Assembly (NCBI GenBank): GCA_021432655.1
Contig: MU271388.1
Coordinates: forward strand, 1-64,000
DNA from: Atractiella rhizophila
Taxonomy: Eukaryota
Reading direction: 5' to 3'
DNA length: 64,000 nucleotides
Positions 1 to 64,000 of the stretch are shown here, piece after piece. How positions within the stretch are numbered: position 1 is the first letter of the stretch; the number at the start of each line of letters is the position of its first letter. A model generated the notes under the pieces. It worked only from the letters and a program-made list of their open reading frames with translations, was not told the DNA's origin and searched no databases. A program made the translations under genes and the position numbers.

Positions 1-1709
1 GTGTACAACCCACAGAAGACACTTTATGAGCAGTTCACGCAGTTGAACAACGAGAAGGAGCGGGAGTTGGCTGCTCAGAATGGAACGGCGGGAGAGCGGG
101 TGGTGACCGCCGAACAGATGATTGGGATGGGGAGGAGTACTCAGTCGCATAGTGTGGAGACGAAGGCGGAGGAACGGGAGATGGAGGGAGAGATGGGCAA
201 GGAGCAGAAGAGTCCGCCTACACTCACGACTTCGGATTTCTCGACTCAGCCACCTCAATTGATGGCTGGTCCCAGCGGAGAAAGCAGTCAACAGTCCCCA
301 GGAGGCTCTCAAATCCTCCTCATGCCTCCATCATCATCCACCTCCTCAGCCTCGCCTTCTCCCAATCCATCCACCGCCTCGTCCGCAGGCCCAGCCGGAC
401 CGATCAAGCGCTCGTTCACCGATCCGCAGGCGTCTGCGATCTTTGGCGCTCTTTCCCTCTTCGAGGGCTCGCCCACTTACAAACAGAGGAGGAAGCCGAC
501 AGGAAGGAAGAGCAGCGTCCAGCCTAAAGAGGGAGGGATGGGAGGAAAGAAGGAAAAGAGCCAAACGCCGGCTCCCATTCAGACGCTTCCTCCGAACGTT
601 CAAGCTGCATATCCTATTAACACTATATACCCTCCTTCCTCAGCCCCGCCTCATTATACCTCTTCGTTCGCTGCAACTGGCCCTCTCGTCTCCGCTCATC
701 CGAGTTATGGTGGACATCGAAGCGCTCCGTATCCTCAACAAGGGTACACCCCTATGGTGGGACAAGGAGAGGTTATGATTGCTCAGAATACCCCCAATGG
801 GATGGTGATGCAGAGGAGCTATCAGTGTCCTCTGTTGACGTGCGGGAAACTCTTCAGGAGGTTAGAGCATCTGAAGAGGCATGTGAGGACGCATACGATG
901 GAGAAACCTTTTATTTGTACCTATTGTGAAAAGAGGTTTGCTAGATCGTACGTGTCTTCGTTTTGTTTGCGCTGGAAAGTCAATTGAGACATTGTTGTGA
1001 CAGGGACAATCTAACCGCGCATATTAAGAATGTGCATGAGAAATTGTCGGATTCCCCCAGTAGCTATCAGGATCCAGACGAGGATATGGAAATACAAGCG
1101 ATGGCGACAGTCGTGGATGGAATGTCGTCCCACTCGTCAGATGGAGAGGCATCCGACCAGTCACACGGTCCATCGTCTGCAAGCACATTCCATCAACCCC
1201 ATGCCTCCTACGCGACATACGACCAAAGCCAACAATGGCTCCGCACTTCTCCCACGGTGCTCACTCCCAACCCTTCAGATGGAGAAGGTTTCGATCGTAC
1301 CTCGCCAGCGAACACGAACGAGCCGTCGCCCAGCACGTGGAGCTCTTCACCTGCGACGTTCTCTGCTCCAAATCTCGTGCGGTCCGAGAGCCTTTCGCTG
1401 CCCCGAGAAGGTGTACCCCTTCAGGCGCCGTCGTTGTTGAGGAGACACCATTCGGCCGCTCCGCCTTTGACTATGAAGAACTCTCAGATGGAATATGTGC
1501 AATCTCAGCCTCAACAAACTTTCCAGTATCATCCATACCCTCATCAGTATGCATTCCAGCAGCATCCAACTCATCATTTGTCAATGGATCCAACGACGAC
1601 GACTATCGGAATGGGATTCGAGGGATTCGATCCGAATTACAGACTCGCGACGTTCGATTACACCCATCCTGTCACGAATACTCAGGAGGGATATTCGACG
1701 GGATTCTGA
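1..1709 (+). CDS. STE12: STE12/SteA-like transcription factor, 3' part (two C2H2 zinc fingers); 5' end lies outside the window
   Basis: [13 protein letters not shown] motif typical of fungal Ste12/SteA proteins. Fingers [23 protein letters not shown] and [22 protein letters not shown], the second completed by removing a GT-AG intron at 948-1003. Confidence 0.8.
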
Positions 1710-3967
1710 GCGCCAAGAGTCGTTTATCGATCGTTTTCCCAAACAACGATCCAAAGAGAGGAGAGGAGCAACTTCTTTCTGTGTCTGTTGTCAACAATTT
1801 ACCTCTCCCCATACATGGCTCCCCTCTCGCCAAATACCTTATTGATTCGCTTCGAAACTCATCTGCTGGAACCAACCTTTTTTGAAAAAGGACTGGGTTA
1901 TTAGTCACCTCATAATCGAACAGTCAATCAACCCATCGACAACGCTCGGAAGTGGTCGTGGTCTCGTATTTAATCCGCCATCCATGCTCTGCCTCACCTT
2001 ATTATTTCTTCAAAAGGAGCTGGTGCAACTTTTGTGATATTGGGCCTGCTTTTTAGGGATTTCAAACTTCTGGAGCAGCGCTCTCGAATTCATTCATCTC
2101 ACCTCTCCCCGTAACCCTGCCTCGTTCGTTCTTCGCTTTCGATTCGATTCGATTGGGATGCACAGTTCCTGCTACTACCGATGGCACCTTTTTTGTCGTG
2201 TCTTTCTTTTCAGTGTGATTCCCTTCAGTGGATTTGACCGGCCTGTCCAGTGGATAACGCAATATACCTAACTTTTCTCACTGTGCATTTGTTTGATTCG
2301 TTCTTGGAATTTAACCGCGACTTGTTGACCGTTAGTACCCCCCACAGTAGCAGTGTGACCCTCTCGAATATCCTTACTTGCTTCCAGTTACCTTAGGCTT
2401 CGCTTCGAAACTTTCGAATTCAAAATATTTGTAAAATGCAAGAGTTTTCCCCCTTCAGTGGTGCCGTTTCCCTTTGGTTCGATTTTTATTTTTGAGAACT
2501 GAGTGTCTTATCGAGTAGTGTCTGTCTTTTACTGCTTTTACTGCATTGGAGTGAAGAAAATGAAGAAATACCATACACAGGCAAACCACAATCCTTCTTG
2601 ATATCGAAGCCAGAGTCTTTGAGGAAGGAAGCTTGAAATCATGCTGAGCATGCCGAAGTTGTGGAGTACATAAACATTCGAAAGCAGGGAAAGTCAACAA
2701 TGCTTACGGTTACACTTGTTCGCAACGCAAGAAAGCTTCATGGACCTAACAGACTTTCAATCAACCAAGACTCAGCTCAGCTTCATACAGGCTTTACACT
2801 TCTAGCTTCAAGCCGCTAGAAGTTCCCTGCAAGATCAAATGAACGGCAGTTCGAAAGATCGGTATGACAGGCAGGCCACTTTCACGCTTCCGAAATTGCA
2901 GTTAAAGGTCCACTTCATCGCTAGCCACTGTCTTTATAACGATTAGAAATTAGCCACGCACGTTTCCCAATCATTTTGGATTTGGCCTAACTTCGCGTTG
3001 CCGTAAGTGTCTCTGCTTCATGTTCTCAAAGGTATCTGTCGTCACTGGTTTCCTGTGCCTGGTCATGCCTAACTCAACAGTATGCATTCTTGATAGCAGA
3101 GTTGTCAACATTTAGCATGTTGGCCGATCGGGGTTCCTTGTTCCCTTGTTGTTCATGTTCGATTTCTGTTTCCATTTTCAACCACCATCCCCAAGCACGA
3201 AATTTCCTCAACGCTACTCCCAGAAGCCTTTCCAACGTGTTGCAACAATATGAAGGACGCCTCAGTCCTCAGTGCTGCATTTCTCTGCGCCATTTTCAAA
3301 AAATTTTGCGAATTTCAACCCTTTCAGAGAATGAAGATTTTTCATGTTTACAGCCTCAAACGACATCATCTCATGGTTCTTGGTCGAACATGGAGCTTTA
3401 CTGGCGTCTATGCGAAGGATGTCACCCCTATAATTATTCGGGGTTAATGATATGAAAGTTAGGCATTAAAGTTGGTCTGTTCGGCCTTCTCGACTGGAGG
3501 GCAACATCCATGATTTGTTTGCTTGAGGCGACAAATATTGATTTAATTCATAATTTGACAGCAATTCATAACGAAGGTGCGCTCCTTGTTATCATCTCAG
3601 ACATTATGGGGGCTGCGGAGTGTGTTGGGGACATTATGTTGCGGTTTGTTGTCAAATCCGTAAACAACCGCGGGGCATGCAAATGTAGCGGTTCCTTACC
3701 GTCTCATCAAGCTCCTAATTACAAAGGGAATTGATGAGAGGGTGAGCGGGCCGTTTAGCACCACGAAATGCGTGCACTTACATGCAATTCCCCTTTGTTC
3801 TTCTCTGGCCCTGTCAACGATCTAATGCAGTGGAGGAATCACCCAGATGAAGAGTTGCATCGGGGAGAAAGGTCGCAACTTCCAATCCTGTGTTTTGGTT
3901 GACGAACTTGTCTCCCCTAAGCTTGGGGTTTGATAACACTATTTTTCCAAACTTTGTCCCTTTTTCC

Positions 3968-3974
3968 TATAAAA
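3968..3974 (+). promoter_or_regulatory. TATA box (TATAAAA) upstream of the orphan gene at 4026
   Basis: TATAAAAG about 55 nt before ATG 4026; also present in copy 2. Confidence 0.45.
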
Positions 3975-4025
3975 GGAGGACCTAAAAAGTGCCAAAAAAT
4001 TCCCCACAAAGGTCAAAATACGAAA

Positions 4026-4672
4026 ATGACTCTTCTGCAAGTGGAAAATGTCAACACAGCTCCTGACAACCGCAATCTCTTCCCTGAAGCGGCAGGAAGC
4101 CCGTGTGTTTTCTGGTACCGTTCATTGTCATCTTGTGTTAATTTTCGAGCACAGTGAAGCCGCAAAAATTCTTGCATATTGGCGAGTGGTTCTAAGGGAC
4201 AATGGAGAAGGCAAAGTGGACGCAGTAAGCTTGTACGCGTCTCACTGCCGTCAATTTTCTGTCCTGATATTTACCCAAAACGAAAAGACTCAATATGGAG
4301 CGAAACCTGGAGGTTCTCCTCACTTGCCCTCACGATGGATTTTCCGAGCTTCCCTCCGGTAGCCTCAGTTCAAAAGGCTTCTTTCTCTACCGCTTTGACG
4401 TCGTCTACTCATTGTTAAATTTCTGGAGCCCAAACCTGTCAGACTCCCACGCCATCTTAATTGGACGCATGAAGACGCAATGGTGGGAGGAGGAAGAGAG
4501 CGTCCGTCAGTGGTACAACAATGTGGACTTTTGGATCTGGGCTCATCGTTTCAGAGAACCTCGGTACCACACTCCGCCTCCGGCGCCTCTCCCGGTGATC
4601 CGAGAAGCAGAAGGAGGGGCAAGTAATGGTGAGAGACACAGGAGAAAGAGACAAAAGAAGAATAGTGCTTAG
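4026..4672 (+). CDS. Orphan spliced gene, copy 1 (exons 4026-4102, 4155-4224, ~4301-4672), basic NLS-like C-terminus RHRRKRQKK
   Basis: TATA box, GT-AG introns, and inter-copy substitutions that are mostly synonymous in these frames. The second acceptor is uncertain. Confidence 0.6.
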
Positions 4673-4789
4673 AAAACGGATTCTGAATGACTTTGACTTT
4701 CTCATGTAGTTTTTTTTGTTCAAGGATCTATTCCCAATCTGTGTCTTTTTGTCATGTAATGTGTCAAAATTGGAATGGTTACTTCAGCC

Positions 4790-4981
4790 TCAATCATCAA
4801 TGGTAACTGCAACAATGCTGAACGTCATTTCCTGTTCGTTGCTCAGAAACTTTCGTGCTGTCCAATCCATCGCCCTTTCTGAAAGCACGTCTTCCTCGGC
4901 TCCCAGCTGTCCTCTAACCAATGGGCCGTCCAACGCTCCGTTCAGTTCCCACAACGTTCCATCTTCTACCTTCACGAAGGC
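4790..4981 (-). other. Truncated 3' fragment of the UCH gene inside duplicate copy 1
   Basis: Same sequence as 7494-7685 (VKVEDGTLWELNG...IVAVTIDD), cut off at the duplication junction. Confidence 0.85.
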
Positions 4982-6728
4982 AACTGTGCATTTGTTTGAT
5001 TCGTTCTTGGAATTTAACCGCGACTTGTTGACCGTTAGTACCCCCCACAGTAGCAGTGTGACCCTCTCGAATATCCTTACTTGCTTCCAGTTACCTTAGG
5101 CTTCGCTTCGAAACTTTCGAATTCAAAATATTTGTAAAATGCAAGAGTTTTCCCCCTTCAGTGGTGCCGTTTCCCTTTGGTTCGATTTTTATTTTTGAGA
5201 ACTGAGTGTCTTATCGAGTAGTGTCTGTCTTTTACTGCTTTTACTGCATTGGAGTGAAGAAAATGAAGAAATACCATACACAGGCAAACCACAATCCTTC
5301 TTGATATCGAAGCCAGAGTCTTTGAGGAAGGAAGCTTGAAATCATGCTGAGCATGCCGAAGTTGTGGAGTACATAAACATTCGAAAGCAGGGAAAGTCAA
5401 CAATGCTTACGGTTACACTTGTTCGCAACGCAAGAAAGCTTCATGGACCTAACAGACTTTCAATCAACCAAGACTCAGCTCAGCTTCATACAGGCTTTAC
5501 ACTTCTAGCTTCAAGCCGCTAGAAGTTCCCTGCAAGATCAAATGAACGGCAGTTCGAAAGATCGGTATGACAGGCAGGCCACTTTCACGCTTCCGAAATT
5601 GCAGTTAAAGGTCCACTTCATCGCTAGCCACTGTCTTTATAACGATTAGAAATTAGCCACGCACGTTTCCCAATCATTTTGGATTTGGCCTAACTTCGCG
5701 TTGCCGTAAGTGTCTCTGCTTCATGTTCTCAAAGGTATCTGTCGTCACTGGTTTCCTGTGCCTGGTCATGCCTAACTCAACAGTATGCATTCTTGATAGC
5801 AGAGTTGTCAACATTTAGCATGTTGGCCGATCGGGGTTCCTTGTTCCCTTGTTGTTCATGTTCGATTTCTGTTTCCATTTTCAACCACCATCCCCAAGCA
5901 CGAAATTTCCTCAACGCTACTCCCAGAAGCCTTTCCAACGTGTTGCAACAATATGAAGGACGCCTCAGTCCTCAGTGCTGCATTTCTCTGCGCCATTTTC
6001 AAAAAATTTTGCGAATTTCAACCCTTTCAGAGAATGAAGATTTTTCATGTTTACAGCCTCAAACGACATCATCTCATGGTTCTTGGTCGAACATGGAGCT
6101 TTACTGGCGTCTATGCGAAGGATGTCACCCCTATAATTATTCGGGGTTAATGATATGAAAGTTAGGCATTAAAGTTGGTCTGTTCGGCCTTCTCGACTGG
6201 AGGGCAACATCCATGATTTGTTTGCTTGAGGCGACAAATATTGATTTAATTCATAATTTGACAGCAATTCATAACGAAGGTGCGCTCCTTGTTATCATCT
6301 CAGACATTATGGGGGCTGCGGAGTGTGTTGGGGACATTATGTTGCGGTTTGTTGTCAAATCCGTAAACAACCGCGGGGCATGCAAATGTAGCGGTTCCTT
6401 ACCGTCTCATCAAGCTCCTAATTACAAAGGGAATTGATGAGAGGGTGAGCGGGCCGTTTAGCACCACGAAATGCGTGCACTTACATGCAATTCCCCTTTG
6501 TTCTTCTCTGGCCCTGTCAACGATCTAATGCAGTGGAGGAATCACCCAGATGAAGAGTTGCATCGGGGAGAAAGGTCGCAACTTCCAATCCTGTGTTTTG
6601 GTTGACGAACTTGTCTCCCCTAAGCTTGGGGTTTGATAACACTATTTTTCCAAACTTTGTCCCTTTTTCCTATAAAAGGAGGACCTAAAAAGTGCCAAAA
6701 AATTCCCCACAAAGGTCAAAATACGAAA

Positions 6729-7376
6729 ATGACTCTTCTGCAAGTGGAAAATGTCAACACAGCTCCTGATAACCGCAATCTCTTCCCTGAAGCGGCAGGA
6801 AGCCCGTGCGTCTGTCTGGTACCGTTCATTGTCATCTTATTTTAATTTTTGAGCACAGTGAAGCTGCAAAAATTCTTGCATATTGGCGAGTGGTTCTAAG
6901 GGAAAATGGAGAGGGCAAAGTGGACGCAGTAAACTTGTACGCGTCCCACTGCCGTCAATTTTCTGTCCTGATATATATCCAAAACGAAAAGACTCAATAT
7001 GGAGCGAAATCTGGAGGTTCTCCTCACTTGCCCTCACGATGGATTTTCCGAGCTTCCCTCCGGTAGCCTCGGTTCAAAAGGCTTCTTCCTCTACCGCTTT
7101 GACGTCGTCTACTCATTGTTAAATTTCTGGAGCCCAAACCTGTCAGACTCCCACGCCATCTTAATTGGACGCATGAAGACGCAATGGTGGGAAGAGGAAG
7201 AGAACGTCCGTCAGTGGTACAACAATGTGGACTTTTGGATCTGGGCTCATCGTTTCAGAGAACCTCGCTACCACACTCCGCCTCCGGCGCCTCTCCCGGT
7301 GATCCGAGAAGCAGAAGGAGGGGCAAGTAATGGTGAGAGACACAGGAGAAAGAGACAAAAGAAGAATAGTGCTTAG
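6729..7376 (+). CDS. Orphan spliced gene, copy 2 (probable allele of 4026-4672)
   Basis: Same structure; the intron 1 donor here is GTGCGT. Confidence 0.6.
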
Positions 7377-7493
7377 AAAACGGATTCTGAATGACTTTGA
7401 CTTTCTCATGTAGTTTTTTTTGTTCAAGGATCTATTCCCAATCTGTGTCTTTTTGTCATGTAATGTGTCAAAATTGGAATGGTTACTTCAGCC

Positions 7494-8267
7494 TCAATCA
7501 TCAATGGTAACTGCAACAATGCTGAACGTCATTTCCTGTTCGTTGCTCAGAAACTTTCGTGCTGTCCAATCCATCGCCCTTTCTGAAAGCACGTCTTCCT
7601 CGGCTCCCAGCTGTCCTCTAACCAATGGGCCGTCCAACGCTCCGTTCAGTTCCCACAACGTTCCATCTTCTACCTTCACGAAGGCCGTAAAATGATGATA
7701 GGCTTCTATTTCCTTAGGCAGTCCGTTGCTATCACCAGTCGCGGCTGCGATCTCATATACTCGATGGAGCTCCTCGCTGTCGTAAAGCACCTTCGTCCTC
7801 GCCTCTGGCTTTAAAGGGATCGCCTCCTCGAGCAAACGATCCAACAATGACCCCTTGGCGATTTCCTTTCTCGCTCTCCCATTGCTCAGCGCATGGATCA
7901 GCGCCATCAATCCACACACGTTTCCCATCGTCTGTCGGAACCAAACGACAGGTTCATCGGCGCCGTAGCCATCGTATATTTCCATGGATTCTTTCACAGG
8001 CTTGTGCACCCTGTGTGCGGAGGAACCAGGGCAGAGGAAGATGAGGCATGGACGGGATGGGGAATGGAACTGGAGAGGTAGGAGGGATCGAGGGAGAGGA
8101 CGTCGTGGAAACGGATCTTGGATGAAGCGCCGAGTTCTCTGGCGAGAGGTGCGAAAACCGCTGGGTTGTTTTCTGCCACATCCATCAATATCCACTGTAG
8201 TCATCAGAGAGGTATACTCACCCAATGGCGCGAAACGCTTCTGTGTCCCTTCAGTCCAGCGTCCCAT
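7494..8267 (-). CDS. Ubiquitin C-terminal hydrolase (peptidase C12, YUH1/UCHL3-like) with an apparent 1-nt frameshift near 8045
   Basis: PL/ENNPAVF across intron 8173-8221, FHDVLSLD, QTMGNVCGLMALIHALSN (catalytic Cys), HHFTAFVK (His), LWELNG. The reading frame changes between PVHA and LIFLCP. Confidence 0.85.
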   Translation of the reverse strand: MGRWTEGTQKRFAPLGEYTSLMTTVDIDGCGRKQPSGFRTSRQRTRRFIQDPFPRRPLPRSLLPLQFHSPSRPCLIFLCPGSSAHRVHKPVKESMEIYDGYGADEPVVWFRQTMGNVCGLMALIHALSNGRARKEIAKGSLLDRLLEEAIPLKPEARTKVLYDSEELHRVYEIAAATGDSNGLPKEIEAYHHFTAFVKVEDGTLWELNGALDGPLVRGQLGAEEDVLSERAMDWTARKFLSNEQEMTFSIVAVTIDD

Positions 8268-8756
8268 TTTCAAGTTATTCTGATTTTTTCACACCTTTTC
8301 AAAGTTTGCGCTCTCCAATGGTCTTCAAGCTTATAAAGCTTTATGACAGGCTTACGCGTACGCTCCTTCGCATTTTCCCTCGTCCCATCAGGCTTATTGT
8401 AATGGTGAATTACATAACATGCGGGCGAAGTGGGGAAGGAAATAGGCCGAGTCTACTCCCCTCTCTGCTGAGTCTAAAGATGCTGTCCAAGGTGCAAACT
8501 AATTATTGACATGATGGAGCATTGTCATAGTATCGTTCATCACAACTCACGCTTCATTTGCCCATTTCTGATACTGTGAGACTCGGACTTGCATGCATTG
8601 ATGGTACAGGTTTTGTCACTACTGTAATGGAGAAGTGAATCCAATCAAAAGAACGCAGAAGGCAGAACCCAACATTGAGAAGCAAAGGAAACCACACTCC
8701 TTCCATCCACTAATCTCCACTCTCTCCATCCCAACAATTCCCATCGATGTAACCTA

Positions 8757-10619
8757 TCAACCCTGAGAGAAGGGGGGCGGCATGGCATAACCCTCCATTC
8801 CAGGTGCCCCAGCCCCACCCATCATTCCGTTATGAATTCCCATTCCATCCTGAGCAGGCGGGAGTCCAGCGGCCAACTGTCCCATCGTAGCGAGGGGTCC
8901 ACCGCCATTGACGGGTGGGAGTTGTGGGGGCATGGAGTGCATGGGCAGCGGGGGAGATTGGGAGGGGTGCATCGGGGGAGGAGGCGACACGCCTTGGTGT
9001 TGGTGCATTTGCATTTGCATTTGCATTTGAGGAGGAGGGGATTGGGAGGGGTGCATGTGCGGTGGGGGGGATTGCATCAGTGGTGGTGTCGGTGTTTGAG
9101 GCGGAGCGCCAACCGAATGGCCTGCTGGGACGCCTAGTTCCACCCAACCAACCAACGATAAAGATCAACAGACAGGTTTATAAGGGAGGGGACGCACCGG
9201 TGAGACCACTAAGTTCCATGGCACAGCTACAAAACACGAGCGCCCTCTTGACGACCAACTGTCTCGGGATCCTCTTCTTCTTCTTCTGCGCCCCCGCCGC
9301 CGCCAAATTGACCGCCGTGATTCCCCCCTGCTCGCCCTCCGCTCCATCCACATCGATCGCCTGGACCTTCACCAGTCCCGGAAAGACACAACAGCCGACC
9401 CGCTCCATCTCTCCCCTCTCCGCCCGCGCACACCTCTTCACCAGCTCGATCGGTCCGGGTTCGAGGACGGATCCGACCTCGGGGACGAAGGCCTTGAAGA
9501 AGCTGGAGCCCTCGGCGGCGGCGGCGCCGGTGCGGCCGGAGGCGTGGAGCATGCGCGAGAAGGTGTAGGCGGAGGTGAGGAGCTGGGAGAGGGAGGGGTC
9601 GAGTTGGGAGGGGTGCGGGGAGATGATGGGGAAGGTGCTGGGGAGGTGTTCGGTCAGGATGGTGAGTGCGAGAGAGGGATCGATCGAGTCCACGGCGGCG
9701 GAGAAGGTCTGGCGTCGCCAGACGGCGGCTACGAGAGGTTCCCCTGTTCGTTGTCAGTATGAACGCTAATCATGCTAAGAATGGAAGCAGGAGAACAGGG
9801 GAGGGAGAAGTGGCACTCACGGACGAATAGATTCTCATGGATCTTCGTAAGCTCCCTATTGGCTTCGCTACTGCTAGTCACGACCAATTCATTAACGATT
9901 CCCTCCGTGATCATCTCTCCCACCGCATGTCTAAGCAAACCCTGCAGGACGACTTTCAACGACTGATGATTCCACCCCAGTTGATCCCTAAGATGAACCA
10001 AGAACGGAATCTCGCTCCACCCCTCCAAATCCTCATACAACCCCTCTCCAAGCGGTCTAAAAGACTGAACCACATCCAAGCCCCTCTGCGCACCCTCTCC
10101 AACAAGCTGTCCGATCTTGTCGGCCGCCCACCGGTTCACGGCTCGCTCCAGGGCCCCGCTTTGACGGCCGATGGAGTAGTCGTCGACGGAGAGGGAACCC
10201 TTGTTGGACGTCGTGGAGGAGAGCGCCTGGATGAAGGAGTCGTCGGACCCCTCGAGCAGGGAGATCCGGTGGCGGAGGAGCGCGACTTGCTTCTCTTGCT
10301 CCAGCATCTGCACCCGTCGGGACTCGGCGCGCTCTGCGGCGATCCTGTATATATCATGTTTAGAACGCCATCTCTTTCTGGATAGAGAATAGACGCACCT
10401 GAAGTTCTTGTGGAGGTGATCATACTCTTCTTGTGTTATCCATCCTTTGTTAGATTGAATCAGCTTGTGCGGTTAGAAGAGGGAGAGGGAAGTGCACCTG
10501 GTGGAGGGTTGGAGGGCGAGAAGACGGACGGCGCACGCTGAGAGTAGCCATGATCCCATTTTACTTCTTTACTTGGTATATGGATGAGATGGACGAACCT
10601 GGGAGCCGTATTGCGACAT
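8757..10619 (-). CDS. Multi-exon hypothetical protein with an N-terminal coiled coil and a Pro/Gln/Met-rich C-terminus
   Basis: Exons splice in frame: MSQYGSQ/RAPSVFSPSNPPP/GWITQEEYDHLHKNF/RIAAERAESRRVQMLEQEKQ..., continuing through ORFs 9729-10313, 9178-9693 and 8757-9155 with canonical splice sites. Confidence 0.75.
9004..9027. repeat. (TGCATT)4 coding microsatellite (QMQMQM on the minus strand)
   Basis: Directly visible in the sequence. Confidence 0.8.
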
Positions 10620-10906
10620 GCTCTTCAGCTCGACACTGCGGTGTTATATCTTGTATCTTGTATCTGCCTGTGTCGCTGGGGATGTTCAGACCTGAGATCG
10701 TCTGAGAAGGAGAGAAGGAGAAGGTGTACACTAAACTCCGGTAGTTATAGACTAAGCGCTCGGATGCCCGAGTGCCGAAGCGACCTCGTTCGACAAGTGC
10801 AGACTTGGTCGCACTCTTTCTTCCCTTTCCTTCCACCGCCTCATCATCTCCATCTCCATCTCCATCTATCCCATATCCCATATCCCACACACCACTACAC
10901 TCCAGC

Positions 10907-13900
10907 ATGGCAGCACGCCGCCGCCCACTGCCCCCGCCGCCCCAGCCATCCACCTCCGCCCTCCAGCCTCAGCCGCCTGCACCCACTCCGGCCCCAGCGA
11001 CGCAGGCCCCAGAGCCACGCAGGAGAAGCATCGAGAAGCCCCCGCTGGATGAGAACGGCAATTTTCCAGCCAGCGCGCACGCAGAGCCAGCGGGGGGAGT
11101 GGGATCCGAAGATGCGCATCCGCAGGGAGGTTTTTCGGAGGACGATCTCGTCGGTGATTTCGATGTGTTCTTTGGAGATGGTTCGTCTTTTCCTTTCCTT
11201 TTCCTTTCTTTTCCTCTGCTTTTGGTGTGAGAGAGGAATGAACGTCTTTTTCATCGGGTGGTTCAAGGACGTTTGCCGGCGTATGGTCATCCCGAGCCCC
11301 CACCACCGCCGTTGACTCCAGCTCCTCCCTCCGCGCCTCTCCTCCCCACCTCCAACCCTACATCGCCCACCAACTCCTCCTTCCCCTTCTCTCCCACCTC
11401 CGGCCGTCGCGTCCTCCCCACTGTTCCAAATCGGACGCCCACCACACTAACCATCCCGTCGACAGCGGCACCCACACCAACAAGTGGAAGCACGCCCTCG
11501 CTCCAAGCCGAATTCGACCTCACCTCGCCCCTGAGCTCTCCCCACCCCGGCTTGGGAGGAGGAGCAGGTGCTGATCTCAACCGGGCACCGTCCTACAGGA
11601 CCGCGACCCGCACCAATCCCTCCGTCCCCCCGCCCGTGCCCTCCCTCCCCCCGGAATACATCCCCTCCACCCCGGCAGCCGCCAACAATCGACATAGAGC
11701 CGCGTCCCTCGTCTCCACCGCCTCTCCTCCCAACCCCAACGTTCCCATGCCGCCCCTCCACCACCACCACCAACAAACGCTCCCCGCGCCGGCGGTTAGG
11801 ACACACGGACCCATCCTGCCCTCGTTCCATCCCAATGCGTACTCGTCGCCTTATGGGAGGAACGAGACGTTCGGGAAGATGATGTTTCAGTCTGCGACCG
11901 GGGGGAAGACGCTGGGATTCTATAACCACAGTGTTGGTGGACTGTTGGGCGAGAACCAGATGACGAACCTACCACAGTCGCTCGGAGGTGGAGGGGGAGG
12001 GATGAAGGGGAAAGGGAGAGAAATCCCTCCGCCCTTACCCACGAAACCGGTTCCCACTAGACAAGGAAGCGTACAGGGTCAAGGGACGTATATGGTAGCG
12101 GTTTCGCAGCCGATGGGGCCAGGAGGAAGCTTGGGGATGCCACCACAACAGCAGCAGATATCCCCATCGCCCTTCCAGACTTCACACTCCATTCCCTCCC
12201 CTCCAGCCTCCTCGACCTCCTTCATGCCCTCCTCAACAGCACCCACAACAGCCCCGTACCCCTCCTACTCCACAGCACCCATCCGACCCTCTCCCCACCC
12301 GTACCCACACACAGCACCGCCCATCCCAACGGTCGGAAGCCCAGAACCCATCGTGCCCGCTCCGCAGCCGCAGAGGTTCTCGAACCCCACCCCTGGTACC
12401 AACATGGGCATGGCCGGTATGGGTGGTATGGGAGGCATGGCGGTCTCGACTCCTCCGCGTCCACCGCCCCCGAAACGGTACTCGTCCGACGGCTCACACA
12501 CTTCGTCCATCTCGTCGGAGGCGCTCACCATTCGGAGGACCGCTCCTCTTCCTTCGGGGTATCAGCCGATGACACAACACAGAAGAGGTGTGGGGATGGG
12601 AATGGGCGTGAGCAGTCAGGAGGAGAGCAAGGCGGTGGAGGAGGAGGAGATCTTGAATGATGGATATGGACCGGGTGCACCGATGGCTGGAGGGGGAGAG
12701 GACGACTATTGGAGGCGGGTGAGAGAGGTGCAGGCGCAACAGAACCCGAACTTGCACGCTCCCTCTCCATCCGCCTCTGTTTCCGTCCATCCGGCAATCA
12801 CCACTCGACCGCTCTCTGCGCCTTCTGCTCAGGTACATGCCCAAGGACGAGGACGAGGACAGGGAGTGCCGATGGCCGGATGGGATCCGGACGAGTTGGC
12901 TGGACAAGAAGAGGGGGACGAAGACGACGAATTCGAAGGAGGCGGCTTGACGGTCGTGGAGAAGAAGAACCTGATCAAGCGGAAAAAGAAGCTGCAAGCG
13001 CTCCTCGGGGAGGAGTTGGAGCAGGCCCCAGGGTTTTATTCCCTGCAAGGAGAGGGCGGGACGAACAGTACGGTGGGAGTGTCGGATGCGCGGAGCGTGA
13101 GGAGCGGAAGGAGCGGATCGTTGGGTGGCTTTGGGGGGTCGTCATCTAACTTGCCCCTCCCTCCACTGCCCCCTCTCAATACCATCCCATCCACAACCTT
13201 CGCCCCCCCGCTGTCGGCCACGTCGACTTCGACCGGAGAGGATGCTGGAGGAGCAGGGGGGCCGGCGTACGAGTCGTACTCTTCACATGGGGAGTTCCTC
13301 TCCACGCCGTCGTCCGGAGCCAGCGCGGTGGCGTCCTCCCTCCTCTCTCGATTCGCTCGCTCCTCCTCCGCATCATCCAACCAATCCGGCTCTTCCCTAG
13401 ACCGCTCTTTCTCCGTCTCTTCAGGCACTTATTCCCCCCTCTCGCCCATCCGTGACTCTGTCAGCCCTTTCATCACGAGTGCGCTGTCGAAGATCAATAG
13501 CTTGAATAACGGACAGGGAGAGAGGAGCTCGAGTAGAGAGAGGGAGGTTTATCCTGGGACGGATAGGAGGAGGAGGGTGTCGAGCCGTAGCAGTCTGTTG
13601 AGCACTGGAGGGACGGGAGCAGCGATACAGCCGGTGGGTGCGAAGAGGAACGATAATACTTCGCCGGAGAGCTTGATGTCTTTACCTGAAGGAGCGGAGA
13701 TGGAGAACTTGGCTATCAGCGCTGGATTCAGGAGCGGATACGGTTACTCTCCCGTGCGTCCTCTTTCCCTATCTCCCCAAAGGGCAGGTATGCTGATCCA
13801 TGTTTCATCGTGATGTAGAACCCCAATCGAGAGTCGACGACTTCCTTGCCAGCTGGCTTCGGAGGCACGATCTCTCCCAAACACTCGCTCGCTGCCCTCG

Positions 13901-14574
13901 CGCGCGCCAACAGCGTGAAATCGGCCGAAGTGGATCGTCGGAACAGCGCACGTTCCACAGGCAAAGAGAGCTTCATCTCCGAAGGCGCCCAACGATCTCC
14001 CCTCGAAAGCGAATACGACAGCAGTCGGGACTCGCACGCTTACGCCGGATACATGACCGACGTCCTCGGTGGGAAAGCGCTGAATCGGAACTCGAGCGGA
14101 GGGAGTAAGAGCAGCGGCTTGTTCGTCGACCCCGCCTTTGGAGGGGATAGCAGTGGAGAGAGAGATGGGAGCTTGTCCAGGAACACGAGCTTGTCCTCGG
14201 GCGGTGGTGCAGGGAGTCAGTTTGAGGAGGACAGCAAGGGTTCGACGGCGAGGGATTCGTTCACCGAGGAAGCTTATCGACATGATATCACCGGATCCCT
14301 ACTTTACGCCCCTCGGATCGAGGTCGATCAGCTCTCTCTTCCTGATATCCAAGGCATCGGACTGTCCATCGACCCTTTTGCGATCAAGACTGCACATAGG
14401 CAGGAGGAAGAGGAGGAGGAGGAGGAACTCGAGACTGCGAGAGAAAAGAGCGATAATTTTACGGAGGGACAGACCCCGTTGCCGCTGCACGATTCCTTAA
14501 AAATGTTCCCCCTGTCGAATTCCCCACCGTCGAATTCGACAATATACGCCGATACCAACCCTGGGAGTTCCTAG
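10907..14574 (+). CDS. Large Pro/Ser/Gly-rich, probably disordered hypothetical protein (3 exons)
   Basis: ATG 10907, introns at about 11181-11267 and 13789-13852, and an 851-aa open internal ORF. No domain recognised. Confidence 0.65.
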
Positions 14575-16328
14575 TTATCCATGTGGTGTGTTTTCCCTTC
14601 CCAAACCCCTAAATTTAATCTGATAAATCCAAAACAAGACTAGTGCTGTATGTCTAAGCAGGAATCACTTTACTTACTATCGGAAGAATTTACGATACCT
14701 CGTGTACTTTTATCACAGAACCAAACATCTCCCTCTTCAATCGTCATTCTGGATTCCGTTCGGGACTTCAAACACACCATACCTAGAGAAGAAGTCGACT
14801 CAAAAGGAATCGACTCCCGAATTCGAATTTCTCCCTTCATTCACCCACGGACTAAACGAGTCCCATTCACTGTTTCAACTGCCAATTGTACGTTGTGCCC
14901 TTGCCGCTTGCTTGCTTGTGTGTGCATACTTGTTGTATTCCGATCTATCGCCTTCAGTTTCCCCCTCGTCCACGATCGGTTACCCTGAAAACGATGATTT
15001 TTCCTTAAAAGACTTGGTTATGGTCTATTATGTTGATTTACTGCCGTATTAATGGTAATACGATCCCAAGTCGTCGAATCATTTCTTTTCCTTCTGTTAT
15101 CCCGTCACCAAGACCTCCTAGGCGTGTCTGAAGCTGCACCTTTTGTGGTGCTTCGGCAGCACAGGGGAATTCGTGAAACTGATGGAATATGAAAGGTGCA
15201 CGTGACTTTAGGAGCATGACGTCCAAGTGTATCAGACTTTGTACTTATCGACGACCAAGGCTTCTGAACTTGTAAGATTATCGCAGAGCAAGGAATGTGG
15301 CTTGGGGAAGACATGTTGGAAACATTTGAGTACTTTAGGGCCAAGGGTTTTTGCAAGGTGTGCCTCAGACTAATATTAATATTTGATCTCTTTTTCTTCT
15401 GAGTTGTGCTGGGCGTTGAGATACCTCATTCCAATCCGCTTTGAAAATATTCTAGAGACCCTTCAAGTTGTTTTCTGGCTTGGTCGTGTCACGATGTCCC
15501 AGTGTGAGCAAACAAGACATTCAAATTGATCAATTGACCTGGTGATATGTGCACGATGAGAGCGTCCTGTGCTTAGAAAAGAAGGCACTCGCACCTTTCC
15601 TCTTCTATCAATATATTTATTTATAATATGAATTCGGACAACACTTCTAATATTATTCTGGCCAGACGGCGGAGATGCAATGAACGCCCTCCCTTAGGTG
15701 TACTCTCCCTGAGGTCTAGTTTGGGTTGTTTACGGACCTGACGCGGCTTAAAACAGAATGGCAGAAAAGGGGTAGGGCCGAGTAAATCATCTTTGGGTGT
15801 GGGTGTGCATGAATCATTGGATAACGTGCTTCCTATCAACAAAGCAGGTACTGCGCCAAGAATGGTTCATGGAGCTTCGAAATTTGACTCGTCCGCAATC
15901 AGGACGATGATTCCCCTCTACTTCTTCAAATCGCTGCACCGGGTGCCTAGTTTCAAGGTCAAAGGAGCGTCCTTCTTTAGCGAGATTTCGTGCTGACAAC
16001 CAATTTCTACCAAATCAGAGCTACTGAGCACGATGATTGTATTGAGACATATTTGAGGAACGTAGTTCATACAACAGGACAACAGCACAGCTTAGCATGT
16101 GAAAGATGGAGCACACAGGCGCACGGACTTTTAACAGAAAAAGAGGAGAAGGAGAAGGTCAAGAATGCTCTATCGAGAAAGAATTAAGCATGTCGCAATC
16201 ACCTAGAAGTCGAGGAAAACAAACTCACTTCAGTGAACATGCTGCTCCTGCTCACCCGCTCAGCCGAGTAATCAGTCAAACACAAAAGGAACGTACATTG
16301 TACATTGATCAAACCATGTTGGTTCTCT

Positions 16329-16472
16329 TTACGATCCTATGCATCGCTTCGTAGCAGGGTCGCGCTTGGCGGGAGGGCAGATGTCGGTTCCAATAGACGG
16401 AGCAGGTGCAGGTGCAGCGAGAACAGCGAATGGGAGGACGAGGAGAGCAAACAGAACTCTGAGATACTGCAT
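16329..16472 (-). CDS. Small secreted peptide precursor, 47 aa: MQYLRVLFALLVLPFAVLAAPAPAPSIGTDICPPAKRDPATKRCIGS
   Basis: Signal-peptide-like N-terminus ending VLA-AP, two Cys, two KR sites, TATAAAA about 90 nt upstream. Below the ORF-track length cutoff. Confidence 0.7.
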   Translation of the reverse strand: MQYLRVLFALLVLPFAVLAAPAPAPSIGTDICPPAKRDPATKRCIGS

Positions 16473-16560
16473 GATGGTTGAATCCTAATTTTTCTTTGAA
16501 GTCTGCTTAGGAGAGGACTCGCTTGGTCTGGATGGAGGATGAGCGACCCAAAAACCCATC

Positions 16561-16567
16561 TTTTATA
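16561..16567 (-). promoter_or_regulatory. TATA box of the small secreted peptide gene
   Basis: CTATAAAAG on the minus strand upstream of ATG 16472. Confidence 0.5.
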
Positions 16568-18949
16568 GCTTTTCGGCAGAGACCAACGGAGGAGTTGACC
16601 ATCTTCTAGAAAGCCTTCGTCTCGACGGTTCGAGCGTCTACATCTGAGAGAGGGACAGATGGAAGCTGGTTTGATGAGGTAGCAGCAGAGATTTGAGGCA
16701 CCGAGGTGCATTCATAATTTGAGAATCGGGAGAGAATTGAACGTCGAACGTTGACGATTGGCTGTGATGTCGGCTTGTCGTGCGAGCAAATGGACTGCAA
16801 GATTGAACTCGTCCACGCCGACGCCCAAAGTTCGAGCGACGTCGGGTCTGAAATCGATCCAATTCAGATCAACCCTTTATCATCTGCCGGTACGCCCTTC
16901 TTGGACGTTGACATCGTTTCATCGCCCATTGAAACCTTACAGAGATGTCTTTCGTCCGAACTATCGATGCAGACGCCTGAAGGTCTTGACCTTGCCAGTC
17001 TATCTTGCTGGAGTTACCTGCATTCTTAACTGCCTCGAATCATGTTTGAATATTTTATTCTTAGGGCGTTAGGCTCGGGTGAGGATAAAGTTGCGCATTC
17101 ATTCATTCTCGGAAAGATTACACGAAAACAACACTGATCATTGGAGACGATGATTTTGTACTGAGAATACCATGGATTTCGTGCTGCCTGTTCGAATCGA
17201 GCAAAAAGCAGTGAGCAAAAGCGCTGACAGCGGGACGGCGGAGACAGAAACATATACACTGAATGATGCTGAGATATAACCCTGTCTTGCATGTCAGTGG
17301 TGCCATCCCCATTTTCAGATCGAAATACAAAAACGGACCTTGGAGAATGAAAGGTGTTCATGAACCGATGCAGTCCTGGGTGGTTGGATCGCGTTTCGCC
17401 GATGGAGGGCAGATAGCGTCAGTCTGGGGCAAAGCGAACGTGACGAATGCCAGAACAGCAAAGAGAAGTTGAGCGAAAGCCTTCATGGTATGGTGATGTT
17501 CGACGATTCAAGAGTCTGATATTTGTAGGATGGATTGCTCTGAATGAGCAAGGTCGCTATGGACACTTTTATACCCCTGCGGCGGGCGACTAGTTGACTG
17601 AAGGCTCGCTCCTCCGACATTCCTTCCCTCTCGAGCACCACATTTCTTGGACTTATTACTTGTCATGTGCAACCTAAGAGCGAGAGATCGCCTTGCTGCT
17701 CATGACGAGAGGGGAGATAGAAAGTCGAGGATCCAAAACCGACAGACTGCCAAAAAGCGATCCGAGATCCGTCGCCCAATCTCGCGGCGCGATACGTATC
17801 CACGAAACCGAGGACACAAAGGACGGTGCTACCGGACAGGATTGAATGAAGGTGAAATATGCCAGAAAGAGACAGGACGGCTGTCATTTCCTCTTCTTCT
17901 GCAATTGATGAGCACGAAGCTCAAGGCGGGGTCATCCTAAAACTCACGACCGCCAGCGACTAAAGACTCCCAGTTTCGCCCACCGAGTTCCTTCGTGGGA
18001 TTACACTCGGAGGAGATTGATTCAGCAAAACGATGAGATCTAACAGGGCGAAAAGTGAGATTGCCATTTCCAAACCAGGCGCGTTTCGTCGTGTTCCAGT
18101 GTTCCAGCATCCTGTGCATGTGCAGCGCAGCACCTTGCTGCCTCAAAATTTCCGCCACCATCCATACCCTGTTGGCAATTTCTCCTTCGCTTTCCTGTCT
18201 TCTCATGCAACCTAGCAGCCTAATTATGATCGCCAGATGAAGTTTTTGGGTAACTAGATTTGGGCAGCTATTGGTTTAAGATCTCATTGGAGGAATCAAG
18301 AGGAATCGTGAAACCTGGGCAGGTGAGTTCTGTGTCAAATCTGGATGTGGGTGCTGGAGAGCATGCATGATGATTCCATTGATTACACTATCTTTGAAGA
18401 AGCATACGCTTCGAATGATACGAAACATCATTTTGAACTACAACGGTATCTGACATGTTGTACTGCCCACCTTTGACTGCATTGCTTAATAACATATTCA
18501 CCATGTTTCTTTAGGCATCCCGCGTAATACGGCGCTCGAGGACGGTAGTTGCAACCATGGGGACATCAAGAAACGTGGGGAGCTTGGGTTCAAAAGGTAC
18601 GTTTGCTCTGAACATACCTGATTATATCACATAGCACATATCACATCTGCTGGAATGCGAATGCCAATTTCATTATGAACAATCATCTGCACTAGCCCCA
18701 ATGATGATATGTCCCGCTGATAGGCATTTCAACTTTTGCCATCTTCGCTGTTGAAGATCTTAAAATATGAGCGCTCTACTATCTCTCTTCGTTCTTCTTG
18801 AAGTTGCAGGAGGAAATACAGAGCTGGCCTCTCCAGGGGTACGACAATCTCTTGGCCCTGTTATTTGTCTTTTTCACATCGGCAAGATCATCGGCGGGAA
18901 GAGTGTCGCCTCAAAACGAGCGGGGTGAGCTGTCCAAGCAGGTCCGAAG

Positions 18950-20438
18950 ATGTCGAAACGTTCAAACTCTATTCGCGTTGGTTCGTTTCCTTTGACTCTT
19001 ATTATCTCCTTCTCCCTGATTGAACTGACATCGTCAACAAGAAGGCTTCAAGCGGCATGTGCTGTTTACTCACGATTTTGGTCATAAAGTGTGTTTTCCC
19101 CCTTTTCTTCTACTCCTCCTTACAGAAGTCTCTTGAAAGTCGGTCCCTCTCTTGCCGTTTGACCCCTTGCTTCATCCTCATACCTTTTATGTTACTCATG
19201 GCTTCCCACCTTTCCGAGTCTCCGAGGACGAGATTGAATTCCCGATTTGGGATACCATCGTCGTGGGAGAACTGGCAAGGTTTACAGGAATGTGGATGCG
19301 CTGGACGAAGGTTTGGGAGCGGTATAAGGAGACAGGAATGGTCAGCGAACCGCGGCACTGGAAGAGCTTTGTTGTCGTCGATAGGAAAGGAGTGGCCGGC
19401 AAGATTGGACGTGTCAAGACTCCTCCCATCTTCGAACAGGCAGATAAAGTGCGTTCTACCTTTTCCATTAATATTGTCTAATTAACTACCCAGCCGATTC
19501 CCGTTCGACCGCCTCTTACAAACTTTCCCACGACAAGCGTCGTTCCTTATTTCTCCAACGGCAGCGCCGCTGGTGTAAAGGATCTTCAACCTCAGTTCTC
19601 TGCATCTAATTCAATGACCAACATCTCGGCGTTGAAGCCAAATCGGAGGCTGCCAACTCCACCACAACCACCGGTCGCTTCACGCATTCCTCCTGCCCTT
19701 TTTGGATCTCAGTCTTTGACCGGTGGCGTATCACGTTCTCGTCCCATACCTTGTCCTCAGACGTCAAATGCTGGTCCCAACCTGACCCCTTCACGTCCTC
19801 CCATCCGTCAAGAGTTGACATCTGCTTCCCGTCGACCAAATCCCCCTCCTGTTCTACCCATTCCACTCCAAACCCAAACTCCCCCGTCTCCAACCCCTGC
19901 CACGCCTTCAAGCACGAGTTCACTTCCCAGTTTCACATACGAGAAAGACGACGTGTCCCCATCGACCTCGGTATCCACTCTCCCAACACCGAATGCGACG
20001 ACTCCCGATACTTCTCCGCCAATTAAAGCGGGCGAGCTTCCAGCTCGAGAGCTTCGCAGTCTCCCCAAGCAGCAGCAGTCAGCGTTGGACCTGCCGAAAG
20101 AGGATCAGCACCTTTCCAATACCTCCAAAGTCTTGGATTGGCTCGCTACTCACGCATCAAACCCGTCCTTGTTTCATGCTGCCATTCCTGCTGGGGAGGA
20201 GTTCAATGTCACCGATATCTATGGTCTTGGTGTGGTCGCTGGATTCGCGCTGCTGACGATGGCATGGACGCAACTCTGGGGCTTCTTTAAAGGGATTTGT
20301 CGAGTTTGTGCTGTGGAATCGACCATCGGCTTCATCTTCCTGATTGTTGCAGGGAGAATGGGACTGAGGGTGGAAGAGAGATGGATATTATTGTTTGTCG
20401 TAGCGGGTGCAACAACTCGAGCTCTCTTTTTTTCTTGA
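18950..20438 (+). CDS. Hypothetical multi-exon protein with a Pro/Thr/Ser-rich middle and about 3 C-terminal transmembrane segments; start uncertain
   Basis: ORF 19152-19481 splices (ADK/GTGCGT...CAG at 19493) in frame into ORF 19614-20438, which ends in hydrophobic segments. Confidence 0.5.
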
Positions 20439-20656
20439 TTATTCTCAATCGGACAATTCATACATGATGAAGACTGGTGAATTTTGCTTACACAAACGGA
20501 CACGTTGATTAGCCCTAAGTATGAGAATGCATCCTGTGTCATCAGAACTCTGGTGCTGAAACGATGACTTTTGCAAAATGATTAGGTCTTGGACTTGCGG
20601 TGAGGAATACAACTAGCCACTGGAACATCTCATGTGGAAATTTTCACCCACACTCC

Positions 20657-21930
20657 CTAAACAGTCCCCTTTCCCAACTCCCTCCACCTCTCTCTCATCC
20701 ACTTTCCCAAACCAATCAGTCCCCAACTCCACTTCCACTCTGTCTCCAGCTCCTTTTCAGCCTTACCTTCCATTGGTTTACCTTCCAGATCCTCTTGAAT
20801 ATCTGGGAGCTTGTTCCAGTTGCGTTCGACTAGACGCTGTTCAATTTCGGGTTCGCTTTCTTTGTAGACGCGCTCGAGTTCGGATTCCAGAGAAAGAAGC
20901 GAGCGACGGACATGGTACGGTGCTGCGGCATTGTAAGAACGAATGGAGGAATTGACGGTTTTCAGGTCGAGCTCGTGGTACGTCCTACCCACCAAAACCT
21001 GTCAACCCCCTCTCAAGCGGAGGCGACAGCAGAAAAACATCACCTTTCTCTCTTTTCCCACTCCTGATCTCTAAAGCCCGTCGCTGCCTTCTTTCCCTCT
21101 AATCCCAAACTTCTCACTGCTCTTCTGGTCCAGTTCTCCTTCCATTGACTCCTAAGCCTCGCTACTTCAGCCTCCATGCTCTTTTGCAACTCTATCCACG
21201 GAGGAACCGCGCCTTGCTTGCCCACTATTCGATTAAGGATCCTTTCCTCATTGCTGAGGAATGGATTATACGCGCTTTCATCCCTCTGCAGTGGTTTTCC
21301 GCGCCCGTTGAGGTTGTTGAAGGCTCCGCGCTGACGGGCGTGCTCAATCCGTTCGTCGATAAGCGAGCGAATGGACGACAAGGAGCGAGGAAGCGGCATG
21401 TGTGTGGTCGTCGTGACATTCTCCCCACTCCCCAAGGAAGAAGAAGAGGCGGCAGGGGAAAGACGTCGATCTGTCACTCGTTCGCGAACATCGATAAGAC
21501 GGTCAACATGGGACGTCCTTTTGGAAGACTTCTTCAGGAAGAGGCTGCCGCTTTTGACTTTTGGCCTCTCAACATGTGTTTCTGGAGGCTTAAAGGTCAC
21601 GTCCCATGGGTTGACCGGTTTACCAGGTTCCACCTTCGTGCTCGCGCTCCCATTCACACTTGATTCGGATGTCCACGCGTCATAAATCGGTCTTTCAGTT
21701 GGTTGTTGCACCTTTTTCTCCCACCCGGTGACCCTCAAAGGCTTGTATTTGTCGACGAGCATTCTCAACACTGCATCTTGCACCGGCTCGTCTCCAGTCC
21801 ACGGCGTCTCCGTCGCTCGCGCCAGAAGCGCTTGTGATTGAGCGGAGGGACGGGGTGGAGGTGGTTCGCTTGCCGCTTGGCGTAGGAGGTGCGCGGCTGC
21901 TGAAGTTGATGGTGTCGGTTTTCGGGGCAT
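20657..21930 (-). CDS. DUF1992 (DNAJC28 conserved domain) protein, 2 exons
   Basis: IDERIEHARQRGAFNNLNGRGKPL...NRIVGKQGAVPPWIEL; exon 2 contains VNSSIRSYNAAAPY. Confidence 0.8.
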
Positions 21931-23232
21931 GGTCAGCGTTCAACGCTCAGCGTCAAAGGTTTGATCGGTGACCTGACTTTGCATAACAAAATTTCAGCGA
22001 TTACTGCACGACTGCGGGGGTGTAGTCATTGTGTGACCTTAGAACCCGGGCTGAGGACAATTATACTGATACAGACATACGACCAGTGCACTCCCAAAAA
22101 GGCAAGTATCATAAATAATGACGGCCTTTTGGTTGGATTCTGGAACAAACTAATCTAATGATGAAAATGAGAAGGTCAACGCTGGACCTACAGCAAACAC
22201 AGAGAGAAAAAGGTTGCTTAAACCGGTTCTTTCAGTCTCTGAGACGACTGATTATCTGATTGGGTTGAGTGAAGACGATACCCAAGCCGCTAGCTCCCTT
22301 GGTGTTGAAATGCATAAATGGATGTGCATGTACGCCGTGTAAAGCGCAACATCATCGCACCTACGTGAGGTAGCCTCGCCCCAGAAAGCAAACGATAGAC
22401 TTTTACCTATATACTGTCAGGTATCCATTTACTTTTAAAATTGAGTACGAAAGAGACTGAGACGAAGCAAACCTTTTACGTCTCGGCTTTGTGCTGTGAA
22501 AGAAAGAAAGGTAGATTTGGCGTCAGCCTCGCCTCATCCCAATCCTACATGGCACATTGCTCAAAGGTAGGACACTTCGTCCATAATTTCTTCATGGTCG
22601 AACAATTAATGAACCGTCTCCCTACTCTTCGATGAGACCGCAAGAGGAGGAATAAACGCCACTTTCTAAAAATGCGTGCCATTCTTTGATGTGGGAAAGT
22701 TGTGCCAGCTGTGTGGTGCTTTGTACGAAGTTCCACCTCCTGCATTGACTGCATTCCGCTGTGAATGGCAGAGAGTTAATTTCTCTCCGACCTCTTTCAA
22801 GATTTGAAGGAATGCCTGTCTTTGTCAAGCCGAAGACATGTGCCCCAGGGACTGAAACATGCGCTCTTGAACATATCCAACACTGCAAACCTATCAAAAT
22901 AAACGACATAAAGACACCTACATATTTCTTAGTTGCTCCTCCAACGCTCAAGGCGTGCTTTGCTCCGAGGCTGAATTGCGATTCCCAGCTAATCGACGAC
23001 AGCACTCAGAATTGCCCAAGAGCTATCCACCTTTGAAACTATCTAGTCCTCTTCTCAGAACTCCGTAAGGGCCGCCTTATCAAGTCGAGAGCTGAGGCAA
23101 TGCAATAGAGAGTCGAGAGTGACGAAATCGCGGCCGGAATTCGCTTCGATCATTCAAAAAGTTTCTCAATCTCTTTCTTTCGAAAGCAATAGCGCTTCAC
23201 TTTTCAGCTGTTTCTGCGCGAGATAAGCAATC

Positions 23233-25911
23233 ATGGCGCCTTCCACTCGTCTCCTGCTGCTCGACCTTCCTCCCTCTCTCACCGTCTCCTCGCTGAGGAC
23301 ACACATCCTCTCCATCCCATCGCTTCTGCCGTCCTCGCTCACCGACCTCAAACACCTGCCCAAGCGGCACATGGCCTTTGTCGGCTTCAAGAGCGAAGGA
23401 GACGCTCAGAAGGCGTATGAGTGGATCGGTGGGAGCTGGATAGGTGGAAGGAGGGTGAGAGCGAAGTGGGCGGAGGATGTATGTCTTTTCCTCTTTCTTT
23501 CCTCTTTAGAAGATCCTTGGATGTGGAAGGTGTGATTTGTTGAGCGATGTGTTGATTGGATTATGTGGATAGATTGTGGATAAGCCTCCTGAAGGAAAGA
23601 ACAAGAAACGCAAACGTTCAACAGCGGATGAAGGTGAAGAAGTAGGGAAGAAGAAGTACGCAAAATCCTCAAATTGGAAAACTCTCGCTCTTCCCAACCC
23701 TTCTAATCAATCCACGTCTGCCAACGCCAACTCTGCATCTACGCCTACCACCACTGCTCCTGTACCTCCTGTGGAGGAGGAGGAGCAGAAATCGTTGGAT
23801 TCGGACGAAGAAGAGGAGCTGGAGAGACAGCGCGAACTGGAGAATGGGATATCCGATACTCAATGGCTCCTTTCTCATCGCGCTCGTCATTTATCCCCTC
23901 CTCCATCAGCGGATCCACCGTCTCTAGAACCACCGACAGCTAATCCATCAACCTCCGCGTCCACGTCGTCTGCGAAACCTGCGGTAGACGTAGAGACGGT
24001 CGACGCTGCGGCACTGGAAGTGGAGAAGAAGGAAGGAGAGTACACGAGATTGTTCTTGCGCAACCTGCCTTTCTCTACAACCGCAGAAGAGCTGCGAGCA
24101 CACTTTAGCACGTACGGAGAATTAACAGAGGTAAGTCTCCACTCTGCTTCATCCTATCTGTCTCCGGCTCACGAAACAAACAAAGGTCCATCTGCCCTCC
24201 TCCGATTCAGCCGATTCAACCACCAGCACGACCACCACTTCCAACTCGAAAAAAGCAAAAGGCATCGCCTACCTCTCCTTCTCACTCCCCTCCTCCGCCC
24301 AACAGGCCAAACAAAATACAGACGGGCGGATATTCCAAGGCCGTCTTCTTCACGTTATACCTTGTCAGGCGCGGCATGGGAAGGCTAAAGAGGGGGAGGA
24401 GGAAGGAGAGGGCAAGAAGAGCGTGAAGGAGAAGAGGTTGGAGGAGAAGAAGAGGAGGGGTGGAGGGTTGGAGTGGGCTTCTTTGTTCCTTAATGTGCGT
24501 CTGCTTCCTCCTCTGCTTTGATAAACCGCCTTGTGCGACGGATTCTTACTGTTGTGTGCGTGGGAACAGGCGGATGCAGTGGTGGAGAATGTTTCCAAGC
24601 GACTAGGAGTGGAGAAGGATGAGATCCTCGATCCCAGAGCTGAGAGCAGCATCAATCCTGCCGTCAGACTGGCCGTCGCTGAAACATCAGTTATCAGCTC
24701 CACGCGCGACTTCTTTCTCTCCGTACGTCTCACTCCTTCCTCGACCTGCTTCCCTAACGCAATCTCCTGTCCGCTATTTTGTGGAGGACAGAGAGGGTTG
24801 AACCTGGAAGCGAAAGGCGCAAAAGACGACGCGACCATCCTCGTCAAAAACTTGCCAGCCAACACTAGTGAGAGTCTCTTGCGTGGAATGTTCGAGCAGC
24901 ACGGAACGGTCGAAAGGCTCGAAGTGGCACCTAGCGGTGTGATGGCGGTTGTGCGTATGGCAAGCGAGGAGGATGGACGAAGCGCCTTCCGTGGTGTGGC
25001 GTATAAGAGGGTGGGGAACAGCGTCGTGTACCTCGAAAAGGGTCCAGTGGGTCTATGGGATGGAAAGATGGCGCCAGCCTCCACTGCTCAAGTTGAAGAG
25101 GAAGAAGCGAAGGAGACGGAGCCGGTGGAAGTTGGAGAGGGAGCGACCCTCTTTCTCAAGAACCTCTCCTTCTCTACCACCTCGGCTTCCCTCACTAATA
25201 CTTTCACCCATCTCCCCGGCTTCGCTTTCGCCCGCGTACAGACACGTCCAGACCCTAAGCACCCTACGGATCCGAGCAAGACGCTTTCGATGGGATTTGG
25301 TTTCTTGGGATTTAAGGATAAGGAGGCGGCGAAACGAGCTCTCGGTGTGGTGCAGGGTAAGGAGCTGGATGGACATCGATTGGAAGTGAAATGGGCTCAG
25401 AGAGATGTCGGTTTTGAGAGTGGAGGAGGTGCGAAGAAGGAGAAAAAGGGAAAGAGCTCGAGCAAGATCATAGTAAAGAATTTGCCCTTCGAGGCGTCCA
25501 AAAAGGATTTGAGGGACTTGTTCTCGTACGTATCCATTTTTTTCTTTTTTATGATGATTTTTCGTGCTGATGGGTTTGTTGTGGTATGGTAGGAATTATG
25601 GAACGCTCAAATCTGTTCGTGTTCCTAAGAAATTCACGAATAAGACTCGCGGATTCGGGTTTGTCGAGTTCACATCGAAGAAAGATGCAGAGAGAGCGAT
25701 GGAGACTCTCAAGCACACACATTTGCTCGGTCGCCATTTGGTCTTGCAGTATGAGGAAGGGGAGAAAGACATCGACACGTTAAGAGAGGAGGCAAAGAGA
25801 GGAGGGGAGGGGAAGATCGGAGCGAGGAAGGAGCGGATGAGAGATTTCGAGAAGGGAATCAAGGATGGAGAGGGATTAGGAGCTGTAGACGAGGAGATGG
25901 ATGACGATTGA
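23233..25911 (+). CDS. MRD1: Multiple RNA-binding domain protein 1 (RBM19 orthologue, 18S rRNA processing), 5 RRMs
   Basis: RRMs AFVGFKS, RLFLRNLPF, TILVKNLP, TLFLKNLSF...LSMGFGFLGF and KIIVKNLPFEASKKD...HTHLLGRHLVL; linker AVRLAVAET. Confidence 0.92.
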
Positions 25912-26069
25912 ACAGTCTACATCGACTTGGGTGAAATACATCCTTGCTCGTCGGTTCATTGCAATTTTGTGGGCACAATGCTTATGGTTATCATAGTACA
26001 GATGTTGGCATATTCTACATTGCACCGTAATGGAATGCACCCATGACATGCCCATCCCTGGCATCCAAA

Positions 26070-28485
26070 CTAGGAGTCCTTGAAACGTTCGTTCCATCCC
26101 TCTAGTGATTGCATAGTGTCAGTCAACCCTGAAGCGTCGACGAACATATACGCCAGCTCGCAAAAAGCGAGGTGGATAAGTTCCATCTCGTCGTTCGAAA
26201 GCTGGCACTTCATCAGGATATCTGGATCCCAACCCACCAACGCGAACTGTATAGCACGAAGGACAACAGGGTAAGGCGTGTGCTCCCCCTCTTCCGGTGA
26301 CTGTTCCCAATTGGACTCATGAAGCATGGCCATGGAGGTGAGTTGAGGACTGACAGCAAACACAGCCCTTAGCAAGGCTAGCAGACTCTTCATATATCCC
26401 ACTACCATCTCCTCACTCTGCTTCAAGATTTCTTCCGTCACATTTCCCATCTCTTTCTGACGTCCAACGAGTTCGCGATGCAGTGAAAACACTGTTCGTA
26501 CGATTTCACAATACCCGATCCCAAAATCACCTCGAGGGGTATCCATCCAACCTGTTGAATTTGACGCAGTTCCGGAGCCATTAGGGAAGAGGACGTCTAA
26601 CGCGCCAGTGGTACAGAAAAACGAATTCATGATGGTTGAGAGGTCCTGTATTGTATTCGATACTTGCGTCCAGAAATGCTGCACGCGTTCGATAGTAACA
26701 TTTTTCAGCTTAGATTTCTCTTAATTCGCGCATCAAAACCGTTGTTCAAACAAAAAGCGAGAAAAGCCGCACGAGATGTCCAATTGTTTACTAACAATCT
26801 GTACAACACACCAATCCTCACCCCGAGCAGCAGAGCTGTCGGATATCTCGAGCAAATCTCAGATGAGCACTGTGGTTGGAGCCCTACGAAAACGTCGAGC
26901 GGGAGACTTGAACGGGACATGAAGAACTGAACATCATCATCTGTAATTAATAGTCGGTCGGTTGTGCGAGAAGAAGAAATCGCATCTCGGTTAAATAGAT
27001 AGCAGGAAACTGTCTCGTACATCGGCTGTGATAACTGTGGTACTATGAGATCCTGCCCTGGCTTGATTAGTATGAAGATAGCTTCTGACGGCGCGGCTCA
27101 CCAGCGAGAGCGTACGCCAGTGCTGGATTGCAAGGATCAAGAAAGGACGGCTGTCCTGGCTGTCTATTCCAAACAGACGAATTAGAGGTTGCCTTTGCTC
27201 TGTTTCTGAGGAAATAAAATAGTTTACGAGAAGAAAATTCAACCAGAAGCAGCGCCGCTAAGCTTCCAAATGTGCTCTTCCTCAACACGCCACTCCCATC
27301 AATCATAGTTGTTCCTTTCCTTTCAAGCACTTCGCAAATCGGCTGTCGAAGCTGACCGTAGATGTAGTTCGAATCCTTGCCACGAGTATCTCGGAGACAT
27401 GGGACGTCAGACTGCCCTAGGATGAGAGGATGATTTGTTATTCTTGCACCACAAGCGGAGATGGCTAACTCGCATCCCTTTATTCCATTAGCATTGAAAG
27501 GAGATGGCGAAGAAGCTCACCTCTGCGACGTCGGGAGGGAACTTTGGTTCGAACGGCCCAAAGAGAGTTTGTAAAGGTGTCCCTGCCTACGTTCGAGTTG
27601 GATTGCTTTCGCTGGAGGGAACAGAAACTAACGGCAATGAATAGTAGTTCAGCGGGCATGATCAATCGCGCCACTTAGTCCCAAAAATGAGTCAGCCGCT
27701 GCATCGACAATGTTAGGAACATAGAAGTGAAATGACGAAGCAGATTTCATAACAATCAAACTGGAGGATCGCCTGATTCCGTGACCTCCTTCCTGTGAAT
27801 TTTAACAAATACGGAGAAAAGTCTCCTTTCAGCGACAGATGACGTTGTACGGTACGAAAGACAGACAAGAGAATAGAGCACATACTTTCGCTCAAATGCC
27901 CACTCAATCCTCTCCACAACTCATTCCGAAACATTCTCTCCTCCCCTTTCCTCGTTAAGATTTGCAAGACAGTGCCGTCATCCCTTTCACTACCAAACAT
28001 CTCACTGTTCACCGCACCGATGTTTGAATGAGCGAATTATACGGATGGGGAAGTGGGACCGACCGAGCTTTCGCGATCCTCTTCCCTCTCTTTGACAGTC
28101 CAGTACTTCCAGTCCGGTACCGCAAGAGAATTTGCCGTTCCTCTGTAGGAGAGACAGAGCATATTAGATTTTGTTGTACACAAACAGCGCAGGGCTCATT
28201 TAGGGCATTTAATTCGGGGGCAGACGATACTGAGGAGGTGGTGGTCGAACGGCGAATGCAACGAATGTGTCGAACTAGACCTGTCATGAAGTATGAAAGC
28301 TGAGGGAAGTTTATTAGCTAGCAAATGTGTTACAATGGTCCTACTCTCGTTTCATTCTCAGTGAACAGGAAAGCACGGAGAAGTTGACGCACACAGGATC
28401 GGTTAAGACGGTCCCGTTTCTTGCTATTCGCTGATGGCGGGTTCGAGGTTGTGGATGTGCCTTTGACAACAGTAGACCGATTCAT
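26070..28485 (-). CDS. Zn(II)2Cys6 transcription factor, paralogue A (multi-exon; middle exons not fully resolved)
   Basis: Spliced cluster RLNRSC/DH/CLVRHIRC-x22-CAVCVQQNLIC. Downstream exons are homologous to paralogue B. Confidence 0.75.
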
Positions 28486-29218
28486 ACCTCTTTAGTGCAG
28501 GCAACTATTACGAACAGAAGCAGTGAGTGTGAAAATATGAAATCAAAGGCACTTTGAGTTAGGTGCGGTTTTCACTCGTTCGGTTGTGCTGATAGGGGAT
28601 GCAAAGCACGCATTTGTAACATAAATCTCTTGGAATTTGAACTACATGCCCCAATATCAATGGTAGGCTTGTATCTGGCCTAGTTCGTTGACAAACTAAA
28701 ATGGCAGAACGCGAACCCGAAAATATATCTTTGGAACTTGAACTGTCCATTCAATAATAATGTTTGCGCAGTTGGCAAGAGTGAAAGAGGAGACAATAAG
28801 GCGGCCTCGCACCTGGTATACGCTAAACCTTTACAGCTACTAGCATAATAGACCTCTGGTTATAATGGGAAGGCATTTGCTCACTAGCACGGCTATGTAT
28901 GTTTATATGCCAGTTTATCCGACCGACCAGAGAGTTTATTACAAAGCCAAGTTATTGAAGCACAGCTGGGTACTATACCGCGCCAACGAAAAACGCAATT
29001 ACAAATGAAATTGCAACTTCACCGTGCTTGAAACTGCGAGGCGCCAACAAAACAAGAAATAGAAACAAGTGAATTAGGCATAGGCGAGACTGGAAACAGA
29101 TAATGTTACAACCAAACTGATGATAATGTAGAATGAAGACCAATTGCCCTCAATGAAGACCACAAACAGTGATCTGAAGTCAGTGATTGACACGTTGTTA
29201 CAAATCTGCTCTGCGCTG

Positions 29219-32013
29219 CTAGTCCCTGGTGAAAATATCCTGGTAGTGCTGACAGGCCTTAAAGGCGCGAAACAGCTAGTCTGATGCATCAGCACTGAAT
29301 CGTCCCTCTTACTTCAATCAAAGGACAGACCATAGTTTTATATTGGGAGATATCTTTCACCCCTCCGACATCCCCATCCTTAAACTGCAACCTGAGCTCA
29401 TCGACCGTCCTAGCTCCAGCCAGCAGGTGTTCAGGACTGACAAACTGGGAACAGAGATGTATCACGTTTCCTTCGTTCCTGCACTGTTTTGGCCATCCAG
29501 CAGGAATAAAAATCGCGTCCCCTTTCCGTTGGTGTACACGTAAAGGTTGAACTCCTCGTGTTCTCAGCTCGACAAGCTGATCATCCGAAAGATAATGCGT
29601 CCTGCTGAAACAAGGATCGTCGAAATTTCGCGTCGCCTCGGCAACCGTTATTTGTTCTTCTTGAGCTATGATCTCGTACAGATACGCTCTCAGCTGAAGC
29701 ATTGCATTTATCCACAGACGAACAGCTGCAACCAGCGCAAAGAAATCTTACCGTAGGGATCTGGCCTACCGGGAAGAAATCCCATATCGCTTCACCCCTC
29801 ACTTGCTTAATGGGATCCTTTGCGTATAAGAGCACGTCCACGACTGACTGCGGTTCAACATTGGCCTACAACACTTTAAAGGAGGAGCTCACCATCGTGC
29901 TGATCAGCTTGGATCCTGAAGGTACTTGGAGGAAGACGGAACTGGTTGCCAGCTTTCGCTGCAAAGTCAAGTCTCACTCCCCTATTAGTTGATACCCTCA
30001 GCGGTGTTTTTCAGTACGCTACCCGCGGAACTCACAAATCAGGCAACAAGCTGTTGGCTGGCAGGTAGGAGAGAACGTTGCGAAACCCAGTTGGATTCGT
30101 CCAGTCAGGGAAGGGCAGGAGCTCTTCAGCCGCATCTTGCATGGAACTCGGACGGATGGGAACGTCCTAGGGATTGGAAAATGAGTACACGGTGCGTCGG
30201 TTACGATTTAACGTACGCTGAGACGAAAAGCGTTGTCGTGATTGCAATCCGAATCAAAATGCGACAGAAACTGCGCGACCGAGCAACGCTGGTAATGATC
30301 CACTCTTCGTGCAGAAGTCCCTTTCAAGTTACAGATATCAGCCTCCACAGTCCCAAGTTCCTGCTTGATCCTGATAAGTTTCCATTGATCCCCTATCTTC
30401 AAACCCTTTTGCACAACCGGACCTGTCCATGTGGCCAACTGCCATGCCCCAGCGAAAGAATTCAAGTCCGATTCAGATGTTAAGAAAGTGATGGACGGCG
30501 GGTGACAAATATCAGGAGGGAGCGCAACGGCATCTGCCACATCTTGTACAGCGTACTTAGTCGCAAGATATTCTTCGTGAGGGTGGCAATGATAAGCGAA
30601 GAATGACGACGCCGAGTGAGTTTTGAATTCAACCTTCGAAATATTCTCCACTTTGCCCTTCGTTTTGCTCCAGTTCTTCTTGAGCTTCGGAAGACAGTCT
30701 GTGACCCTTTTCGCGGCAGCACGAGTGAGACCTCCACCCTTTCCTCCCTCAGATATCTCTCTCAAAAGTTCAAAGCACCCCGGACAGTGAGTTCTTCCAC
30801 AATCGCCACAGAAATAGTACGCTTGCAGGATACCAGTCGAGCATACATCACAGCTGAAAGCATCTTCTAGTGACTGGCGTTTGATGACCAGTTCCTTCAC
30901 ATTACCAGACGTCGACTGTGACCGCAACCACCCATACATCTTTTCCTGATGTTGCCAATGCGCATCAAAATCGTGCGCTAATTGGAGCGATATCCTGTCC
31001 ATCATATACTTCAATGCCTCCTCATTGAGCTTGGTAGCGAAGTCATCAGGCAATCGGTATCTCGGCAGTTCCGTGTCGTCGATTAACGTCTCGAAGAACG
31101 GACCATCGCTGATATATTCTTCAGTGTCTCCATTTGCGGAGGATCTCGACTTCCAATCGAAGACCCGAACATACTGAAAGAGGCATTCGTCCTCGATTTG
31201 AAGCTGACAGATGTAACACTTTGGGTAACGACAAAATGTCTCGCTTGTGCAGGCGTGTTGCTGGAAACGAGGTGTCCCCTTATCCTCGATCGACTCAGCA
31301 GTCTGAATTTGTGAGACATCAGGATCCGCCTGCGCTGTGCTTGTTGAGATGGCCTCCCGTTTCGTGGAGTTATGGCGCAATGGACGACCGCTTTCAGATG
31401 AGCTTGACTCTGTGACTGCATTCTTTGCCCTTGAACCACCCTTGCCCATCGTCAATAGCGATCGATCACGCAAATTCGGCTTTGGGTTCGAGGGCAAAGA
31501 CGAAATATCGCTTAGTTGAGGAGATCGAGAATGGTTTTGGACCGTCGTTTCCTCCATTTCTAGAGGCGATTCAATTAAACGAGCGCTTCCGCTAGTCGAT
31601 CCAGAACGCAAGCCGTCCGAGACAGCCAAGGAAGAGGTTCGTCTCTTTTTACTATGTCTACCGTCTGCAGCGTATGAGCGACGTTTGACTGGTCCAGGCG
31701 ATCCCAAACGCGGTGGAGCATGGCCATCGGACGGAGAAGTCGAAGGTGGCGCATCCGTATCGCGCTCATTAGACTGTTTCAGAGACATAGCTGATGTTGC
31801 CGCAGTGAGAGAAGTTCTTGTTGAATGGATAGTTTGAGATGGAGACGTTGGTGTGGTCGATGTTTGGCCACTATCACTGAATTTGGCACTGGTAACTGAT
31901 TGTAGCCTTTGACCTTCTTCTTGCCCTAGTGAATCGACCGTCATGGAAGTTACCTCCGGTTTCATGTCTTCATTTGTCTCGGATGATTCCCTATTGGTCA
32001 CGGTCAGGGTCAA
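29219..32013 (-). CDS. KDM3/JHDM2-type JmjC protein with a Cys-rich zinc finger; catalytic His residues replaced
   Basis: CDVCSTGILQAYYFCGDCGRTHCPGC finger; LPFPDWT...LPDL; AIWDFF; FSRTHYL; QRKGDAIFIPAGWPKQCRN...FVSPEH. The last exon LFRAFKAC...RD* ends at 29219. Start uncertain (first in-frame ATG at 31965). Confidence 0.85.
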
Positions 32014-32235
32014 TGAGATACCAATTCATTTGGTTGCATAGTATCCAAAATGCCGTTATCATTTGTTCTCATGTATCAGTATTTGATGGCGCACACAACT
32101 GTCATGATGCAAGATGTCTGAAACAAATTCTGCAATTCAGACTACCAGCAAAACGGTCCTTAGACTTGCAAACACGTATGAATAGAAAATTAGCCACTGC
32201 TATCTAAAGCTAGACGCATAGTTGTACTATACATA

Positions 32236-32757
32236 TCATCCTAGCAGTAGCAGAGTTTGCAAAAGATGCAATCGGGCTTGGCATACGTTCAAACTAATGT
32301 AGACGCATGAGACAGGAGCTCTGTACGTGGAATCATGGGAAGGCATTTGGCAACGGCTTGGTGCTGTGGACTGCTCCCAAACAGCTGAAGAAAGGTTGGT
32401 GTAGGGCAGTTCACCAGCACACACACTCTCTCTTTGCAACGAGCAGACTTACTTAACAAAGTCCTCTAGCTTCACGGCCCATTGTACTACCTTTACTTGT
32501 TTTATCATGCTACCTCTATCCTTACACGTCTCCAAACACCTGTAAGCGGCCAGAAGGATCTGTTTATCCTTCCCACCTGCACCTGCGTTTCCCATCTGCA
32601 GAACCTGCTCAAGAAACGGCTGCAGGGTATCGATCGTGAGCGCGGTGTCCCCTTCGAGGGCTTGGAGAGAGTCGAGGAGGGATGGGTTGACGATATATTG
32701 GGAGGTAGGGAGGGAGAAGATTGAGGAACGTAACGTGGAAAGCGCGTAGGTCGCCAT
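32236..32757 (-). CDS. Small hypothetical protein (at least 2 exons; 3' end uncertain)
   Basis: ATG 32757, a 102-aa helical-looking exon ending at a GTAAGT donor near 32452. Confidence 0.45.
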
Positions 32758-32994
32758 TAACGCATTAGGTAAGTTGCTCTGATCGCGTATTGCCCATCAA
32801 CCAACGGTACTCCTAACTTGACGCCTCCTAGACGTGTCGCAAAACGCAGAATGGTCCACAGATTCCGCCGCTTTGCGGTGTATCAAGAGGTGTTCGTGAA
32901 CGAGTTCTGATCGAGTGGTTGCAACCGGCGCACGGAACCGCTCGGGCGGGACAAGGCAGCCTAAAAAAGCAAAGAGAAGCTGACAAAAGTAAGC

Positions 32995-33000
32995 AAAAAA
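32995..33000 (-). terminator. Pol III T-run terminator of tRNA-Lys
   Basis: T6 two bases after the tRNA 3' end. Confidence 0.8.
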
Positions 33001-33002
33001 GA

Positions 33003-33075
33003 CGCCCAACGTGGGGCTCGAACCCACGACACTCAGATTAAGAGTCTGATGCTCTACCGACTGAGCTAGCCGGGC
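33003..33075 (-). tRNA. tRNA-Lys (anticodon CTT), intronless
   Basis: GCCCGGCTAGCTCAGTCGGTAGAGCATCAGACTCTTAATCTGAGTGTCGTGGGTTCGAGCCCCACGTTGGGCG forms a cloverleaf with A and B boxes. Confidence 0.97.
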
Positions 33076-33463
33076 TATGGATCATGTTCATGGTGCAAAT
33101 TTCTTTTCAACCGATATAAGCCATTGGGTCTCCCACTTCATTGACAACCCACTATTCTACTCTCATGGATCCTTTTGCTCTTCCAACCCTTTATGCTCTC
33201 TATGGGTGGTAAAACGTTCCATCCGCCCACTTACGGGAGAAAACACGAATGTCCAGAACATCCGTTAAGCCAGCTAGCACTTCAACATTGATCGGCTTAT
33301 GGTGTGAAAGCGACGTAAGACTTTAACGAAGGTATATTTAACAAGGGGGAAACGCAAACGAATGCCTCCCGAACGCGACGTCATGTTTTCCCTTCCCTGT
33401 CTGCAACCCGTCGTGGGACTCGTTATATATTATTCTACAAAGGCGAAGAACGGCGTACCGTGG

Positions 33464-35879
33464 TCAGAAATCGACGTTTTTGACGTCCATTGAACAACTC
33501 CTTGGCAATCTATACGCCGCCTCTCCCTTTGGCGCCAACCGCGTTCTCCACCCCTCCAGTTCCTGCATCGCCTCCAAAAGACAGGAAGCATCAACAAACA
33601 TGTATGCGAGCTCGCAATAAAGGAGGTGAATGAGCTCTAAATCCTTTTGGGAGAGGTCACATTTGTGCAAGACAGTCTCATCCTCAATTTCGGCCATCAT
33701 GAACTGGACCGCTCGCAAAATGGCAGGATAAGGAGTGCGAGGGCCAGTTTCTGGGACCTGCGTACGCAATCACATCGGCTCTAGGGGAGGTGTAATGAGA
33801 GAAGACAAACGGCGAATATTGCGATCAGGAGCTGTAGGATTCCCTTCAAATGCTTCAAGGCCATTTCCTCACTCAGCTTCCACACTTCTGTCGACACATC
33901 CCTCTCCTCTCTCATCCTCCTCGAGAACTCCCGATGTAAAGATAAACCGGCTGACACGATCTCGCAATACGCAACGCCAAAATCTCCACGAGGAGTGTCC
34001 ATCCATACCCCTTCGGAAGATTTGGGAGACAGGAGCCGTTCAAACAACGCAGAACTGTGGAAATAGGCATCCATGATGTTCGACAAATCCTCGACCGTTC
34101 CCGAGACGTGGGCCCAGAACCGTTTAACTCGCTCAGGAGTAACTTTCTTCATCCTCGAACTCGCTTCGTCCAATAGTCAACATCCTCTCCTTTCCATTCA
34201 GGCAAATGCCACTAACCAGATCTCCAATTGTTGACTAAGGACCTGTGGAGGACTCCAACCCTCACCTCTAGCATCTGCATCAGCACGATGTGAGGGCATG
34301 CTCTGCATAACTCGGGAGAACATTGTCCTTCGATATCAGTGAACATGGCCAGAGGGAGGTGGGAGAAAGACATGAAGAACTGCACGTCATCTTCCGTTAT
34401 GGACAGCCTATCACCAATCTGCGAGGCGGAGACAGCATCGCGATAAAACAGATAACAAGCTAAAGAATCTCCGTTCACGCAGTTTCGCTTCTCCTGCAAG
34501 GCATGCTACATTTGTTCAACTGACAGATAGAACAAAAGGGATACATACGGGGAAACTAGTGCGCCAATGATAGATAGCAGCGTCAAGGAAAGTCCTACTT
34601 CCCCACGACGGATGATTTCCTGTTCCCTCCACTTCCCATCAGCCAACCGTTCTATTGGGGTCAGGAGCAGGAAAAGGGAGAAATGACGGTAGACTCACGG
34701 CTGACATAGAACTCGACCATCAAGAGGGTGACGAGGTTGCCCTCATCTACCTTCCTCAACCCACCTTCCTTATCCAACAACCTGATCCCTTGCTTCGCCA
34801 ACTCGAAGCAGATCGGTTCCCTCAGCCTCCCATATATGTGACTCGTGGAAGAACCCCGACTTTGGAGCAGAGTCGGGACGTTGGATCCGAGGATTAGAGC
34901 ATGGTTTGTGACCCGCGCTCCACAGGCGGAGAGCGTAATCATTGCTGCCTGTATTTTTTTGGGAGAATGGTTCAGCGGAGAATACTGAGATGAGAGAGAA
35001 AATGATTTGCCTCCGGCATACCATTTGGATCTCTCAGATCTATAGTGGTAAAGGAGGAGCCTGTCCTCTTGCTCGTGCCTTTGTCAGAGTTCCAAAGTAC
35101 GAGCAATCCAGAGGGCAGGAGCGAATCCGCCACTTATGTGAACGATTTGACCGTCAAATCAAACGACGCCCTCAAAGAGAGAGTTGGACAGACTCTGCAC
35201 AAGATGGACGCTCATCTCTTTCCACAACTCCTTCCTATACCCCAAATTGGCCAATCCAATTGATTCGAGCACGGTTGGAGATTCGTTCCAAACGAACGCA
35301 CCTAAATAGTCTCTCCTCCGCCTTCCTCCCCAACAGATCGAAGACGGTCCCTTCCGCCAACCCCCCATTTCCATCAATACCAAAGATCTCCCTACACCAT
35401 TTCACGCATCAAACAATGACAGTCGCTCGGGGAAATCAACGACGAACTTAGCTTCCTCGATCCGCCTCCCTTTCTTGTTCAACCCACTCGTCCCAGTCCG
35501 ATACCTCAACAAGATCCGTCTCTCCTCAATCGTCGAAGTGGAGCATAGAAGATTCTTGGAGTGGCAGGTGAGACAAGGGTTGAGATGATCGTGGCCGTTA
35601 CGGCTGGAAGAAGATGGATGCGAAGCGGGTAAAAAGGAAGGACGGAGGCAAGATATGTGACGGATGAAACAGTAGTCCTATCAGTTAGAGCAATGAGTCA
35701 ACTTATGGTTAGATGGTAGGAATAGGAAGGCAAAGACAAACGCAAGACAGTGTCTGTCTCCTCCCACCATAAATACTGGGGGAAGCCTTATTGCTCCCGC
35801 TGCTGCTCGAGTTTGCACTCGAAAGCTTTTGATCCTCTGACTCTCTCCATCCTTCTGCTCGATCATAAGATGGCGACAT
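33464..35879 (-). CDS. Zn(II)2Cys6 transcription factor, paralogue B (multi-exon; one internal segment unresolved)
   Basis: RQTLSC/DYCFIRHISC-x24-CLTCHSKNLLC across intron 35678-35741. Shares EERxILLRYRTG, SACGARxTNH, DDDVQFFMS-like, WMDTPRGDFG and ELIHLxxCELAYMFVDAS blocks with paralogue A. Confidence 0.75.
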
Positions 35880-36664
35880 GTTCCAAGCTGGCAACGACAC
35901 TACTAGTCAGGGTAATGATATTTCCTTTATGCCTCTTTTATGTGACAACAAGTTACGCTGTTACGCTGTGGATTAAAGTACAACAGCAAACGGCGAAGTA
36001 CTGAAACAGGAACGGTGTTGGTCAATCCGCATCTCTTGCCCGAGGAACAAGAACGCTAAGTGGAGCTCACACGTTCAGTTTGCTTGGACCGTGATTGTAA
36101 AGCGACGTAGAGAAACAAATGATGCATTTCATACCAAACTTAGTAGTGATTTTATCACTGATTTTCGATGCTCTTCAAGACAATCATAGGAGCGATGTCT
36201 GTCGAGAGCAACCACGTGTCGAGTCATCGGCTGTTTGGTCACGTGGGATGTCAACAACTCTTTGCCGGCGGCGCAAATCACAGAGCTTTGCCGAGGCACT
36301 ACAAATGGATGTGAAAACGATGTGCTAGTAGTAGGTGTATGGGTGAGTGAGCTGCTTGTGGTTTAGAGGGATTCGAAGCTTTGCTATCTATCACCAGAAT
36401 CTCGGAAAGTCATTCGCTTCTGCTGCATTTTCCGTCTGGCATCTTAGCTGCAGAAATCCTAACTTGCTGCGACCAGCTCCTAAGAAGGAGATGTTTTGGG
36501 AGAACCATTAAAGGATGCCTTTTACTCTACTTGGTAGTTTGATGGCAAATGCCAAAAGAAACAACAACAAACAGAAACGAGAGTGAAGAAGGTGGATTTC
36601 TAAAAAGACAGCTTAGAAGGAGGTAAACTAGAAAGCACTGAAAAGAACTTTTTTTTTGGGTGTT

Positions 36665-36984
36665 TTATGATTCCAGGGTGGTGACGACGTCGCTTAATTT
36701 CTCCTCGCTTCGTTCGTTTGCATCGTTTGTGTATCTTGCCCTTCTTGACCATGACCAGCTTTTAAGCGATGAGTCATTAGTTTGCTCCATAGAAGCCGAG
36801 GGAATCTCACTTCTGATGGCAATGAGCCTTGCCAGGATATCATGAACGTCTTGACGAGGCCAGATACTCAACTGCCCCTCGATGCGGACTGCATACCCAT
36901 CTTCAACCTAAAACGAAATAAGTATTCATTATAGCAAACGAAGCAGAGAAAGCTCACGAGGATAATAGGCGGAATGGTGGACAT
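36665..36984 (-). CDS. Possible small orphan protein (2 exons)
   Basis: MSTIPPIIL, a 50-nt GTGAGC...TTTAG intron (36908-36957), then in-frame VEDGYAVRIEGQLSIWPRQDVHDILARL...TTLES*. Confidence 0.4.
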
Positions 36985-37883
36985 AGTCTTTGTCGAGAAT
37001 TTCTCACTTCGCTGGGAAAGTGAAGTGGACGATTGCGAGAGCGGTTTGACTGCTCTTATACTCATGGTTGAAGGAAGGCGCAATAACTTGAAGGAAATTA
37101 ATAGCTATGCGAGATGTATGAAGTGGAAGCAAAAGCAGGAAGGCTTCTGTCCGGCTGGGCTCAGCTTGGTTCGTCTTCTGATCTTATCTTTATTGTCGGC
37201 AGTCCGGGAGGCGGAACAGCGGAAAGAGAAAGCGGAATACGAATATGATGCTTCTTTGGCCTATGGACCTTGTTGGTCGTCAAGGGTGGGAACAGCGAAC
37301 CGGAGCAGGGATGCGGGAAAACCACGAAGCTGATTCAGCATTAGCGGAAAACATGTGGAGGTTTATGTCAATGGGATAGCGTGGGCTAGGTTCCTTGTTA
37401 GCGATCCCTATCGTCGGGCTCAGAGAAGCCGAAGAAGGGAAGGTGGACAGTTGAATTCACGGAAACTGCAAGTCAAACTGCTCTTTGGCTCCGCTACGTT
37501 CAACTTTTAGAACCAGGCGTCTGTGATCCTTTGAATATATCTTAAGTTCCACTGTCAGGCATTCTGCGCCTAGGGCCCGTTTAGCTCTCAGCTCAGAAGG
37601 TGAGCCTGAGACCTTAAAATAACGTTTTCATTTTGACACTGTAGAAACTAGCAGAATCGTTACTGTGTTTATCTTGACTCTAATTACTCATGCTTGAACT
37701 TCATCAATCTTTGTGCGCGTTTGGTTGACACGTCGATCATCAATATTCAAATATACATTGAATATGGAGACCCCTGAATTTTTTGGCTGGACTCATCCAT
37801 ATTCGAAAAGGTTGCATGTTCTGAGTCATTTCCAAACCTTGAAATACCGAATACCACTCCTCTTTACAGCAAGCAGGAAGGAC

Positions 37884-39287
37884 ATGCCGCGCAAAATCGA
37901 CCTCGCCAGCGTGATCCGGTCAAATATTCTGTCGCTCACCCCTTATCGATGTGCAAGGGACGATTACTCTGAAGGCGTTCTCCTAGACGCAAATGAGAAT
38001 GCCTACGGCCCATCTCTCTCTTCCACCTCTCAGTCACCAGATCAGCCATCTGAGCAGGCGTCAAGGGATGCACTGCAGTTGCACCGATACCCCTCACCGA
38101 CGAATTTCGAGCTCAAAGAACATATTGGCGCACTTCGAGGGGTCGAGAAAGAATGCGTGTTTCTTGGCGTGGGAAGTGACGAGATCATCGACCTGCTCAT
38201 CCGGGTCACTTGTCGTCCTGAAAAAGAAGGCATCGTCGTGTGTCCCCCCACTTACGGGATGTACAAAGTGTCTGCGAAAGTGAACGATGTGTCCGTATCT
38301 ACGGTACCTCTCAAATCAGATTTCAGCCTGGATGTGGAGGCTGTGCGTTTTTTTAGGTGCTATGCGAGATTTGAAGAAGAAAGTTGAATAGGATGGTCTA
38401 GACAAATGCCTTTCTCGACAAACATCCAGAGTCCAAGCTCCTCCTCCTCACCTCTCCAGGAAACCCAACAGGCACACTCCTCTCCCTCTCATCCATTCGT
38501 TCCATCCTCTCCAATCCTAATTTCAACGGACTGGTCGTCGTGGACGAAGCTTACATCGACTTCGCTCTCGTCGATCCTAAAAACAAAGACAATGGAGAGG
38601 GGGTGAGTGCTGTAGAATTGCTGAAGGAAGGGTGGGAAAATTTGGTGGTTATGCAGACCATGAGCAAAGGGTTCGGACTAGCGGGCATCCGGTGCGCTGA
38701 CCTTCCTCTCTCGTCATCCTTCTGCCTACCCGTACCTCTCCTTTCCAAGCGGAATAAGCCGTACTAACGATTAAAACCATAGACTCGGGATCTCCTTTCA
38801 ATCCCGCGCGCTCACGACCATCCTCTCCAGCACCAAAGCTCCATATAGTCTCTCCACCCCAACCATCTCCCTTGCCCTCTCCGCGCTCTCCACCTCCTCC
38901 CTCCAAAAATACCGCTCCAACCTCCTCTCCCTCATCCGCTCCCGCACCTCCCTCATCTCCAACCTCCAATCCCCCAACTTCCAATCCCTTGGCATCGGGA
39001 AAGTCATAGGCGGGAACGACGCCAACTTTGTGCTCGTGCAGGTGCTGGACAAGCCGCAGGAGGAGGGAGGAAGACCGGATAATGAGAGGGCGGAGAAGAT
39101 GTATACTTATATGGCGGAGAATGAGGGAGGAGGAGAGGGAGAGGAGAAGGTCGTTGTTAGGTTTAGGGGACGAGAATTGTTTTGTGAGGGTTGCGTTAGG
39201 ATCACGGTTGGGACGGAGTCGGAGTGTGAGGTTTTGATGACTAGATTGAGCAGGACATTGAGAGAGGTCTTGCCTGTGAAGAGATAG
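37884..39287 (+). CDS. HIS5: Histidinol-phosphate aminotransferase
   Basis: LTPYRCARDDYSEGVLLDANEN, LGVGSDEIIDL, CPPTYGMY, TSPGNPTG, VDEAYIDF, TMSKGFGLAGIR (PLP Lys), GGNDANF, GCVRITVG. Confidence 0.95.
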
Positions 39288-39529
39288 AACGGAGGCCAAT
39301 TAGCTCATAGATGTTGAAATAGACGTTGTCCATTTATTGCTTTCGTGATATCAAAAGTAAAGTAATAAGGAGGACATCGGCAGAGCAGGTCATGTTTCAT
39401 AACTGCGAGTTGAGTCATTTATACAATCATAATGAAAGATGCAGGCAAGGAAGAATGTATTGCTAGTCATGGCAAATGTCGGATTATCAGAAACTGGCAT
39501 CTTAGAGCAGCACGCACAAAGCGGACAGT

Positions 39530-40214
39530 TCAAGAAGGGAAGTTCTCCTTCCACACAGGAAGTGTGCCCGTCTCCTCGGCGCTCTGCCCATCTCTAGCCC
39601 GTAGCACCTCTCCTCCCTCATAATATTCTCTCTTCCAAATCGGGGTCTCCTTCTTCACTTTCTCAAGAATCCATTCACAGGTCTTGACCGGAAACAGTTT
39701 CAGCACTTTCATGAAAGGAGAATCATGGTGGGGGATAGGTCGACGTACCTCGAAGCTCTTTTTTCGGTGTGCTGACGAGACCGCGATCACTATGCTCGTC
39801 TCTCCCACCGGTACATCTCCCAACCGATGGACGATAGCGATTCCCATCCTCTCTCCTCCATCGCCTTGTGAACCTCCGATGAATCGAGAGCGTGCTTCCT
39901 CAGCGATGGAGCGCATCGATTTGAGAGCGAGGGACTCGTAAGCTTCGTACCATAGTTTGGTGACGCGTTTTCCTGCCTTACGTTTCACCATTCCACATTT
40001 CAGTTTCTCGTACCACACACAGTGACGTTGATAAGATATCAACGAGGTTTTGGGGGAGGAAATGGGACGCACCTTGGAAGTTGTCTCGAGTCGTTCCTAG
40101 GAATGTGCAGACTGCACCACAAGACGGGTGCTTCACGCTATTGATGATCGCAGATTCGGAGAGGGTGTCGGTGGAGAGGGAGATGTAATCTTGGGAAGAG
40201 GTGACCGATTCCAT
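39530..40214 (-). CDS. MOCS2: Molybdopterin synthase catalytic subunit (MoaE/MOCS2B/CnxH)
   Basis: CGAVCTFLGTTRDNFQG, LWYEAYESLA, IVHRLGDVPVGETSIVIAVSSAHRK, VKKETPIWKREYY; 3 exons. Confidence 0.93.
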
Positions 40215-41075
40215 AACTAAGACAGGTCAAAAGCTTGCAGATGGATCGTTGACAAAAGCTTGACAAATCATTCCGATTACTTGTAATAACCTCTCGATTG
40301 TCCTTGCTGCGGATAAACAAGAACACTATCATTATTTCTTTTTGTTGCTCTCACAATATATCACGCAATGTCCTTTCTCTTACGTCCACATTTGCCTGAA
40401 CAGGAAAAAGTTTAACCCCGTTTCAACCGCTTGAGCGATTTGAAGCGTGCACCTCACTCTATCACATTGAACTATTCAAGCAACGCCGTTCCCTTCAACT
40501 GGTCCCATCTATTCTCTTTGGGTTTTACTTGAAAGAAAGCACTGACAAAACAGTACATAGTCAGGAAAAGAGGAAGAGGGTGGCGTCCAACTACAACGCT
40601 AATGAGACATTTTGACTTCGAGGGCCAACGTTGAAAGCATACTGCTCTTGTCCTTGTTGGAGCTCAATGCGATGAACAAAGTAATTCGCGACCACTTTGT
40701 CAATGTCTCCCAATACGTTTACGCGTCGCGTCATGGCTACCCACAGACTCGTAGACGCGTTCCCCGTCCCTGCTTTCAAAATAAGGGACTTACCTCATGA
40801 GATATGTATGTCCAACGCCGGACTCAGCGCTTCCATAAATCTCGCTCATCTCAGTTATCTCGTTTTCCGGGAGAAGGTTGGCAATCAGGTTGGCAATCAT
40901 GGTCTTTCCTCGATCTCTTTTGTGACGTCGAGTAAATTAATCTAACCTTCGATCGACCGAATCCCATTCCCTTTTATCCATCGCAATCATCCCCTCTTTT
41001 CGCGTGCCTTAACCCTGCCACTCACCGGTACTAACCCCTGACTGGCTAGACCAAGGGCAAGCATTGTCAAGCAAG

Positions 41076-44000
41076 AGTGAGCCCTTTCCTAGGTCCCTCC
41101 TATGACAGAACAACAACTGAGAAGAGATACAAGTGTCCTCTCCAGCTTCATCAACCAAACCGCTTCCAAAGCCCAACCGTCCAATCGTCAGACGCAAGTC
41201 GTCACTCTCAATCCCATCCGTCGATCCTTCGTACGTTCCCCTCTCGCTTCTGCAGATGAATTTCGAGTCTTATCAGCCATGGTATTGTAACGGCGTGATC
41301 GAACGAAAGAGCCAATCTAGGGTCCATCAACGCCCTCGCACCCCATCCCTCGACCGTAACCCACAAGAGGGCGCACGTCCGCACTCCGACTGGATTCATC
41401 CCTAACAAGGGGCAGAAGCTTGAGGAACTCTTTCCCGGAGATGGAGCGGCGTGGAAAGACGCGTTGGGAGGGACAAAGAATGAGTTCGCGAAGGGTGCGC
41501 TTGCCTCTTCTTCACTTACTCCATCGGCTTCCGTGATGGTTGGGTCCGCGTTGATGTGTTCACTGTCCGCTTGGTGGACGCTTTTGTGGTGATAGACACT
41601 AAAACCATTGAGAAATCTGTCGTCAGACACGTGCAGACCACTCTGGCGAGAGCGCCATATAATCTCGATGTGTTGGGTGCCTATCAAGCGGTAGCTCTCA
41701 GTGTGAGGGATAGGTTGATTTACCGGTTCGTCTTGCCTCTTTCCATGATCGTTTCTAGCGACCCGGCCTTGAACTGGCCATTAGATGGAACGCGACCCAG
41801 CTTCACCACACCCAACTCAAGCCTAAGAGAGTGTACTACTTCTCCCTCGAGTTCTTGATGGGCAAATCTCTCGACAATGCGCTCCTCAACCTTGAACTGA
41901 AAGGGGAATATGAACGCGCGGGTGAAAGGCTGGGCTTCGGGATGGAGGAGTTGGTGCGTCCCTCCCTTTCGTATCCGCCCTTTTCGGAGGAAGGGGACTG
42001 ATCATGCTCCGTTGAATCGGTCGGGATGTAGCTTGAGGCGGAACGAGACGCTGGACTTGGGAACGGTGGCTTAGGAAGATTGGCCAGTTGCTACATGGAC
42101 TCTCTCTCCAGTCAGTCCATTCTTACGTCGAGGAAGACCGGTTGTTGAATGATGTTTAGCGATGGATATACCCGCTTGGGGATACGGGTTGAGGTATCAG
42201 TACGGAATCTTTCAGCAGCTGATCGACGACAGTGGAGCTCAGCTGGAGGTCCCTGGTTCGTGTTCCATCTCCTTCCGTGCAATTCTGTCCTGACTGCAAT
42301 TATGTGTCGCTCTGGTTCGGTATGGGATGAACAGATCCCTGGCTCGACCACTCTAACCCATGGGAAATCCCTCGTCTGGACACTTCGGTGGAGATTCGAT
42401 TTTATGGGAAAGCGCATAAGAATGCTGATGGGTTGAGCGGCAAGTGGGAGGGTGGCATGGAAGTGAGTCCCTTGCCGTTATAGTTGAGCGGTTGGTGATT
42501 GTAACACCTGATCGGGAAAGGTCCTCGCTGTCCCCTATGATCTCCCCATACCTGGATATGATACGGACAACACGAACAATATCCGGTTGTGGAGTAGCAA
42601 GCCTAAGAGAGCATTCGACCTGAGCTCGTTCAACGGTCCGTATCCCCTCCCTTTCTTTTCAATGTTTCTCTTCCATTGTCAATCGCAAGAGGTCGAACTG
42701 ACTAGAGGCACTTGTCCCCTCCAGCTGGAGATTACGATGGAGCCGTGGCGGCTGCAGAAGAGGCGGAGAACATCACTCGCGTCCTTTATCCCAACGATAA
42801 CTTCCAGAAGGGCAAAGAGTTGAGGTTGAAACAACAATATTTCTGGGTGGCCGCTTCTATCAGCGACATCATCCGTCGGTCTGTTACTTCTAATAGTCTT
42901 CCATCGTTGTAGCAGGATGCTGATGGACTATAATGTAGGTTTAAGAAGATTGGAGCGAGCTGGGACGAGTTTCCGGAGTTCAACGCCATCCAATTGAACG
43001 ATACTCACCCTACTCTGGCTATCGTAGAACTCATGAGGGTTTTGGTCGATGATGAGAACCTGGAGTGGGATGAGGCATGGGGCATTGTTCAGAGAACCTT
43101 TGGTTACACCAATCATACCGTACATACCCTCCTTCCTACTGATTGACGTCGCTTAACGTCCATAAACAGGTGCTTCCTGAGGCGCTGGAGAAATGGCCCG
43201 TCCCTATGCTCGACCATATCCTCCCGAGACACTTGCAAATCATCTTTGACGTCAACTTGTTTTTCTTGCAGTGCGTAGTTCACCAAACATCTCATTGAAC
43301 TTTTTCTTGATATTGGTGTCGTACAGGCAGGTAGAGAAGAAATACCCTGGCGAGAGAGAACGCCTGTCCCGCATGAGTTTGATCGAAGAGGGCAACCCTC
43401 AGCAGGTCCGAATGGCATATTTGGCCATCGTTGGTTCTCACTGCGTGAACGGAGTCGCAGAATTGCACTCTAGACTCGTAAAGGATGTAAATCACTTTCT
43501 TTCGTCCATATCAACTTGAGTTGCTGAGCAATGGGTGACAGATGATGAAAGATTTCGTTGACTTTTACGGACGCGACAAATTCACCAACGTCACGAATGG
43601 TCAGTCGCTTCCTGCTAACAAAGAGAAATATTGAAGGGAAACTAGGTGTCACGCCGCGCCGTTGGCTCCTTCAGTGTAACCCTGGGCTTGCTAGTCTTAT
43701 CACGAAGACGCTGGGTGAGTTCCGTTCAGCATGGCAGCAAGACAATTGTAAGCTGATGCGCAGACAGGTTCTGGAAAATGGCTGAAGGACTTGTCGCTCC
43801 TTAAAGGAATTGAGAAGTATGCAACGGACAAGGCGTTCCAGAAGCAGTTTGAGAAGATCAAGCTTGAGAACAAAGAGAAACTTGCTGCTTATATTGAGAG
43901 GACACTCAATGTGAAGGTCAACAGAGAGGCACTATTCGACATTCAGGTTAAGAGAATTCATGAGGTTCATTTTTTACTTGAATCGTCCAAGACAGATGTT

Positions 44001-45073
44001 CATGAAGCGGCTATAGTACAAGAGGCAGTCGATGAATATTTTAGGATGCATCTATCGTTACCTCGAGCTCAAGAAGATGAACCCTAAAGACCTCAAAGAT
44101 GTTGCTCCTCGAGTGCGTCCTCTGCTGTCTGTTCCAACGTAGAAGTTCATGCTAACACAAGATTGGTTAGGTATCCATTTTCGCTGGCAAAGCGGCTCCG
44201 GGATACTATATTGCTAAATTGACGATCAAACTCATCAATGCGGTTTCCAAAGTCATTGCAGCAGACAAGCAGATTTCAGAAGTCTTCAAGGTCATCTTCT
44301 TGCCTGATTACTCCGTGTCTCTTGCAGAACTGCTTATCCCGGCTAGCGATATCTCGGAGCATATCTCTACCGCTGGCACAGAGGCTTCTGGAACGAGTAA
44401 CATGTTTGTTCCATTAGCTCTTACACCTTCGTACTGCAAACTGAAGAGGGATCAGGAAATTCGCTCTCAATGGTGGCCTGATCCTAGGAACTGTGGACGG
44501 AGCAAATATTGAGATTGCTGAAGAGGTTGGAATGGAGAATGTCTACTTCTTTGGAGTCTTGGCTGATGCAGGTCTGTCTTCCATCCTTTACCAAAGGAAG
44601 AAAGCTGCTCACACAGCTTGGCGACCAGTGGCCGATCTAAGGCATACTAACTATTATAGTGGGCTGAACTTGGTACCTGAACTCCAGGCCGCACTGGATG
44701 CAATCCGTGAAGGCATGTTCGGACCACCTGACGTCTTCGAGTCCGTCTCCGCCTACTTTCTGCGGCACCTACTCACGAGTTTGGAATAGCCCGTTTGTCA
44801 ACTCCATCTACGACGGGAAAGACTACTACTTGCTCAACAGCGACTTCCAATCCTGTAAGGGTGGTTTCTCGGAGTTGTTCTTTCCCTGAACATGCGTCCA
44901 CAGACTTGGAAGCTCAAAAGATGATTGATGCCGACTTCGTCAACAAGCCAGTCTGGAACGAAAAGGGCATTCGAACCGTCGCCAAGATGGGCAAATTCTC
45001 CAGCGATCGCTCTGTTATGGACTATTGCGAGTCCATCTGGAACGTTGACGCTCAGCCCTTGCCCAAAATCTAG
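41076..45073 (+). CDS. GPH1: Glycogen phosphorylase (many introns; exact start uncertain)
   Basis: [83 protein letters not shown]. Confidence 0.96.
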
Positions 45074-47325
45074 TTGAATGGGTGGCCGCTTCTATCAGCG
45101 ACATCATCCGTCGGTCTGTTACTTCTAATAGTCTTCCATCGTTGCAGCAGGATGCTGATGGACTATAATGTAGGTTTAAGAAGATTGGAGCGAGCTGGGA
45201 CGAGTTTCCGGAATTCAACGCTATCCAATTGAACGATACTCATCCTACTCTGGCTATCGTGGAACTCATGAGGGTTTTGGTCGATGATGAGAACTTGGAG
45301 TGGGATGAGGCATGGGGCATTGTTCAGAGAACCTTTGGTTACACCAATCATACCGTACATACCCTTCTTCCTACTGATTGACGTCGCTTAACGTCCATAA
45401 ACAGGTGCTTCCTGAGGCGCTGGAGAAATGGCCCGTCCCTATGCTCGACCATATCCTCCCGAGACACTTGCAAATCATCTTTGACGTCAACTTGTTTTTC
45501 TTGCAGTGCGTAGTTCATCAAACGTCCCATTGAACGTTTTCTTGATATTGGTGTCGTACAGGCAGGTAGAGAAGAAATACCCTGGCGAGAGAGAACGCCT
45601 GTCTCGCATGAGTTTGATCGAAGAGGGCAACCCTCAGCAGGTCCGAATGGCATATTTGGCCATTGTTGGTTCTCACTGCGTGAACGGAGTCGCAGAATTG
45701 CACTCTAGACTCGTAAAGGATGTAAATCGCTTTCTTTCGTCCATATTAACTTGAGTTGCTGAGGAATGGGTGACAGATGATGAAAGATTTCGTTGACTTT
45801 TACGGACGCGACAAATTCACCAACGTCACGAATGGTCAGTCGCTTCCTGCTAACAAAGAGAAATATTGAAGGGAAACTAGGTGTCACGCCGCGCCGTTGG
45901 CTCCTTCAGTGTAACCCTGGGCTTGCTAGTCTTATCACGAAGACGCTGGGTGAGTTCCGTTCAGCATGGCAGCAAGACAATTGTAAGCTGATGCGCAGAC
46001 AGGTTCTGGAAAATGGCTGAAGGACTTGTCGCTCCTTAAAGGAATTGAGAAGTATGCAACGGACAAGGCGTTCCAGAAGCAGTTTGAGAAGATCAAGCTT
46101 GAGAACAAAGAGAAACTTGCTGCTTATATTGAGAGGACACTCAATGTGAAGGTCAACAGAGAGGCACTATTCGACATTCAGGTTAAGAGAATTCATGAGG
46201 TTCATTTTTTACTTGAATCGTCCAAGACAGATGTTCATGAAGCGGGTATAGTACAAGAGGCAGTCGATGAATATTTTAGGATGCATCTATCGTTACCTCG
46301 AGCTCAAGAAGATGAACCCTAAAGACCTCAAAGATGTTGCTCCTCGAGTGCGTCCTCTGCTGTCTGTTCCAACGTAGAAGTTCATGCTAACACAAGATTG
46401 GTTAGGTATCCATTTTCGCTGGCAAAGCGGCTCCGGGATACTATATCGCTAAATTGACGATCAAACTCATCAATGCGGTTTCCAAAGTCATTGCAGCAGA
46501 CAAGCAGATTTCAGAAGTCTTCAAGGTCATCTTCTTGCCTGATTACTCCGTGTCTCTTGCAGAACTGCTCATTCCGGCTAGCGATATCTCGGAGCATATC
46601 TCTACCGCTGGCACAGAGGCTTCTGGAACGAGTAACATGTTTGTTCCATTAGCTCTTACACCTTCGTACTGCAAACTGAAGAGGGATCAGGAAATTCGCT
46701 CTCAATGGTGGTCTGATCCTAGGAACTGTGGACGGAGCAAATATTGAGATTGCTGAAGAGGTTGGAATGGAGAATGTCTACTTCTTTGGAGTCTTGGCTG
46801 ATGCAGGTCTGTCTTCCATCCTTTACCAAAGGAAGAAAGCTGTTCACACAGAAATTGCGACACAGTGGCCGACCTGAGGCATACTAACTATTATAGCGGG
46901 CTGAACTTGGTACCTGAACTCCAGGCAGCCTTGGATGCAATCCGTGAAGGCATGTTCGGGCCACCAGACGTCTTCGAGTCCGTCTCCGTTTCTCCTTTCT
47001 GCAGTACTACCTACTCACGAGTTGGGAATAGCCCATTCGTCAACTCCATCTACGACGGGAAAGACTACTACTTGCTCAATAGCGATTTCCAATCCTGTAA
47101 GCGTGGTTTCTCGGAGTCATTGCCCTTTCCCTGACCGACCCTGGTCCACAGACTTGGAAGCTCAAAAGATGATTGATGCCGACTTCGTCAACAAGCCAGT
47201 CTGGAACGAAAAGGGCATTCGAACCGTCGCCAAGATGGGCAAATTCTCCAGCGATCGCTCTGTTATGGACTATTGCGAGTCCATCTGGAACGTTGACGCT
47301 CAGCCCTTGCCCAAAATCTAGTTGA
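42844..47325. repeat. Near-identical tandem duplication of the 3' part of GPH1: copy 1 at 42844-45077, one extra A at 45078, copy 2 at 45079-47325
   Basis: Repeated ORFs at offset 2235, rising to 2248 after small intronic indels. Confidence 0.97.
45079..47321 (+). other. 5'-truncated second copy of the GPH1 C-terminal exons (probably the other allele)
   Basis: Begins mid-exon at WVAASISD with no promoter or start codon. The exonic differences I saw are synonymous. Confidence 0.8.
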
Positions 47326-47565
47326 TGTCCCCTCAAAATGACATCAAGGGCAGGAATGGACATCATTTATGTGACTAACAAACAAAATCGAAGCAATATT
47401 TGTAGGCCAAATGTCAAACAGTGGTTCGGGAGTGGAAAAGCTGTAGCACTGAAAAATGAATGCAATCATTATGACTTTTCTCTCCACTTAGCTCCAGGAT
47501 CATGGTCCAATGCGATGTCCTTAAAGTCAAACAATTCTCTCCCAATGGTACATCCATGTAAATTA

Positions 47566-49740
47566 TCATTCATCGTCTCCCCAGTCCCCGTTTACAACAT
47601 TGACACACTTCCAGTCGCCGACATAAGTGGGTTTGAATATGCGAATGGCCCCATCCGCACACGAGCAAGAAAGGATTGTTCCGGTCGTATTCCACTCCAC
47701 CCTTGTTCCGTGTACTCCCTTCCCACCCATCTCTTCCCATCCAAACTCTCCGACAACTTCCGCGCTCCATTCCCCTTCCTCCCCTTCGCTCGATGGATGA
47801 AACAGTTTCCATATGCGCATAGAACCGTCACGATGACCAGTCGCGATAAGCTGGTACGACCGGCCACAGCTAGGAGACCATGATATTGACCCGATGGGGG
47901 AAACATTAGGTGCCGAAGGTTCGAGTTGAAGGAAAGGGAGAGGAGGCCGTGAAGGCGCTGATGGGAGGTATATTAGTCGGACGATGGATTCGCTCCCAAA
48001 GGAGACGGCGACCCGATCGCCCCACCAGCCATCTTTGATCCATGCAAGGGCCCATGCTCCGTTATTTTCAAAGGCGGACCCGTCTTTCGCTCGACGGCCA
48101 GGACCGTTAGATGTAAGAGTTGCGATAGATGCGGTCATGAAATCTGCTCCGTTGAGGCTAGGAGAAGGACTAGAGAACATGAGATTAAGATCGATGTCGA
48201 CGCTTAATGTCCAGTCTGTAAACGTTGCATCCAGCGAGATGTACATGCGAAAGTGAGAATCAGTCGATATCGACGCCTATGCTCAAGCGAGTCAGCGCTT
48301 ATACCTTTCATGGTGGATGTCTTACCACCCGCAGACCTTCGTTCTGACCCCAATATGGACCCCATTCGACTTCGCGAATCGGTGCGCGAGCCTCGTCAAG
48401 TGAACATTTTCTCGTCCATTTTCCATCTGCGTCTGTACACTTGCGTAACATCAGCTATCTATCTTAGCGCACAAGCTGAGTTGATTCTGCACGGCGACAA
48501 ATGACGGAGGTTCAAATTATCATCTCATACTTCGATTCCCCTAAAACATATGCGCACTCATAATCCCATGCTTCACAGGGAACTGACATATTCTTTTCGT
48601 GAACATGAAATGAACGTGTGATAAAGGTCTCCATGTCTCCTATTTCGGAAGTTCTGGCATGAATATGATCACAGCAAGCCTCTTGTTTGCGTTGAAGCAC
48701 CGTGCTGCACGCAACCTTTGTTTTAGATAGAACAAGATATTTATTTATGCCAATCGACTGCTAAGACCTAATACAAGCATGAGGCAACTCTCAGCCAAAG
48801 ATTGGCGAATGGTGTTTTTCGCACCCCTCCAAGACGACCACGGCCTTCACCTTTTGAAATGCAGAATGCAGGTTTCTCATTTCATTTTGATTCCATGAGC
48901 GACCGGACACTCCAATCAAAATAATGTTGGGCAGAGACGGATGAGTATAACCAGAAAGTCCAAGAGCAAATTTGCCAGAGAGGCATATGGCATTTTATGG
49001 AAACCATGTTCCTCTCCAATGTCTACTGCTTGGGTTCTAATTTGAGTTATTTTTCTTGAAAGAAAGAAGAATATCAATGTTGGTGCGTTCTTGTCAATCG
49101 ACGGGACACACAAACAATGGGGGATTGTAAAATTTGTAAATAGCATCCATCAGGGACACCACACCGATTATGGTAAGAGGTAGGACAGAATGGCGTGTAA
49201 CTACTCCATTCAAGCGGTCAGCAAAATGCGACAGGCAGACATATGCCTCAGCTCTTAGGACTAATCAACTACAATTCATTCTCTTACCAAGTAGGGAAGA
49301 GAATGAGTGTGACCATTCCATGAATGGTTCTCTCCTCTTTCTTCAGGAGATCCAGATCATCAGACACCGTCCCCCCACATTTGCGAGCGAGCAAAAAAGC
49401 GGAACGCACCTTCCTCCCAAACGTTCACACATCCATCTCCTCCTCCACTCAGGATCAAAACGCCCCAACAGGGATCCGCCCACTTTGCGCTCCAAACAGG
49501 TCCATCATGTGCAGTCCAACTCTGCACGTTCTTCCCACCACTCCCGCTGCCTCCCGCTCCTTCTTCAGCACTAGAATTGTCTACGAAGAGCGAATACGGC
49601 AAAACGTAGAGTTTATGATCCAAGGAAGAGGCCAGGACGCGTGCTGGGGCAGGAGACGAGGGAGAGAGGTGCAGAGAGCTGAGTGGGGCAGACGCAGGGA
49701 GGGAGGCGTGAGAGGTGATTTGGGGAATGATTTGGGACAT
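47566..49740 (-). CDS. SEH1: Seh1-like WD40 nucleoporin / SEA-GATOR2 subunit (3 exons, first intron ~977 nt)
   Basis: WTAHDGPVWSAKWADPCWG...DGCVNVWEE / KWTRKCSLDEARAPIREVEWGP / SISWSPSCGRSYQLIATGHRDG...VEWNTTGTILSCSCADGAIRIFK. Confidence 0.85.
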
Positions 49741-50035
49741 TTTCTGGTTCTCGTTCCGCTGTCGATTTTATGTCGATTTTAGATGGCGGTCGCGTCAAAA
49801 GGCACGTGCTATCGATAATTGCTTCTTTCGTCACGACTTTTCTGAAGACCATGTTGTTCAGAGTAATGTTACATTCTTTCCAGAAAGGTAATGGGTATAA
49901 TGAACATGTCCAATAACTCAATATTGCAATCCTGAATCGAGACAATAACGAAACGGAGAATACCTAACGAAACCATCTTCATCTCCAAGTAGATTGTGCA
50001 TCACCAAAAGGAGTGAATGGATATAACCGTATGTA

Positions 50036-52388
50036 TCAATCCTCAAACGGACTCTTGCCACTCTTTAAAATACCACCACCGGGCGGTATGACCTGTACCG
50101 CGTTGCTGCCTCCAACATATCCTTGATTCACTGTCCCTGTCCTGCTCCTGGAAGGAGGAGGAGGCGGCGGAGGCTTCTTCGTCCCTCCACCAGATTCGAT
50201 AGAAGATGAAGAACGATGCAGGCTCGGCTTGGGTGATGGGGAAAGAAAAGCTGATCTTGTTCCTGAGGACGAGGAGGGGCGGGAATTCGACGCTGATGGT
50301 CGTTTAGGGAGAGTGGGAGGGGGAGGTTCGTCATCGGAGGAAGAATCGTCGCTATCGAACACCTTCTTCTTTGCCAGGATATTCCTACTTTCCGTTTCGC
50401 TATCCTCTTCTGCGTCTCCAAAGGGATAGGACCACCCCGAGTCTTCAGTGCTCATCCTCTTATGTCTTCCCGCCCCTTCCGCTTCCTCCTCCTCCTCTTC
50501 CTCCGACATATCTTTACAATAAGCTGCGGGGAACATTCCCCTCTCCCCATTCCGCGTATTCATCCCAATCCACCATTCCGCATTCGCTTCCTTCTCTACC
50601 ACCACTTTATCACCCACATTTATCGAAAGTTCGTCTGGATGTTTCGCAACGTAGTTCCATTGGGCCTGTACAGTTTTAAGGAGGGTATCGCGCGTGAGAG
50701 AGGCTTGTGTGGACGTGGGAGGTGGGAGGGTAGGTATGTGAGAATTGAGGGATGCGGAGGGGATGGAGGAATAGTCCTTCGAGGAGGAGGAGGCAGAGGA
50801 GGTGTTGACTTGTAGAATATTCTTGAGAGAGTTGAGCCGAGAGCGCGAGAGCGAGCTCGAGCCATTCGTACCGTTTCCAGAGCCTGAGAACGAGGTCGAC
50901 TCTTCTTTCTCTTTCTTCACACTCTCTTCTTTCTCCTTTTTCTCCTCCTCTTTCTTTGTAAATCCAAATCCAGGAACGCTAAAGATCGAGCTGCTCCTTC
51001 TACTCCTCTTTTCGACTTCTTCCTTCCCATCTTTCGTCTCCTTCCCCTCTTTATCTTTATCTTTCTCTTTATCACCTGTACTAAGAGAGAAGATGGACAG
51101 AGACCTCGAACTCTTTTTCGCCTTCACTGTCTTGTCTTTATCTTTATCTTTATCTTTATCCTTTGCCTGCTCAGGCTCTTCTTCGTCAGTTCCTTTCGGT
51201 TCACTGAGAGTGGGGACTGGTCTGCGGGTGGAATTCGATCTCGATCGGGGAGCAGGGGATGGCGGCTCATCCGAATTGGCGTTGAAGGAGTGGAGCGCAA
51301 CCGGTTTGGCAGGAGTGCTCCGCGTGACGCTTGACCTATTTTCGAATCCTTTGAGTCGCAGTAAGAGGGAAGGGGATGAGGGAACCAACTCATCCAACCA
51401 CTTCGCTTTCACATCCTCCAATATCTCCTGGCATTTGCGCGCATATTCTATGAAATTTACATCAACCACAACAGCCAGAGGAAAGAATGGAAGTGAACAC
51501 GAACCCAATTCGTCCTCTAAGAAAGTCGCGAGATCCCTCAACTGCTGTATTTCCTCGTCCTGCAATCTCTCCGCGCACTTTTGCAAATCTTCTGCGGTAT
51601 CATCACTTCATATCCCATCACCCTCTCATTACACAGATCCAAGGACAAGCTCACTATTTGTCCTTCGCTTGCCCAAGCTCTACCTCCGCCTCTCTCTCCC
51701 CCTTCTTTCCTTTCTGTCCCGCCAACTTGGATCTCGCAGCATCAAGGGCCACTCTGCGTCCTTCCAACTTCTTCCTCAACCTATCAAACTCCTCATGTCC
51801 CTTCTGCCCTCTCTCCAATCCATCCAGAATACCCACCCCCATACGATCTACAAACGCCTCTGTTGCAAGAGCGATCTTCGCATGTCCATCACCTAAAAGG
51901 GAGAGACATTGTCCGTATGCTGACGAGGGCCCGAATTCAGCGCCGTGAGAAACAAAGAGGATCGACAACCGTTCGTGTGGCGTTCTTTCCCCATTGGCCG
52001 GGAGAGTAAAGGTGGCAGACTCTAGTGGGGGCAGAAGGTTGTCGCCGGAGGATTTGAGGAGCTTGCGCTTCGAGAGTTGCTTGGAGTAGTGTGTTAGACT
52101 GGAATGGAGACGATCGATGCCCTGTTTGTTGATCCAGCCATTCCGTTCAGCATATATGTACCGACAGAATGGAGGTAGGAACGCACTTGGCGACGGAGTG
52201 CCAGCTCTCCTTGCAACTCCACAAACTCATCCGAGGCAACGGTACCCGGTACGATCTTTGCCTTCTCTCCTACAAGCTATGTACACCACCCACCGAAGTC
52301 CCAATCAATATTCGGGTGGAATGGCTTACAAACAGAGGAAAGAGGGAGAATGCACCTGCTTAAACTTGGTGAACTTGAACGACGACAT
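50036..52388 (-). CDS. BAR-SH3 domain protein (endophilin-like)
   Basis: Helical BAR-like exons (RKKLEGRRVALDAARSKL; QQLRDLATFLEDEL) and SH3 VQAQWNYVAKHPDELSINVGDKV...EWWIG...RGMFPAAYC, followed by a Pro-rich tail. Confidence 0.85.
51136..51159. repeat. (TCTTTA)n coding microsatellite (DKDKDK)
   Basis: Directly visible; approximate bounds. Confidence 0.7.
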
Positions 52389-52675
52389 AATAATTGCCCA
52401 ATTCAACTAAGTACACCCCAGCAAGTTGCAAAATCGTGTTCCCAATTGATAGTAGTTCACTGTGAGACAGGGTATAGCGGAAGTGGAGGAGATGGTCGTT
52501 GTGATGTTGTTGCCGGGCTGAAGCTCCTGGCTGATCGAACTTTCGGCGATCGTGATCGTGATTCGCGACTCTATAGCATATCACTCTGCGTATTATCAGG
52601 ATGATATGAGCACTGAGTATTGAATATTGAGACGTGACTGTTACTAGACAAGCAAAGCTCAGAATTCTATAAATG

Positions 52676-55600
52676 TCAGCCCAAATCGTCCCCTATCTTT
52701 TATCCCAGAGCGCTCTGAAGTATCCATCTTTATTTTCTAACAGGTCGTCTGGCTTTCCAACTTCAACGACCTCTCCTCTATCCATCACCACTATCCTGTC
52801 ATAGTCTCTCACTGTATCCAGCTAAACAGTCCTCAGCATCGATGTATCCTTCCAAGCTGAAGGAACGTACCCTGTGAGCAACGGCAATGACGATGGAGTC
52901 AATAAACTCGGTTCGAATGGCATGTTGAATAGCTAAGTCGGTAGCATGGTCAACGTGCGCTGTTGCCTCATCAAGTATGCAAATTTTTGAGCGTCGTAAC
53001 ATCGCTCTATACGGGCACATTACCGATTAATAAGCCAAGAATGACGGGGTTGGAAGGAGAAGACGAACCGCGCGAGGGATAAAAGTTGTTTCTGACCCGC
53101 GCTCAAATTCGACCCTCCGGAAGCTACTGGATGTGACAAACTCGCGATCGATAGTCGTTTGCTTTCTTCTACAGGAGACGGTGACATAGAAGGCGTGGGT
53201 GACCCTGATGGAATTGAAGAAGTTACCAGGTGTACTCGCCGCAGGACGTCCCACAAGGCTTCGTCACTGTCCAACAACCTCACTGAGCTGTGTTACACCT
53301 AGATTACGAAATGTATCTTTACCTGTGCTCATCAAATGGGTCCAGATTGCTCCGTATCGTCCCACTGAACACCGCAGGATCTTGTGGTATCAGCGTAATG
53401 TTGGACCTTAAATCTCTCGTTCCAATAGTTGTAATGTCCATACCGTCGATTCTTTCCCCAGGTGTCAGTTTATCATCTTTGTCTGAGATAAAGGAGCGCA
53501 CAAGATCTTTCCCCCTGTAGGTTCCATGCTCCTCAACAGCACATACGCTAAGCTCGTCTTTCCCGCGCCGCTCCGTCCCACGATTCCAACCTTCTCTCCA
53601 GCCTTAATCTCAAGGTTCACGTTCTTCAGTGCTGGGGCAAGATCCGGAGAGTATGACAGGGACAGATTCTCAAATATAATACCTCCAGAAGAAGATGGCC
53701 AATAAGCTGGTGGTCTAATCCTTTCGATCGCAGGCGGCTCTTGAGGGATATCGATCAAACTAATCTTTGTCAGATAACGGCCCTTCCAAATTGAGCAACA
53801 AACTCTTCAATTCTTTCGACCGCTTCAGGGAAAGTTAGAATTTGCTGCTGGGAGGGAGGAGACTGACAGTTGAAGGCAATCTCGATCTCTCCAAACCCTC
53901 GCACTACCCAGTAACTCGCCTCCTGTAAGACAATCGAAGAACTTATCGCGAGGGCAGTCATCCCTGGCGATACACCTCCCATGATCGCTAGTGCTGCACT
54001 CCCAAAAATGCCGATCGCATTTGTTACATCGAATCTGACCATGAGCCACCTACAATCAAATACTTGAGCTTCCTTCTCAAGTCCAACGTCCCAATGGTTG
54101 GAATACATACCTATTCGATGCACGAAGGATAGAATGAGCTGCCAGATGCCGGTCCACGGTCTCAGAAAATAACGCTTTGAATCTTCCTTCCTGCCCATAT
54201 GCTCTAATAGTGGTCAGACCGTGAACGACCTCTCCAAAGAGAGAGAATATAGGGCTATTGTTCAGAGATTCGATACGACGGATATCGCGGGACAACGAAA
54301 GGTAAGCTTTCGAGAGGTAAATAAAGGAGATCGCGAGAAATCCCGTGACTACGAGGAAAGAAGGGACGGCATAGAGCACAACCAGCAGCTAAAAGGTGTT
54401 AGATCACAGTAAAAGAAGCGGGAAGCGAGACAGACTGAGCCAAAATATTCTACTGTGAACCACACCCAAAAATGAAGCCACGACGGGACCGTGTTGTCGA
54501 TGGTCCCAAAGTCGCTGCTGAAACGATTTAATATCCTTCCAGTTGGAGTTCTGATGTGCGTTTTAGCTCTTTCCCTTCTTCGATTCAGAAACAAACCTGT
54601 CAAAATAGCGGAATGTCGCTCTTGCCACTGAGGTGATGCATCGGCGGAACAACTGTTTGGAAGCCTTGATAGTTGCCAATTTGATGATCAATCGACTGAA
54701 TACTTTCAGACATAAAGTGAGCAGTTGTATGCCGAAGTAAATAAGCAAGTAGGGAGCGACGTTTTCTTCTGGAGGAGGAAGAGCCAGCCTTGCTTTATAT
54801 GATCCGAGAGCGGTGTCTTCGTAAGATTCTGCCCATATCTTTAAAAAGATACTTGACAGTACCGCTAGTTGTCATGAGCACATAGAAGAGACAAAAATGT
54901 AGGGAAGACATACTTGATCCACGATGTAAGCAGTAAAAGAAGATGGCAACTGTCCAACTCAACCACCCAGCCGCACAAAGATAAGTCGCATAAGTCCCTC
55001 GAGTCACCGCTCCCTCTCGCTTCGTTTCCTCTTCAATAACCTTTCCATTTTTCCTTTCACCTGTATGGTGATCATCAAAGTCACGTTCTTCCTTCACATC
55101 CACACTTTGTTCCGCCAATAGGGCCCCAGCAACTTCAGCGTCGACTTCGGACGTGGTAGATATCTGAGAAACGTCTTTTTGGAGAATAATGTGGCCTTCT
55201 GACATTCGAAGAAGTAAGGTAGCCTTGGGTAGCATTTGGTCAACCGCGTGCGTGACCAACACCTACGCTCTTGGGTGAAGAATTTCCTATGAACATGATA
55301 AGCAACATACTATGGACCTATTCTCAAAGAGTGCTGTGGAGAAGGAGTCCACAATTTGCGCGGCGATGTGAGTATCGACTGCACTTAGAATGTCGTCCAA
55401 CAAAAGAATACCAGCCTTCGAATAAACACTACGGGCAAATGCGACCTTCCTAATATTCAGCCATCCTAGGTACATATGTAAAAGTCACTCACCCTCGCTT
55501 TTTGACCACCGGAAAGAGATATTCCTCTCTCGCCGATTTCTATGTCGGTTTAGTACCACGACACGAGGTGAGATTTAATCTGCACCCACCAGTCATGTCC

Positions 55601-58290
55601 CCACCCTCCAACTCGTCCAGATCCTGCCTAAGCGAGCAAGCGTCAATGACCGCTTTGTACCTCTCCTCGAGGAACGGTTCGCCGAACAATATATTATCGC
55701 GAATCGTGGCATGCATCAAAAAAGGATCCTGGGAGGCGAAGGAAACCCCTTGACAACGAGGCAGGTGACGTTTACCATCAGTCAATTCCATCTCTGCCGT
55801 GTCACATCGTTGGCACAAAGCATTGATGAGAGCTAAGATCAAGAACACGAACCGCCTAGCAATGCTAACAACAAGCTCGTCTTCCCCGATCCGCTCACGC
55901 CAGTTACAAGTGTTATGCCATTGTCCGGAAACCTGACATCCAAATTCTTCAATGCAAAGGTCCGCTCTGCGGCTGAACTATCGTAGGAGAAAGAGGCACG
56001 GTGAAGCCTCATCGTCTCGCCGTCTGTGGTGACAATATCTGTCTCGATCTCATCTTCGTTAAGGAACTCTTCGACCCTTGTGACAGAGGCCCAAGCTGCG
56101 CATCCATTTTTCCTCAACAAGAATTGAGACGAACACGAAAAAGGGCTCACTACCGATCATGTCCATGACCCCTTGCGCGATATTAAAGAGCGGTCCATTG
56201 AGTGTTTGAAAGATCGAGAGTGCAGTAAACGCAATAGGGATTCTGGGATATTTCTCCTCAGATAACTGCTTTCATGAGATGGGAGAGAAGATGTCACGTC
56301 AAGTCTCTTTTTGCAAGCATCGTGAAAACCCAGAATCCGGTGACCGTCATGCCAGGAACTGTGAGATTCCTATTTGTCCGTCAGCAACGTCAAAAAGCCA
56401 CGACGTTAAGGTGTTCTAACGCACGAAGCAAACTCAAGCCCGACGTCCACTAGGGCTTTGAGAATCAAGACGTGCATCTCCTCGTTTCTTGCCTGCTCGG
56501 GCTAAGGGATAAGTTTCCGCTTTAGATAGACAGTTGAGGGAAGGGGCTGACAAACCGCTACCACTTTGCTCATAAATTCCGCTTCCCAAGAGAACCACTT
56601 CAAAGCCCTCACATTGCTGATCATCTCTTCAGTTCTCGACATCCTCAGATCCTTAATTTCATTCCCTTGTTTGACCAACTGTTCCATCCCATGCCTTCAG
56701 TATCAACAAGTAGCAAATCGAAGCAAAGCCACACCGATAGGTTAGGGAAAGTTACATACTTTGGAATAAAAGTGTGCAAGGACGCGGGTGAGGAGGAAGG
56801 AGATGGGGAGGAAGATCACCCCAACGAAACCGGACCATCCCATAAGTCTGCCCACCAGCTTCATATGAGCAAGTATCCTTCGACATCATCGCTTTGACTT
56901 ACTGATACAAAAAGACCACTCCTATACCAAGCTCTACCGGCGTCCCAGCCATCGCAACTAGGACATTGATCATTCCCACCACAGTCTATCCACGTCCAGC
57001 ACGGAACCACACGGCACATACTCAGCCTTATCCTTGTGAGTTCCACTAAGGAGCAAGGCGTACCTCTGTGTCTGATGACAAAATATTGATCGTCTTTCCC
57101 GCGTCCGCCCACTTCTTCTCCTTCACTTCCTCCTCTCCTCCTCGAACCGCGGGTCTTCTCAACGATTTTTCGAACACGTCTTTTGAGAGTGTTCTCTTAA
57201 TCCTTATGATGGTTGTCCTGGTCGAGAGAAGGCTATGGAAGTATGTCTGAGCTTTTAACAGGTTCAGGACGAGCATCCAGATCGCGTCCTGGAGGGCAAC
57301 GGAACGGGAACCGGTGGGAGATGTTAGTTGAAGGAGGATACGATTGAGGAAGAACGGTTGTGCATATCCTGTGCGTCCCAACACCCAACCATGAAGTTGC
57401 ATAACGTTCGTCAGTACCAAAAGAGGTAAGCGTTACATAAAGTTGGAACTGCAGAGAAGAGACTGGCGCACCAAGAACAGCGTGCGCGATCGCGACGAGC
57501 AGACAGATGACGAAGTCCTTCGTATTCGCCTCTGCAAGAATCTTCCACAACCTCAACCGTCCTCCCTTCCGTTCCTCCAACTTCCTTCGTTCCGCCAAAT
57601 CCTCCGTCGCATCCATCCGCCTCAGAGTTGCGGAAAGAGGATAGATATCCTCAACATCCAAACGTCCCTTTTTCTTTGCGAGAGTGAACAGAGGTGTCAT
57701 CCATCCCGATGTGCAGTATTCCCACACCGACGCGCCATCCTCCGGAGAGGAAGGCTCTGGGGAGATTGGACGAAGAGATGAAAGACAACCGAGTGAGAGA
57801 AGAGAGAATAGGATGGAGAGTCTGCTGACGGCAGGTGGGTAGAAATCGGTGAGGGCGAAGAAGGAAAGGGCGTTGACGAGGAGGGAAAAGATGATAGGGA
57901 AGGGAAGAGTCTGTGTTGAATGTTGAATAGTTAGGCAGACGAAAGTGAACAAGTAAAAGAGAGCATGAAGTAGCTCATCCAATGGGAAGTTGCTGAGTTC
58001 AACACCGTTTTGGCCAAAGGCATAGCACCAGTAGAAAGCAGGAAGGAGTAGCGAAAGATGCAGCAGGATCCTCGTCCATCGTGCGAGGACATAATGCGGG
58101 GAACTGGCTTTGTTGTAACGCAGGTCAAACGTCGTCGCGCGTAAGAAGAGATGGGATGCGAGTTGGATGAGGCTGAAAAGTAAGAAAACAAAGAGTGGAA
58201 GGCCAGCGATTGCGACCAAGAAATAAACGCCATCTTTACTTTGCTGGATCCGCGCCGCTGTCTTTTTGCAACAGCGGTTTGGTATGCATC
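52676..58290 (-). CDS. Full-length ABCC/MRP-type ABC transporter (many introns; start uncertain)
   Basis: NBD1 [30 protein letters not shown]2 [16 protein letters not shown]2 [32 protein letters not shown]. Last exon [16 protein letters not shown]...DDLG*. Confidence 0.93.
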
Positions 58291-60446
58291 CACTTCTTAT
58301 GTCTCAGTACTTCCGAGTTTAAACTCGAGTCAGCGCTCGCGTTCAGTAAAACGAACATGGAAAGGTAAACGATAAAATCTCCTTTCAAATTATGGCACAT
58401 TCAGGATATTACAATATCATGTGCGGATGCCTGAGTATGCGTCCATAGTACTGTAACTCTGTCAGTAGCTATTCGATCCAATATTTATTTTGCGGAGCCA
58501 TTTGAAATACGGGTTGGCGATGCCACTGGCCACAATTCGACCACTTCAAATATTTCGCAAGATGAAGTGGGGCTGTCTACCCTCTCTGTCTCACTTTGCT
58601 CTGCACCCTTTCAGTAGCCTGCGACGACTTCAGTGCTTTATTATGTACAGGGGACTTTGAACAGTTATTAGGCGAGGAAAGTGTCGAGGAACACATCTTG
58701 AAACTGACTTCTTTACTATGATATGTACGTTTCACATTATTTGATCATACCGGCTGGCCGTCAATTCAGGCTCCTGCTCCTCTCATGTGATCATCCCATT
58801 CCGTTCTGTCAAATACAATGATTGTGTGTCAGTGTGGACCAAAGGAAGGGAAGGGGTTGGCCGCTTGGTTATACTATTCTCGCACACCCTGAAGCTCTAT
58901 CCTTGATTGAAGACTGACCAAGGGCCGAGGGATTGACTGTCTTTTGTCGTAAGAAGCACAGATTAGTCAACTGATGATACAATGTGACTATTTTCCCAAA
59001 CTTCTGATATGCTGTTGGACCCTTTGCCTACTGCTCGAACTTATTCAAATCCGTCGCCATCAGCTCGCATAACGGCCTTTACAACAAGTTAAAGTGAGAA
59101 ATCCGCCTCCCTGTGAACATGGATCGATCATGTGTTTGAACGCCATTCCGATGATTTTCTCCGTCCTACAACTATTTGTAAAAAGGCGATTTAAGACTTT
59201 TATTTCTCTGAGCAGTCCTCTCTCGCATTAAACTTCAACTTCTCAATTAGCTGTTCTAATTCTCATCCTATATCGCTAACTTGCTCCTGATGATAACTCG
59301 ACGGAGAATCCGGATCGTGAACCTATTTATTTGCTACCAATTTCAAAAAGGTCTTGCTTGCTGCTGCAATCCAACCCAAGACGAGCTCGCACAGGATGAC
59401 GGTATTCGCGACCGCTCCACTGTCTTCCCCGCAACGATTAAGGGTGCTGGTAAAAAGCATGCCCAGATACCGTTGTCTGTGCGAATGAACGCACTGAAAT
59501 AGAATCAAAACTATTCGTTGCCAACTTGGAGAGCTACTAGACACAAGAAACCATGGAAATTGGATATATGTACCTCTTCACTTTACGTTCGAATCCCTTG
59601 TCCAGCTAGCACCTTTCGAGTATGTGATACCCGTGAGCTTCAGAGTATCTTGAAGAAACGCGAACACTGAGTCTTTTCGCTCGAAAGGACACCTAAACCA
59701 ACTCTTGATAACCCGCTTGCTCAATACGCGGGCCAAACCGTCCCTCACTTTTGCTGTCTGTCCGCAAATCAGAAGACACAGACACAAAGTGGGCAACATT
59801 TGGCAGCGTAAGTCGAACAAGAAAAGGAGGAAAGTAGACCACATGTGCAGCAAAGAAAGCTCAAAAAAATAATGAAGACCACGCCTATATATAAGAACCA
59901 AGTACTGCTTTGTGCTCGTAGATTGGGAACTATTGGACTGTGCGAGCCTTAAAAACATTGCATTGAAGAACCCTTTCAGGTAAGACTCCTGGTTCGATCC
60001 CAAATGGTGTAGAGTTACGCAATGATGTTTCGGTGGCTGTGGCGGCGACATGGATACGGATAACTAAGTGGGAAGGCTGGCTGCATAGTCGTTTAAAAAG
60101 GCAGTATCTTCAGCGCCATCTAAAGTCGACGTGTCGACCAGGTTTCCAGGACTGATGACCCAGCGGATCACGATGGTCACACAGGCAAACCGAAAACGTT
60201 GTGGAAGCTGGTGGAAGAGTTCCACAATATCTGGAATATCATGCCGCGTGCTTCTCCGGAGCTCTGGAAGGAGAAACAGATGCCCGACACCCATTTGGAG
60301 CTTGCTGTCACTCTTTGTGAAGGCGAAGAAGCTCGAGAGAAAGGGAAAGAACACTTCGTACCTCCGGACGACTCCTCCCTCGTTCCGAATCGTTTGTGGA
60401 ACACTATGGCGTGGCCGCTCCTTCCCAGTATAGCTGCCTTACGGCT

Positions 60447-60453
60447 ATAAAAG
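60447..60453 (+). promoter_or_regulatory. TATA box upstream of ATG 60549
   Basis: CTATAAAAGG about 100 nt upstream. Confidence 0.45.
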
Positions 60454-60548
60454 GGGAGGGTAAAAGCTTTCAAGTGCCACTTTTGTATTCATTGGCTCAT
60501 CGATTCTCAAGCTGACAGATACTACTTCTGCTCGCGTTGCTAGGCAGA

Positions 60549-63221
60549 ATGGGAAATTTCGATGGATCTCACAATGACACTCCCGAACCAATCAGCTGCG
60601 AAATCGTTCTCCACAACAAGACGCCTTTCGTGCTTAAATGGGTTAGTGCTGGTGAAGAGGGACCGCAAGGGTCTCAACAGATGGTCCGGGAACGATCAAC
60701 ATCCCGTTTCGAAGGGAGAGATGAGAGCTGGCGGCAACGAGTCGCGGATTCGTACATTGACTCGTGAGTCTGACCTCCTCTTTCATTCTCACCATCAGCG
60801 CAGACATTTATTCTGCTTTCTCAGATAATCGCCTCGGGTTGCGAAACTGGATTTTCTACAAACTTGAAGGAGGTCCATCGGGTTCGGTCAAGTTTGAATT
60901 CAGGATCAATCTTTGGCGTAAGAATGGCGAACCGACTGCGAATGCAACAACAAGTATCGTTCCGAAGTTCAATGAGGACAACAGCAACTTCCGATTCAGG
61001 ATTGACGACGAACAGTTGTCTGATGGAAATCGTCATGTATATCGTACGTTTGCACTCCTCTTACGGACGTATTCATCGCTGATTGGTTTGGACGGAATGC
61101 TTAGGCGATGTCCACCTCGAAGTTCAGAACCTCCCCCCTTCGCCTTCCTTGCGATCCATCTCAGTAGCCGCTTTCTGTCCCGTTTTTGTCACCGCGAACC
61201 GCTCTCGCTCCTGCTCTTTCGATCAAGAGCGACTTGTCCTCTGGTCCAAAGGGGCGAACCAAGATGTGGTCCCTGCGGCGGTGTCGCTCTCTCATGCCAA
61301 TCTTCAACTTCAAATTGACGATGTGTGGTCCACTTCCTCTGTCACTTGGACAATCCTTGGCCAATTTCGACCAGCATCCGAGTCGAAGATGCAGTTTCCT
61401 AACTTTTCTGCAGGAGTTGGAGAGTCCATTCTCTCCTGCAGTATTCCAAAATTGTTAAACAATCTGCCGTTCGGATTCAAGGGTTTCATCGATTGGGAGA
61501 TCAAGTCTTCGGGAGACCTGCCAATTACTCGAGCGACCACAGCCATAGAAATCTACATTTTGTCTCCGCATCTTCCCAAGTTCATTCTTGATGGCGTGCC
61601 CGCTTTACTCCTCCAATTCCTTGTCCTTCCGATAGACCGATCTTTCAAGGATGAATCTCAGACTTGGGTTGATCACGTCGTCAATTTCTTTCGCCCTCAG
61701 GATGGAAAGTCCACTCAAATCTTTCAGTACGAGTCGAATGGCGGAATGAGCAACTATACGGGGTGGCCAGGTCCTTCAGGGAAGGCCGACATTGCTGATC
61801 AAGTGAGTGTTTGCGTTTTTAGAATACTCTGGTTGATCTGATAGCTGCAAAGGTATCTACTAGCTGTTACATCGAACACTTCCTCCAGCACATTAAAAAT
61901 CAAAAAGCGAATAGGTCACGATGGGTCAATTGCTACGACCTCGCCGGACTTGGCCAAACCATGCTCTCTCTCGGTATGGACGAAAGTGTAGCAAAACTCC
62001 GAATGATGTACCTCTATCCCTTCGGATATATCAACAAGACGTCCCTCATAGGTGTGGACGGATGATGCAACAGTCCTTTCCCCCCAGACGGCAAGTCATT
62101 CGAGGTAGACCAGCTTGACCCCAAAGCGCTCCTCCTTCGGCAACCACGCTTTCCTCACCCTCGACCGAAACGAGCGAAATGGACCTAAAGTCGTCGATAT
62201 CACCTGTGGTCCTCAGAAAGCCCAGCTCACGCTCCGAGGGTACATTGATGCAGCGATAGATCATGATGCTACGGCTAAGTTTCAGAAAGCATACGAAGCT
62301 GCTGGCCGAAAAGGACGTGCGCCAGCGGAGGACGGTCATTTTTGGAATCTACGAGATGGACCTGGAGTAACGCGATTGGTCTCGCCTGTCGATTTCCGCT
62401 TAGATGCAAAGGGAGGGGTTGGAGTTTTGGCCGCGATTGAGGAGGCATTGCCTGATGGAGATTTGGACGAGCTCGACATTCACTTTGATGGGGTAACCAT
62501 GAACGCGAACTGGCATTTCTATCCTGCTGGTGTGAAGGACGAAGATGCTGTCCGAATCGACCTCTTTGCCATTAATGACTCTGATAAAATCTATCTCGAG
62601 TATGTCAACCGATCGAAATCTCTAGATTTGGATGGAACGTCAGAAGAAATAGAAGCTACCTCTATCAATACTTTCGTGCGAGGAACGAAAGGGACGACTA
62701 GTGATGGACAACCATTTGCTGTTTGGTCGCATAAGAAGAGTGGCCGCCGCCTCGCCTTCCTCTTCGTACTCAAAGGGATGCCTTTGCTCGAAGAGCTGAA
62801 TAAACTCATCAACCCTATCCAACAAGCAGTTGACGATTACTATAAAGAGTCGCCGCCAGACCCCGATCTCTCCCTCAGAAATGCATCCGCTAAATCTCTC
62901 CAAATGGGCACTACTTTCTCAGTCGAGGTCATATGCCGTGTGCGTCCATTTCTCACCTAGTACATCATCGCGAGTGCTGATTCTCTTTCCTCGCACTTAT
63001 AGACGGATACAGTCGTCGGCAGCAATGTTGATACGATGCAGGGAAACGTGGTCTTCTTACATGCAGAACAAATCCATCTTCAACAAGGAACTGGCAGCAA
63101 GATGAGATATACTTTCTATGCCAGGCGAACCGGTCTCGAAAACATCATTCTCTCCTTTTACGACGCTCATCTCCAATTTCAGTCCATATCTTACTTTGTC
63201 GAAATCGTTCAACGCAAGTAA
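60549..63221 (+). pseudogene. Multi-exon transglutaminase/papain-fold-like gene (NCYD...GNHAF...D) with an in-frame TGA and a frameshift
   Basis: Exons splice in frame to WVNCYDLAG...PFGYINKTSLIGVDG*CNSPF. TGA at 62063-62065; frame change near 62120 before KRSSFGNHAF...VVDITCGP. Confidence 0.6.
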
Positions 63222-64000
63222 TTGCGCTGTTTACGAAATATGGACATTCATCTTTCCTTGCTCTTTCTGTATGTTCTCGACCATTTAACCGATCTGTAGC
63301 GTATCACGGGTGTAAAATAAATCCTTTTCTCTCAATCTGCCAGTAGGGCGGAGGCAATTTCTGCTCTGACCGCAAATTAGTCTCAAACCGAGGAGCAGGG
63401 ACAGTAATACGTTCAGCCTAGGTGGAAAAAAAGCAGGCAGAACCTTCAAATTTGGGATGGCTTGGGATGGCAGTAAATTTGACGCCTACTATATTTTGAT
63501 TGAATCAAATGTAGGTTATCGTCTTTGAGCAGATTGAAGGCAGATTCGTTCTGATCTCATTCGTGCTTTGATGGATGCGCTGTTGAGAATAAGGAGGCGT
63601 CAGAGGAGGCGTGTCACCCGCTGTGTATCTACGGCACAATGCAACTCGAGCGGCCGACTACGTAGGTAAAGTTCCAGTCCGTCAACTTGGTCGTATAAAT
63701 TTCCCGAATTGCAACACACTTCTTGTTTCGGCATATCGCGGGCATATGAATATCGTATGCCTACCACGACATACCAGCTTTCATTACAATTCGAAGTGAA
63801 TATTGTGTACGGTGTAGTGTTTGAGCAGAGCGCGAAACTTCATACTACAGCGCTCGACTGACGGAAATCTCTCAAAAGCCGAAAATCACTAAAGTATGCA
63901 CTGAGGCCGACGCCATTTATGGCGTGTTTGGTGGCAAGATCTTCTCTGGTGAACTGTGGACAACAACACGAGATCATTTGAATCTGACGAGTCGATCGTT

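Follow-up and report, generated by a model that had tools for sequence, protein, structure and literature searches.

The window, i.e., the whole 64,000-nucleotide stretch of contig MU271388.1 analyzed here, stems from Atractiella rhizophila, a root-associated fungus for which we know of no established genetics. Its minus strand carries, at 32757..29219, a gene of seven exons with a product of 936 aa, and the spliced reading frame of 2,811 nt is free of interruptions over all of them. Exon 1 (32453..32757, like all following features on the minus strand) begins with the ATG at 32757-32755, encodes residues 1-101 plus 2 nt and has the same sequence in the public gene model P0001. Exon 2 (30217..31990; ORF 30208-32025) encodes residues 102-693 and comprises a Ser/Thr/Pro-rich tail and two zinc-binding modules; the region flanking JmjC also begins in this exon. 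It is followed by exon 3 (30036..30166, residues 694-737), exon 4 (29893..29981, residues 737-766), which contains the degenerate HxD motif Q761-A-D763, and exon 5 (29752..29843, residues 767-797). Exon 6 (29331..29693, residues 798-918) encodes the second, C-terminal half of JmjC including P-K866-Q and H876. Exon 7 (29219..29275, residues 919-936) ends with the TAG stop at 29221-29219; the intron ahead of it comprises 55 nt and its donor, GTCTGT, is weak. An Rfam scan of 27500-35500 gave a tRNA as the sole match.

Expression was assessed with RNA-derived contigs from three runs (X1, X2, and X3), which need not stem from the assembled strain; of the window, X1 and X2 contain small shares of 0.07 and 0.05 that give no indication of habitat. 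Contigs of X3 join the exons at 32452/31990, 30216/30166, 30035/29981, 29892/29843, 29751/29693, and 29330/29275, so that both ends of exons 2 and 5 are covered, as is the joint of exon 7 (29275/29331). Three joints were found in X1 and one in X2: exon 3 has joints in X3 and X1, exon 4 in X3, X1, and X2. The exon frames traced in an earlier note on this DNA, made from the letters alone, were thus borne out, all six introns being removed in X3 contigs (6/6). Over the codon of K866, the X3 contig differs from the window at 29558 and 29598 only, and the X2 contig over the codon of Q761 shows zero differences. Among the RNA contig forms seen, none restores the HxD motif or the distal His.

The region encoded by exon 1 is a helical N-terminal part of no known family, based on the ESM Atlas and Pfam: for the N-terminal 110 residues the former gave no feature match and only generic helical look-alikes, the latter nothing. 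Further downstream, a pattern match revealed a bipartite-NLS-like basic patch (31639..31686, residues 204-219) of KRR, a spacer and KKRR, which may target the protein to the nucleus. Two zinc-binding modules follow. The first conserved Cys cluster (31183..31251) consists of C349, C360, C363, and C371, and its columns hold Cys in 21-23 of 24 canonical rows; the KDM3-type zinc finger (30775..30852) consists of C482, C485, C496, C499, C504, and C507, with Cys in 22-24 of the same 24 rows, and has C534 and H560 downstream of it. All Cys of both modules are kept in the window protein. If Cys/His columns conserved in at least 80% of the 24 canonical rows are considered, the zinc-finger part keeps 13/13, which agrees with the intact zinc finger described in the earlier note, and the JmjC part shows changes in 7/7.

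The JmjC domain (PF02373), a member of the cupin superfamily, was found by Pfam in the ORF of exon 6 (29289-29747), with a marginal score of 25.1 bits (E 2.5e-5, cut-off 24). Both halves of the domain also match the JmjC chains of KDM3B and JMJD1C (phmmer, E 4.5e-7 and E 1.5e-4). Human KDM3A, KDM3B, and JMJD1C (4c8d, 6rbj, 2ypd, 5fzo) provide the best solved-structure matches for both halves; KDM3B or JMJD1C account for 7/7 such matches of P0001 and for the top 7 of 11 of the exon-6 ORF. Like the window protein, these human proteins carry a zinc finger upstream of JmjC. Its kept zinc finger and its nearest characterized relatives both place the protein in the KDM3/JHDM2 subfamily. However, the human KDM3 proteins carry the ligand set HxD/E...H, whereas the window protein has Q...K. 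The residue Q761 (CAA, 29909..29911) aligns to the first Fe(II)-binding His, within H-I-E of JMJD1C (phmmer, 9gdk/5fzo, E 1.5e-4 to 3.3e-4), and P-K866-Q aligns to PHQ of KDM3B (phmmer against solved structures, 6rbj, E 4.5e-7), K866 (AAA, 29487..29489) taking the place of the distal Fe(II)-binding His. Only the acidic ligand position is retained (D763, GAT, 29903..29905), as is the Thr ahead of the first His. Finally, H876 (CAT, 29457..29459) stands at a near-invariant Lys column, to which the earlier note assigns a putative role in 2-oxoglutarate binding. A literature search for KDM3B residues binding 2-oxoglutarate found no passage that assigns them. The three substitutions claimed in that note, H to Q, H to K, and K to H, were thus confirmed; both of its peptide strings are present in the spliced minus-strand translation, and KDM3B and JMJD1C have HxD/E and PHQ where the window protein has QxD and PKQ. 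A shared Tyr-to-Asp change in the GPKMY motif was considered as a lost 2-oxoglutarate ligand and dropped, as JMJD1C also differs there.

To what extent these changes are exceptional is seen in a profile alignment of 93 rows, comprising the spliced window protein and 92 further proteins. The first His column holds H in 90/93 rows, with the window protein (Q), P0002 (R), and P0021 (K) as exceptions, and the distal His column holds H in 80/86 filled rows, the exceptions being the window protein and P0002 (both K), P0056, P0062, and P0083 (all Y), and P0093 (F). Both His are absent only in the window protein and P0002. At the Lys column, K is present in 78/84 filled rows, compared to His in the window protein. 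Of 64 columns conserved to at least 90%, the window protein keeps 36 and P0003 keeps 57. Since the window protein lacks the Fe(II) facial triad HxD/E...H (here Q761, D763, and K866) as well as further conserved JmjC core residues, it is predicted to be incapable of Fe(II)/2-oxoglutarate oxygenase catalysis. For human KDM3 enzymes, passages of PMC3623819 report that a single His-to-Ala exchange at the first position abolishes the activity of KDM3A and KDM3B, the mutants H1120A and H1560A being inactive.

Two further proteins of the alignment, P0002 (BT69DRAFT_1240864) and P0003 (BT69DRAFT_197152), are from Atractiella rhizophila as well. P0003 has the canonical residue at each of the six positions tabulated, hence the genome does possess a second, intact KDM3-like gene, a point the earlier note had asked about; its relatives include plant proteins with PF10497 that are named JMJ2x demethylases by their source. 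P0002 in contrast shows H to R, H to K, and K to N at the two His columns and the Lys column. It is the best blastp match of the spliced protein (1.6e-57, P0003 9e-39), and both have the motifs P-K-Q and, at the C-terminus, KACQHY, along with additional residues that are rare and derived. Nevertheless, P0002 differs from the window protein in having only about 27% identity, a length of 596 aa without the long N-terminal tail, and R where the latter has Q. The window protein is about 25-30% identical to any relative. In the phylogenetic tree, both form a pair (SH-aLRT 98) with branch lengths, in changes per column, of 3.72 for the window protein and 1.86 for P0002, compared to a median of 0.46. 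If either of the two is left out, the remaining one lands at unsupported places; thus the tree alone gives no date for the duplication. A tree constrained to keep the three Atractiella proteins together was not rejected (p-AU 0.907), and its likelihood was 33.8 units above that of the quick free search, from which no more follows than insufficient depth of the free search and a clade that the test does not reject. Since P0056, P0062, and P0083 carry an Epe1-like His-to-Tyr change, ligand loss seems to be recurrent in the family.

The public model offers a different product: P0001, at 853 aa, is the same as the spliced protein through residue 797 and then diverges. It keeps intron 5 (29694..29751, 58 nt, GTAAGA...CAG); consequently the frame shifts, the protein ends at 29581, and JmjC lacks its C-terminal half. 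One X2 contig (29604-29754) likewise reads unspliced through this intron, thus some transcripts would code for a truncated form. That this 853-aa protein, with zinc fingers and the first JmjC half only, is the real product is nevertheless highly improbable. In the X3 contig intron 5 is spliced out, which adds 139 in-frame residues that match JmjC in Pfam as well as KDM3B, the C-terminal motifs are common to P0002, and among the 40 listed variants, the best-supported of 72, the two that fall into exon 6 are both synonymous. We conclude that the public gene model is mis-spliced. A Pfam search of P0001 matched no family, and being mis-spliced and without domain annotation, this JmjC gene escapes domain-based surveys. 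A word-index search with exon 2 found the window's own model as the only match.

A further scenario is a decaying duplicate, i.e., a transcribed pseudogene whose active-site changes are the first visible damage. Its very long end branch (3.72 against the median of 0.46) and the mere 36/64 highly conserved columns kept would fit, as would a public model that is truncated and without Pfam family. Furthermore, no orthologue was found beyond A. rhizophila: in the protein-library search, the next match after P0001 is P0002 from the same genome, and when JGI metagenome contigs were searched with exon 6, 0 of 138 pattern matches were confirmed. Thus long-term conservation of the dead state is not demonstrable. 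However, the frame is open over seven exons with six introns removed in RNA, 13/13 zinc-finger Cys/His columns are kept, and P0002 has the same His-to-Lys state in an intact frame. The dN/dS-type comparison proposed earlier points in the same direction: variation in related transcripts is strongly biased toward synonymous changes, with 27 synonymous and 13 non-synonymous among the 40 listed variants, the best-supported of 72, pooled over runs X1-X3 (pN/pS ~ 0.14; binomial P 2.5e-9 against a neutral share of 0.77). This bias counts against a decaying pseudogene, and we regard decay as quite improbable. Neither are we inclined to assume a rearranged metal site, in which D763 would bind a metal with the help of H765 and H876 or of other residues and so preserve oxygenase or other catalysis. 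D763 is indeed kept, His is present at these two nearby non-canonical positions, one two residues after D763 and one at the conserved Lys position, and according to passages of PMC7192584 the function of Epe1 needs its non-canonical Tyr. However, P0002 has A and N at those two positions, thus the arrangement is not conserved. In addition, the distal Lys is common to both paralogues, Lys is not a usual Fe ligand in 2-oxoglutarate oxygenases, and the JmjC core differs at 7/7 conserved Cys/His columns. A catalytic site of this kind is therefore very improbable.

We thus consider it likely that the gene encodes a selectively maintained, non-catalytic KDM3/JHDM2-like JmjC paralogue that acts by binding. 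With ligands lost, expression in RNA contigs and constrained variation, it fits the non-catalytic JmjC class, which is a functional class and not a clade. This agrees with the dead demethylase proposed in the earlier note: of the triad only the Asp is kept, the zinc finger is intact, and the gene is expressed. By analogy, the protein probably binds chromatin or partner proteins rather than removing methyl marks, and we infer a role as chromatin reader or scaffold on the same grounds. It most likely originated when the canonical P0003 gene was duplicated within the Atractiella lineage, with the second dead paralogue P0002, which has the His-to-Lys change in common, arising alongside it. A burst of divergence may have followed the duplication, with purifying selection acting at present. 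In the nucleus, the zinc-finger/JmjC scaffold may sit on histone H3 tails or on chromatin; alternatively, the active KDM3 paralogue may be the protein's partner or competitor. Either way its action would resemble that of JMJ24, Epe1, and JARID2 in other lineages.

Dead KDM3/JmjC proteins as such have been described before in plants, animals, and yeasts, the JMJ24 clade, JARID2, and Epe1 being examples. The earlier note had compared the protein to Epe1 of S. pombe, and this comparison is fair: passages of PMC7192584 describe Epe1 with HxE...Y, without demonstrated demethylase activity, and as opposing heterochromatin in a non-enzymatic manner. Epe1 and PHF2-type HxD...Y proteins resemble the window protein in their non-canonical ligand sets. 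However, Epe1 is a member of another JmjC subfamily and keeps 2/3 ligands compared to 1/3 here, and mutations of its cofactor site still affect its function. Closer analogues than Epe1 are found within the KDM3 clade, whose dead members include two plant KDM3 clades and JMJ24; these share subfamily as well as zinc finger and JmjC domain with the window protein. In such plant proteins cofactor-binding residues are replaced and the genes are expressed, beside active paralogues such as IBM1/JMJ25, as described in passages of PMC2579438 and PMC3623819; the mutated clades are the 'AtKDM3A/AtKDM3B' clades of Zhou and Ma (2008). According to passages of PMC4743055, JMJ24 has an atypical JmjC domain, acts non-catalytically and does so via a plant-specific RING E3 activity on CMT3, whereas no such module or target was seen for the window protein. 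The ligand loss is also independent of that in plants: the plant row P0093 reads I-H-K-Y-F-Q, whereas the window protein lost both His, the distal one being Lys. JARID2 and Hairless are JmjC scaffolds without demethylase function that lost cofactor-binding residues, as stated in passages of PMC3623819. In contrast to the window protein both stem from animals and have different partner domains; JARID2 belongs to a KDM5-like branch. For Hairless, later work has reportedly claimed activity.

A literature search for dead KDM3-like proteins in fungi found none, although cases in print are still possible. Among the repeated turns of KDM3-type demethylases into non-catalytic proteins, the gene described here is an additional, fungal case, in which both iron-binding histidines are lost. 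Two dead copies and one intact copy in one genome furthermore provide a natural setting for studying the function of dead copies. One might speculate, though we consider it rather unlikely, that the single active KDM3 is regulated by the two dead paralogues, acting as a pair specific to this lineage. The distal Lys of both would then pair with the retained Asp and replace the metal, locking the JmjC pocket in a stable, cofactor-free state that might still take up the H3K9 tail or dock on the active paralogue. In this manner the dead copies might shield H3K9 methylation or tune the enzyme in a prozyme-like fashion. If true, the antagonist logic of plant JMJ24 vs. IBM1 would have arisen independently in a fungus.

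The 936-aa protein encoded by the KDM3/JHDM2-like JmjC gene lacks the canonical Fe(II) site. In phmmer searches against solved structures, exon 6 aligned to KDM3B (E 4.5e-7), with P-K866-Q lying over PHQ and V-I-H876-L-C over C-I-K-V-A, while P0001, the public model of the gene, aligned to JMJD1C (E 1.5e-4), with Q761-A-D763 over H-I-E. A query with P0001 against 1.84 billion representatives delivered 85 proteins, and eight relatives of P0003, a same-genome paralogue, were added; the 93-row alignment, made against a profile of 12 canonical members, comprises 92 proteins plus the spliced window protein. T-H-D-N-H-K is found at the six tabulated positions in 75 of the 93 rows. The first His column holds H in 90/93 rows, and the distal His column in 80 of 86 filled rows. 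The Lys column is filled in 84 rows, 78 of them with K. At the six positions, the window protein has T-Q-D-D-K-H, and the only other row of the 93 without both His is the second A. rhizophila paralogue, P0002 (S-R-D-N-K-N). The Lys replaced by H876 presumably binds 2-oxoglutarate. The earlier note had read the loss of both Fe(II)-binding His from the sequence alone, and it was right: Q761 and K866 align to the His of JMJD1C and KDM3B in near-invariant columns. In KDM3A and KDM3B, a single His-to-Ala exchange at the first position abolishes activity, according to PMC3623819. Since the first His is needed there and both are absent here, Fe(II)/2OG catalysis via the canonical site is, as far as sequence evidence goes, excluded.

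Reading the minus strand and joining exons by coordinates gave seven exons (32757-32453, 31990-30217, 30166-30036, 29981-29893, 29843-29752, 29693-29331 and 29275-29219), separated by six introns of 462, 50, 54, 49, 58 and 55 nt, all of them GT...AG, with the stop TAG at 29221-29219. The interval 29219-30230, where a probable pseudo-demethylase had been proposed, corresponds to exons 3-7 and to the JmjC domain; the ORF containing exon 6 matches Pfam JmjC with 25.1 bits (cut-off 24). A word-index search with exon 2 matched a single protein, P0001, the 853-aa 'hypothetical protein BT69DRAFT_1372513 [Atractiella rhizophila]'. It is identical to the spliced model through residue 797, after which the 58-nt intron 5 (29751-29694) is kept and read through, so that the frame shifts and the final 56 residues before the stop are out of frame. 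Consequently, P0001 is missing the JmjC domain's C-terminal half; a Pfam scan of it matched no family.

In one look-up, three public sequencing runs (X1, X2 and X3) were found to contain all or part of the stretch, and their contigs were compared with the window over 29150-32800. Contigs of X3 span all six introns with joints exactly at the predicted borders, while those of X1 and X2 show three and one of these joints, respectively. As RNA is the only possible source of contigs lacking GT...AG introns, the gene is transcribed and spliced, and the splicing traced in the earlier note holds for 6/6 introns in X3, including the weak GTCTGT donor before exon 7. Relative to the window, the X3 contig covering exon 6 has two differences, at 29558 and 29598, and the X2 contig over 29893-29958 has none; thus the Lys and Gln codons are unchanged in these transcripts. 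That the truncated annotated product is the real one we consider hardly probable at all: one X2 contig (29604-29754) does continue unspliced across intron 5, which points either to some intron-5-retaining RNA or to sampled precursor RNA, and the RNA contigs back the spliced 936-aa form over that of P0001. Over 30650-31260, X3 contains two contig forms at similar depth in several stretches (e.g. 13.5 of 30.5), which suggests two alleles or strains of the gene in that RNA sample. Intron 1 (31991-32452) measures 462 nt and the remaining five 49-58 nt; RNA depth inside it falls to near zero, and an Rfam search of it gave no match.

The earlier note had named a decaying pseudogene as the alternative. 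Contigs of the three runs, which may not stem from the assembled strain, were pooled and depart from the window at 72 positions. Classes were assigned to the 40 best supported of these 72; all 40 fall within the predicted coding sequence, 27 being synonymous and 13 non-synonymous, equal to a pN/pS of ~0.14 (642 synonymous and 2,166 non-synonymous sites). Under random placement, 13 or fewer non-synonymous variants out of 40 have a binomial probability of 2.5e-9; in residues 601-936, the split among these 40 best of 72 is 6 to 2. The gene is constrained, and this synonymous bias, together with the frame intact over seven exons, speaks clearly against a neutral pseudogene. A decaying duplicate is very improbable on the same grounds. 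Still less probable is a rearranged metal site formed by D763, H765 and H876, as P0002 has no His at the places of H765 and H876. A maintained non-catalytic paralogue is the reading we regard as likely.

A Cys/His survey of the window protein and 25 proteins with a full N-terminus (P0002 and 24 canonical rows) yielded 20 conserved columns, defined by Cys or His in >=80% of the canonical rows. In the zinc-finger part, all 13 are kept (C349, C360, C363, C371, H449, C482, C485, C496, C499, C504, C507, C534 and H560), in line with the intact zinc finger noted before, while in the JmjC part all seven are changed (L657, Q761, F826, W864, K866, V874 and G890). Thus the damage is centred on the catalytic core and, judged from these columns, the metal-binding modules preceding it are unaffected. 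Residues 1-330 comprise a short helical region, which matched no known family, followed by a Ser/Thr/Pro-rich tail. By pattern match, a basic patch at 204-219 of this tail resembles a bipartite NLS, so that the protein may be nuclear.

The best relative of the window protein is P0002 (BT69DRAFT_1240864), although only ~27% identical. P0003 (BT69DRAFT_197152) is canonical at all six positions and matches JmjC (E 8e-13). Thus the same genome holds at least one intact KDM3-like gene, the second copy the earlier note had asked about, and two without both His. With the spliced protein as query, blastp gave 1.6e-57 for P0002 vs 9e-39 for P0003. The window protein and P0002 have nine non-consensus residues in common at well-conserved columns, several of them unique or nearly so and the His-to-Lys change among them, as well as a C-terminal KACQHY motif. 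Of 64 columns conserved to >=90%, both keep 36 and P0003 57. A quick maximum-likelihood tree was built after 19 of the 93 rows, those with <80% of columns filled, had been dropped; among the 74 kept, the two pair with SH-aLRT 98. The end branch of the window protein is 3.72 and that of P0002 1.86, against a median of 0.46; the program warned of long-branch attraction, and removal of either placed the other at unsupported positions. A tree with the three Atractiella proteins together was not rejected (p-AU 0.907) and lay 33.8 log-likelihood units above the shallow free search. In the simplest history, we infer, the canonical gene would have been duplicated within the Atractiella lineage, the two dead copies would have parted only after the distal His had become Lys, and rapid divergence would have followed, with the window gene under constraint today. 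No orthologue of it was found in the representative library (1.84 billion) or JGI metagenome contigs.

With JmjC and KDM3 architecture present and the catalytic triad absent, the gene is assigned to the KDM3-like family as a non-catalytic member. Dead proteins of the KDM3 clade are already known in plants: PMC2579438, restated in PMC3623819, describes two Arabidopsis/poplar clades with variant cofactor sites that are still expressed. The JmjC domain of JMJ24 is atypical, and the protein is a RING E3 ligase acting on CMT3 (PMC4743055); Epe1 carries HxE...Y and has a non-enzymatic anti-silencing role (PMC7192584); and for JARID2 and Hairless a scaffold role is cited (PMC3623819). A literature search for fungal KDM3-type or pseudo-JmjC reports found none on fungi, which does not imply unpublished status. 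With its zinc-finger modules preserved and its JmjC body reshaped, the window protein probably acts by binding. Its targets could be chromatin or partner proteins, and it might be a competitor, shield or partner of the active paralogue P0003; for any particular partner our confidence is considerably lower than for a maintained non-catalytic paralogue. Within the family, the cofactor site seems to have been partly lost more than once: in the homologues P0056, P0062 and P0083, HxD/E is retained but Tyr takes the place of the distal His (A-Y-Q, as in Epe1/PHF2) and the conserved Lys is gone. P0056 and P0083 are sisters (SH-aLRT 99) in the main clade, which is otherwise canonical.

The rest of the window (1-64000) is of housekeeping type, with genes for a C2H2 zinc finger, UCH peptidase C12, DNAJC28-like, RRM, aminotransferase, MoaE, WD40 and SH3 proteins, and none of the 25 ORFs scanned was transposon-like. 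A tRNA-Lys (CTT) lies at 33003-33075 (ARAGORN; Rfam 65.4 bits), ~250 nt upstream of the JmjC start codon and likewise on the minus strand. Both lie between two paralogous minus-strand genes (~26070-27520 and ~33460-35080) without a Pfam family. In tblastx, these two match in collinear segments of ~45-60% identity across ~1.5 kb and form a tandem pair that the JmjC gene interrupts.
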